Shown: one piece after another, positions 1 to 64,000 of the stretch
Numbering within the stretch: position 1 is the stretch's first letter
Layout of the letters: each line of letters starts with the position of its first letter
Source: Zootoca vivipara
Taxonomy: Eukaryota
Direction of reading: 5' to 3'
DNA: 64,000 nucleotides
Assembly (NCBI RefSeq): GCF_963506605.1
Contig: NC_083280.1
Location: 51,708,001-51,772,000 of the forward strand
Made by a program: the position numbers and the translations under genes
Notes under the pieces: generated by a model
What the model saw: the letters and a program-made list of their open reading frames with translations, nothing else
What the model was told of the DNA's origin: nothing
Databases searched by the model: none

Positions 1-28
1 TGTATAAAAGAATGTACACTTACTGATT

Positions 29-291
29 GGTAAAGGTGAACCTGACCATTAAGTCCAGTCGTGACCAATTCTGGGGTTGTGGCACTCAACTCACGTTATT
101 GGCCGAGGGAGCCAGTGTACAGCTTCCGGGTCATGACAAAGCCGCTTCTGGCAAACCAGAGCAGCACATGGAAACACTGTTTAGCTTTCCCCTGTAGCGG
201 TTCCTATTTATTTACTTGCACTTTGACGTGCTTTCGAACTGCTAAGTTGGCAGGAGCTGGGACCGAGCAACGGGAGCTCACCCCGTCGTGG
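29..291 (-). mobile_element. Sauria SINE (5' tRNA head missing), left arm of an inverted pair
   Basis: Reverse complement of the Sauria SINE body (…gctttcgaactgctaagttggcaggagctggg…caccccgtcg) starting at the ggtaaaggt tail; homologous to the copy at 7005-7290. Confidence 0.9.
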
Positions 292-520
292 GGTCCCAGC
301 TCCTGCCAACTTAGCAGTTCGAAAGCACGTCAAAGTGCATGTAGATAAATAGGTACCGCTACGGCGGGAAGGTAAACGGCATTTCCGTGTGCTGCTCTGG
401 TTCACCAGAAGCAGCTTTGTCAAGCTGGCCACATGACCTGGAAGCTGTAAGCCGGCTCCCTCGGCCAATAACGCGAGATGAGCGCCGCAACCCCAGAGTT
501 GGTCACGACTGGACCTAGTG
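292..520 (+). mobile_element. Sauria SINE (5' tRNA head missing), right arm of an inverted pair
   Basis: ggtcccagctcctgccaac…gcagttcgaaagcac…gagatgagcgccgcaaccccagag…cacgactggac, typical Sauria SINE body. Confidence 0.9.
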
Positions 521-2163
521 GGGTGCCTCATGCTACCCCTTAGGATTGTACCCATCAGTTTGTAGCTACTGCCTGAAAGTCCTTTGCCATTTGAACCCAG
601 TAAGCTCATCAAGTAGCTTCCACCTCGCCTTCCAAACTGAGATGCCTTGTATCTCAATGTCTTTGCACCACTGGGCTAGGCGGTCATTTATCCTAGGTGG
701 GAAACACAAGTGCAAGGCATCAGTTGCAGAAGCAGAGATGCCCTACACATTGCAAGGATGTTGAAATAAAGTTACTGTATATTGTCTTTCTTGGCAATTG
801 CCCATCCTTTAATCAATACTACCGAGCCTCAGCTCTCCCCACTCCCACCTTGCCTTATCTGCCAGATTTCCCTTTAGCTAGTTATAACTGATCTAGGTTT
901 TTTTTTAAATTTCCACTGTGCTATGCTCTTTCTCTGATTTTTAAGTTCCCCATTGGCCTTAATCAAGCTTATGTTGAGCCTGGTAGTCTTGGCAAGTTTG
1001 CTCAGCTTTAATGAAAGGTGAATTTTCTCCCCAGGCAGGTTTGCCTGTGTTCTTCCTAGCTCAAATTCAGACTTTTCACTATTGCAATATTGAAAGAACA
1101 CATACACAGACTTTCCATCTTGGTCCAATAGCAAGGACAACATATTGCCCTCTTTTTGCTCTCAGTGCAGTCTGTTGTAATTATACCAAAGCCTTGCTGT
1201 GTCATTTTTTACAATGTTCTATACAAGGCCAAATGAGCCACTGCAAGCTGCAACCAGGATTTCCAAAGTGCTTGCCTCATATGATGACACCTATGGAGGC
1301 AAATCTCCACCAGAAACATAATTTTCTGGATGATTTTCATTACTGCTCCAAACTTAGTAGATTCTAGTAGTAATAATAGAAGAAGCACTCCCATTATAGG
1401 AACCCTAGAGATGATAATCCATTGTACTCAGCAAGGAATCAGAGAATAAATGCCAGGCATACTTTAAACTAGTGACTAGAGTAAGTTTGTTTTTAAATAG
1501 ATTTAGACATAATTGTAGTAGATAAATCTATCAATGATTCCAGCTATCATAATGTTACAGATGTTGCACGTTACCCCCAGTCTCTGCTGAGTGATAGCAA
1601 GAGTCCAGGGGGTTCCAGAAGCTCACCCAGGGTCAAACATTGGGAAATTAGAGGACAGCGGAGACCCCTGTCTTTAAGAAATATGGTCCATTGTACACAT
1701 ATTTACATCTGGGTCTACTTTGGAGAGAGTTCACAGCATTACATCTCAAGAGGAGCTTCTTCCCTTAGCAGTGCAGCACTGGTTTACCAAGGCATCCTGA
1801 CTGTCATCTCTGGGCCTCTGCTGCAGCCTGCCAAGATGGTTTTGGCCATCGCAGCAGCTCATGGAGTCCTGCCCACTTCCTTTCTTTTCCCCAAGAACCC
1901 CTGCTCCCACCAACTCCTCCCCATCTGTCTGCTTTCTCCCCCGCTTTACCCAGACCTCTGATTTTTCCTGTGTGACATCATGCCTCCTGCAGTGGCAGAT
2001 CTTGGCGATATGGCAATCTGTGTGAGGCCAAAATTTGATGACCATCCCCCAGCTCAAAGTCACCTTCCCAAAGCCGAGTAAGGGAGGTGCTGGGCTTTGG
2101 TACGAGGCTCTGGCAGGATCCTAGAGCCCTCCTGGCTCCTTCTCAAAGCTGGGCAAGCACTTA

Positions 2164-2390
2164 CAGTGGTACCTCTACTTAAGAATTTAATGCATTCCGA
2201 ACACACATTTGTAAGTCGAAATCCCATAGGAATGCATTGGGAGAAAAAATTCGTAAGTCGAAGCAACCCTATCTAAAAATTCGTAAGTAGAAAAAATCCT
2301 ATCTAAACCGCATCCAAGATGGCGGATGGAGCTCCATTTGTAAGTAGAAACATTCGTAAGTAGAGTTATTTGTAAGTAGAGGTACCACTG
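2164..2390. mobile_element. Tc1/mariner (Tigger-like) MITE
   Basis: Perfect 18-bp TIR cagtggtacctctactta / taagtagaggtaccactg with TA TSD; internal gtaagt(a/c)ga repeats. Confidence 0.9.
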
Positions 2391-5219
2391 TACAGTACTA
2401 GGCTTTGGGAAGCAGGCGGCACAGCACACCCTCGGCTCCTGCACACTGTGTGGGTGAACTAGTCATGCTACCTTATATCTGCCTCTGCCTCTGCTTCCTG
2501 TAACCTCCCAACTCTGTTAATTACTCAGAGCTCAAACAAAAGAGTCAATGACTGTCCATTGTCTTGTAATTACACCTTGGTGGCCCTTCTCCCCAAGTGA
2601 TTTCCTGGTTTAGCCTCCATTTTTAATTTAATGTCCACCATCTTTCCTTCAACATTACAAATATTATCTAAATTCTACCATTTTTAAATTTCTAACATTC
2701 ACTGACTCTAGCAGTTATGGGTGCCCTTGAACCCGCAAACTCTGTAACAATAACTAAGAATGGAACATCCCTGTTTCAGAAGCAGTATTTTAACTTTAAA
2801 TTTGTTTAACAGTGCAGTTCTTTTATGCAACAATTGCACAAAACAAAATGCCCCATAATGAGCAAAAGGCACAATTACATGTAATACCTAGAAACATACT
2901 AAAAATAACAAAAGGGCTATAAAATGAGAAATAAGTAGTTATGTTTTAAAAGATTAAGTATAATTATTATGGATTTTGGTGTATCATTAACAAAAAAGTC
3001 TATACCAGTTTCTGAATAACAGATCAAACAAGATATGGTTATGCTTATGTGTTCACAGGGGAAATATGGCTGTATTCTGGAGAAAGTTTTGGACTTAGAT
3101 GGTTTGTCGCTATGATGCAGAAGACAATTAAAAACTCTACATACATCCTCTCAGTTGCTCTGAATCATTCTCCTTTAATTTATTGGCAGCAGAAAGAAGC
3201 ACTTAATATCAAGAGGAGCAACTTATCCCCCATTTTTCCTTCCCTGTGTACAAACAGTGGTTGTTGTCATCTTCCTTATCTTTTGCTTGCTACTCCAGCT
3301 CTCCTTAATCTGGTGCTCTCCAGGCATTTTTAGACCACAATTCCCATCATTCCTGACCACAATGGCCATGCAGGCTGGGGCTGATGGAAGTTGGAGTTCA
3401 AAACATCTGGAGAGCACCAGCTTGGCAAAGGCTGTGCTTCTCTGACCTGTTGCTCAGTTGACACACAGAAATTTACCTCCCATTCGACTTCTTCCCATTA
3501 CTTGCTCCCCTTTTTCTTCAGCTACCCTCCTCCTCATCTGACTGAAAACAGAAGACTGGATTTTTAATAAATCTGCAGAGGCCAAAGACCATAGCAACGA
3601 GGACATAATTACATTATTAGAAGCCTCCTTTCTCCGTGATACTTTTATATCCTCAAGGATATCTGTTTTTCTGAACTATGAGATTTAGTGCAAAATTTAA
3701 TGACAATTCTGCTTCATTTCTGTTATTTATTGTTATTGTTATAGATAATGAAATCTGGTAAGAAACTAGCAGCCATTCTAATTCTGAGAAAGAGAGCTAA
3801 GCTTTCGTTTTAAGCTACTCAAGTAGATTTGGAGTTGATGCTTTTTTACACACACACCCCTTCACTTCATTCTCTGCTTTTATCTGACATCAATACTTCA
3901 TGTGGCCATGCATCCTGGGCCAGTTCTCTAATATAGCACCACCTTGGAGCGCCATCCTTTCCCCTGCCCCCAAAGACACCTCAGCTGGTGACACTTCTCA
4001 GCTGAACACACACACACACACACACACACACATGAGAGAGAGAAGTTTTGGACAGCTGTTGCATCCTTTAAATTGCACCAGAATCAACCATCCAACATGT
4101 CATCATCCAATGTGGTGTCTTTATTCTGTTCCACCTTGAATATCTGCCAACTTTTCCAAGAATTGGTTCCCTATACAGTAGTTATAGGCCTGTGTATGGT
4201 GAAAGGCAAGATCTAAAAAGCAATGATGAGAAAGAAAGCTTGGCAAATTAAGAGTGGAGATTAAATGTTAAGATCAAAGTAAGGTTTACACCATAATCAG
4301 TTTACAGCTAAATCAGTGTTCTCCACCCCATATCAATAGCTGCAGTTTTAAGATAATAAACTGAAGGGAAAGAAGCCACAGGTATTAATAAATGCTAATA
4401 AGGTGAAGCAGAAAGAGATTCATGTTGTTTGTAATCAAATCATAGGGTGGAGATGGCTTTCAAAGGTCATATACAGGCCACAGAAACACAAGTCCCTCCA
4501 TTCTATTATTTCTAATTATCCAAATTGGGAAGTGATGGCAATAGTTTCCATTAGGATTTGATATGCATGCAACCAATTATATAAGCCCTATGAGTGTATC
4601 AGCATAAACAGATTTTTTAGAGTCACGTCATAAAATTGTAACACTTGTAGAAAAGCACAACATTCACTGAGGCAGCAAAACATCCCATCGAATTTAAACA
4701 AAGATGGAGTCTTGGGGGTTACATAATGCCCTGCATGTGTGTCCTGGTTGCCTCTGAATAACTGGTAGAATTACTAGGAATGGATTTGCCTGGTACAGTT
4801 AATACAAAAAGCTGTAAATCAGTAGCACTGGAGGAAATGCATAACGGTGAAGCACCCACCCACCAGTCCTCCACAGAGCTTTCTGTGCCATCCAGGTGAC
4901 AATGCACTATGAACAGAGAGGAGGTGCACAGAGCAGAAGAGTTTTCACTGGGCAATTATATTGGAATCACTGGCGCAAAACAAAACAAAACTCACATGGG
5001 CCAGTGATGAAATGAGTTCTTAGCATCTTTCCCAAGTATCTGTTTTATAGATTTACTGAGGAAGTCACACCAGTGAATCTAAAAACAGCTCTCAAAGGAG
5101 GGTTATATTTGTAGTGTGAACCGCCCTTAGACCCCCTGGGTATAGTGCAGTTAATTAATTAATTAATGTAGATTTTCTATTATGTACCAATACATGCTGA
5201 TGAGCATGCTGCTACAAGG

Positions 5220-5288
5220 GAGCAGGCGGCACTATGGTCTAAACCACTGAGCCTCTTGGGCTTGCTAATCAGAAGGTTGGTGGTTCAA
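5220..5288 (+). mobile_element. Sauria SINE 5' tRNA-related head fragment
   Basis: ggcggcactatggtctaaaccactgagcctcttgggcttgctaatcagaaggttggtggttcaa with A/B-box-like motifs. Confidence 0.7.
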
Positions 5289-5670
5289 CACAAATGAGAA
5301 TTCAACCAAATACAAACACAGCACTGTGAATAACCCACAAAAGTTACTAGCCTGCAAAAAGTCTTACGAGCCTGACAGGGGTGCTCCATCCCTTCTCCAT
5401 CAGTCTGCTTTTTGTATGTAAATCAGACCACCTACCACCAAGGTGGTACCACCCTTCCACAAGTTCCAAGAAGTTCCATGGCTCCTCACCCCGAACCTTT
5501 ACTACGAAGGAGCACATAAGAGGAAATTGATTTACCCAAATTATCATCCCTACTGCCATTCTTTGGCTCTGGTTGATTGAAAGGAAAAGAAGAGAAGGCT
5601 AGCAAGTATAACTGCTTCATGGGGACTTTCTTATTTACTCTGAACATATCCTTGGAAATCGACATTACCT

Positions 5671-5757
5671 TCATGTTTTCCTTGGTGTTTCTTCCTCCAG
5701 TTCAGGATGGCAGGGGGTCTGCAAAGCCTCCACAGGGGATATGTTTATTTTCTGAAC
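5671..5757 (-). CDS. Putative last coding exon of a hypothetical orphan membrane protein (VQKINISPVEALQTPCHPELEEETPRKT*)
   Basis: Phase-0 continuation of exon 5858-5981 after a 100-nt intron; acceptor (tttcaag) is weak; no homology recognised. Confidence 0.2.
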   Translation of the reverse strand, partial: VQKINISPVEALQTPCHPELEEETPRKT

Positions 5758-5857
5758 CTTGAAATAGGTCTCAGACAGTTACAGAGAGACCTTTCCTAAG
5801 AATCCTTAGGGACTAATATTACTCTGAAAGCAACATCTATATGCTGATGGGGCTTAC

Positions 5858-5981
5858 CTTTTGTGTCCTCTCAAAGAGGGGTGCAGAGGGGGAGGTTGTG
5901 GGCGAGGGGGAGGTCTCTGGGAGAGGAGAAATCTTAGTTTTTCTCCCCAGACGGGAAAATACTTTTCTCAGTCTGGAAAGC
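5858..5981 (-). CDS. Putative internal exon of a hypothetical orphan membrane protein (LSRLRKVFSRLGRKTKISPLPETSPSPTTSPSAPLFERTQK)
   Basis: Strong acceptor tttctctttattttctag and donor AAG|gtaagc; only one of three frames is open; basic then Pro/Ser/Thr-rich peptide. Confidence 0.35.
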
Positions 5982-6829
5982 CTAGAAAATAAAGAGAAAT
6001 GGGGCTCACAGTTAGTATTCCCTAACGCATCTATGCTCAAGATGAATTCTCTATCATCACATAATTCATATGCTGAGAGAAATCCTACTTACATGTCTAT
6101 CTCCTTTCTCTCACACAGACAAAATGATCCCACCATAGGAGATCACTAGGTCTTTTAGCACTCTGGTAACCAATGAGCCAGCAGAGGGAGGTGTCACAAT
6201 GAACCTCACAACCCAGCAACCCTGAGCCCTGAGAAAATGAGAAGCCACAAGCATTGCTCCTCTTAAGTGATGCTGCTAAGTTTTCTCATATGACTTTTCT
6301 TCCATGTTCCACTTTTTATAAATACAGTATGCAAAATTTTCCTATTCCTTTGGATTCCAGCTGCAGTTGTTCCTGCATCTACTGAGCACTAGCAATGTCC
6401 TATACCTGTCTCATACCCTCCAACATTTCTCCCATAAAAAAAGGAATTTCCTATTCCATTATGATGATGATGATTTTGGGCCATTTCCAACTTATACAAA
6501 AACATCATTACACATTACCAAAAAACAAAACAAAAAAACCCTTCCCTTCAGATGTATTCTAAAGGCTGTTTAGTTACTTATCTCCTTGGCTTGGGGGTCA
6601 CATAACTCCATACGCTCCAACATTTTCCCAATGAAAATAGGATGTCCTAAGGAAAACTAGGTCATTCTGGGGTCAGATCAGAAACTGGGATGGCTTCTGT
6701 AAATCTTGGACTATCCCTTGAAAATTGGGACACTTGGCGGGTCTGCTGAGGTGGCCAGATGGGAGACCACCAAGGAACCCATGATATGGTGCTTAGAATT
6801 ATACAGACAAAAAGAACTATTTAAATAAA

Positions 6830-6910
6830 GGTATCTGATGAAGTGTGCATGCACACGAAAGCTCATCCCAAAATAAAAACTTAGTTGGTCTTTAAGGTGC
6901 TACTGAAGGA
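6830..6910 (+). mobile_element. Penelope-like element terminal fragment containing a minimal type I hammerhead ribozyme
   Basis: GGTAT-CTGATGA-a-gtgtgc(at)gcacac-GAAA-GC-TC-ATCCC followed by aaataaaaacttagttggtctttaaggtgcta, a typical squamate PLE terminus. Confidence 0.75.
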
Positions 6911-6924
6911 ATTTTTTATTTTAT

Positions 6925-6934
6925 TTAAATAAAT

Positions 6935-7005
<71 letters not shown>
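6925..7005. repeat. Compound (CA)n/(AAAT)n microsatellite
   Basis: Directly visible. Confidence 0.95.
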
Positions 7006-7290
7006 GGTTGTTGGTTCAAATATGCGGGGTGGGTTGAGCTTCTGTTGCTCTGTCCCAGCTTCTGCCAACCTAGCAGTTCGAAAGCATACCAGTGCAAGTA
7101 GACAAATAGGTACCACTGTGGCAGGAAGGTAACTGGCATTTCTCTGCACTCTGGCTCTTGTCACAGTGTTCCATGCACCAGAAGCAGTTTAATCATGCTG
7201 GCCACATGACCCGGAAAGCTGTCTGAGGACAAACACTGGCTCCGTTAGCCTTAAGTGAGATGAGCGCCGCATCCCAAGGTCAGTCCAGGT
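7005..7290 (+). mobile_element. Sauria SINE, diverged
   Basis: ctgccaacctagcagttcgaaagca…catgctggccacatgacccggaagctgtct…gagatgagcgccgca. Confidence 0.9.
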
Positions 7291-7303
7291 TTTTTTTTTT
7301 TAC

Positions 7304-7532
7304 CTTTTTAACTTACATGCTGATGAATAACAGCAAAAAGAAAAACAGAAAAGAAGGAAGGCTTCAGACATCATGAAGGCTGATATTAAGTACTTCAGGG
7401 CAACAGCCACTGATTCAATTGGATTAGAAGTCTGTCTGCAATCAGCAATGCCAGGCTTTGTGCTTAAATCCCTTACTGTAATTGCTTCATGCTCTTTCCT
7501 AGTCATATTGCAAATGAACATACATACAGAAC
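7304..7532 (-). CDS. Putative exon of a hypothetical orphan membrane protein (SVCMFICNMTRKEHEAITVRDLSTKPGIADCRQTSNPIESVAVALKYLISAFMMSEAFLLFCFSFCCYSSACKLK)
   Basis: Strong acceptor ctgtctttttctgtccgtcag; open frame, phase 1 to phase 2, compatible with flanking candidates; hydrophobic stretch may be a T-rich artefact and the donor abuts a SINE tail. Confidence 0.28.
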
Positions 7533-10339
7533 CTGACGGACAGAAAAAGACAGCGTCATCTTATGCACTTTTGTGCAGGTGCAAGAACAGGCCCCAGTTT
7601 CCATGTATCATATTTATATTCAAAGTTTATGGCTGCAAAGGAGAATCTTAAAGCTGAAGAGCAATATGTTATCTCTGTTCCAAGTGGCAGAGAAACAATT
7701 AAAGTATTTAAAAATGCTATACAGTCTGTCAACTGTGCTCCATTTTGTAGAAAGCCATAAGAATTAAATTAGGACCAGTTTAATAAAGATAAGAAATTAA
7801 TTGAACTTTTTAGAAGATGGGGGGGGATTTCCCCCACTAGATGAAAGCATCTTTTTTATCATGGACAATAACAGGGTATAGCTGAGAAGGAATTACCGTA
7901 CCGTAAGAAGAAAGAACTTCACATCTCTGTAAAGGAAAGTATATTTCTTTCAGGACCAAGTAGTTTAAAAAATGGGTTGGACTCTTTCAATGTAATCCTA
8001 TACATGTCCACTCAAAATTAGCCCTGCCCCTGAGTTCTATTTTAAGAGTTTATTCTAAGAATTAAACATTTTGTACTTTTCTGTATGGCTGTATGAATAA
8101 GTGAGCTGGAAGGGCGAAGCACTGGGGACACAGCTCCAGATCTGATCTCCATAGCCCAAAAAAATATCTCAGTGGACCTGTGGTAAGATGCTTTGACACA
8201 ACTCACCAGCTCCTGGTTTGAGCCACTCCTCCGCCATCCTTCTCTTCCAAGAGATAGGTGACTCATCATTTGTATATCTGGGTGTTCATAACACCAGTTC
8301 AAAATTACCAATATGCAGTGAAAAATACAACCTAGATCAGCTCCATGGCATTACACAATGGTCACGAGATTCTGCCATTAAGCATTTAATAAAAAGCAAT
8401 GAACTTTACAAGCAGATCTAAATAGATTTTAGGGAGGCAAGATCAAAGTTCTACCAAGATGTTATCATAGGATTTCTGGAACATTACAAAAAAAGTCCTA
8501 ATAACAAGGTACTTGAGATATACCCCGAAAGAGGTGTTTTTTGTTTTAAAGAAAAACTGATGATCTTCATGCTTCCAATTCTAACTCAGGAAGGTTTCCT
8601 CGTTCCGATGATCATTGTGATAAACAGGCAAATAGCTTTTCTTTTCCATCAGAGGATAAAATGATGGAATAGCCACGGAGCACTGATAATTTATTTCCTA
8701 TTTCAGAGAGAAGCTGTACTTCTCAAGGGGATATGCACACCATTTTTCAAGCTTTGAGTCAATCTTCTAAAGAAGTTGTCTGTAGATCATGATCAGATTT
8801 GTCTAGGGAGTGTATCTATCATGGCGCAATGAAAATCATTCATTTTTCAGACCTGTCAGGCAGGGTAGACACCTGTCCTTTACAGAAATGGGAAAAGTGA
8901 TAGAATCCATATAGTATATGGAAGGGATGAGACTCCATTACTAACAACCTGTAAGTGTGAAAAGGGTTGGATCACAAAGGCAGAGAGGTCCAGAAAAAGA
9001 ATTAGTTATGTGTGTCCCCCTGTATTTAACCTGTGCTAAAACTAGTTCTCAATCTAGTGTGCCAAAGGAAATGCAAATAGCAATAGAAAGACATCTAACA
9101 TATGGCATCTCTGCACCTTTGCTCTACTTGTACATTCCCTTGGGACAACATGACGACCGGGATGTTCTGTGCAATGGAATATTCAATCTCTATCCCATTG
9201 AAATCAAAAGGAAAACTTCCAGTGACTGAATGGATTAGGCTCACATCCAAAGCCTTTTATCACAGATGTGTAAAGGAACTTGAAAAGGAATTCATCTAAA
9301 ACGTATCTCTGTATGTGCTGCAATAAATAGGCAGCAGCTTGGCTAGCATGCATACTGAGTTCATATAACTGTAAATCCTTAATTACTTAACTAAAACCAG
9401 TGGCAGGTTTTCAACCATAGCATAATTAGGCAAAATGTAATGCAAATTGTGAAGGCGCTGTACACAATAATGAATAAATGAAGGCGAGGTGTGTGTGTGT
9501 GTGTGTGTGAGTGAGAGAGAGAAAGAGAGTGAGTGTGTGTGTGTAAAACACCATCAGATGAACAGTAGCTATAGCCAAGGCTTTCCCCCCCCCCCGGTTA
9601 ACAAAACTGCTTTGGTGTGACATGCTTCAGCTCTGGTTGGATACAACCAATGTGTTGTCTTTCCTGGGTCATGGTCATAAACCTCTAGTCTGGAACAAGA
9701 ATCTCATCTTAGAAAAGTTGTAGTAAAAGAGAAGAAGAATGACCAGTGTCAGAACTATTATTATCAAATGAAGCTGATGTGAAAGGAGGACTTTGAGACC
9801 TACCCAAAATACAGTCCACTTATATACTATTTAAAATACGGTACACCACTTTCACTTTTAGGTTTATTTCTTCCAATGATTGTCAGAACTGCTGTATACC
9901 AAAGTCAGGCCACTGGTCCATCAGACTTAATACTGCCTTAAATCAAGGATAGCCATCATGGCACAGTCAGATGTTGTGGACATCAGCTCCCATCATCCCT
10001 GACCAATGCTGGGTAGGAATGATGGGCATTTGAGTCCAAAATGTTTGGAGGGCTCCACATTCAGACAAAGGTGCAGAAAACTGAATGTGGGGCCTTCTGC
10101 GTGCATCTCTCTCTGTTGCTCTTGCCCTGTTCTTTTTCATTTCTTAAAACTGTAAACGTAATGTACAGTAGTGCATGCTACTATTTTGAATGCTCTAGTC
10201 TACAGAACCTAAGAGTAACTTATAGGTCATCCAACCAATCAAATAAACCTGTCCATATCAATGTTTTAAGCATTTCTCTCAGAAAAAGCCAGACACTTAT
10301 GTGTTTGAATACTTTCACTCGTACAGCTGGTTAGTAAAC

Positions 10340-10484
10340 CTAATTGTCTGTACAAGTGACAACTCCAGCACATGGGTGTGCTCATCAGAATCTTGCCCTT
10401 GGCTGTACTGCTGTTGGGTAGTGTATCTAACAAGAGACAGACTGCCCAGAACACAGTCTGGATCCACAACAACCACTCCTTCAT
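10340..10484 (-). CDS. Putative first coding exon with signal-peptide-like N-terminus (MKEWLLWIQTVFWAVCLLLDTLPNSSTAKGKILMSTPMCWSCHLYRQL)
   Basis: Acceptor ctttctccatcctgcag at 10508, ATG with A at -3, n/h/c signal-peptide pattern; donor TAG|gtttac is weak. Confidence 0.25.
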
Positions 10485-12107
10485 TATAAACTCACTCTGG
10501 CTGATGTCTGCAGGATGGAGAAAGTGCAAATTAGTTTGACCTAAGATCTCATAATATTCATTTTTAATCACTGCTCTCAGAAGGCTGGCACATCAGTCAT
10601 GACAAGTGTTCTTCCTGGACACGTCTTCCCAGAAATCGTAGGCACAACTACCATACCCTTCACATTCCCATCAGGCATTGAAGCAACTTCTGACAACTTA
10701 GGAACTCTCAACCTTGGCAACTGAAACAGATGAGTTTAATAAAAGAGCCATGTTGCTTTCCAAAGGGAAGTGTAACTTGGTACGTCAACATCTTGGCACA
10801 AAAGAATTGTCTCTGATTGATGGGGATGTTAAGCCCAAACCTACCTTAGGGGAGAAAGAAGGGGGGTGGGAGTAGAAGAGAAGCATTTGCTTTGAGCAGC
10901 TGGACCTGGTAAACAATATAAATTAGAACCTCTCTGGCTTTTGAGTTTGTAAATGGTGCTCAGTTATTTCCATCTGGCCCAATAACAGCACACATGATAA
11001 TGTCAGCTTAGGGATGCATTCAGGAGATGTCACATGTTCATCTCCCTACACATTTTTAGGGAGTGTGAGAAAAATAGATTCCTTTTACTTTGCTCAGCTT
11101 TCCAAAGCCATCAGTAGGGCCATGTGAACTCCACAGCTCTGTGCATAAATGAAGAAAATCATGTCAATTAGTTATATTGCTCTGATTACATAATTTAGCT
11201 TTCTTCTTTGTGGTCTTGGTCAAGTGTTTTGGAAGAATGAAGTTGATGATGAATGGTATATAAATCTAAGGCAAAGATGAGGAGCAATAGAAATTCCATT
11301 AATAATATGTCAACTTCATAACAAGTCCATGATTTCCATTGATTCCTGCGGGAACATTTCTGATCTGGGATTTTTATTATTTTTCTCCCCCCTTTTTCAA
11401 TGACAGGGGCAACCCAGTCAGGCGGATGGGGTTTAAGTGTTATTATTATTATAATTTTCTTCCTGAAATGGCTGTAGCCAATCAGCAAAAGAAAGATAAG
11501 GGAAAAAGGAAAGTGGGTAAATTCCAGCTCTTTGAATATCTGAATCTGCAGAGTGTATAGTGAGGTTTGGACATAATTCTTTACATTTGGATAAGTGAAT
11601 TTTCAATTAATGAGGGGGCAGAAAGCAGGACCTGTATGTTAAACATTGTTTTGACATTTCCTTTATATTGAAATGTGTGTAAGGTACGCAGGTTAATAAA
11701 CTAGTTATATAACTTGTGTAAATTACGTAAATTATGTTAAAGAGCAGATAGCAGGAGGAATAATGCAGTATTTGTCCGAAACCAAACTGCTGTAGAACAA
11801 AACTAGCACTGATTGCAGGTTGTAATAGAGATAGCTGCCTTCTTATATCACTAGTGTAGAGCAGGCTTCTTTCTACAGATATGCCCTCCAATGCATAAAC
11901 CAATGCAGAACCACAGACCCAAGTGTGGTCTTCTGGGTCTCTCTTTCTGATCCACAGGGCTCTCCTTTGCTCATGCCCATGCCTAAGCCTCACCCCTCAA
12001 CCATCTTTTTCTGTGCCCTACTTGAGGGTTTCTGTCTGGAATGTGTCCTTGAACTGTGATAAGGTCTCCTACTTGCATGGATGGTGGAGTATAGATGCCT
12101 TTGACAT

Positions 12108-12108
<1 letters not shown>

Positions 12109-12151
<43 letters not shown>
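12109..12151. repeat. (AAT)n microsatellite, probably an L2/SINE tail
   Basis: Directly visible. Confidence 0.9.
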
Positions 12152-12152
<1 letters not shown>

Positions 12153-13569
12153 TAATATATTTTTTAATTTGTATCCCACCCTTCCCAACCAAAGCCTGAC
12201 TGAAATGTGGCCTACTGTTCAAGGGTAAGAGACAAATCCAATGCTTCACTTACTTTTTGCCTCTGGTCTTACCCTCTTTCCCCTCTGATCCTGCACTGAC
12301 ACACAGTTCCCAGGAGATTACCAATAAGTGAATGCAGCCCTGTGGCTGGGAAAGGTACTCTGTCCTATGCATAGATGGTAGGGAATGAGGCCAGCATGGC
12401 AGCAAGAGTTGGGTTGGGGCCACTGGGTGCAGCTCTGCCCTGCCACTCACACAGTTCAGGGGAGGAATACTCAAGCAGAGCTATACTCTTCTCACCATTT
12501 GGTTCAAAGTTCTGGTTCTGTCTGAAAGAAAAATACTGAGGTATAGGAGTTTGTAAAATGCTGGGACAAGATAAATAGCTGCTGCGGATAGGGAGCTTTC
12601 TGTCACATATGGCTGGTAACGTTAATGCCTCTGGTGTTTTCTCATTGACTTTGAAAAATTAAAAAGCTCTCTGCTGCTTTTATTAGTGGGCTGTGGTGGG
12701 TCTCCCTTCGTGACTGAGGAGGAAGTTGTGTGGCTGTGTGAACACTAGTTAAGTACACATGGGTGGCTAGGATGTGAATGATTTCGCTGTGGTTGTGCAC
12801 CAAGCAGCTTCTCTGCTCTAAGCATTAGTGATGCAATTTCATAACGATCCATTCAGACAGTGTGCAAGAGCCTGAAAGAAACAGCTTGAGACAGATATTT
12901 CCCTCTGGGAAATGCCATCCGAGAATATGTTAATCTGACAAATACACAAAAGACCGTCCTCTGTTGGCGAAGCATGAAGAATCCCTCTGTATTTTGGTAT
13001 TTGATCCGTCTTCCTCTTGAAAACTTGGGGGGGGGCGTGATGATTGTTACCCACTAATCATAACAGATCGTAGGGAAGTTGAGAGACATCAGGGCCGCCT
13101 CATGCTGCAAATTTGATATTGTCTGCACCATCTTTGACAATGCACTTGAAATTAATCAGAGGAGAAATGTCTCATTGGATTACATTTAACCATGAACACT
13201 GATCAGTTGCATGCAATTTTAACTCCGCTGTTGCATGTCCAGGACACTTTATTTAAAAAATAGACAATAACATATTACCCAGATATGTAGGAGATGATTT
13301 GGCATTTTGTGAAGTCAAAGGAAACACAGCTGGATAATTGATGGCAGTATTTTAGAGCTGACATTTCCTATGGCATGTGCATACACATATAGGTATACAT
13401 ATAGTTATAAAATATGGATAATGTGAATTGAGGGGCTAATGTGCAGAGCAACTGCCCCCTGTGCACATTAATCCTTATGAAGAAAGTACACATGCATTGT
13501 CCATGAGGAAATTGTGTACATTTCCCAGTCAATAAACAGACTCTCCCACAGGCCATGAAGAATGCACAT

Positions 13570-13648
13570 AAGCCGCCCAGAGTGGCGGGGGAGACCCGGC
13601 CAGATGGGCGGGGTATAAAAAAAAAATATTTAATTATTATTATTATAA
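13570..13648 (+). mobile_element. L2-type 3' terminal fragment
   Basis: agccgcccagagtggc…ggccagatgggcggggtataaa…attattattat; homologous to the 3' end of the L2 at 43941-44455. Confidence 0.7.
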
Positions 13649-13902
13649 CTTGACATTTTGTACGCTCTCCAGACATCATGCATAACTTTCAACAAGTTTG
13701 AGGGAACAAGCCTATCTCAGCTGAATTTTACACATTCTCTGGACACTCTCCAAGTAGCATGCCCTTTGTTTATATCACTAGTTCAGAGGTGGGCAACCCA
13801 TCCCTCTCCCTGCAATATTGATTAAAATTCCCCCCTTACTAGAGTGGACTAGAGTAGACACTAGTCCGCAGGCTCCTTCCCCTCACTACTCAACTGTTCC
13901 CT

Positions 13903-14035
13903 GTGTTTATGCTAGGAGTAGTTTGAATTGAGTGCATAATAACCAGCAATTATGTACATACTCCATGAGGCATGGTGAATGTGCACAATGGCTGCTTGTT
14001 ATAAACTCAACTTAAACTACTCCTAGCATAAACAC
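13903..14035. repeat. 133-bp inverted repeat (hairpin), probably MITE-derived
   Basis: 22-bp perfect outer arms gtgtttatgctaggagtagttt / aaactactcctagcataaacac, with imperfect inner pairing. Confidence 0.85.
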
Positions 14036-14618
14036 CTTCCCCCTCTGACCTACCATGGTATCTGTGATATAACCTGCTTGGATATTTTCATGGCATTTCA
14101 TTCACTCCAGGGAAAGAGCAAAAAGCAGCTCCTTGCAGTACCACCAGCACTGCTGTAAGCAATATGTGTGTCTCCATTACATGTCACAGGCACCTACCGT
14201 AATAGATTGTTCCTGTGACATTACTGGTAATGAGACACATGTATCAGAACAATTTACGGTAAAAGGCTCCTTTTTGAGTACATAGTGAATGATGTGAGGG
14301 GTTAATGTTTCCATTTTGAATCTTCTTGTTCGTTTTGTTAACAATTAGTGTTTGTTTCCCCTACCTATTCCCCTACATATGAAATTGACCAAGGATATTG
14401 CTACTATATACTTATGCATGCTGTATACTGAGGTTTTATTCACACTGCGGGTGGTGCTGTAGTGTAATCTAGTCTAATGAGCTGAGAGGGCTTCTGTGGA
14501 GAGTTTGCTTATCCTGCTCTTAGTCTGCCAACAAATCGTCTGCAGGAGTCTATAGTGAAGGCTTTCATGCACATAGCTGTAAAAAGCTGAGCTCAACTAT
14601 CTGCTTTATACAAGAAAC

Positions 14619-14790
14619 ACACTGGAAGAGCATCTATCTTGCATGCAGAAGGTCCCAGGTTCAACTCCCAGCATCTCCAGTAAGGGCTGGGAGTATCTTT
14701 TGTCTTACACCTGGAGAGCTGCTGCTAGCCAGTGTGGACATTAGTGGGCTAGATAGACAAAGGACCTGATTGTACAACGGCAGCTTCCTG
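14619..14790 (+). mobile_element. tRNA-derived squamate SINE
   Basis: agagcatct…gcatgcagaaggtcccaggttcaactcccagcatctcc (tRNA-like head with B box) followed by ctggagagctgctgc…gggctagat body. Confidence 0.75.
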
Positions 14791-16448
14791 CGGGATATCA
14801 AGTAAGCAACTAAGCATTTCAGTGTTGCAAATGGGGATAGATGGAGGTTTGCTGCCAAAGAAAGAAGCAAATGAAGGGGTCTCAACCAACAGCAGTAGAC
14901 TGTCTTGCTGTGGACTGGCAGGGGAAAGTCTGTGGTTTGGGACTTATCCACACAGGCCAATGATTGAAAACCACTAGAACAGTGGAGTCTGGATAAGTTC
15001 ATATCACTGGCTTGTATCTACTGTGAAATTAACATTCCAATCTGGACTGTGTTTGAACAGCTAGGATGGTTAAAATAGGTTTGGCAAGTTATGGAAATAA
15101 AGGAAGAAAGGACAAATTTATTTCAAAAAATGTTTCCAAGCTAATGATAATGTCTGAAATGGTCTATCTTTCAAAAAGGGAATACCACAGTATGAAACTG
15201 CCTGCCATAGATTACTTTTAGATCTCTTCTTCCTTTGTTGTGCTAGAGGCAAAGTATTTGTGATTTGGTGAATTTTTGCCATGAAAGATACAAAATGAAC
15301 TCGTTTCTTTTTGCATTGAAGTGCATGGACAGACTCTTTGCTCCTAAGAAGAGCTTGTGCCCTCTCCCTCTCTCTAAGCGTGCACGCGTACACGTACATA
15401 CACACACACACACACACAGTTCCAAATGCTCCTATCCAATTAAAATCCTCTGCAGGTCTGTAAAGCTATTGACAACTTGTTCCATGTCACTAAACTTGGT
15501 TGGCTGCCCTGACTCCAGAAATAAAAATGCAGTGCTTCATAAATGATCTCAGCATTAATAAGAGCCAGGAGGGATGCCTTTTAGAGGTAACCAGGGTTTT
15601 TTACTAGGGATGTTTCATGCCATTGTTTTTCTTCTCTGCTAAATTGTCCTTTCTGCATCAGGCTTGAGAAGAGAGATCAATGCATGATGATGAAGAAGAA
15701 AAAGAAGAATCAATGTTATTATTTCTGATTTACGCTGCTGTAGATTGCAGCAGAAATTGCCTATGGAAGAAATTGTAGATTTCTAAAGTAAAGGTGGTCA
15801 GAAATTGGTACGGTAGTTTAAATCTTATTTTACTAATTTGTGCATTAGAATTTTTACTCCCTGTGTAGAACCACAATCTTGGTTGAAATTAAAAGGTGTT
15901 TTTTTTTTAAAAAAAGTGTTCATTAAAGTCAATGCCAGTCTTTTTGGTTGACCGCTCAGAAAGCACCTGCCATTTGACTAATGGCTTTAGTGCTGAAATG
16001 TGAAGATCATATGCTGTACGAAGTCACTGGGAAATCTTGCTGAGGAGAGAGGGTAGGGAATTCCAAGGTGGGTTTTGAATATTAGATACACTTTCAAACC
16101 CCAAGCTAAATATTGCCTGCTATTGTTTGCAAAGGAACTCAGCTCATAAATAATTGGGGCTGCAACCTGAAGCCTCACCCTTCCAGCATAACTGCTCCAT
16201 TTAAAAGTTCAGGACAGAACCAATGGCATCCTTTCCAAACCATTTGCTTTGCTCCTTGCAAGGGGCACTGAATATCTTGGTTATAATTAATTCATTAGCA
16301 CATTTGCACTGGCCTCCTAACAAATCTGCAGAGAACTACTGTAGGAGGAAGTCAGTGGATAAATAAGGAGGCACTTGGGCAAACACTCAAAATTCAGTTA
16401 TTTATTTTCCCCACTAGCAGCTTTTAGAGAGAGAAGGTTATGAAGGGT

Positions 16449-16492
<44 letters not shown>

Positions 16493-18033
16493 CGTGTGTT
16501 TTAAAGCCTAATCCGTTCAGTCAGCGGTGTCGAGAGTAAAAGCTTCTTCTTCAGCTTGGTGTCGATGCTTGGTTGAGTCTTAAAGCTTCATGGTTTTTTG
16601 ATACTGCATTGAATCTGAAGCTTTGATGTCTGAGGCTGCTGCCTTCACAGAGTAAATCACATTTTAAAGTTTATCAGTACAGTGAGTACTGTCTTCTCTC
16701 TCGCATACACATATACAGCCTCACCTTCCCATTGCTTTTTCTTTTTTGTGAGAGGTATTAAATGTTTCTTCTGCTTACATCTTTTTCAGTGACAGGTTGG
16801 CACTTTCCTTCCCAAAAAGTGGGATGATTTTTCTATCTTGGGTTTGAGAGGGCACAAGGGGAGGTGGAAAAAAGGCAGGAAGGGGACAGAGAATTTCTGG
16901 ATAAACCAGAGTGCTTGTGTTTCCACTTGGGCCTGTTGCCCTACTGTTTCCCTCTGTCTATGGCAAGGGATGTAGGGCTCCTGTGATTTGCGCATTATAT
17001 CCTTGTGGGATTTGGCATTTGAATAGACATTGCTGGTGGTCACTGACGGCGACTGTCAGCTGGAAAGATCTTCACAGAGGAATGTAATGATCGCCCGAAT
17101 ACCTCCTTGTCATGGCTTCCATGACGTAGCTATCCTGTGTTGTCATGTTTCCTAAATACCTTGTGTTTGTAGAATTTCTCAGTGTGAATACTCCTGTGTT
17201 ATGCATATCCAATCTTCTAACAGAAAAAGTTCTTATGTAGATGACAGCACCATTGCAATTCCAAACTCCTCATTATTTGGCATTACTGTCTTTCCTCTCT
17301 TCCATCCCTGATCACCAGCTCCCACTCCCTATTGTATAACTTTCACCAGTCCCCATGGATGGTTAAATCTGTCCATTTGGCTCCTCTCCATTTCTCATTT
17401 CTCCAGTCAATTTATAACATTTTCACATCAGTTTCCACTTTAAAAAAAGGTCCTAATGAAAATTCATCAGCATCTTAGTGTGAATTTCTCTTAATATACA
17501 AATGTTTGCAAAGTGATTTCCTATAATATAAAGCATTTTTATGTTATTTTCATGAGTATATGCATTTTTATGCACAATTTGGCCCAGTATAGGCATTGTT
17601 ATACATATTACATGACTGCATTGCACACTTCAGAAGAGTACGAAATATATCTGGGTTTCTGTTAACATATTGTTTCAGAAAGTGTGAATTAGAACATAAG
17701 ATGTGGACACAGGGAAATAAGAAGAGCCTGTTGGATGAGGCTCATCTTTTCCATCATCCTGTTCTCACAGTGGTCAACCAGATTCCTGTGGGAAGCATTA
17801 GGTAGGTTTGTGTTTAAATTTGAACTTACGGTAATCAAAATTTCCCCATATCCTTACCAGCCCAACATACCCCCCACTGGTAGCACCAACACTGTTTGAC
17901 TACTTCCATTTTTTTCAACTGGCATTATGATTTCTGTCTGGAAAACATTCCTGATCAGAGGAGCATTTCCCCAAATGATTGGGTTAAGAGAACAGGTCTG
18001 AATTTGTTTCATTGGTGTCCTTTGTCACAAATC

Positions 18034-18034
<1 letters not shown>

Positions 18035-18085
<51 letters not shown>
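18035..18085. repeat. (TAT)n microsatellite
   Basis: Directly visible. Confidence 0.95.
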
Positions 18086-20147
18086 TTAACAATCTTTCCC
18101 CTTTGGCCTTTGACTAAATGCAACCTTTCCACTCAAGCTATCATATTCCCTTTCAGGGAGCATACATGAATTAGTCCCTGGGTGGCAGGAACTGTATGGT
18201 CTCTTGTCTTTCCCCTCATTTCCTTTGTAACAAAGCTCATTCTTTATCAGTTCAGTCTTTACAACTGTAGGATATTCAGCCAACCCCTGCCACCTGCCAC
18301 AGTTACTTCGGTAAAGAATCTATTTCCCTTACCTTCAGCACCCTCTTGTTACAGCTTGGCACAGTGCAGAACTCATACAAATGGGCAGGAGGAGGAACTC
18401 TTCCCCTCTTATTGCAGCATCCTCTCTCCAGATTTTGATATTCCAAGGGAGATTAGGCAGGTCCCATCCCTGCAATATTTATTCTCTGCAGCTTTTTTTA
18501 AAAAAGGTTTTAAAAGGGCTACTCCTGTAAAGATATTTTTATTTTTATTACACTGTGTTAAGGGTGAGGACTATTTTATAACATCTTTGGCAGTTTCCCC
18601 AAGTTTTAAATTATGTGCTGTTTAAACACTGCTGCATGCTTAACTCATATTTGCCATATGATGAGAAATGTTTTCTGAAAGGTGTAATTAAAAATGTTAA
18701 ATAAATATGAGAATGTTTTGCTAATCATAGAGAACTCCTTTTAGCTCCCCCCCCAAGCTTCAGTTGTTTCATCTAAGAAAGAGGAACCCTCAAATTTAGA
18801 TCCTATGTGATATCCACCATGCGAAAGTCTCTAGAAGTATTCCTAAATGGCAGTGGCTCCATAGAGGAGGCATAATAACTGAAAGCTCTAGGCCCAATGT
18901 TGCCCTCCAAATGTTGTTTGACTCCAATTCCCAGCAGGACCAGCCAGAATTGCCAATTGCCAATCAGTCAGTATTGATGGGAGTTGTAGTCCAACAATAT
19001 CAGGGGTGGGAGCACAGATTCCTCACATCTGCTTTATGGAAATATTGCCACACATTCCTAGTACTTCAGAGCTGTGCTAGTGTGGAGACTCTCCTCATAG
19101 TTGGTATGATCTTTGCGGCAAACTGCTCTCAAATATTAGACATTTTGCATCGAACCACTATCACAAGAAAAAGTGCCTCCAGATGGCAGCTATGAGATGG
19201 CATATTGAGGAAAAACACTAACCGTTCATATTCACGAGCAGGGAACTTCATTAGCAAGGACCATTTGTGGTGTGAAACTTATAACGGAATTGACAGGAAC
19301 TGTTTTACTGGACAAGACCTATAATTAGGATATTAGATTGTCTTGGTGTTTAAAAACTGTTTATTATCATGGGCTGGCAATGTACTTTGCTGACATAAAA
19401 CCTGACCTAACCTTCACAGATAGTGTTCTATGCAACTCATGGAAGGATCTATCATCTTGCTCACTATTTTTTTTATGAGAGCAGTCATCATACATTCTGA
19501 AAAATGATGTGCATCCTGCAATAAATCATATTTTCCTTGATGACATATGTCACTTTAGAGTGACAAAGGAAAGGGGGCATTTGGAATAGATAAGGGAGAC
19601 ACAACATGGGGATAATGGATGGCTCCCTATCTCTTAATTTTTGGTGCTTAGCACACATTGACAATGATCTCTAATGTTCAGATAATGGCATGCATTTCTC
19701 TATTGGAATTAAGGCCTAATTTGCTGTGTCTGAAAAAGCACAGCCTCAAAAGCTGGCAAGACAACAACAGCACCAGGTTAGCTTTGGCAACTGTCTTTTT
19801 GGAGCCAACATTATCGTTACACGGGATTAGTTCTCCAATGTGTCTCACTTTGCACTTATCCACATTGAATTTCATTCACGGTTTTGTTAAGTTGCTCCCT
19901 TCGTTTCAATTATCTTTATATAGCACTTTGCAGCCTGCTTTCGACTTACAAGCTTTGAATGACCCTGATCTACTGATCAGTTAAAGTCACCCTGCTCATC
20001 TGATTCAGTTCATTTAGCATATGGTTTCAGTTCATCTGGCTGCAATCTTTTCTGATCACTCTAATATTAGCTTTGCATCAATTCCTTGGAGAAAGAAAGA
20101 AACAAAAAACCCACTCCTTTTCATAACCTTAAAGCCACCAGAGGACT

Positions 20148-20297
20148 TAGAATCATAGAACCATAGAGTTGGAAGAGACCACAAGGGCCATCCAGCCCAA
20201 CCCCCTGCCAAGCAGGAAACACCATCAAAGCATTCTTGACTATATGCCTGTCAAGCCTCTGCTTAAAGACCTCCAAAGAAGGAGACTCCACCACACT
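20148..20297 (-). mobile_element. CR1 LINE 3' fragment
   Basis: tagaatcatagaa tail, gttggaagagaccacaagggccatcc…ctctgcttaaagacctccaaagaaggagactcc; near-identical to copies at 22739 and 45665. Confidence 0.9.
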
Positions 20298-20941
20298 TGG
20301 ACTACTGCATGCAGAGTTGCATGGACAGCTGCAACACTGAAGAGTTAAAATTAAGCCATATGAGGAGGACTGTTCATAGCCCCGACCCTGGGCCTCCCAT
20401 CAACATCAGCAGTGCAGTAAAAATGTTCCTATGAAGAATCAGATTTAGCGGGTGCACAGAGAGAGGAGGGGATAGAATATTCTGTTGCACTACATTCACC
20501 TTATAATTAATTATAATTCATTAAAACACAGCAGAACTACTTGTTTAAAATCAGAACCCACTTAGCAGAGAACAGGAGAATAAAACATGGCAGCACTAAA
20601 TATTTAAAGATGGTGCAAAGTTGAAAAATTTCACAAAGCTAAAACAATGCCAGGACACAGCATAATAAAGATGAAAAAGGCCTGAGATGATAGAAGGTAT
20701 TGGACTGAGTAAGCAACAAGTGGGCCCTTCTGGGGGCAGCATTCCACAACTCAGGGACCACTATTGAGAAGGACCTTTCTCTATCATTTACCATATTTCA
20801 TTTGGGTACTTGGAAGAAAGTGTCAGACAAAGATATCAAGGAACAGTAGGCAACGTGAAAATGGAATTCTTCTGATAGTGAAGTACAATGGTGTCGTGGT
20901 AAACTTTGAAGTATAGGAACTCATCATGACAGCCTCCATAG

Positions 20942-21077
20942 CAGGCATAGGCAACCTTGGCTCTCCAGATGTTTTGGAACTACAACTCCCATGATCCCTG
21001 ACCACTGGCCCTGTTAGCTAGGGATCATGGGAGTTGTAGTTCCAAAACATCTGGAGAGCCAAGGTTGCCTATGCCTG
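20942..21077. mobile_element. Young palindromic hAT-type MITE (136 bp)
   Basis: 58-bp perfect inverted arms, 20-nt loop, perfect 8-bp TSD ctccatag (20934-20941, 21078-21085); decayed relatives at about 3300-3435, 9945-10060, 18890-19030 and 46450-46570. Confidence 0.95.
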
Positions 21078-22646
21078 CTCCATAGCTATACCCTAACAAG
21101 AGTCCAAAAGTAAAGGCAAATATGTTGATCCATTATTATACTTAAACACATACACATCAAAGAGTAGCATTCATAATACAACATCCAAATTACTAGAATC
21201 TGCATGACTGCAGTCCTCAAAATTGTTTCCCAGCTTGAAGTAAACATCATTGAATTCAATATCCTTTCTACTGACTGCATAGGTTCAGCTTGAGAAACCC
21301 ACTGAGCTTCAACAAAAGATCTTCAACCAGCTGAAATGCAACCTTAAGCTTTCAGTCAAAAATGCAAAACATGCAAATAGGTGTTGCAGTTAAAATACAA
21401 GCCTGAAGTAGGAACCCAATAAAAGAAAAGGAAAGAAGCATCCAGCCTCTGACTTCTTCTATGTTAATCGGTCACATCCAAATTTGAATTCACTCATTCA
21501 CTTGCTGGAGCAAAGAGGGTCTGTCTGTTACCATGGTTCTCAGGCAAATCACTTGTCATTGCTACTGCTCTGAAAAAAAGGTATTGGAGCTATATTCCTT
21601 GGCAACCCTTCCACCATAACACTGCTGAAGCCACAAACTGCAAAGGGCTTTAAAGGTCAAAACTAGCACTTCAAATTAGGTTTGGAGAAGGACTGGGAAC
21701 CAGTGAAAAGGATAAGACAAAATGTTTGTAAGACTTGATGCCCGTTAATATATTTGCAGATATTCTGAGGTATCATTTCCACCTCAGGAACAAGCAGTGT
21801 GGAGTTGTAATTGCATCAGCCTGTGGCAAGGTTGTTGACCTGCAAAATTTACATGCTACATTCAGCCTAAGTTGCAGCAAGTGCCTATCTAGTGCCTACA
21901 TTTTGAGGTGAAATGTCTAAAGCTGATCAAGCCTGCATTCAGTGTACGACACCGGCACTGCTTGCTCACCCTGGGTTTACTTGCTTGACACATAACATAG
22001 GCTTACTTATTTCTACAGCCAACGCACACTGAGGGAGTAGTGAGAATGGGCCCTCATTATATTGGTTCAATGGAAGGGAAGTTTCAGCAACACCAGCATT
22101 GGAGTTTTCATTTCACAGCAGCAGCACAAGCCCTGGTACTGCAGTGTTCTAGCATGGGAACACTTATTATTAACCACATTACCTCCAGCAGCAGGAACTA
22201 ACTGATGACTGGGATATTAGGCATCAGGTTGCTGTCCTTCCATTATATCCACCACATAAAAGGCCATTAAAGGATACTGAAAAGTGCCACTACCACCCCA
22301 TCCCACTTCTCATTTCTCTTCATTTTAAAATTGACCATTATGACTGCTTCCTATCTCCTATATTTTGATCAGTTGCAGATCTAGGGTTAGGGAATTTGCT
22401 TTTCAGACTTAGCTCCATGCTTAGTGTAGTGTTTTAAACAGCCTTTGATGATTCACCTTATTAGTGGACCTGTTATTAATTGTTCTCTAAATCTTGGCGG
22501 CAAATTGTTTTATGTAAATAAGGTTTAGAGATTTGGGCGGGTGGAGGTTTGACTGCCTTTACTTCTTTTGTTTATTAAAATTATAGATTGTATTTTTAAC
22601 ATTGTTTTGTTGTAAATTGTTCAGGTAATATTTACGGCCAGCTATA

Positions 22647-22681
22647 TAATAGTAGTAATAATAGTAATAGTAATAGTAATA

Positions 22682-22712
<31 letters not shown>

Positions 22713-22714
22713 TA
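22647..22714. repeat. (TAA/TAG)n microsatellite
   Basis: Directly visible. Confidence 0.9.
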
Positions 22715-22738
22715 CATAGTAGTATATACAACTTTTAT

Positions 22739-22858
22739 TAGAATCATAGAATAATAGAGTTGGAAGAGACCACAAGGGCCATCCAGTCCAACCCCCTGCC
22801 AAGCAGGAAACACCATCAAAGCATTCTTGACATATGCCTGTCAAGCCTCCGCTTAAAG
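22739..22858 (-). mobile_element. CR1 LINE 3' fragment
   Basis: Same 3' end sequence as 20148-20297 and 45665-46064. Confidence 0.9.
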
Positions 22859-24690
22859 CCCTTTTTTATTGATGCTATGCTACCTACTATTTCTTTGCCT
22901 AAGAAAGCAATCTTAGTGTAAATTTACATGCTGAAGGCATGTGAACTGCAGTGTGGCAACAACATCAAATTTTTATGTATATAGGAAAAAATAATTCATT
23001 TGTTGTAGCAGACAACTAACTAGTACCCATTGAATCAGTGCAGTAGAGAGAGAGAAGGCACTCCTCACTGCTACCAAGCATTTATAAAATTCAAGAAAAT
23101 ATTCCAAGGAATCATCCATCAAGGCATCCAAGGCATGATCTCATAGAAGCTATATGGAGAAGTTTCAGATAACCAGTCAATAGATAAAACTGTTATGCTT
23201 AGAGAAAAATGACTGTTTAAGATCCTGAAAGATAAAAACTAGGAAGAAATCTTAATGCAAGCTATCTCAGTGTGTGGTTGTCAGGCCAGAATGACCAGTA
23301 ATAGGTTTTGGTAACCTAATCTCTCTCCCACCCCCACCCCACCTCTGTGTTTTGCAGAAAAGCTCTTTGGTAATATGAATACTGCTTCATCAGACAGCTT
23401 CATTACTGTGGACAATCAACTTCTGTGTGGTATTTACAGTACTGTACTATACAATTTTTGGCTTATGGATTGTGTGGGGAGAGACACTGTGTTTGCTATT
23501 GAAGAATGGCTTCTTACACCAGTGATGCCCTTAGGGGCCTTCTAAGGAGCCTACTGTCAGAAGAATTCTGAGGGAGGTTCTGAACCTCTGAGTCTTGGTA
23601 TAAAAGCAGTGTTGGGGATGTTGCTAGGTATCAACATCATCGGCTTTGGGGCTACTTAGGGATGTGAAAGTGTATGAAAAAGTAAATAAATAGCTAGACT
23701 ATGACTATGTCAGTGCAGTTGGTCATCACTCCATTTGCTCCATCGCTCCACATTGACACAATGGCTATCTTCAAGTAAGTTACTCCAGGGTTTTGAAGTG
23801 ATCCCATTGATTTTGATGTAGCTATTCAAAAATTACTTGTTTGGATCTTATTGTCACATTGATATATGCTGTAAAGCAGTCTGCGTTGTAATAGTGATGG
23901 AAGTGTTTATGCATTATGTGAATGCCATAACTGACCTGCTTCACATGTTTGGTGGGTCTACCGGATCACTTATAAAAGCACCTCTGTGACCAACAAGCAT
24001 GTGGTCTGGTTGGAATCACATTGAAGCAATGTTCATAAAACCCAGACTACTGCATAGGATTTGGTTCAGTCCCAGCTCATATGGTGGATTCATATGGTCA
24101 TCTGGGGCAGGCAACAATGGTGGCTGACAAGCTCCTAGCTGCTCAGGATCATATGAAGTCATCTTCTGGGGGGTGGGGTGAGGGTGGAACGAAACCCCCA
24201 TGATGAGGACCTGTGTTCAGACCTAGTGTCCTGAGATACTTTACATTTGTGCAAGATTGGTGGGGACAGTGAAAACATCCCAACACTTTCCCTCTTCTGG
24301 TTTCTAGTGTACATAGCAATGTCTTCTTCCTCTTCCCCTACTGCTTTGAAGAGCTTTTTGTTGGTGGCTCCATGTCTATGGAATGAAAGACCAGCTCACC
24401 CCAAGGATCCTTATTTTATACGGTAGGTTGATTATTTTGTTGTTTAATTCCATAGTATGCTTTTATATTCTCTTATTTTTGTCCACCACTCTGTAGCCTT
24501 TTGTGGTGAAGAACAGTATAGGAATAAATAAATAAAGCTTGATACTTTGTACCACTGAAAATAGATAATCCGACTTTCTATTTTCGCAGTTTTAAGGTAT
24601 GGAACTCTGGAGTATAGGCTATTTACTCAGGAGTATATGCTATTTACTTCATATTCTTCCTGGCCCAAAATATTTCTGCCTCTAGAATGG

Positions 24691-24722
24691 GGTCACAAAG
24701 AGTCGGACACGACTAAACAACA
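24691..24722 (+). mobile_element. 32-bp BovB 3' terminal insertion
   Basis: ggtcacaaagagtcggacacgactaaacaaca matches the end of the BovB at 50624-50668; flanked by 7-bp TSD agaatgg. Confidence 0.85.
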
Positions 24723-27229
24723 AGAATGGCTTGGATCCTTAGATGTCTCATGCAATAAAAGTGTTGCTAAATGGGGGGCGGGGAGGCCAGAGCCTAATGT
24801 ACAGGCACAGGAAGAGCCTAATACATTTTCTGGCAATCGTTGGCGGAGCTGAAAATTCAAGTATCTTTGTAGACTTAACTCTCACAATAAGGAATCAATT
24901 ACAAAAAAAATTGGTCACCAGGCTAAGTGCTCTCAAGTTTTTATGGGTTTTTTTAAAAAAAAAACTAGTATTTTACCCTTTTGCCCTGTTTAGCTTTTTT
25001 AGTGCCTTTGTGGGCTGGTGTTTTCAATAATTGAAGCGATATCCAAATACTGTACTCAGAGGAGACCCATCGAAATCAGTGGATTTATGTTACTAAGTCT
25101 ACTGATTCAACAGGTCTATTTTGAATGCAGCTCATGTTAGATATAATCCTTGGGCTTTATGATGGGGTGGGGAACGACCTGCCCACAAGTCAAATGCAGC
25201 CCATACTCCTCACCAACTGTATGCCACACCCTGAAGTGATTTTGCCTGGTTGAAATGTTTCCTTGAAATTAGTTAATACTTCTTGCTTTAAGTGGATTGA
25301 AAGGTGGGGACGGGGGGGGGGCACAGAAACCTCTGAGTTTTTCATAGCTGGGATATAGCCTACTGTACAACTGTAAGAATTACATTGTCTGGGGCACTCC
25401 CCTCTGCCTCTGACCCCCATTCATCACTAGCATGCAACCCCGGGGTGGTGGGGCTCCCTACAGAGGAATGCAGCCCTTGTGCCAGAAAAAGGTCACCTAC
25501 AACCGTTTTATGGCATGCCCCTCCCTGGTATCAGTACCGATTAAGGCTGGTATATAAACATTTAAATAACAAACAAACATAAAAATGAATCGCTGCTGAG
25601 GTGCACTCACCATTCTGACACCCGAGGAGACTATGCTGATGCATCTCCAGCTGTTGCAGTTGACTATGGACAACCTGAGACATCACAAAAGTACATGGCA
25701 GCTGAGTGGATATAAAGGTGGGCCATTTTCTCTTCCCCAGCAGGAGCAGCTGAGACATTCAGCAGTCTTTTTCCTCAGTTGTTTGGAGGCAAATTGGCAG
25801 TTGGCTGGAGGTGATCATCTGGTGGTGGGATGCTGTGTCTATTCCATCTTTTTCTTCAAGGACAGATAACCTAGTCAAAAGCCTGAGTTTAGTATGGGCT
25901 ATAAATATTTTTAATAATGATCAAATCATTGCTGAGGTGCCACCACAATTGTCAGGCCTAGCTAGCTAGGGAGGTTGTGCTGATTCCTCCTCAGCTGTTG
26001 CCGTTAGCTACAGGTGGCCTATGATGTCACAAAAAGGACATGGCATCTGAAGGGGAAATGGCAGTTACTAGTGGTAGGAGGAAGGGACCAGCACCAGGAG
26101 AAGCAGGCTAAGGGCAAGCTGTGGCAGGGGAAGCTTGGCTCCTTCCTTTCAGCTTGAGTTGCTAACTTTTTGTGCTCTGAGGGCTCTTGAACCAGTCATA
26201 CCTGTAAAACAAATGAACACACTGCTTTTGTCACTGTGTGGTCCCCATCCCAAATAAACTTAGGATCCCCTACGGTTTGAGTAATTATCTTTTAGTTGAA
26301 ATATGTCTGCCGGGCCTAGTAAGGTGCTTGCCTCAGGATCAATCAATGTGAACATTCACATATTTTATTTAAAATCATTTATAAATTGCTTATTTTTTTT
26401 TAAAAAAAATACACAGCATACATTATAAAAGCAAAATAACTTAAACAAGCATACAACACAAAACCAATAAAACAGTAGTATAAATGCATGTTGAAAACCA
26501 ATGAAAACAGGATTTCAGGGAATTCAGACAAATAAAAACAAGGTCCTATCTTATGGATCAGGGAGAGCCTGGGCAAAAAGAAGTCTTTACAAGAAGACCC
26601 CTAGTGCAATGCTAGCACTCTACTTGTGGGCCATGATAAGCCACAAAGACCTGGGTTTGAATTTCACTTCTGCCCCCAAACTCAAGATAATTCTTTGGAG
26701 GAGGGGAGATGTTATGTCTTCAGTATCCCTCCTTTTTCCTTGCCCCACATATTTACAAATCTTTTCAGTTGCCAGTACTATGCCGAAGATTAAACCTGCG
26801 GCCTTGTGCCAGGAATGCAGGACTCTGCCTTACACCCCATCAGGCAGTTAGGCTACCTACTGTAGTTTAATATTATCTACACCTCTGGCCTTACCAACAT
26901 GGTGCCTGCAGGTGCCATGGTGCCCACCATTTCCTGCCAAAGAGACAAGCTCCCCAGCTCCCCTTCACACCACATTTCAGGATTCAAAGTCTATATACTT
27001 GAGGAAGCAGCCCCTGGTCTCTTTCCTAGGGTTGCCAGACCCCCCCCCCCGAGAAAATCTGAATTCTTCAAGTTAGCCTGTGACCACAGCCCCCCCCCCA
27101 GGGGGAGGACTTGGATCTCCAGGTGGGGAAGAGCACCTTTAAATTTTTATTACTATTAAGATCAAGTCTGTGCATGCAGTTTGCAAGCTTCAGCACAGCA
27201 GGAGCTTGTTGCAAATAATTGCATAACCT

Positions 27230-27605
27230 CTCAGGGCAGGCTTCCTCCTCCCATTTAACCTCTTGCCTCCAGGGTTCAGAGGTGAAAGGGATGGTACAAG
27301 AAGAGGGGGGGAAACGGACTGGGTTAAATAGGAGAAGGGTTATGAGCGGAGGCAGATTTAGGGGAGCTCAATCAGTTATGAATACACATATGAGCCTGGC
27401 ATGAAGCGAGGGGGGGGCACAAAAGGTAACAAAGCATATTAAGAAGAGCAGCAGCAGGAACCAAACCTGTTGCCTCTTCTCCCTGCCACAACTCCTGGGT
27501 GACTTCTTCTTCTTCTGGAGCCAGCTCTGAGGAGGCAAGGATAAAAATTGACCCAAGGAGACAGGAGTGCTGAGAGACTGAGTGGAGCCTGAGAGCCTGG
27601 AAAAG
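27230..27605 (+). promoter_or_regulatory. Candidate promoter/first non-coding exon of an unknown transcript
   Basis: GC/purine-rich unique stretch, TATA-like catattaa at 27435 and donor AAG|gtattt at 27605; no ORF. Confidence 0.2.
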
Positions 27606-30600
27606 GTATTTTATTTATTTATTTTCATTTAGAGTGAAGTGGAGACTAGTAAATCACATCGGGGTAAATGGGTGATGTGGGGGTTGCCGTTGAGGCTGAA
27701 GAAAATAAAAGGCTGAATTGGGAAGTTCCCAATCCCAGTCCAGCAAGGTTTTTTTCCCTTCCAGCACCAGGACTGTTTCAAAATAAAATCTAGATTGAAA
27801 GGGGCCTTCTGCTAGCCTACTGGTATTTTTGGCTCCTCCCACTGTGTCTTAAACACAGAACTTGGGAAATAAATTATGTCTGTGCATGAAATAGAAGTTT
27901 TGAAAGGTGAAGAGTACCCTTGACACTTTAACTTAAGTGGACAGAAACACCCATCGCATACTGTGTCTTAAACACAGGGCTTGGGAAATAAATTGTGATT
28001 TCAGAAAGAGGTTCAGAATGTTAATTTCCTTTGTGATAGTGACACTACGCCCACCTGATCACTCCCCACTTCTGCTAGATTGATTTATATGGCAGAAAGG
28101 TAGACCTGCGCTGCAGGTGATCGCATACGCTTTTATTAACGTTACATGTTCCGATGTATTTTCTTTATTTTATTCCAAACAAGCAGGAATGTAGTGGGGC
28201 ACCTTAAAGAGTAGTCAATTGTATAATGATATAAGTATTGGTGAAGGATGGGGGGGGGGGTAAATAGTGAGGTGAGAAGGAAATTAAATGCTTAAAGTAC
28301 TAACTGGCAAATGCATCATTAACACCTGCTGTTCATAAAAGCCTTTCACAAACTTAAGTTTCATGCTTAATGTTTCATGCTTAATGATACCACCAGGGCC
28401 CACCTTGTGACATCACTACGGTCAATCCCTAAATCTCAGATTTCAGCCTTCAAATTCCAGGGTCTTTGATCTCCTGACCTCATAGCCCTAGGCCTCGGTC
28501 CTTTGTGAAATGGGGTAAGGCAAGGAGAACGCACAGATCTTCTAGAATTATCCCATTCAAACACAGCACTTTGATGTATGTTGCCCTCTCCCACTTGATT
28601 ATTTATCATGGCCACGTTACATTTTCATAGAGGGAGATGAATAAGCACACCTCTGAACTGCCCTACATGAACAACTGGAGAACTTTTCTTTTGCAAGGAA
28701 GCATTGTTTGCCCCCCCCCTTTTTTCTCCTTTATTTCTTTCCAACACCCTTTTACATTTGTATGCTTATAGTTTGGTGCGATCATTCTTCCATTTAGGAA
28801 AGTATCAACAGCAAATAGAGCATTTTGGAATGAAGTAACAAGAATTTATCCTCTCTAATTGTTTGTACTTAAACTAAATGAAATCCTATGGGTCCCCCCC
28901 CCTTCTACCCTCCCTTATCCCCACACAAGCACTGGAATTTTATTTTTTAACCTTTAAGAAAATGATTTAGACTGCTTGTTGCTAAAGATATTGAGGAGCA
29001 GGACCCTAGGGCTGCATCTTCTACACCACACATTGGAACCCCCCCCCCAATACTCTTGGGAACTGTCGTTTAAATATGTGTTAAATGTATGGTATGAACT
29101 TAGCCTGTATTAGCTCCTCAGATATTATACATTTTCTACAAGTTTGATTCACGCCCCCCCTTCAATGCCCTATGTAGTTTTGTTTAACTTATGTGACTAT
29201 TTCTTCATGGAGAATGTGATTCTGTGAAGAACTGATTTTACAAGACTAGTGAATAGGGAATTGATAACAAAGGCAGGACTGTCTTTTACCTCGGTCTCTC
29301 TCCATAAATTATACTCTCTAATCTGCTAATTTGATGGACCCCCTTCACCCAAACAAATTCCTTGCTTCTGCCAAATGGCCAGTGTCCAGGCCAGTCAGCA
29401 TATGATGCAGTGTATTGATTTATGGTATATTTCACTGTGCCTGTGTTCAAATGAAGCTTTGATTGCTATAGTTGGAATGAACATTAAAAGGTTTCCTTAA
29501 ATGTTTTCCTCCTTAGTTTCCTGCAAAAAGGTGGTATTTGCCTCATAAGAAATTTTTAAAAATGGATCTGTTCCTCTGGTTTCTTGTAACATCACCATCC
29601 TAGGGCATTTTGACCACAAACATTGAGCTTACAAATGTTCAACATATACACAGTTTAAATCATCAGAGCATTCAGCCTTCTGTTACTTTGGCGTGGAGAT
29701 AATCTACACATAAATCACGAGGGGACCTCATTTCCTATGAAAAGATGGTGATTTCCCATGTAATAAACACCCTCTGTCACTTATAAAAACCCCAGCAATG
29801 CCTGGCATTCTGTAGGGACGGGGGCTTTGTGCAAAAGGTTTCTGTCCTCTGCTAGAGGTTTGACAGAAGGTGGCTGGGATATTTTGTGAAGAGGCTTTGC
29901 AGATTGTAAAATAGTCGCTAGTTTTATAAGTGGGAGATTTAAATAAACACAAGGAAAGATTCAGGTCACTTTTCATTCTCAAGCCTGTTTCTGTTTTCTC
30001 TCCTCAGGTGCACTTAAATTCATATTCACAGCCAAGGTCCTCCCAGGGGATTTTATATACCTCATTTTGTCCCTCATTTTGAAGAGTGCTCTGCTTAAGG
30101 GCAATTGTTTTCAATGCATTAGTGTACTTCAGCATGTTGTCAGATGGTGTTTTCAACATGTACATAATTACAGCTGGTCACTCAAGCATGGCCCATCAAG
30201 GCTCCATATCAGCTGGTTGTCAAGCTTAGATTGTCACTAGTAGTCAGAGTAACAACAGCCCTTCTCCATTATGGGGAAGTCAAAAAGCCAACTTTAGTGA
30301 ATGTGGTGGAAATGGAAAACATCAGGAGCAGGCTTTACTAGGATAGAGCTGAAAATCTGGTGGCTCAATGATGAACAGGACAGAACTTACCAAAACTGAA
30401 ATCCATTTGGTATCCAAGTATCAAAGTTCAAGAATCCTGATTCTGTCTTCACTACAGCATTAGCTAGCCCTCCCAGTTTGGTGTAATCTGGAAATTTGAT
30501 TGGCGGATGGCACTAACATAGGAAAAACACTTCATAAAATGAAAAGGGAAGCTGTTGTAGCTATTGCAATGGTGTTGTGGAGTCACTTTTCTTGCTTGGC

Positions 30601-31984
30601 CAGCCATTTCACTCATTAACACAGGGGGTTAATTCAGGAACCCCTGTTGTGTCCTAGGTTACCATATCATGTCTTATATGGACATTGTAGCGTTTGAGGG
30701 CCACTTAAGCCCTGAATAGTTTGCAAGCATAGATGCAACTGAAACTGGCCCAGAAAACAAACTAAGGGATTTTTATTGTGAATGATTTAATCGAGGGTGC
30801 TATTAGCAGCCTTCTCATTGAACTATCCTGTCCAGAAAAGCCCATTATAATTTGGCATTCACTGGTGGAGGTAGAGGGGGATCCCTGGAATGGAAAGCTG
30901 CTGCTGTGCTAGTATTCAAACTGGGGTGAATCCACCAGCCCACATTTCCCACTTTTCAGAAGCTGGTCATAAACATAAACGGCCTTGGATATTTAAATAA
31001 AGCCATTATGAGTATTCTCTATTTGTTAGCTGGTCATCAACTTTAGATGCAATTAAAGTGAAATTACCTCTGATAGACACATGGTTATGAACTTTCAGCC
31101 ATAACTCCCTTGGTATTGCATTATTGTTTCAAATTAAAATGGTGTTTCTCTTTGCTTAAAACCTCACATTATTTTTTTAAAGCCATGGTGTGCCTAGAGA
31201 GTGATGAAATGCAAAACACACAGCCTTGCAGGGCCTTGTAAAAAGCACACAAAGACACTTGTTCAGCACAGTAAAGATAAGAATTATGAATTTATGGTTT
31301 CACAATATTGCTTACAGCAAAGTAGTGGAAGCTGGGACTTAGGCTTTTCTAGAAAGGATAATTAGAAACAATAAATAGTCACAGGACAATATTGCCCTAA
31401 TCAGTTAATCATCCCTACCCAAAGTGATAAAATGACCGTTATTAATGCTTTTTTTTTTGGCATAAAGATTACTTTGGATAGAATGGCATCCTGTTTATCC
31501 ACTGTTAATGTTCAGCTATTGCTTAAATAACTGTGTACTATTAAACTGAAAGGCTTAAATGTAGTCGGGTTCATACTTTTGGAAATCCCCACTTTGGAAG
31601 ATGTGGGGATGTCAGTGGGCAACACTTGGATAGAAGTGACATTTATGATAACTGGTGTACAAGGGCGTACCCACCATGGGGCAAGTTAGGGCAGCTGCCC
31701 TACTCTAGAAGCCAGCTGGCAGCTGCCCCTCTCTAGAAGCAAAAGGACGCAGCGAGGGAGAGGAGGGGAGAGAGCGCAACACCCTCCTGCTGGAGCTCGC
31801 CCGGGCTGCCTCCCCACAGCCTTCACTCGTTCAGCTCATTCTGCTGCTGCTCTTACTAGAGCAAACAAGGAGGGGGGAATGGAGAACCAGAATTGGAAGA
31901 GCTGGGGTGTGGATTAAAACACTGTACGTAAAACACCACACTCACTCTGATGTTCCTCCCAGGGATCGCGGTGGGAGGGAGGGG

Positions 31985-31987
<3 letters not shown>

Positions 31988-32068
<81 letters not shown>
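31988..32068. repeat. (GA)n microsatellite, about 40 units
   Basis: Directly visible. Confidence 0.98.
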
Positions 32069-32070
<2 letters not shown>

Positions 32071-32533
32071 TTGAAGCTGGCTGCTGAAGGATTGAAGTCT
32101 CTCTCTCGCGCGCGTGCGCGTAAAGAGAGGAGGCTGGACAGGGCGAGCCTTCCAAAGCTCCTGTGCCAGTATTTAAGATACAATTTGTTTCCTTGTTTCA
32201 GGTAGCAAATGGTCGGCACCACAGCTTTTACTCTTGTCCTTGGGGAGGGGGGATCTTTATCAGTTTAATGAAACCTCCAGCGATAATGAGGTGTGAAAGG
32301 AGTTCCGTTTTAACTGGGTGGTTTTGCATAAGGAGGCTTGGAAGGCATGGGAATGCAATGGTGTTATATCTTTCCCAATTGTCCTCCCTCCTTTGTGTCT
32401 TTTATCATCCAAGCTGTTTGGGCAGCCACTGTGTGATGTGATCTTAAAAGATGTGTGTTAGAAAGGGTGGGCATAGATGTCTCAGTTTTCTCTTTCAGCC
32501 TTAAAGGGCCAGCACCCCTTTATTGCTATAAAG

Positions 32534-32836
32534 CAGGCATGTCCAACAGGTAGATCATGATCTACTAATAGATCACTGGACGTCTGTGGTAGATCACTGG
32601 CTCCCCCCAAAGAAGCTCAGCAACTTTGGCTCCCCTAAAAAAAGCTCTACATCTTTGCCCTGAAGCCCCCAAAACAGGGCTTTCCTTCCTAAATAAAGCT
32701 AAACTTTGACCTGAACCCGCTAAAACATGGATGGCTTTCCTTCCTAAAAAAAAGCTCAACAACCTCAACCTGAACCCCCAAAAGGGGGTAGATCAATCAC
32801 TGCCAGTTTTTAACTCTTGGAAGTTGGCCACCCCTG
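32534..32836. mobile_element. hAT (Charlie-like) MITE nested in the 3.5-kb element
   Basis: TIRs caggcatgtccaac / gttggccacccctg, perfect 8-bp TSD ctataaag (32526-32533, 32837-32844), gtagatca subterminal repeats and internal tandem units. Confidence 0.85.
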
Positions 32837-32927
32837 CTATAAAGAGTCTGCATGTAGCTTCATTGGAAGCGATGGTATGTTGGCATTGACAACAGATATT
32901 TTTTATGTTGTTATGTATTACGGTTTT

Positions 32928-34027
32928 TAGTTTCTTTGCTGTCTCACCAATAGAAAAACCTGGGTGGTCACTGTTAGGGAATTTTATGGGGGGGGGCACC
33001 CAAACGAGGCTTCATTTGGGAATCAAGATTGGCACAAATGCCCTCAAGGGGACCCCATTTGATCCTACAACACCACTCTAGTATCGCACCAACACGAACC
33101 CCCTCAAGATCAAGCCCTGTGTAATAAAGGCTCCCTTTCCTACCCTTTCTCTGTTGCCTGAGACTCTATGTAACCATATTTCTTTATGAATGAATACAGT
33201 GTATCTTTATTTCTAAATGAAACCCCCTTTTGCTACTCTGGCCAAGGGCTCTCAGGGATGCAGGGAACAGCCATAATCCTTTAAGCAAGAGGTCAGGTAG
33301 CCAGGGTGGTGCTCCTCTGCATATCCATAATCCATTCAGGTACCATCTCCTGCCATTCCCAACCCTCCAAAGCCAGAGGCAATACTCACACCTGGACCCA
33401 TTGTCCCCCCCCCCCGCCAGGTACTCAAGGATCCCCTCCCAGATACTTACTGGTACTTGCTTAACAATGTTCTGGGACATCGTGCATTGTTACCGTATGT
33501 TAATCCTGTTTACCTCCTGTTTACCTGTATGCTAATGCCCCTTGCCCCTTCCCCTTTTCTGACGTTTTACCCTGTCACAAGTGATGTATGTATGATGCTT
33601 TCGATGTACATTATGGGATGGTGGTGGGAACTTTTAAAAGTTCTTGCAGCCCTGTTCATGGTGTTCAGTCTGGCATTGAACCTGCTGCGCAGTAATAAAC
33701 CTTGCTGTTTGCTCCGGATCGTGGCTGGACTCCTTCCTTTTATACTCTGCAACGACCACAGGCCCTTGCCTGATGAGCTGGGTGGCTGAGCATTCTCGCA
33801 CCCAGAATTTTGCCCTAACAGTCGCTTTTTATCTTTGGGCGATGCTCAGAACAAAACAGGAAGAAAGCAGGTGGTGGACTTTTGGGGGAATTGGAGTCCT
33901 TTTACTTCTTCTTCTCTCCTTTAGGAGGGATATAACTTTCCATCTCCTTCTCATAATGAACTTTGCCACTGTTTGCCATGTCTTCAAACTTGCCTATTTG
34001 TTTTGCTGACATTGTCCACCATTCAGA
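32928..34027 (-). pseudogene. HMGB2: HMGB2-like processed pseudogene fragment (end of box A, linker, start of box B), split by a solo LTR
   Basis: 34027-33821 translates [68 protein letters not shown]. After removing the LTR and one TSD the frame resumes (32966-32928) as HPGFSIGETAKKL. SEHRPKIKS…SIG.TAKKL fits HMGB2 better than HMGB1. One in-frame stop, no introns. Confidence 0.92.
32972..33820 (+). mobile_element. Solo LTR (849 bp, Gypsy/ERV-type)
   Basis: TG…CA termini with 8-bp IR tgttaggg/ccctaaca, 5-bp TSD gtcac/gtcgc, AATAAA about 125 nt before the 3' end; cleanly interrupts the HMGB2 reading frame. Confidence 0.9.
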
Positions 34028-34557
34028 CAATTGGGTTGCATTTCGCAGGGCAGAAGAGTCCGGACCTTGGTGTATTCAGCTTGCTAGGCTTACAGGAATC
34101 CGGACGTATGAAAGGGGTCGGTCTTGCTGTGGGCAGGATTCCTGCATTACCGGGGGGGGGTTGGACTAGATGACCCTGGGGGTCCCTTTCAGGCCAGCTC
34201 TACAGGATTTCTGTGAGGGGTTCAAGTGAAAGGAGCGGCTGTAGATAGTTTCTGTGCTTCAGGCTGCTATCCTATACAGGCTTACCTAGGCATAGATTGA
34301 TTTCTTAAGATGGTTGTGTGAAAATTATTATGGACAAAGTATAATCATGTAGCGCCTGTATTGTAGGCTCAGCTTATAAATATGTGTAAATAAGCAATAC
34401 ATCATAAAGACACCACTATCTCCACTGTGGAAATATGAACCCTGGGTAAGTGCCTGGGCCCCTGGAATCTCACTGTTGTGGATATTGGGGTGGCATGGAA
34501 CAATATTAAAACTTGCAGTTTGCCCCCCCCTCCTCCATTCCCTCAATACTTTTCATA

Positions 34558-34665
34558 TAATCATAGAATCACAGTACTCCAGGTGAGGTCTGACCAGGGC
34601 AGAATACAGTGGTACTATTACTTCCCTTGATCTAGATGCTATACTCCTATTGATGCAGCCCAGAA
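34558..34665 (-). mobile_element. CR1 fragment (tail joined to an internal ORF2 piece)
   Basis: atcatagaatca + cagtactccaggtgaggtctgaccagggcagaata…ctcctattgatgcagccca. Confidence 0.7.
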
Positions 34666-35421
34666 TGGGATAAGGCAAAAGATGGGATAAGGCAAAAGAA
34701 GGCAAACTTTAATTTATTTCTGTACAGCAGGCTTTGCTAAGCTGATTCCCCTCCGTGTGCTTTGGACTACAACTCCCATCTGCCTCTGGCAGCGCAGTTG
34801 TGGTCCAAAGCACGTGGAAGGTGCCAGGCTGTCAAAGGATGCTGTTCATTCATAATATGAGTGCCCATGTGCGTAGTATGGGATATGCCTTGTCCTTGCT
34901 CTTGCGTAACCACAGCTGGGCCTCAGCAGGCTCATTGAGAATGTCCCTTTTTATAGCTGCTTGTCCTGACCTTTCTCTGATCCTCCTTATTATTTCCCTG
35001 GATTTCCTCCCTTTTGGTGTTATTAGACTGGAGTCAGTTTCACCTGGGCTCTGTAGCCCCACCCACGTCCCCACTTTGTGGCACCTCCCCTCCTGTGCCT
35101 TGGCCCCGCCCCTTGCCCCTCCCCTCCCATGCCTTGGGCCCACCCCTTGCCCCCCCCCCTAGTTTTGATCCTGGGTACGCCCCTGCTGGTGTATCCAAGT
35201 GGAGGGATGTACTATACTGTAACATAGCTTGCCTATTTGCCTGCCTTCTGCCTGGTGTTCTTGGATCCAATCCTATCTTACTTGTGCCCTGGTGCCATCT
35301 TGCTTGGTGCATTCAGAAAACTAAACTAGCATACAGATAAGACTACATTAGAACCTTTTTTCCTTTCTGTTGGTAGGGAGTTTGACATGGGACAGTGTGC
35401 AAGCATGCTGCCTGTATTCTA

Positions 35422-35800
35422 ATCATAGAGATGGAAAGGACCCCAACGGTCAGCCTCCCCTGTTGATGCAGGCAATCTACTGCTATAGCATCCCAGATAG
35501 GTGGCAATCAGATAGGTGGCATCCCAGATAGGTGGAAAGTTAAGAAGCATCCATCATCTCTTGAAGCAGTACAATCTACTGTTGAGCAGCTTGTGTCACC
35601 AGGAAGTTCTTCCTTCTAAGTCCTCCTCCATTTGCACCTGTTAGTTCAAATCTTAACCTCTGGAAGCACAGGGAACAAATTTGCTCCATCAACTACCGGT
35701 ATGTGACAGTATCATCTCTTCTCACCTCCTGGTGAAACATACCCAAACTCCTTAATTCTTTCCTCCTCTGAATTGGCCTCCAGACCCCTCACCTCCTTTG
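35422..35800 (-). mobile_element. Old CR1 3' fragment
   Basis: atcatagagatggaaaggaccc…caggaagttcttcc…aacatacccaaactcctt; decayed version of 45665-46064. Confidence 0.65.
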
Positions 35801-36742
35801 ATCCCCTCTTATATCTGCACTCAGAAATCAGTTATGTTGAATCTTTGAGAAAATCCGCAAAATATACTTAGAGCAAAGGACTTTGCTCAAAGAATCCTGG
35901 GAACTAAGTTTTGTTAAGGATGCTAGGAAATTGGAGCTCTGTGAGGGGGAAACTACAATTCCCAGGATTCTTTGGGGGGTGTCATCTGCTTTAAATGTGC
36001 ATTGGATGTGCTAAATGTATGCCCTTCCTTAGTTGCCAAAGAGGTTTTTGACTGAAAGTGTTAATACTGTTTCATACTGAACTCTGCCAACATGAGACGG
36101 TCTGTAGAATGATAATAAACTTTATAGATTTTTCCTGCTTCTTCCAAAAGCTTCTGAATCGCCTATATAGCTGGGATAATGAGACTAGCAGTATTTGGCT
36201 TTTGCTATCCCAGGCACAAAGGAAACACATCCAAAATCTCTGAACTATGACACTTGGCATCCTTTAAAGGAAGGAATGCAGGCAGCATACAGATTCTCAG
36301 TTCTATGCAGCATCTCTCTGTATCAGAACTATATACTGTATAGGAATAAGTTTTAAGGACCTGCCAAATTACCCAACTCATTTTGCCTGATGAAATGTGG
36401 AGTTGGCTCCATCCACATTGCATTGTAACCTGTGGTTGTGTTCACATGAATTGGGTCAAAAAATGATTTCCCCTTCTACAACTAATCAGGCATCACCAGC
36501 AACCCCTTCTTCAGTGTGACTTGCTTTACTTTGCTTAGATCACAGCTATCAGTTCCTCAGACCTTTGAAAACAAGCTGAGCTGAGATTCCAGACAGCATT
36601 GGTGCTTTTCAGAGGACCAGTGAATGTGTAGGGCAGCGGTCAGATTCACGTCAGTAGTTCCTGCTTCCCACCTGGTTCTCTGAACAGAGCCCATGTATAT
36701 ACAACTTGTGCACATGTAGGTGTTCTCTCTCTCCCCCCCCCC

Positions 36743-36782
<40 letters not shown>

Positions 36783-38741
36783 TCTGCATTTTGCAGGGCA
36801 CCAAGTTGTATGGGGAGAAGAGCCTTCACGCATACATGCTCCACATCTGAAAGAGCAGACGAATGCATGAAAGCCAGGAGTGGGTCATGATCCCAAGGAC
36901 CTCAATCCCTCAACATATTTGCTGGTCCACTGAAAGGGATTATGGCAACTGATAGTATAAATAATTCTTGCCAATGGCCAATATCTTATGAGACAAATAA
37001 GTTATACATTTGACTCTGAAATAGAAGTTTTCAAAGTAGTGATTCTGTGGATGTAAGACCTTTCCAGAGATAAGAAAAGCTAAGTTTGTGTTAATCAAAA
37101 GACACAATTTGAGGTCAGACATTAGAAATAACCGCTTCTATCAGACTGTTCTACCAGACTGTCAAAATGGAAATTCTCCAGCAGTCACAGCACTCATAAT
37201 GTCTTCAAAGATACTAGTGAATCCATCTGGACACAATTATAGCCCTTTCTGCCATTTGTTCCGTCCAGATCATTTGGCTCCTATGCATCAACAAATGCCT
37301 GTGTAATGGTCCTAATAAAATGTGGACTGCTAATGAGACACAGTACCAATATTGGTATAAATATGAGCTGGAGTAAAGCTACAAACAGCACAAATTAGGT
37401 TTTCCTAATGCACCTTTCACATTGTTTCATGGTCCAGGTTAGCTTCTTATTATATCACGTTTATATATCCTATGGTTAAATGGGTGCAAGGGTGGCAGTT
37501 GTGTGTTAAACAGTCAATTAAACACAGAAGAACCAGCCAAGACAGAGCAATGCATGTGGTGGTGGTTGCCTCATGATATTTTTTTGGGGGGTGGGGAGGT
37601 GGAATCTAAGCCATATATGCAGACATGACTTTTGTGGCATGACTACTGCTATGCTGTTTTGGTATTAGAACGGAAAGGTGAAGATTAATCTTGTTGCCCA
37701 CCTACAGTTACAAAAGAAATTAAACTCCAAGAAGAGTTAGGCTGTAATTAGGCAGGCAGCCTTCTTGCAAAACTTTGGGAATATGTCAAAGGTTTTCTTA
37801 TTCCAGCAGACATTTTAAGGAGTGTTTGGCTTTATGATGACTTTTTAGTGTTTTATTCTCTGTATGGTTTATTTTTATGACCATTATTTAGAAATGCTAA
37901 TGATTAAGCAGTATATAAATGACCTAAATGAATAAAACACCAGATTCTATACACATCTGGGAATAAACCCCAATGAAAACAATGGGACATACTTCTAAGT
38001 ACGTATGCATGGGATTTTGCTATTACATATTTTAATTGTGGGCTTTGTAATCAGCCTCTTTGGCTTGGAGTCATTTTATGTACACCACACACAACCAGAA
38101 CACTTATTCATAAAGATCCATATATACAACAGATCTACCAATAATGAAATAATAGATCTGTGTTAGATTTTTTTAAAAAAATTACCTATAAAAATGGTAG
38201 AGATGGACACCTCAAAACCACAAGTTGTTTCCTGGTTTTCTTTAATCAACATAAGGCAAAAATTTACATTGAGGAGGAAACCATCCATACCTTGTGTATC
38301 ATAATTACTGTTTAGCAATCTCGCACTAAGAAAAAATTATTAAAACTTCATGACTCATTAATAGTAAGTGATCACAATCACTTAATAGAAGAGGAAAGTG
38401 AGCTAATGATAGAAACTCTGATTAATGATTTTAACCTCAAGACACGAAGTCAAGTGAAATTAATAGCTCTGGATAGTGAATGTAAGGTTAATGTCTCATG
38501 CAGACTGCCTCTCGGTGGAGGCAACTGAGAAACAGACAAGGACTGGGTTGCACAGACAGATTTTTCATGTGTACTAGGCAGCATCTTTTACTACCAGCAT
38601 TTTTCTAAACCAAGTTGAAAGGTTTTGTGCAAGCACAATAGCTAATCAGAGGGGAGGGGCAGGGGAATACATAATTAAAATGCAACAATACCTTCAAACT
38701 CTTGAAATATTTTCAGAGTGAGGCATATTAGGGACATAAAG

Positions 38742-38930
38742 AAGCTGTCTTCTACTAAATCAGACTACTGAGCCATCTAGCTCAATATTACTTACACTGA
38801 CAGGCAGCAGCTCTCCAGGGTTCCAGGAAGAACCCTTTCTCCGCCTTGCTTGGAGATGCCAGGGATTGAACCTGGGACCTTCTGCACATAAAGCATGTGC
38901 TCTGCCCAGCAGCGCATGGGACAGTGGGGC
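38742..38930 (-). mobile_element. tRNA-derived squamate SINE
   Basis: ggagatgccagggattgaacctgggaccttctgcac… is the reverse complement of the family at 14619-14790; another decayed copy lies at about 39895-40100. Confidence 0.75.
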
Positions 38931-41900
38931 TGAGTCTGGCTGAGTCACTGCAGCATACTGGGACAGAAGGAGGGAGAGGCATGTCAAAGTCAGTGCAATG
39001 TTAATGTGCTGGCTGCCTCTATTGGCGCGTTTGTACCATACTGACCTCACTGCTGCTGTGCCCCTCCCCTTCTTCATCCTAATATGCTGCAGCAAGCAAC
39101 TGGATAGAGGTCAGGTGTGGAACACAGCCCTTGCATGACATCCACTGTTGACTCTCCTACCTTGGTGCATCCTGCACAGTTAGAGAGGAACACTGTGTGT
39201 GGATCATTATGGGATGAGATAGTTGCCTTTGATAGAGGATATTCCTAGCATTCAAGTGAGGAGGCAACCTTTCCATAGCCTGGTACCATATCACATACAG
39301 TAGCAGTTCCATAAACTGACAGGACAACTGTTTCAGATGCTGTGTGCATACCTCAAAGGGCATCACTTACAGTTTAACATCTGGATATGGCTAATGCATT
39401 GGGGCTGTACCAACTGGTGGTATTTAAAACTCAGGACAAAGATAAAGTCAGAAGATTTAACCCTGCATTTAAAGAAAATATCTTACACATAAAACCTGGT
39501 ATATCACGTGGTACTGGGCCAGAACTCTTTTCCCATTGTTTGGATAAGAACTTTTTTATAAATACAGGAAACGGCCTTATTTCAGGCCATACTACAAGAT
39601 CATCCAGCTCCATAGTATTTGCTTCAGATAGGAGGAATCTCAGGGCCAGGGTTCAAATATAGTTCAGGCTGCTCTATTTCATCAGTTCTACTTCACAACA
39701 TGAGGTGTTTTTTTTTTTTTGCCTGACTGAACTGTGTCCTTGGACTCTGATAATGCCTCTTGCTTGCCTGGGTGGAAGATACAGAGGGGTGTGTGAGTAT
39801 GTGCAGAAAATACCCTGCTGTATAAAGATAGCATTTACATTTGTTGCTCTGCCACTTTTTGCTTCTGCCCTCCCCCTATGGGCATGTGGCCCTAGGAAAG
39901 TTGCCTAGAACGGAATGTGGCCCTTGCCTGGAAAATGTTCCCCACCTTAGGTTTACTCTAACTAGCAGCCACTGTCCAGGGTCTCAAGCAGAGATCTTTC
40001 CTGTGACCTTATCTCTAATCGTTTTAAACTAGAGACACCAAGGCTTGAACACAGGATATTCTGGAGGCAAAGCAGGTGTTCTGTCACAGAGCTGTTGTTG
40101 CTCCCCCTCCCTCCCTTTTGAAATAAGCATTCAACACTGGAATCTTCACCTGTAGTATGTGCTTTCCCTGACCCTGAATGTAAGAATCATGCAGCATAAG
40201 AGTTACCATAATTGGTAAAGGAGGATATAAGGAATTTAGGCTTTATTGCTAGCTCGTGTCAGCTTCAACATTCCATTTACCCCTTTGCTAGCTTTATTCT
40301 ATACAAACTATTAAAGTATCGTATTAAGAGTCTAGACTGTGAATAGGATGTGCTCCCCCTTTTTAAGTCAAAAGTGTAATAATGTCTAAATAAATAAATC
40401 AAGTGAAATTTGAATCTATAAAAAGTTTGTTTTAATGTTCAAATTCAAGAGGTTGTGCTTGCTTTGACTATTGTAGGAAAACAGCAAAGAATCTCACAGC
40501 ATTGTTAAAGAGTATCTGTTCTTCTTTTATTTAAACTTTTATCAGTTTATTATTATTTTGAAAGCTTAGAAACTGGAAATTTAAACAACATCTGTCAACC
40601 AGTACCAGACAGCTTCTGCTCTCTGCATTTATGGGTTGTGCTGCATGTCAGAGGAGTCCAAATGTTCAGTTCAAACTTTTAAGATTTTGTCATACTGTGA
40701 TGGGATATGTTTTATTGTATCAGTCCTGTTCATAAAGTAAATAGAGCTTTGCCATGTTTCAAAGTGATTGACCCCAAATAACATGCTGATGCTGTGTAAG
40801 ATTTTCCATCGGAGGCAGAGCAGTTTGTCATGCCATGTGTATGACATGCAGCATTCACATTTCCAGCATTGTGTTGCTACAGGCCTAGTTGCCACAATAA
40901 TGAGCAAAACCAGTATCTTACATAAAGTTCTCTCATTCTCATCCATGGCTATAGATAACAGGTACAGCCCATGGCCTGCCTGCCTGCCTCTCTCTCTCTC
41001 TCTCGATCTCCATTTCTCAAAAGTACTCTCTTCCCAAAAGTCTTCACTTTCACACATGCCTACCAAAGATGTACATAGTACCTCTAGCTGCACCCTCTTC
41101 AGCATCAACGAGACCCTTGCCCACCATGTGCACTGTTGCAGTAATTTAAGGAAATTTTCTCTGACTTGTGCAGAGACAAACCTGAAAGGTTTCCAATCCT
41201 AGATTCTATTCCACACTGCATTGTCGTTCTCTACACCCACATCTTTCTCCCAGACTTAAAAAACCCTTAGTAGTACTGATGGCGGTATTAAGTAGGTTAT
41301 CACACGACTTAGATATGATAACCAAACAAATGTCCTGCACTCTCCAAACCAATGTCTCCTGTGCTGTCAAGGGCAGAGTAACTTACATCTTAATAGTGAG
41401 CTTGGAACCACCCTACTCCTTCTCCTCATGTTTTCTCAGAAAGGTGCTCTTCAAAAGCATCATTGATGTTTATGATCAGCTTTCCAACAAAAGCGTGCAC
41501 ACTATTATTTGATTTACGTATCTCTCAATCAGGGCCAAGAACCCAGTTGTAAATTATTCATTGAGCAAATTTCACAGAACTTTGGCTTTTGCCATATATA
41601 GCAAAGTTCAGTTCACTGAGTTCCACAGGGCTTGCTCTGAAGTAAGTGTGCATAATATCAGGCTGATTCAAGTTTCAATTTCACAAAAATTGTGGCTCCT
41701 GTTTTTGCTGAGCTCCTGGGTCATGCAGTTCACTGCAGGATGCTATAATTTAATGGTTCGGGCAGGCAGCTTCATTAAAAATTAAGCAAAATCCTTATTG
41801 TTGTGAAGCAACTCCAATGAAACCAGTGAGATGTTTAGCAAATTTCTAATGCGTTTTTACTGCATTCAGTGGGGCTTACTCCCCAGTAAGTATACAGCAA

Positions 41901-43940
41901 AATCCTACTTGTGTCTACTCAAAAGTGTATCCCATTGAGATTCACTCCCAGGTAAAAGTGTGTATAGGATTGCTGTGCTAGTCCCAACTTTTATTGGACA
42001 GCTCCTTAAAGCAGTGTTAGAGAGCCCGTTGTTTCTTTCAGTATAAAAGGCTGGAACTTCTTAAAAGTTTTGAGTCTCGAAGGGTCATCTCCCTCTATAT
42101 CCCACTGTTTCCATAGCTTTGTGTTGAAAAATTGCATCCCCTCTTGTTTCTGTCCTGTGGATTTTGATAGCAAGAAAGAAACTATGAGCAGATGGCTAGT
42201 GTGCCATTCTGTTCACATAACCATTTCCATCTGACAGCCATTGCTCATTCTCTATATGAGGGACGCCCTATCCAGTTGCACAGTGCCAGTTGCTGTGTGC
42301 GCTGCTTTAAAGGGCCACCCGTCTATTGCTTGGTCTGCCAGGTTGCAGTCAGAAGTTGGATGCAATGTTCCTTAACTGCCGCTTCCCAGCCTCTTTCCAG
42401 ACAGTCAAAGCATTTGTAATTATTCTGTAATGCAACTGTTGACCCCCCACAAAAAGATGATGTTTACTTATTTCTTTTTAATTTAAAAAGAACTATAATT
42501 TATTTGGTATTCCACCCCACTCTCCTTTTCAGCTATGTATATTTTTGCGCATAGTGTGAGAGGATTATACCAACAGATAAAGGGGAAAAAAATGCTTCCA
42601 AAGTCACAAGTTCAAAGAATGGACTCCAAGTCTAAATCAGCGTCAAAGGGAAACAATGGATAGTAGTGTTTGTTCCTTAACAGCAATGTACCTGACAGAA
42701 TGATTGAGGAGGCCAGACCCACCGTAAACTTCAGGAAGGGTAGAGGAGGAGGATACAGAAATCTCTAGGACAATGTACTTATCATTTATAAAAGCTATCA
42801 AAATGAATATTTGTTACGAGGATAGCCTTCAAATAGAAACTAAGGTGGGCAATTTGTCATTCAAATCAGAGTTGAGCAGAAGATCTCGTTTTATAAAACC
42901 CACTCACAGTGTATATTAATATTCTAGCTATCAAATGCTATAATTTATTCGATCTCTCCCAACCCCCATATAATCCCTGTAATATTCTAATAGACTATAA
43001 AATTATTTAATCCAAACTTTGCATTCTATTTCCTGTCTGCTGCAGTTCTTAACTACTTGCGATATACAAAAATAACACAAACTCCAACAAATTCATGGGT
43101 AACAGGGGCATTCAGACAGCTTTTCCCAGCATGAGCAGGATTAATCACAGTTAATCATTTTCAATACTGCACAATGAGAGAGATAGCTTCATAGAAATCA
43201 CTTTAAGCAAAACCAGGGCACCCTCAAGTCTTCAAGTGAATCTCTGTAGCCATTTTGGCCTTGTGATTGGATTTATGGCTTTATTCTTACCTAAAAGCAA
43301 TGTAGTATGTGTGGTAAAGAGAAGACCGTATAGGACAAAGGTCACTAGATTAAAGTACTGTACCAGCACCAGTTCCCGAAACCCATTCAAGTCCCTTGCT
43401 TCACAGAAATTCTGCCCATCAGTGTGAAATGATTTTGGGAATTTAGGGAACAGATTAGAGCTTCATGCCATTTAGAAAAATGGTAACATTCCTATAAATT
43501 CTTATCACAATAAGTAGCTTACTAGCTTCTGTTCAGCCCTCACACACCAACAAAATAGTAACTTCAATGGAAAGCAACAAAGTTAGTTGGCTGAGAAATG
43601 AGGCATCATTACCTTTTATTAGCCTGTATATGACTCTAGAAGAAGTACAACATTTTTGCAATTAGCTTTGATATGAGGGTAATATTAAAACCATAGAAAC
43701 TCCATGATTTTTCTTTTGGTTTCATACCTGGAACTTTAACTTCATTGGTGGGAATAAATCTGCTTTTAAATATTGCCATTGTTCACATGGATGAATTAGG
43801 GAAAATGCTAAAACAACCTTCAGCTTCATGCCCACAGAATGGGAGTACACTGGACTGGCTTGGCTGCTTGGCTTCCCCAAAAGAATCCTGGGAACTGTAG
43901 TTTGTTGAGGGTACTGAGAGTTGTTAGGAGACCACAACTA

Positions 43941-44455
43941 TAATAATAATAATATTAATAATACTAATAATAATAATTACATAATTGGCTGGGTTTCCCC
44001 AGCCACTCTGGGCGGCTTCCAACAGAGGAATAAAATAATCGATTAAAGATTAAAAGCCTCCTCCCTAAACAGGGCTGCCTTCAGACGTCTTCTAAAAATC
44101 TGGTAGCTGTTTTTCTCTTTGACATCTGATGGGAGGGCGTTCCACAGGGCGGGCGCCACTACCGAGAAGGCCCTCTGCCTGGTTCCCTGCAACTTGGCTT
44201 CTCGCAACGAGGGAACCACCAGAAGGCCCCCGGTGCTGGATCTCAGTGTCCAGGCAGAACGATGAGGGTCGAGACGCTCCTTCAGGTATACTGGACCAAG
44301 GCCATTTAGGGCTTTAAAGGTCAGCACCAACACTTTGAATTGTGCTTGGAAACATACTGGGAGCCAATGTAGATCTTTCAAGACCGGTGTTATGTGGTCT
44401 CGGTGGCCGCTCCCAGTCACCAGTCTAGCTGCCGCATTCTGGATTAGTTGTAGTT
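43941..44455 (-). mobile_element. L2-clade LINE 3' fragment (ORF2 C-terminus, 3' UTR, (TTA)n tail) inserted into a short MITE
   Basis: ORF LQLIQNAAARLVTG…DHITPVLKDLHWLPV…RAFSVVAPALWNALP is a typical L2 ORF2 end; flanks 43870-43935 and 44458-44536 rejoin to match the repeat at 63360-63510. Confidence 0.9.
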
Positions 44456-45664
44456 GTACTCCCTTCAAAGAGCTACAATTCTCAGAGTTCCCTGGGAAGG
44501 ATTGGTGGTTAAACCACTCTGGAAATTGTAGCTCTCACACTTGGAAGGAAACACGACCTTAGAGGGGAAATGGCTTCTCTAACAAACAGAATCTACCAGA
44601 TCAGCTCTGCTATCTGTTCTGGAAGTCCATCCCCCCTCAAGGCGAAATAAAAGTTTGGCTATGTGGGCTGTTTTGTTTCCTCTGCTTTTCTACCAGTATT
44701 TGTAGGTGCTGAAGACACAGTATTATGATTATAAGGGAGATCTTGCCCATCATAAAGAAGGTTGATTAGACTGGCACTCTGGTGATTATAAGAAATCCAA
44801 TCATACTTAAATACACAATACCAATTCTCACCAAGTCATAGAAAATCCCAACTATGAGATTAGGACACATCAACAGAGGGAGCGAATATGAAAGTATTAA
44901 AGAAAGGCAAGACTGGGTAAAAAAAATAATCTCATTCTGACTGGCCTCAAACTTGGCTGCTGTATCTAGTCAGTAATTAACTCCTAGTGGCTGCATGACA
45001 AAATTCTGCTGTTGGCACCTGATGGAGGAAAAGAGACAGAAGTTGCAGCTGCTGTAGTGAAATGGTCAGAGAAACCTTTAGGGAGGAAAACCTTGGCGGA
45101 ACAGGAGCAGTGCTTAGAACAGGCAGAACTGAATAAGAAGGATAAAAGAGGCGGCTTTTAAGAAAGTCCAGATGCTCAAGGCCTATTCCAAGAGAAACAA
45201 ATGAAACAAAGTGGAGAAATGTGGATTGAATTTCTTGCTAAACCTCAAGATTCCTAACTAATAAAGCAGGGGCATGAATTAAATATCTGATTGCCTAATA
45301 GCTACCTTTGCTTGTAAGTTCTAAAGTACGAGCTAGCCAAAGAGTAAAAAAGTGAGCTGTAAAAGTATAGGATTGTATCTGAGTCCTACTTTGAGTAGAC
45401 CCATTGAATAGGCTTAAGTTAATCATGTCCATTAGCTTCAGTAGGTTTACTCTGTGTAGCGTTTGATACAACTCATCAAATTTTAAGTTACTGCATCAGG
45501 TCCCTTTCTACCTAAAGATGCTCATTCACAGTGAAGATGCACAAACAAATGACTCTTCTGTTCAACCAACTGTTGACAACCACTGAAAATATCTGAGAGT
45601 GGATAGTGCAGATGATGTCTTAATGTGACTTAATGAGGTGATAAATATATTTAGAAAATATATT

Positions 45665-46064
45665 TCATAGAACCATAAAATCATAGAGTTGGAAGAGACC
45701 ACAGGGGCCATCCAGTTCAACCCCCTGCCAAGCAGGAAACACCATCAAAGCATTCTTGACATATGCCTGTCAAGCCTCTGCTTAAAGACCTCCAAGGAAG
45801 GAGACTCCACCACACTCCTTGGGAGCAAATTCCACTGCCGAACAGCTCTTACTGTCAGGAAGTTCTTCCTAATGTTTAGGTGGAATCTTCTTTCTTGTCG
45901 TTTGAATCCATTGCTCCATGTCTGCTTCTCTGGAGCAGCAGAAAACAACCTTTCTCCCTCCTCTATATGACATCCTTTTATATATTTGAACATGGCTATC
46001 ATATCACCCTTTAATCTTCTCTTCTCCAGGCTAAACATACCCAGCTCCTTAAGCCGTTCCTCAT
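45665..46064 (-). mobile_element. CR1 LINE 3' fragment (ORF2 C-terminus)
   Basis: YEERLKELGMFSLEKRRLKGDMIAMFKYIKG…RKNFLTVRAVRQWNLLPRSVVESPSLEVFKQRLD, a classic CR1 ORF2 end, plus tail. Confidence 0.95.
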
Positions 46065-47515
46065 ATTTGAAAGCTATAAGATCACTCTCTCCACCCAGCA
46101 CCCATTTTGATCTATTTGACCTACCACATTTACTGCCTTTACCCCATTATCTTATTCTTATATGTTAACAATGCACATGCTATTCACCCCATATCTAAGT
46201 TACTTAGAAGCAGAGTATAGGGCATGGTAAGCCTTGTGCGATTCCTATCAAAAGCCAACTCACACATATATACCCAAATACTATTATAGGTCAGTGAATG
46301 AAAATATGTAGGAGACCTATGAGTACAGGGTGTTGGTGGAGAGAAAAATGGAAAGGAACAGAGTATACTATACAAACATTGGACAAATGTCTTCAGAAGT
46401 ACGGGTTAATTGTTTAATGAAAGAGATGAATATAATTCACAAATAATCAATGTGGTGCCCTCCAGATGTTGTGGACAATTACCACCACCACCCTGATCAC
46501 TGGCCATGCTAGCTGGGGGTGATGACAGTTGTAGTTCAAAATGCCAGAAGGGCACTACACAGGCTTTTGATCAGAGAGCCTTTAAATTAAGATGTTGATG
46601 GACTTGATCAAATTTCTGTTCCATAAAAAGAAAAAGAATGTGGAGAAGGTGGGGGGGGGAGGGAATGCCAAGCTGACTTTTGAGAGGGAAAATGCAACAA
46701 GAAGGAACAAAAGTAAAATGACCTTCCAAAGTCAGAGAGACTCTGAATGGCCGCTAATTGAAATGTCATAGGAGGAAGTGAGCTGGTAAGCGAAAGCAAA
46801 TATTTAAAAGATGAGAAACCCTTCACAGTCAACTGGATTAATTTTCTGCCAAGTTCATCACAAGCAAATCTATTTGAGGTGATGTTGTGGAAAGTGGTGG
46901 GTTAGCATACATTGTCTGGAATCTGAGGAATGCATAATGCAGGAGGGCAGATAATGACTGCTGGGATCTCTTGGCCCCCAGGTATATGAAGAGCTGGCTA
47001 GTTAAAGGTTGTTTGCCATAATATTTTATTCAGAGCATTTAGAAGTAAATAAGTAAGAGCTGGAAAGACAGAGCAATTTTCAGGAGAAAAATGAGCATGT
47101 TGAGTTTTCCAGCAAACCTGAACTGTTTGCATTCAGTCAGCAATTAGAGGGAAATGCCAAGCCATAATATTGGAGCCATTTAAGTAGGAATTAGTAAGGT
47201 GCTCTGATCCAGCTATCTGATGCTGGAGCTTCAACATCTATTATAGTAGAGGGAGTCAACCCCCATGTGCACTGCTTTGCACAGATGGATCAATTTCCTC
47301 CTTTGACATAACTGGCGACCTCCCTCTATATATGTGCAAGCATGCCTGGTACTCTAAACTGGTGCAAAGAAGGACAGTTTTACTGACTCACTCTTGACTA
47401 TTAATTTTAAGAGGAAATGTATCCCAGAGTATCAAGTTTGTTAGCAATATTTTTGGGGGTCCAGGGTGGGGGTGCGTTACAGACCCACCTGCTCGTCTTC
47501 TAACTAGCTAACCAA

Positions 47516-47955
47516 CATAGCTGCCAAGTACCCTGTTTTCCCTGGGAAAGCCCCGTTTTTACTTACCCTTTCCCGGCGGTCCCCCATATCACTTCATCTC
47601 CCGTTTTTCCCCGTTATTTTCTCCTGCCGGCAGCTATTTTTTCCCTTCTGATTCGCCCTTCTATGGGCACCAAAGATGGCCGCCGCCGGCTTCGAAAGTC
47701 ATGTCTACGCATGTCTGGAAGTGTGTAGACGCGACTTCCGGTATCAGTGGCGGCTATTTTTGGTGCCCATAGATGGGCAGAGCGACACCGGAAGTTGCGT
47801 CTACGCATTTCCGGACATGCGTAGACGCGACTTTTGAACCCGCCGGTGGCCATTTTTGGTGCCCATAGAAGGGCAAAGTGACACCGGAAGTTGTAACTTC
47901 CGGTGTCACGCAGCTGCCGGTCCAGGATTCTGCAGTCCGGGACTTGGAAAGTAAG
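47516..47955. mobile_element. hAT-type MITE, CATAGCTGCCAAGT family, CpG-rich
   Basis: Left TIR catagctgccaagt, decayed right TIR acttggaaagtaag, TSD (g)ctaaccaa on both sides; internal palindromic repeats. Confidence 0.85.
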
Positions 47956-49425
47956 GCTAACCAAGCAAGCTATTCATACTCCTCCATTATGACTCTTATT
48001 CCCCTCACAAAACCTTTCACCACACACTAGTTGAGGGTGGACACTGGTGCTATTCTGACTTTTCGCTCATCCACCAACTATGAACAACTTCTTACAAAAT
48101 CAATTTTCTTTATCATGTTCCATTCATCTTTCCTTTCTCAAATCCTTATCCTGAATTGTGGTTGTTGAATTCAATATTCAAGTTTGGGAAAATAGCTTCT
48201 CATAGGATTCGAATTGTTCCCAAGCATCATCCTGGCCTCATTTGAGAAACATTAATTAGGGGAAAGAAAAATCACAATTTGCAAGGCATAAGATGGAATT
48301 CATTTGTAAATTGGATGCTGGTTCTCCTTTTCTTCTCACAGCTTGTGTAGTTTTCTATACATTTCTCTAATACTTCACGATCTTGGAGCAGGTTCATGGA
48401 GCGTGCCTTAAATTGTTAATTTGTTTCCCAAAATGATGGCCCTCATAAACTTTAATGTTTTACAGAACTTATGTAATTATAAATACCTGCTTGGAGCTGC
48501 AGCGCCCAGAAAGCATCACAAAATGCATGTTTTTATCCAATTATGCATCTGTACTTATTTCCCTTGTTTAGAATGTCTGAAGCACCTCTTGCAGCTAAAT
48601 ATATGAATTATAGTGCAATCCTGCCTGCTTTTGTCTACTTAGAAGTAAGTCCCGTTGAGTTCAATGATAAGTGGGCAGGGGTCCCTAGCCTTATTGGAGC
48701 AAGCAGTGCATTTGCAAAACTGAGAAACTATCATGCAGAAATGCTGATGGGTATACTGAGGCTGCATACATACTATACAATTAAAGCCCCAGTCCCGGGA
48801 CCTGTAATTTACCCTTCACAGAGCTACAATTCCCAGGACCCTTAACAAACTACACTTCCTATCATTCATTGGGAGAAGAGGAAATGTGCTTTAAATGTAC
48901 AGTGTGTATGCAGTTTAAAATAACAGTACTTTCTTACAATGAAAGTTAAAACAAAACATTTAAAATGGTTTTGGCTTCCCTGTCCTTAATATCAGCTTAG
49001 ACCAATACAGGTCGTCATCACCATGCAAAGGTGCTTGCATTCTTTAACTGCACCATGCATTTTCTATAGCTAACAGACATGCACAGTGAGAACTTATGAA
49101 CACAAAATCAAATGTTATTTTGTTTGCTGGGCACTCAATACATGCAATTAGAGTAGATGGAAGCAGGCAAAAAAATAAAAAAGGAACAATTTGCTTACTT
49201 CAGTGCTGCAGATAATGACTATGTTGACAAGGTCACCTTGCTATATTGACATTGTCCATGCTGTAGTCAACTAATAATAATAAAAAAACTCTGCATTTAT
49301 CCAGAGATGTGGGGAAATAAATTTCAGTCAATGTCTAGGCCATTTATTTAGAATAAGTAATTCACTGTATTGTCTTGTAGAATTTACAATACAGTGAATT
49401 ACTTATTCTAAATAAATGGCCTAGA

Positions 49426-50668
49426 AAATTCTACAAGGCAGGCTTAGGCAGTATGTGGACCGAGAACTCCCAGAAGTGCAAGCTGGATTTCGAAAGGGCA
49501 GAGGAACCAGAGACCAAATAGCAAACATGCGCTGGATTATGGAGAAAGCTAGAGAGTTCCAGAAAAACGTCTACTTCTGCTTCATTGACTATGCAAAAGC
49601 CTTTGACTGTGTCGACCACAGCAAACTATGGCAAGTTCTTAAAGAAATGGGAGTGCCTGATCACCTCATCTGTCTCCTGAGAAATCTCTATGTGGGACAA
49701 GAAGCTACAGTTAGAACTGGATATGGAACAACTGATTGGTTCAAAATTGGGAAAGGAGTACGACAAGGTTGTATATTGTCTCCCTGCTTATTTAACTTAT
49801 ATGCAGAATTCATCATGCGAAAGGCTGGACTAGATGAATCCCAAGCCGGAATTAAGATTGCCGGAAGAAATATCAACAACCTCAGATATGCAGATGACAC
49901 AACCTTGATGGCAGAAAGCGAGGAGGAATTAAAGAACCTTTTAATGAGGGTGAAAGAGGAGAGCGCAAAATATGGTCTGAAGCTCAACATCAAAAAAACC
50001 AAGATCATGGCCACCGGTCCCATCACCTCCTGGCAAATAGAAGGGGAAGAAATGGAGGCAGTGAGAGATTTTACTTTCTTGGGCTCCTTGATCACTGCAG
50101 ATGGTGACAGCAGTCACGAAATTAAAAGACGCCTGCTTCTTGGGAGAAAAGCAATGACAAACCTAGACAGCATCTTAAAAAGCAGAGACATCACCTTGCC
50201 GACAAAGGTCCGTATAGTTAAAGCTATGGTTTTCCCAGTAGTGATGTATGGAAGTGAGAGCTGGACCATCAAGAAGGCTGATCGCCGAAGAATTGATGCT
50301 TTTGAATTATGGTGCTGGAGGAGACTCTTGAGAGTCCCATGGACTGCTAGAAGATCAAACCTATCCATTCTTAAGGAAATCAGCCCTGAGTGCTCCCTGG
50401 AAGGACAGATCGTGAAGCTGAGGCTCCAATACTTTGGCCACCTCATGAGAAGAGAAGAATCCTTGGAAAAGACCCTGATGTTGGGAAAGATGGAGGGCAC
50501 TAGGAGAAGGGGACGACAGAGGACAAGATGGTTGGACAGTGTTCTCGAAGCTACGAACATGAGTTTGACCAAACTGCGGGAGGCAGTGGAAGACAGGAGT
50601 GCCTGGCGTGCTATGGTCCATGGGGTCACGAAGAGTCGGACACGACTAAACGACTAAACAACAACAAA
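49426..50668 (+). mobile_element. BovB (RTE-clade) LINE, 5'-truncated and young
   Basis: Uninterrupted RT ORF, (CAA)n tail, 14-bp TSD aattcactgtattg (49359-49372, 50669-50682). Confidence 0.97.
49455..50657 (+). CDS. BovB reverse transcriptase, C-terminal 400 aa (no endonuclease domain)
   Basis: QAGFRKGRGTRDQI, FIDYAKAFDCV, GVRQGCILSPCLFN, LRYADD motifs; C-terminus VHGVTKSRTRLND typical of BovB. Confidence 0.95.
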   Translation: MDRELPEVQAGFRKGRGTRDQIANMRWIMEKAREFQKNVYFCFIDYAKAFDCVDHSKLWQVLKEMGVPDHLICLLRNLYVGQEATVRTGYGTTDWFKIGKGVRQGCILSPCLFNLYAEFIMRKAGLDESQAGIKIAGRNINNLRYADDTTLMAESEEELKNLLMRVKEESAKYGLKLNIKKTKIMATGPITSWQIEGEEMEAVRDFTFLGSLITADGDSSHEIKRRLLLGRKAMTNLDSILKSRDITLPTKVRIVKAMVFPVVMYGSESWTIKKADRRRIDAFELWCWRRLLRVPWTARRSNLSILKEISPECSLEGQIVKLRLQYFGHLMRREESLEKTLMLGKMEGTRRRGRQRTRWLDSVLEATNMSLTKLREAVEDRSAWRAMVHGVTKSRTRLND

Positions 50669-51561
50669 AATTCACTGTATTGGAGTTAATTGGTATGGAT
50701 ATTGGCCCTGATCCAGAATTCAGGAGAGTCTAGGAACAGGATACACATATCCTACCTTAATTCAAGGATCTTCCTTGCCAAAAGCATGATCAGCACTGTC
50801 ATCTTTGATAAAACCAACAACATGTCTTGTGGAAAGAGGGGCTAGTGGCTGCCTGAATTCACACACAAATGGTAGACCTTCTTTGCTGAACACAATAGCA
50901 TCCATCAGCATACCCCTATCCACTTGTGGTGGTTGCTTCTGACACAGCAGTCTTGTGTGTCTGTAAACTATTCTCCTGAATCTTCTCTGTGTTCAAGTCT
51001 TGTTCCACATGTAGATCAGTATTGCTGCATGCATGGAGGGGGAATGCCAAGTTTCTGCTACTTAAAGTAAAAAAAAGTCACATGTAAAGATAACTCATTA
51101 AAACCATTACAAGGAATTACAGTTGTGGATATTAAAGAATCTGATGTCACTACCCCCTCCCCAGGCAATTTTTTGATTAGTTTCTACATTGAAAAATACA
51201 CTAAAGTTGACTGGTAATAGTATCCTCCATGGGTTATTTCACACATTACACAGCACAAAGCCAGGTTTTTCAAATATACTCTTGACAGGGTGCCACAGCC
51301 AATCCTGGCTTTCAAACAATTGTACCCATGCGATACATTTATCTTCAAACTGTTGTTGTTGCACTTGTAACTAACATTTTCTGCCCCTGAATACAAGTAT
51401 TGTAATGTAAATGTGTACAACAGCCCTAAATTTTGTTGCAAAAATAAGTTTTAAACATTATTGAAAAGCCATTTGTAGTTTCTTATCACTGGGATAGAAG
51501 TAAGGTTGTATGTTCTATGATGTTTAGTGGGACTGAAATTATCCCAGAATACTTACAGGAA

Positions 51562-51593
<32 letters not shown>

Positions 51594-52713
51594 CCCACCC
51601 ATCTGCTATAGAATTGTCTTTTAAAAATATTTAATACATCTGGAAATTCAAGCACAGCTTGATATGCCATGCAGTTCTTGGAAACATGACAAACTAAATG
51701 GAATATAATGAATTCATTTGTCTTGTGTAGCTGTCTCCCACTTTTAATAACATCAAAAGCTAATCATTGTTGATAATGTAGCCACTACTCCTTTACTTTA
51801 AGTGCCACCAAGCCACCAGATTCAGAATAAAGACAGTCCTTAGGACAAGTGCTGCCTATCTGATGACATCTGAAGGCTTCAGGAATCCCTTTTAGACACT
51901 AAACAACATCCTCCTGATCTTTCATAGAGAGTCAGTCTCAGTGAATGAAAATCAAAATGACTTGAATCATGTACAAGGGCAATATAGCAAATAAAATCCT
52001 TTAAACCATGCAAGGCTCTGATCTTTCAAACCTTTCATGGCAGCAGTCCCATGAGCTGGAAGCAAATGACTACTGTTAGGTTTTTGTTTTTGTTTTTGAA
52101 AAGAAACTGGATACTTTGCCTGCAACTCTTAGTGCTTTACAATTCAAACTATGGTATCATTCTGCAGTAAACTGTCTAGGGTCTACTGAAATGATCTTAA
52201 TCCTAAATGTGTTAATGTGACAGTGTCACATATTGGCTTCTGTGGTCACAGATTAACAGTGTAATCCTATACATATCTATGCAGAAGTAAATCCCATTGT
52301 GTTCAGTGGGGATTAATCCTATGTAAGTAGATATAGGATTGCTGCCTTAGTCACTTTGTGCAAGGCAAATAGAAGCAGAACTCTCTGCCAATCAGTTACA
52401 GATGACAACTCTTGGTCATTGTAAATAGCTAACAGCTAACATATATATCTGCCTCACTGGGTTGCACTAAAATAGTTGTCTCTGTCATAGCAGAATCCCA
52501 CTTAGAATGGTAGTAGGGTGAGTCATCTCAGTTCTCTCACTAATTCATACTCACTGTGGCCCCTTTCTACTGATTTCTGGATCATGCTATAGTTTTTCCA
52601 CTACACGTTTGAAGAAAATGGATGCTGCCTCCACACTATCACCAATTTACCCTTGTTGCAGTAGAACTGAGATGGATTGCTCTTCAGATGTTGCACTCCC
52701 TCCCATTCCCAGC

Positions 52714-53047
52714 CATAGGTGCCAAGTTCCGGATTGAAAAATCCAGGATCAGCAGTGCCATGACATTGGAAGTCACTTCTATGCACTTCCGGACATGCGT
52801 AGAAGCGACTTCTGGCGCTGCAGACATTTTGGAAATGGGCACAGTGGCATTGGAAGTCGCTTCTACGCATGTCCGGAAGTGCATAGAAGCGACTTCCGGT
52901 GCCGCTGCGGCACCAGAAGAACATGGCCGCCGGCAGGAGCTCCGTAATCCAGGGGAATATGGGGTATTTTGCCATTTGGGACACCTGCGAGAAACGGTAA
53001 GAAAATATGGGGGTTTCCCGGGGAAAACGGGGTACTTGGCAGCTATG
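52714..53047. mobile_element. hAT-type MITE, CATAGCTGCCAAGT family, nested in an older palindromic MITE
   Basis: TIRs cataggtgccaagt / acttggcagctatg, TSD ttcccagc/gtcccagc; internal repeats homologous (inverted) to 47516-47955. Confidence 0.88.
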
Positions 53048-53859
53048 GTCCCAGCCATCATGGTCAATGATCAGGATGAGGGGAATTGTAGTCCAGCAAT
53101 ATCAGGTGAGACACAGGTTCCCCATAACTACACTAGATTTAGTTCAGATGTCCTAACACAGTCCATATGGAACATTACCACTGGGTGCCAAATTAAACAC
53201 ACTGGTAGCTACCACTTCCTGGCAGCAAGGCACATAAATGTGGCAGGTAAAAAAATGATGGTCTTCCATACTCACATATATTGTCATAGGAAAATGGCAC
53301 CGTGCATAAGACTAAGGTCTTATTTCCTTTACATGTGCATCTCTAATGATGCTTCATGTGGAGGTCCAGAAATGGATGTGATTTAGGCAGTGATGCAGTA
53401 TGGGACTTGAAGGGCCAGTGCATCTATCTGGTTAAAAAGTGATTACAGCAGCACATTCTAGTGTGAGGTTATTTTTGTGGCACAAGGACTTCTTAATTGG
53501 AGGATAAATCAGTTGCCACATTGTTTTACACACTTAGTATATCCAATCAGCTGATTGGAAATTCCATTGCCTCTGCAGGAATACCTCAGCTCAAAGACTG
53601 TACTAGTTACTACATCAGATATACTGAGCACGTGAAATCAGCTATTTGGAAGCTCCATATTCTGCAATCCAGAATGGCACGTAGAAGGTCACGCAACACC
53701 CACACCTCTGTTTGTGTGGAAGAAAATGGAGCAATACTTTCTAGTCATCTGCTGTGCTTGTGGTTTCCTGTATTTGGGCAAGAAACCAAAGTTTTATACT
53801 GTACCTCTTTCCCCAGAAGCAAATATAGGCGGATAATAGTGTTTCTTTAGAATAATTAA

Positions 53860-54367
53860 GATTCATGTCATTTTTATTCAATCAACAGTAAAATAACTAA
53901 ACTGTATAATTACAATAAAGAAGACCAACAGTTGTATAGCTGAGCTTTTCTGTCTTTTTTAAAATATATCCTCAGAAAGATAAAATAATTTTAGGTTACT
54001 GAAATATTCACAATGGTTGTTTCTTGTTAATATAGGATATGTTTTTCTTTTCTTTTTGTCATGGCTAAATGATCATAATCAGAAAAATAAAACAGTGTTA
54101 GAAAGTTTAATATCGCTCTCTATTTCTTCAGAAATTTTGAAGAAAACGTGTTACATTGGTATATGACTTACAATGGTTTCACAGCAAGGACTGCAAAACC
54201 ACTTACATATATAAACATGGAAGAGAATGCTAAAACATTAAAACATTGGTAGCCATCTATAAACACGAAGAAGTTTCATAAAATTCACACTCCAGGAAGA
54301 CATTCATCATATGTCAACAGCCTGATCCCTTTTTAATATATATACTTCAAAATATGTTTAATTTGAC

Positions 54368-54418
<51 letters not shown>

Positions 54419-55248
54419 TAAAAACAGTCAAGGCCAAAATCCACCAGGAAATTCTTTATGCAAGGCCTCCCTTGTCTTCTTAGAGGTCTCTGGTCTGCCA
54501 AGGGAGCAGGTGAGAAGACTGCTGCCTCCTCAGTATGCAGGAGACTTCCGAGGGAGCCACGTCTTTGTGAGGTCCACATAGCAAATATTTATGGAAAGGG
54601 CCCAAAACCTGTCAGAAAAATCAAGGGTATCCTGGATCCCCTTTGAAAACAGCTCCACTCCAATTGGAAGCCATGACTTTGGCTTTGGAACCGATTTCAG
54701 CTAGTGTGTGTCTTTGCTCTCATTTTACACTGAAATAATTGGAAACTGCACAAAAGCACTCAAATGCTCTGGCTGAGATCCCCTTTATTACAATGGGTCT
54801 TGCACAGGAGAACTTCCTGACTAATTGTGCTGCAAATGAGAGAAGCAGGATTCTAAGCTACATGGCCTCTTTTTTATTGGGCAGATTTTTTATTTTTTTT
54901 AAACAAGGAAAACAAGAAAGAAAGGAAAGGATGAAATCTGGATGATTTACATGCAAATTGACATTCCATCTCTTTTAAAACATTGCATGTCCCAAAGCCT
55001 TCTGGGTTTGGAATGTAATACTGCATCAAGTATTTCACAAAGCTCCTAAGTAACACAAGAAGCGTCCTTTAAAAATTAGGAAATTATAATATAATATAAT
55101 GAAGACGGGGATGACAATCCAGAACTATTATTTTTTTTATAGCAAAGTGCTTCAACTTAGCTCCTAGAACTTTTATTTCAGAACAATTAACAGAGGAGGA
55201 CAGGGAACAAATCAGCTTCATTTTATTTCCTTTGTACAAGTCCTTTTG
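53860..55248 (-). other. GFRA1: GFRA1 3' UTR (minimum estimate; may extend several kb further)
   Basis: Follows the TAA at 55249; AU-rich; candidate AATAAA signals on minus at 55222-55227 and 53873-53878. Confidence 0.6.
54368..54418. repeat. (AAT)n microsatellite
   Basis: Directly visible. Confidence 0.95.
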
Positions 55249-55419
55249 TTAAAGCAGATATGAGGTTTCTGATGAACGTGGGTACAAGCAAGATGAGAGT
55301 GAAGTTGCCACCAGCATGAGAAGTGTGCTTGGCCGGATGCTTATACGAAGAGGAGATGAATTGTCAGAGGACATGTGACTAGTGGAGCCGCCTGCCACGC
55401 TTCCTTTCCCAAGAGCATT
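55249..55419 (-). CDS. GFRA1: GDNF family receptor alpha-1, last coding exon (GPI-anchor signal)
   Basis: Acceptor ttctgttttgcag; NALGKGSVAGGSTSHMSSDNSSPLRISIRPSTLLMLVATSLSSCLYPRSSETSYLL* resembles recalled sauropsid GFRA1 C-termini (NAIGK…STSHISSENS…PSTPLILM) and the mammalian …ETS end. Confidence 0.88.
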   Translation of the reverse strand, partial: NALGKGSVAGGSTSHMSSDNSSPLRISIRPSTLLMLVATSLSSCLYPRSSETSYLL

Positions 55420-56117
55420 CTGCAAAACAGAATCATTTCCTTTGGTCACCAATTTTTCACCCGCATATCTTTCCATCTTTTCAGTGCTCTTAAACAATCC
55501 CTACTTTACTGTGGCTGCAAGCTACGGTACTTTCCTCATTCAGACCAGGCAGCTTCACTAGAATGAAGTGATCCAGAAGGTCTTGGCATAGGGAGGAAAC
55601 TTCTAGTAATACTCATGTTACTTTCAGTGTGATCTGATAATCAACTTTTTTATTGCAAGTTTTCAACACAGAATACAATAGAAAAGATTTAAAAAGATAA
55701 CAAAGGGAAGAGGAAGAGGAGGAAGAAAATAATAATACAAAGCCCTCTATCAATGTTGTATCTTAACCCTTATTCCACACAAAGGAGGTTGAGACTTCCA
55801 AGTGTGATTTGAAATGGTAAGCAAAGCTTATTCATAAACACAAATTTAAAAAATATAATTGTATTTAAAGAGACTCATTAGTTTGCTGTACAGGTCCTGA
55901 TGTAGGATACTGAGGCCACATTGCTAAGGCCACCGAGAATGACTCAATGTCAAGGTAGACCTTGCCTTGCAGGAGGAGAATGACATAACCCATACAGGAC
56001 AGAGGAGAGGAACCTTTTTCAGCCCAGGGACTCATTCCCTTCTGGACAACCTTGTGGGCTTATGTCAGTGAGGGGTAAAAACACTCACAGAGCTTGCAAA
56101 GCGGTGGCAGCGACAGT

Positions 56118-56207
56118 CATAGCTGCCAAGTTCTCCCTTTTTTAAAGGGAAATTCCATTATGCTGAATAGGCTTCCTCGCGAGAAAAGGGAAAACTTGGC
56201 AGCTATG
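56118..56207. mobile_element. 90-bp hAT MITE, CATAGCTGCCAAGT family, in the last GFRA1 intron
   Basis: Perfect TIR catagctgccaagtt / aacttggcagctatg and perfect 8-bp TSD gcgacagt (56110-56117, 56208-56215). Confidence 0.95.
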
Positions 56208-56999
56208 GCGACAGTTGTAGCCTGGGGAGACTCCTGTGGGGCACATTGAGAAGCACAGATGGCTGGGCCTGAGATTGGAATTTATGTCCCAGAGATGCCC
56301 ACATTATTTATGTCCATAAAATAGAGATGCCAGACTCTTACCCATTCCTGCTTTTATTCAGGAAAGGCTATACTTCAATAAAGGAAAGCCTAGTTGTTTG
56401 TTGGTTTTCTGTATATGAGCCGGCACTTTCAAGTAAACTGTCTCCTGTCAAAACTGAAGTGGCCTTGACAGGAGTGCTTCACCACCTAGGGTTATATCTA
56501 GATCTTTTAATACTGCAAAGCTCTGATCCATTTATAGTTATATTGTGGTTTCCAAAGAATTAATGAATTGATCTAACTCTTAAAAGATCTATTTTCCCCC
56601 AAATGGGGACACACATGTTTTGATGGGTATGCACATTCAGTCAGTGTTTTCATGTCAGGTGGTAGAATAGCCTAAGGGTGAAGGCCAAAAGTTCCAGGAG
56701 AGAGCATTAGTGGTGGGCAAATGGTCAATCCTGTTCCTAGCATGGTTTAAGCAACTGTCATTTCATTTATTCAAGATCAGTATTCTGTCAGCCATAAAAT
56801 CTGATTGACTATGCTTAAGGGTCTTGCTAAGAGCCATGTTCCTGCAGATTACCAGTTAATTACGTTTCAAAGATAAAGGGTAATTATCATGTGACCTGAA
56901 AATTACGTGCTTCCTAAGAATTAAAAATGCAATTACCTTTCTGCTACATGGCTGAAGGTGAATGGCTATTCTGGACATGGATCTGAGCCTCCTAACCAA

Positions 57000-57031
<32 letters not shown>

Positions 57032-57709
57032 ATGTTGTTGATGATGATAATGTTGTTGTTGTTTCCATCTATATTCTACCCTTCCTCCAAAAGGAGCCCA
57101 GGGAGGCAAAGACATCAATATCATCAAAACATTCTAAAAGCAATCACATTCTCACAGACAATAATTTCAGTGTTGCCAGGATTAGTATCTTTCAGCTACC
57201 AAATGCCTAGGTAAACAGGAATGTTTTAACATTCCTCTGAAAAGTCTGTAATAAGGGAGACAGACACACCTCACCAAGAAGGGTATTTGTCAAAGGGAGA
57301 ACCATCACTGAGCAGGCCATGTCATGAGTTAACATCAACTGGGCATACTATGCTATTGTATAATAGCATACAGTTACCAAAAATTCTAATGAATTCATTA
57401 AAGGCAATAAATGTTTTGGAAGACTAAGGTCAGGAGGACTTGGAGGTCTTATAAGCTATACTTTGCTGATGCTGCTTCCCAGCATTGCCTATTTTGGCAG
57501 GGCTGGCAGATTAATCAGTAAGAGGGACTGAGCTCGAGGCTGTCATTGCTATCAGAACTAACTACAACAATATAGGATGTTGCAGGATTTGCCTCCACAA
57601 TCTCTGTAGGGTGTAACCTCTAGCCCTTTTAGAAGAAAGGCTCCAAAAAAATTATTCAAAGGAATATTTTTGCTAGTAGCAATTGCCACAACAAGGCGAA
57701 AAATCTTAC

Positions 57710-57763
57710 CCCAGTCACACACAGTTCCGTAGCTACAGATTCATTGAAACTCTGCTTTGGTAC
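57710..57763 (-). CDS. GFRA1: GDNF family receptor alpha-1, penultimate 54-nt coding exon (VPKQSFNESVATELCVTG)
   Basis: Acceptor tctttgtctttctacag, donor GGG|gtaaga, phase 0-0, 18 codons like the equivalent GFRA1 exon (NESV.TELC motif); splices in frame to 55419. Confidence 0.88.
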
Positions 57764-59330
57764 CTGTAGAAAGACAAAGAGGCACATAAAGCTGAATGTG
57801 CAGAAATAAAATGTGCATAAATTGCAGGCTTACTATATGGGGGAACAATGTAACTCATGTGTGAATACAACTTTAAGAGATTTTTTTTGCTATGGATTTC
57901 AAAGCAGGTACTAAAACATACCTGAACCACTAAGCACAAAGGTATTGGACACGCCCCGCCTAACTATTCCAAGTAATATTTTATATTGTTTGATGCTTGT
58001 AATGGGTCATGCTGGTATGCAATTAGAGGTTTATGGGCATGCTAGATGCTTCATTGGGAAAGGAAGATAGTACTCATAATGTTTTCAGCCTTTTCAATCT
58101 ATTCCAGTCCTATGGCTTACAAGCTATTTTGTGCAAGTCTTTGGGCTAAGAACAAGATCTTCCCTGGTCCAACCAAATAAATGCAAATGCATTACAATAA
58201 ATACCTTCTGAAATCAGTAATCTACCATTAGTAGCAGCGTAGGATTATTAAGACTGTACAGGCTGTGTATGTTCAAACGGCAATGTATAGTAGTTTGCTC
58301 CAAAGAACACTGCTAATTACAGCACTATTTCAAATCACAAACAAACTTTTTATCAGGTACGCTGCAACCCTGGCACATGGGACCATCTCCCTGCTACCTT
58401 CCTAGGTCTCCATGAAAAGGGGGAAGACTCTAGCAAAGCTATCAAGGTGTCATTAAACCAGCCATCCTTCATTTAACTAAGCAACCTGTATATAGCAGCA
58501 CAACAGATAATTTCATCAGGAACAAAGCTACACAGCAAAACCGTCTTCAGTTACTTTTCGGCTTAGGAGATAAAATGGATCATAATAACAACATCAGCAA
58601 AAAATAGTAAACTGTTTTTTCTCCTGTAAAGTATAGCTTCTGTAGTTAGAGGAAATAAAGATACATGCCCACTTATTTTACTTCTGTAAAGCAAAAAAAA
58701 TAAAAAAAATAAATCTGGGGTGGGTGGTGGGTGGGGAGTTAGCCTCCAGACTGAGATGTAACATGCCAAGTTTCAAATTGGAAGAGTACATTTTACTGCT
58801 GAGTTATAAACCTGTAAAAGGGGGTTATAATGGAAAAGCTGGCATAGACTGTTGTACTATAAAGTAGCAGTGTATCACTAAATCACAGGCAATGGAAAAA
58901 ATATATATAAAATTCTGTGCAGAGAGCATGATACCCAGTAATTATATCCTAAGGGACAAATCCTTTCTTTCTTTTGCGCCAATCTTACAGGACAAAGAGA
59001 AACTGGTGTAATTCTAGTGCAAGAAAAATTAATGTCTCTAATAATGGCTTGCACACTAAGCTAGTGTACTGTGCTGATGAGAAAATCAAGAGATAATGTT
59101 GCATTAATTCAGAACAGGATTTCAAGAGCAAGGAACTATATATGGGCTGAATTGAGAATTACTATATCTTCCCAGTTAAAAACAGAACTTTTAACTTCTA
59201 CATCTATATTTTGATTTCTACAGTAATTTTGATGTTCAAGTTTGAAATTTAGCAAAATTGAATGTAATTTGGGCAATATTTTGCACAGTATCTTCCAACT
59301 AGAATACAGATGTTAATGATAACATTAATA

Positions 59331-59585
59331 CAGTCATACCTTCTGTTGCGAACGTGATCCATGCGGGAGGCACATTCGCAACCCGCAGTGTTCGTAGCCT
59401 GAAGCGCTCGTCTGTGCCATACGTGTCATGTGATTCGGTGCTTCTGCGCATGATGTCATTTTGTGTTTTTGCGCACACGCGAGTGCCAAAACCCTGAAGT
59501 AACCTGTTCCAGTACTTCCAGGTTCGGCGCGGTCCGCAACCCGAAAATGCGTAACCCGCAGCGTTCCTAACCCGAGGTATGACTG
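59331..59585. mobile_element. Tc1/mariner (Tigger-like) MITE in a GFRA1 intron
   Basis: TIR cagtcatacct / aggtatgactg, TA TSD, CpG-rich interior with aacccg repeats. Confidence 0.85.
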
Positions 59586-59720
59586 TATGGTTAGTATGAA
59601 AGATTCAGAAACGTAATGATTGAATAAGTACTTGTGAAACTGATAGGGATTTCCAGTGAGCCACTACTTTGCCTTGAAGCCATACATTACTGTAGAATTC
59701 AGAGAGAGAATGTGTAATTA

Positions 59721-59726
<6 letters not shown>

Positions 59727-59782
<56 letters not shown>
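59727..59782. repeat. (TA)n microsatellite
   Basis: Directly visible. Confidence 0.98.
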
Positions 59783-59785
<3 letters not shown>

Positions 59786-62682
59786 GTCTTTCTGAACTTT
59801 TCACCACAACCCTTAACAGTGTGGCATGCAGATTCCAACGAAACTAATGACTGCATTGCTTTGATTGAATCTCCTAGTGTGGAATTCAGTTACAAACTCC
59901 ACCCCCCCCCTGCGAAGTCTTTTTGTGGGGCTGGTTACATTAAAAAGCAAAACCTGACTTTTGAATTTTTTGATAATTTGTCAAGTATGATCAAACAACA
60001 TCAAACAACTGAAACTAAATTCGATTAAAACCCTACTTCTTATACATTAGAAACAAAATAGTAACTTTGTGAGCAGAATCCACAGTCCGTCCCCCCCAGT
60101 CATGCTTCCTCTCCCCAGGACACACTCTCCTTGAGTACCTTAAGAACTGTGACAATACCTCTTGCTTGTCTTATGGTAGGTGGAGAGAAATGGGTGTGTA
60201 TAGAATCCTCTGACTCTTGTGTGGATGAAATGCAGCCTCCCGTGCAAGGCTTAGAATTACAACCCTTGCTCCACCGACTTTTCCTTCCACCACTGAAACG
60301 GGGCCTCCAGAAGAATGTCCAATCCTATTTTAGCCAATGATCACCAGTCTTTACCCCACATTTTTATTTGGAGGGGGTAAATTCTTCTTGGTAGTGCCCC
60401 TAGATAGTAGGCCTTTCAGTTGACTGGGGCGGTGTGGGTGTGTGCAGCATGGTAGGCCTTTGTGCCTTTAACCATGTCCTCATGTGCAGAAATCAGCAGA
60501 TGTTTGCAGTATGGGGATAAAAACCTCAAGCTGTACTTAAAAGTCACAGCTATAGTGGGTGAGTAGTAAGTTAGGAAGCCTTGCAACAAAAGGCTGGAGG
60601 AAAGTATCTTTCTTTCCCCAACTATTCTCCAGCCAACCATCTCCTTGAAATATTCATAGCAAACACCACTGCATAATCCTTTGTTCTCTTGATTACAGAG
60701 ATTTACTATTCATCCAACCTGTTTTCTTAACAGTAGGACACAAACTATAAAGTGCGAAATGCACTTGACTGTAAAAATGCAATCAGTTTAACTCTTTTGC
60801 TCTTCCTAAACACAAGCTGCATCTATCAGCCTTGTCAATAGTGTTTTCTTATTAGCCCAGCGATCCAACAATACGCTGCAATATAAATTACTTTCAACTG
60901 GGAAAACAAGCAAAGTACATATCAGAAGCAGAGCCTGCTAAAATAAGGATTCAATTCAGCATAAAACAATTCTAGTCCACAAAGCCGAGGTGCTGTGCTA
61001 TTTAAGCTGTGGAGGCAATCAGCCTTGCACTCTTGCACTACAAAGAAGCCTGACCTTTACTTGGGTGCTGAATCAGCTGTAAGGAAAATCCACTGTTAGA
61101 GCATGAATATTATCTGTGGTCAAATTGCTTAAGAATGTAATAATCTACAGGCTTACTTGGGAGTAAGTCCTGTTTGCACTAGGTAGGTGGCACTTTCTTT
61201 CAAGTAAGGATTGGGCAATACGATTGCTTCATAATTACATACCAGTCTGAAGAATATTTTGCCCAATTCAAATCATATTTTCTCAGTTATCTTAATGAAA
61301 TTATTTCAATCAGCAGCATCATGGCACCAGACTTGCTTAACAGTCAGCCTGTTGAGGCTTTGATGCACCTCCTTTTCATTTCCAAGACATCAAAGAAAAG
61401 CAGACTACATTTTTTAAAGGATATATGACAAAATACTGGAAAACGGAACTGCTTTTTGTTTGCTTTTTAACAATAAAGTGAAAAATAAAGTGACTGTTTT
61501 ACCTTTACATTTTTACCTGTAAGAGTGTCCTTTTAAACACAAAATGCCCTGAATATTCTCTCTGCATTAAAAGTAGCTGGAAAATGGAAAAGCTGCTACA
61601 AACAGATAAAACAAATAACAAAATCTCCCCCATACAAACCCTGGATATTGTAGATCTGCTGCTTTTAGCTAGATGTGCACCTTAGTACAGCTGTATAAAG
61701 AAATCCTCGAACTTCCCCCCACCTTAGTCCATTAAAATATGAGTGCAGTTTCTGATATACATTCAAAGCTACATTTTCAAGAATCCCTGAGTATCCAACC
61801 AAGAGACAAAGAACATATGGCCCATACGACTATTTTTTTTATCCATTAACTCATGTTGAAATAGTAAGACCTTCAGATTTCTATTTAAGAGAGGGAGGAT
61901 TTGGGGTCCTTATGGTTGCAGTGATAAGCCTGAGAGTGAGGCTGTAAAAGAAGTGCCCTATGACTCACGGGCAGGAAAATAAATAAAAAACTGCAAAATG
62001 AAGGGGAAATGTTTCAAACCAACATTATTAGGCAATACACTTCCTTTAAAATTTATTTCTTAAAATAACAATTCTTAAATTTCTGGTTTGACAGCAGGAA
62101 TGGTGAATCTTTTTTTCTATGAAAGGCTGCTAACTCACAGGAAGAATCAATTGGAGACAGCCAGTGGTAGGAAAATCCCCCATGTCTCCCTCCCCTTTTC
62201 TGCCACCCTGTGATATATTTGCTTAAGGGCAAACCGGGTAGTTGCTGGGTTTGTGTGTGTGGCAAATTTGGCGAGGTGGCATTTGGGAAACCCAGCCAGA
62301 AGGGCGGGGTATAAATAATAAATTATTATTATTATTATTTATCATTATCATCACCATCAGCTGTACACCACCTGTGGCATCTGGGCTGGGATGAGCAGGC
62401 ATGATCCTGGATTGGGCAGGAAGGAAAAGGTCTGAGAGGTCTGTTTCTAGGGTTCAAAGGGAAACAGTGGCGGCGTGGGGTGGGGGATCCACTTGGATCA
62501 GACCTGGAAACTGCCAGATAAAAGAGCAAGTTGCTGCCTTTCCTTGCCTATCATTCCTACTGGCTGGAAATGCTTTGTAGGGCAGCTGGTGAGATCTGCA
62601 ACTGCCAGGGAAGAAACGGGGGGCTTCAGGATCAAGGTGAGATCAAAGCAAGGGCCCCCTCTCAGCCTAGCAAAAGGGGACA

Positions 62683-62836
62683 CAGTGCCGTCTCAAGCAT
62701 GTTGGGCGCCCTGGCACCGTGGTGCGGAGATCGCTCCGGCGCCCCTGCCCTTGTGGGCGGGCGCAGCATGCAGCCCTGTGCCCCCCTGCCAGCCCGGCGC
62801 ACTGCGCCACCCAGCCTACCCCTAGAGCCGGCCCTG
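62683..62836. mobile_element. GC-rich hAT-type MITE
   Basis: TIRs cagtgccgtctcaag / ctagagccggccctg (12/15), TSD aggggaca/aggtgaca. Confidence 0.75.
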
Positions 62837-64000
62837 AGGTGACACCATCCAGGCAGGGGCTGGCCCCAGTGATCACACCCATCCTTCTGGCTACCACTCC
62901 AAAATGCCACCCCCTTCCCTAACATTGCTAGTTGTTGTACAAGGGCACTCCTGGGGAGGCCTCACCCCCTCTGTGCTCACACACATGCTCACACCACGCA
63001 CATGCACGACCCTACTGAACTCAAACCTACTTCACCCTTCCTTTGCTCTTGTGTAGAAGTTATTGTTGAAGCGGAGGCAAAGGAAGAACAGAGTACAAAA
63101 GAGCCCATGGTGGAAGCTCAGTGATGTCAGAAGTGTCATCTTCTATTCTACCTTTCAACAGCATTCAGACACAGCCTGCTCCCACCCTTACATTGTGTGC
63201 TGGCCAAAGCTCTATATCAGATGCTTGGGGGAGGTCAGGAAAACAGAAATGGAGAAGGACGTGAGAGGCCTAGTCTGGTATTACAGCTACCAAGGAGGTA
63301 AAAGAGGTGGAAGCAGCTGTCAAGAAAGGCTTGGGCCCCATGCCACTTTGAATAGTCATGGATTCCCCTAAAGAATCCTGGGAACTGTTAAGGGTGCTGA
63401 GCGTTGTCAGAACACCCTTATCCCTCTCACAGAATTACAAATCCCAGAGTGCCCTGGAAAGAGGGACTGACTGTTAAACCACTCTGGGAACTGTAGCTCT
63501 GTGAGGGAGATAGAGAGAGGTTTTTATATATTTCCTGCTAATCAACCTTGACTCTTTCCCTCTGTGCAGGGTCAGCAAATAACTTTCTAACCATGGCATG
63601 CCCTTTCCCATAACTACCATCTTTCCCCATAACCACCATCTCCCCCCCCCCATAAATTTTCTGTGCTACTTCTCTGGCTAACAGATTCCTGCTCTGTAAT
63701 CTTTCATTCTTGGTTGCTATTTTCTCCTCACCCCAAAACACTACTGCTGTCTTTTTTTGCATTTGATGGACTTCCATATTGTAATTAATCTTTTCCGCTG
63801 ATTTTTGCAGACTTCTGTTCTATCTGGTGAGTTCTGCTTTTCTAAAAACACATTCCAAACATAGTTCAAAACTGACAAGCTAGACACACAAACCCATTCT
63901 TTTGATCAATTCCAATGCTTAAACCTTTCCTAAAGTGCAGATATCTGGGTCAGGGAGCCTTGGATAGGGTATGTGTGTCAAATCAGCCAAAGCTGATTCC

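Follow-up and report, generated by a model that had tools for sequence, protein, structure and literature searches.

Structure and termini of the element

The window analysed here is a 64-kb stretch of the Zootoca vivipara genome (contig NC_083280.1, positions 51,708,001 to 51,772,000); all coordinates below are positions within it. At 31660-35185 lies a 3526-bp unit with the TIR and TSD structure of a DNA transposon. It is flanked by two copies of an 8-bp TSD, CTGGTGTA, at 31652-31659 and 35186-35193, that are identical at 8/8 positions. The 14-nt TIRs, CAAGGGCGTACCCA (31660-31673, plus strand) and CAGGGGCGTACCCA (35172-35185, minus strand), agree at 13/14 nt. The TIR pattern has two matches in the window, which are the two ends of the element, and the combination of an 8/8 TSD with TIRs matching at 13/14 or better occurs once in the window and in none of 30 shuffles. 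The unit with TIRs and a perfect TSD that an earlier note had read from this DNA is thereby confirmed.

Read depth, taken from one low-coverage (~1x) raw-read run of the same species at 80% likeness, delimits the parts of the unit that are owned by the transposon. The left terminal region comprises 92 bp (31660-31751, plus strand; depth ~800x versus ~1x in the flank) and includes two subterminal direct repeats (31690-31712 and 31718-31740); its inner limit is set by homology to the cargo in related organisms, which starts at 31752/31753. The right terminal region, delimited by depth and with an approximate inner limit, spans ~170 bp (35016-35185, minus strand) and contains a 34-bp tandem duplication (35084-35158). 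No inner copies of the TIRs were detected anywhere in the unit with two mismatches allowed, which argues against a pair of complete MITEs on either side of host DNA. Within the 64-kb window, the (GA)n tract is the only internal part of the unit with a second copy.

No transposase was detected in the unit, in agreement with the earlier reading: no ORF exceeds 135 aa, and none of the ten ORFs tested contains a Pfam domain. A protein homology search with the 135-aa ORF, which spans the right cargo and terminus, yielded no match, nor did an Rfam search of 31000-36000. Likewise, no transposase bearing these TIRs was found within the window. An 8-bp TSD is found not only in hAT transposons but also in P and some rarer superfamilies. 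The element ends, CAAGG and CAGGG, match the terminal motif YARNG (PMC3014272); in the form compared with hobo_AC elements (see below), the TIR reads CARGGGCGTACCCA, and the termini can also be written CARGGGCGTACCC. Compared with the hAT target preference nTnnnnAn, which is weak and is here judged on a single site, CTGGTGTA has the T at position 2, with a T rather than A at position 7. With neither an autonomous element nor a hAT transposase found, the superfamily call is structural: the unit is a putative non-autonomous transposon of the hAT type.

A patchwork cargo with an HMGB2 fragment

Between the two terminal regions, the unit consists of pieces with distinct depth profiles and distributions in three related organisms, denoted B, C and D. 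The leftmost piece (31752-32068) is GC-rich (58% GC), ends in an (AG)40 microsatellite (31988-32068) and shows a depth of ~70x in the window's species (71 at 31735-31901, both strands summed). Its portion 31752-31969 is represented in each of B, C and D by one contig of approximately single-copy depth, with 88-90% identity, and these contigs are long and otherwise unrelated. The adjacent piece, 32069-32413, has a depth of 42-67x in the same species (over 32069-32402) and almost no counterpart in the relatives at 80% likeness. It is followed by a third piece (32414-32533) that matches contigs of approximately single-copy depth in B and C, within 2-4 kb of unrelated sequence. A nested hAT-type MITE occupies 32534-32836; its TIRs, CAGGCATGTCCAAC and CAGGGGTGGCCAAC, agree at 11/14 positions, and it is flanked by its own perfect 8-bp TSD, CTATAAAG, at 32526-32533 and 32837-32844. 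The depth of this MITE is ~650-1800x in the same species, and its depth sums are very high in all relatives. A spacer (32845-32927) extends from the MITE to the 3' break of the HMGB2 fragment, where the HMGB similarity ends at AKKL.

To the right of the HMGB2 fragment, a CR1 3'-end remnant (~34130-34218, plus strand), recognized from its sequence, adjoins the 5' break of the fragment; its depth is ~1550x, and the consensus of the loose read ends extends into the tail ATTCTATG. Old interspersed-repeat pieces (34219-34569) have depths in the hundreds in all four organisms. An internal fragment of a CR1-type ORF2 (34570-34666, minus strand; within the ORF 34553-34705) is truncated on both sides compared with its family; it reaches ~6800x, and the loose ends at 34570 and 34666 run on into sequence of the family that is absent from the window. 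The right cargo piece (34667-35015; ~110-150x in the same species) contains a palindrome with 26-nt arms (34749-34821) and, at its left edge, a perfect 17-bp tandem duplication (34665-34699); its portion from 34700/34724 to 35015 matches contigs of approximately single-copy depth in B and D. The (GA)n tract, the nested MITE and the CR1 remnants that had been noted earlier are thus all present.

The cargo is a patchwork: no fewer than three of its pieces occur as single copies in the relatives, and it also contains a nested hAT MITE and two CR1 fragments. The two CR1 pieces are internal fragments whose family consensus runs on past the points where they end here, as expected of a patchwork, and the occurrence of three pieces at approximately single-copy depth, in long and otherwise unrelated contigs of the relatives, indicates that the cargo is of host origin. 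A macrotransposon, in which two copies of the same MITE flank a 3-kb host segment and the outer ends are used jointly, would account for a large cargo of ordinary DNA rich in old TE fragments, an argument made for hobo_AC by Novick et al. (PMC3014272), and alternative end use is documented for Ac/Ds (PMC1592236). However, the unit lacks inner TIRs at up to two mismatches, its terminal regions span only 92 and ~170 bp, and the homologs of the cargo in the relatives are spread over separate contigs whose remaining sequence is unrelated, which points to several donors. We therefore consider a macrotransposon unlikely.

The HMGB2 fragment lies on the minus strand, totals ~330 bp and is interrupted by an 849-bp solo LTR. 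Its main part (33821-34110) runs from about codon 13 to KIKSD and spans the exon 2/3 and exon 3/4 junctions; the piece beyond the LTR (32928-32966, minus strand; HPGFSIGETAKKL, exon 4) is 3'-truncated at ~32928, corresponds to residues 28-44 of HMGB2 1j3d and is collinear with the piece at 33818-33901. Searched as three separate pieces, the fragment matched Pfam HMG_box_2 (E 3e-5) and, in PDB, HMGB1 (E 3.5e-14) and HMGB2 1j3d (E 1.5e-10). Collinear coding sequence extends from about codon 13 as far as about codon 118, with exons joined without introns at what we take to be the exon positions of the HMGB gene; 3 bp are lost at the exon 2/3 joint, and there are two in-frame stops (33902-33904 and near 34076-34078). 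Contigs of B and C that show a joint at 33870/33873 represent the real HMGB gene, apparently with an intron at this position, and contig ends fall near the other exon junction as well (near 34014 in one D contig; 33991-33993 in B and C). The HMGB2 identity and the decay given in the earlier note therefore stand, whereas its length of ~250 bp is to be extended by the piece beyond the LTR, and the stop codon that it mentions becomes two.

The fragment is truncated at both ends, as had been described: the 3' break lies inside exon 4 at ~32928, and the 5' break at the CR1 remnant, at ~34110-34130. Neither break shows a poly(A) tail or a TSD that would belong to HMGB2 retroposition, so that only a fragment of a retrocopy is present. 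An older retrocopy may plausibly have been captured along with its surroundings. Spliced HMGB contigs of B and D were considered as orthologs of a donor retrocopy and set aside as unsupported, being 85-87% identical to the window sequence, compared with 89% for the real exon, and carrying none of the derived letters of the family. Among the homologs in B, C and D, no donor locus could be identified, either for the cargo in general or in the form of a longer HMGB2 pseudogene. Nothing points to a function of the HMGB2 piece, which is dead and probably non-functional baggage.

The 849-bp interruption (32972-33820), previously counted among old repeat-like pieces, is instead a solo LTR, TGTTAGGG...CCCTAACA, with TG...CA ends, short inverted termini and a 5-bp TSD matching at 4/5 positions (GTCAC, 32967-32971; GTCGC, 33821-33825). 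It is multicopy, with a depth of 250-330x in the window's species; the relatives lack its first 600 bp. The joint from 32966 to 33821, without the LTR, is found in contigs of B, C and D. In the window's species, only one LTR-skipping read appears among the joints listed, the number expected from the real gene alone; this near-absence of LTR-skipping HMGB reads indicates that the LTR predates the amplification described below.

Empty orthologous sites and amplification of the cargo

The earlier note had proposed to look in related lizards for an empty site with a single CTGGTGTA. Such a site exists at the orthologous locus of all three relatives, where the internal DNA is absent. In contigs of C and D, 31651 is followed immediately by 35186, to the exact base; in the B contig, 5 nt separate 31642 from 35186. 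The flanks differ from those of the relatives by 3-4% (~96-97% identity). The whole unit was inserted at CTGGTGTA after the split from these three relatives.

Depth in the flanks is 0-1.6 per strand (~1), compared with 70 in the HMGB bin and ~150 at 34741-35074 (both strands summed), and rises to ~800-1000 at the termini after correction for the share of each bin inside the element. At the right terminus, it climbs from ~390 at 35061 to ~1030 at 35150 and drops to ~1 beyond 35242. Read depth thus suggests that the cargo is present in ~40-150 copies in this species. Because the depths of individual cargo parts vary (20-150), not every copy appears to contain the whole cargo. No second full-length copy was observed directly, and the link between TIRs and cargo in the other copies is one that we infer from the depth profile, which rises within ~100 bp of the TIRs. 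Of the 45-77 reads at 31784-31919 and 33878-33971, almost every one has the letter of this copy, and every contig of B, C and D differs; the private letters of this copy are few (31825 and 34699). An amplified cargo with shared derived letters indicates that the cargo arrived with the element, probably as part of an amplified family, and was not built up in place. The cargo had its present composition, including the LTR, before amplification.

These observations bear directly on in-place accumulation, in which a short, cargo-free MITE was inserted first and the LTR, the nested MITE, CR1, the HMGB retrocopy and other DNA were then added one by one. Some nesting is real, given that the nested MITE and the solo LTR have TSDs of their own, and nested insertions are common. 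Nevertheless, the locus is empty in relatives with 3-4% flank divergence, a time too short for at least six insertions together with 11-15% decay of the HMGB sequence. Moreover, the cargo is multicopy with shared derived letters, the LTR is present in essentially all copies of the HMGB cargo, and neither the CR1 nor the HMGB pieces, all of them internal fragments, have tails or TSDs. In-place accumulation is accordingly very improbable, and the suggestion in the earlier note that captured cargo was moved here is borne out by the empty sites, the 40-150x cargo depth and the shared derived letters.

Gap filling at a single locus would produce a similar composite in another way, through repair of a break in a resident TIR element with ectopic sequence; such a composite would exist only once, and the high depth would stem from the individual repeats that served as sources. 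This 'transposition-independent' route gives rise to almost all animal Pack-TIRs, which are found as single copies (PMC8277862), and no reads across a cargo-TIR junction from other copies appear among the joints listed here. On the other hand, 31752-31969 and 32414-32533, which are single-copy in the relatives, are found at 40-75x in this species with the derived letters of this copy; the HMGB piece with its LTR reaches ~70x, and the depth goes from ~1 to hundreds at the TIRs. In addition, none of B, C and D has a cargo-free element at the orthologous site. On balance, gap filling at this locus has a low probability.

The cargo pieces differ from their homologs in the relatives by 10-12%, compared with 3-4% for the flanks. 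This excess implies either that capture is far older than the burst or that these homologs are not the true donors.

A candidate Pack-hAT element and known systems

The reading that we prefer, with a probability of roughly three in four, is a non-autonomous transposon of the Pack-hAT kind, with ends of its own of ~92 bp and ~170 bp and ~3.26 kb of host-DNA cargo from several sources. The sequence between its TIRs includes host DNA that is not TE-derived, namely, the HMGB2 coding sequence and the pieces found as single copies in the relatives. Movement by cut-and-paste would depend on a hAT transposase that is encoded elsewhere and recognizes the TIRs and the subterminal repeats. Copy number might have risen when the sister chromatid served to repair the donor site, or by transposition during replication. 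The cargo may have been gained by template switching in repair synthesis ('filler DNA'), rather than through two whole elements flanking a host segment, and the nested hAT MITE in the cargo would be older than the unit.

A Pack-hAT element of this kind would provide a clean vertebrate example of a DNA transposon moving host DNA, with an exact empty site and, by reads, tens of copies of the cargo. In annotation, the stretch and its relatives are best treated as a single repeat family for masking, and no HMGB2 pseudogene locus should be called at the HMGB piece. A broader and distinctly more tentative proposal is that this lizard lineage may have an unusually productive hAT system of capture and amplification, in which cargo from multiple loci (GC-rich 5' regions, a retrocopy and TE fragments) was brought to tens or hundreds of copies within 3-4% divergence. 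If true, this would far exceed what a survey of 100 animal genomes reported, namely, a few multicopy Pack-TIRs of low copy number; the cargo divergence of 10-12%, three times the flank value, would imply a long-lived low-copy master or horizontal transfer from another lizard lineage.

The plant Pack-MULEs and Pack-CACTA belong to the Mutator or CACTA superfamilies, with TSDs of 9-10 or 3 bp. The element described here resembles these plant elements, whose fragments include GC-rich 5' gene regions, in being a non-autonomous TIR element that carries pieces of several host loci and is amplified, but it belongs to a different superfamily and a different kingdom and gives no sign of transcription or chimeric ORFs. 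With processed HMGB pseudogenes, the HMGB2 piece shares the lack of introns, with two exon junctions crossed, and the decay with stops; it differs in being truncated at both ends, without poly(A) or TSD, and in having spread as a passenger of a DNA transposon rather than by retroposition.

Further parallels come from animals. Animal Pack-TIRs, surveyed across 100 animal genomes, are mostly hAT elements, and 4 of 370 are multicopy; one example, Pack-hAT-N8_XT of Xenopus tropicalis, carries the CAPSL 5'UTR, and the frog case described had three copies (PMC8277862). Similarly to the present element, these contain host gene-derived sequence between TIRs, and the multicopy cases are missing from orthologous loci in outgroups, whereas their cargo is usually single and short, compared with 3.3 kb from several sources in ~40-150 copies, by depth, here. 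The element also resembles in architecture hobo-N1 to N15 (hobo_AC) of Anolis carolinensis, which are 1.3-3.4 kb long, encode no transposase, have only the termini in common and reach 16-689 copies; their interiors are incorporated genomic DNA with older CR1, SINE, Penelope and DNA-transposon fragments (PMC3014272). Both are lizard hAT elements with an 8-bp TSD, YARNG ends, no transposase and an interior of genomic DNA with old TE fragments. They differ in lizard lineage, in TIR sequence (TAGGCTTGMTC in hobo_AC versus CARGGGCGTACCCA here) and in the spliced HMGB2 fragment carried here; a search of the main text of PMC3014272 yielded no mention of gene fragments. Shuffling of gene fragments by hAT elements is not new either for lizards (PMC3014272) or for animals (PMC8277862).

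Termini and insertion site of the unit

The unit is a candidate non-autonomous hAT-type transposon of 3526 bp (31660-35185), bounded by two perfect copies of the target site duplication (TSD) CTGGTGTA (31652-31659 and 35186-35193). Its terminal inverted repeats (TIRs), CAAGGGCGTACCCA at the start and the reverse complement of CAGGGGCGTACCCA at the end, match at 13 of 14 positions, and weaker similarity between the left and right ends extends out to ~45 nt. Searching the 64 kb with up to two mismatches recovered the TIR pattern only at the two ends of the unit, and a scripted search for any 14-nt inverted repeat (at least 13 matches) with a perfect 8-bp direct repeat immediately outside it gave a single hit in the window, compared with zero across 30 shuffles. 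The hAT signature of Novick et al. combines an 8-bp TSD with the terminal motif YARNG (PMC3014272), and the ends of the unit fit it. No transposase was detected in the unit: none of the ten ORFs tested contained a Pfam domain, and the longest, of 135 aa, had no match in a protein homology search. Rfam gave no match in the region of the unit either. Both the TIR- and TSD-bounded unit and its lack of a transposase, as described in the earlier note, are thus confirmed.

Region 30900-35900 was mapped against raw WGS reads from one run of the window's species (~1.5 Gb, roughly 1x) and against Logan contigs of three related organisms, B, C, and D. A contig of C passes straight from 31651 to 35186 (record positions 794 and 793), as does one of D (1248|1249), and in B, a contig runs from 31642 to 35186 with five letters between. 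Each of the three has a single copy of CTGGTGTA at the site, the empty site that the earlier note had proposed to look for, and nothing of the 3.5 kb, with flanks (the DNA outside the TSD copies) that differ from the window by 3-4%. The entire unit, with its cargo, was inserted after the split of the window's species from B, C, and D. Within the right flank, 35409-35742, which includes a 16-bp tandem repeat (35488-35535), is probably a low-copy repeat: reads of the window's species cover it at 2-4x the single-copy level, and its depth is elevated in the relatives, too.

Composition of the unit

The 92-bp left terminus (31660-31751) contains two subterminal direct repeats, and its inner limit is marked by the start of the match to B, C, and D alike at 31752/31753. 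Next come a GC-rich piece (31752-31987) that continues into (AG)40 (31988-32068), a cargo piece (32069-32413), a further piece set apart by read and contig evidence (32414-32533), and a nested MITE (32534-32836) with TIRs CAGGCATGTCCAAC and CAGGGGTGGCCAAC and its own perfect 8-bp TSD, CTATAAAG. A spacer of 83 bp separates the MITE from the HMGB fragment on the minus strand, which is followed by a CR1 3'-end remnant (~34130-34218, plus strand), old repeat pieces (34219-34569), a CR1 ORF2 piece (34570-34666, minus strand), the right cargo piece (34667-35015), and the right terminus (~35016-35185), which contains a 34-bp tandem duplication. A perfect 17-bp tandem duplication (34665-34699; ATGGGATAAGGCAAAAG, 2.1 copies) lies exactly at the end of the CR1 ORF2 fragment.

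The HMGB fragment was queried as three separate stop-free pieces. The piece at 33905-34075 (minus strand) aligns with the last part of HMG box A and with the linker (Pfam HMG_box_2, E 3e-5; PDB HMGB1, E 3.5e-14), and the piece at 33818-33901 with the start of box B (best match, HMGB2 chain 1j3d residues 3-29, E 1.5e-10); SDHPGFSIGETAKKL in 32837-32975 matches 1j3d residues 28-44. In the PDB alignments, three residues favor HMGB2 over HMGB1, namely, the H and the S of SEHRPKIKS and the T of GDTAKKL. The fragment crosses two exon junctions, has lost 3 bp at the exon 2/3 joint, is interrupted by two in-frame stops (33902-33904 and around 34076-34078), and has neither a poly(A) tail nor a TSD of its own. 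The decayed HMGB2 coding fragment of the earlier note therefore stands, except for its length, which is ~330 bp in total (~codon 13 to ~codon 118), not ~250 bp. Contigs of B and C have a joint at 33870/33873, which probably corresponds to the intron between exons 3 and 4 in the real HMGB gene. A contig of D ends at 34014, presumably the expected start of exon 3, and those of B and C end earlier, at 33991-33993.

The second (33818-33901) and third (32837-32975) HMGB pieces are separated by a solo LTR of 849 bp (32972-33820) with the ends TGTTAGGG...CCCTAACA and a 5-bp TSD, GTCAC/GTCGC; once the LTR and one TSD copy are taken out, the HMGB reading frame is continuous. Only one LTR-skipping read was found in the ~1x run of the window's species, as expected from the real HMGB2 exon alone, so that the LTR predates the burst, that is, the amplification of the loaded element, cargo included, in this species. 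The LTR family has ~250-330 copies there by read depth, and the three relatives, with flanks 3-4% diverged, gave no match to the first 600 bp of the LTR at 80% likeness, a pattern suggestive of an LTR or endogenous retrovirus family that is young and specific to this lineage.

Elsewhere in the window, a 400-aa ORF (49455-50657) is reverse transcriptase-like by eye, and ORFs of 141 and 118 aa (44043-44468 and 45745-46101, minus strand) resemble, also by eye, C-terminal parts of LINE ORF2. A peptide motif (…YACPEMRR.NF.C…) recurs in ORFs on both strands at 47614-47964 and 52601-53386, pointing to a DNA repeat at two places ~5 kb apart.

Copy number and ancestry of the cargo

In the single ~1x run of the window's species, read depth is 0-1.6 per strand in the flanks and, with both strands summed, under 1 beyond 35242. 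Within the unit, the summed depth is 360 in the left bin with the 75 terminal bases (~800 over those bases), 71 at 31735-31901, 42-67 at 32069-32402, ~650-1800 in the nested MITE, 250-330 in the solo LTR, 70 in the HMGB bin, ~1550 in the CR1 3' piece, ~6800 in the CR1 ORF2 piece, and ~150 at 34741-35074, with ~390 rising to ~1030 in the right terminus. Same-species reads (45-77) share the window's letter almost without exception at a dozen sites within 31784-31919 and at eight within 33878-33971, where the contigs of B, C, and D all have some other letter; the cargo copies of the window's species descend from one ancestor. The window's letters at 31825 and 34699 occur in none of the same-species reads (at 34699, A versus C in all 108), so these are private changes, and the presence of the window's letter in ~30% of the reads at 33929, 33948, and 33957 indicates a subfamily. 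Given the depth of 40-70 in the left cargo versus ~150 in the right, subfamilies carrying partial cargo probably exist. Among the best-supported joints and loose ends listed, there was no second copy end to end; from the depth step at the TIRs, we infer that TIRs and cargo are linked in other copies.

Three of the pieces (31752-31969, 32414-32533, and 34700/34724-35015) have one contig match per relative at about single-copy depth, and the remainder of each such contig (0.8-3.9 kb in length) bears no relation to the window; by these matches, the three pieces appear to be host DNA by origin. The high-copy families to which 34156-34188 and 34570-34666 belong extend at either end into sequence absent from the window (loose-end consensus), the CR1 ORF2 family as VQFWAPQFKK past the window's piece; these two are fragments, not whole insertions.

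Accumulation in place, with inserts collected one by one at this locus, would need at least six insertions and 11-15% HMGB decay within 3-4% divergence. It cannot explain the 40-150 copies here, with this copy's derived letters, of sequences that the relatives have in single copy; such build-up, which the earlier note had set against its own reading, is also contradicted by the empty sites. Filling of a gap in a resident TIR element at a single locus, the usual route of animal Pack-TIRs (Tan 2021, PMC8277862), is unlikely, given the multicopy cargo and orthologous sites without any cargo-free element. That two whole MITEs around a host segment moved as one transposon is unlikely because the unit has no inner TIRs and the cargo pieces sit in different, unrelated contigs of the relatives.

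The cargo pieces (31752-31969, 32414-32533, 34724-35015) differ by 10-12% from the single-copy homologs in the relatives, ~3x the flank divergence (30900-31651, 35186-35900). One possibility is that the capture long preceded the burst, the master having persisted at low copy number; another is that the homologs are paralogs, not donors. Decay may also be faster in methylated, mobile copies, or another lineage may have been the source of the loaded element.

History of the element and known systems

Most likely, a retrocopy was captured by a hAT element that was amplified in trans and landed here. The HMGB2 retrocopy would have formed first, and a non-autonomous hAT element would then have acquired it along with other short pieces, probably via template switching in the course of repair synthesis. 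Insertion of the MITE and the LTR would have come before or after the capture, but ahead of the burst, in which a hAT transposase, putatively encoded elsewhere, would have amplified the loaded element in trans, one amplified copy landing at this locus. The central proposal of the earlier note, that a hAT element carrying captured host DNA moved here, is supported by the empty sites in B, C, and D and by the multicopy cargo with shared letters.

Elements of the same kind have been described in a lizard, Anolis carolinensis, namely, hobo_AC and 15 non-autonomous families of 1.3-3.4 kb with 16-689 copies, which have only the termini in common (PMC3014272). The hobo_AC TIR differs from that of the unit, and we found no mention of gene fragments in the main text of that paper. 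Among 370 animal Pack-TIRs in 100 genomes, 208 are hAT, and only 4 of the 370 are multicopy, of which a frog has three and an alligator one (PMC8277862). The unit is a new member of an already described kind, and stands out by its size, multi-source cargo, retrocopy passenger, and clean empty sites.
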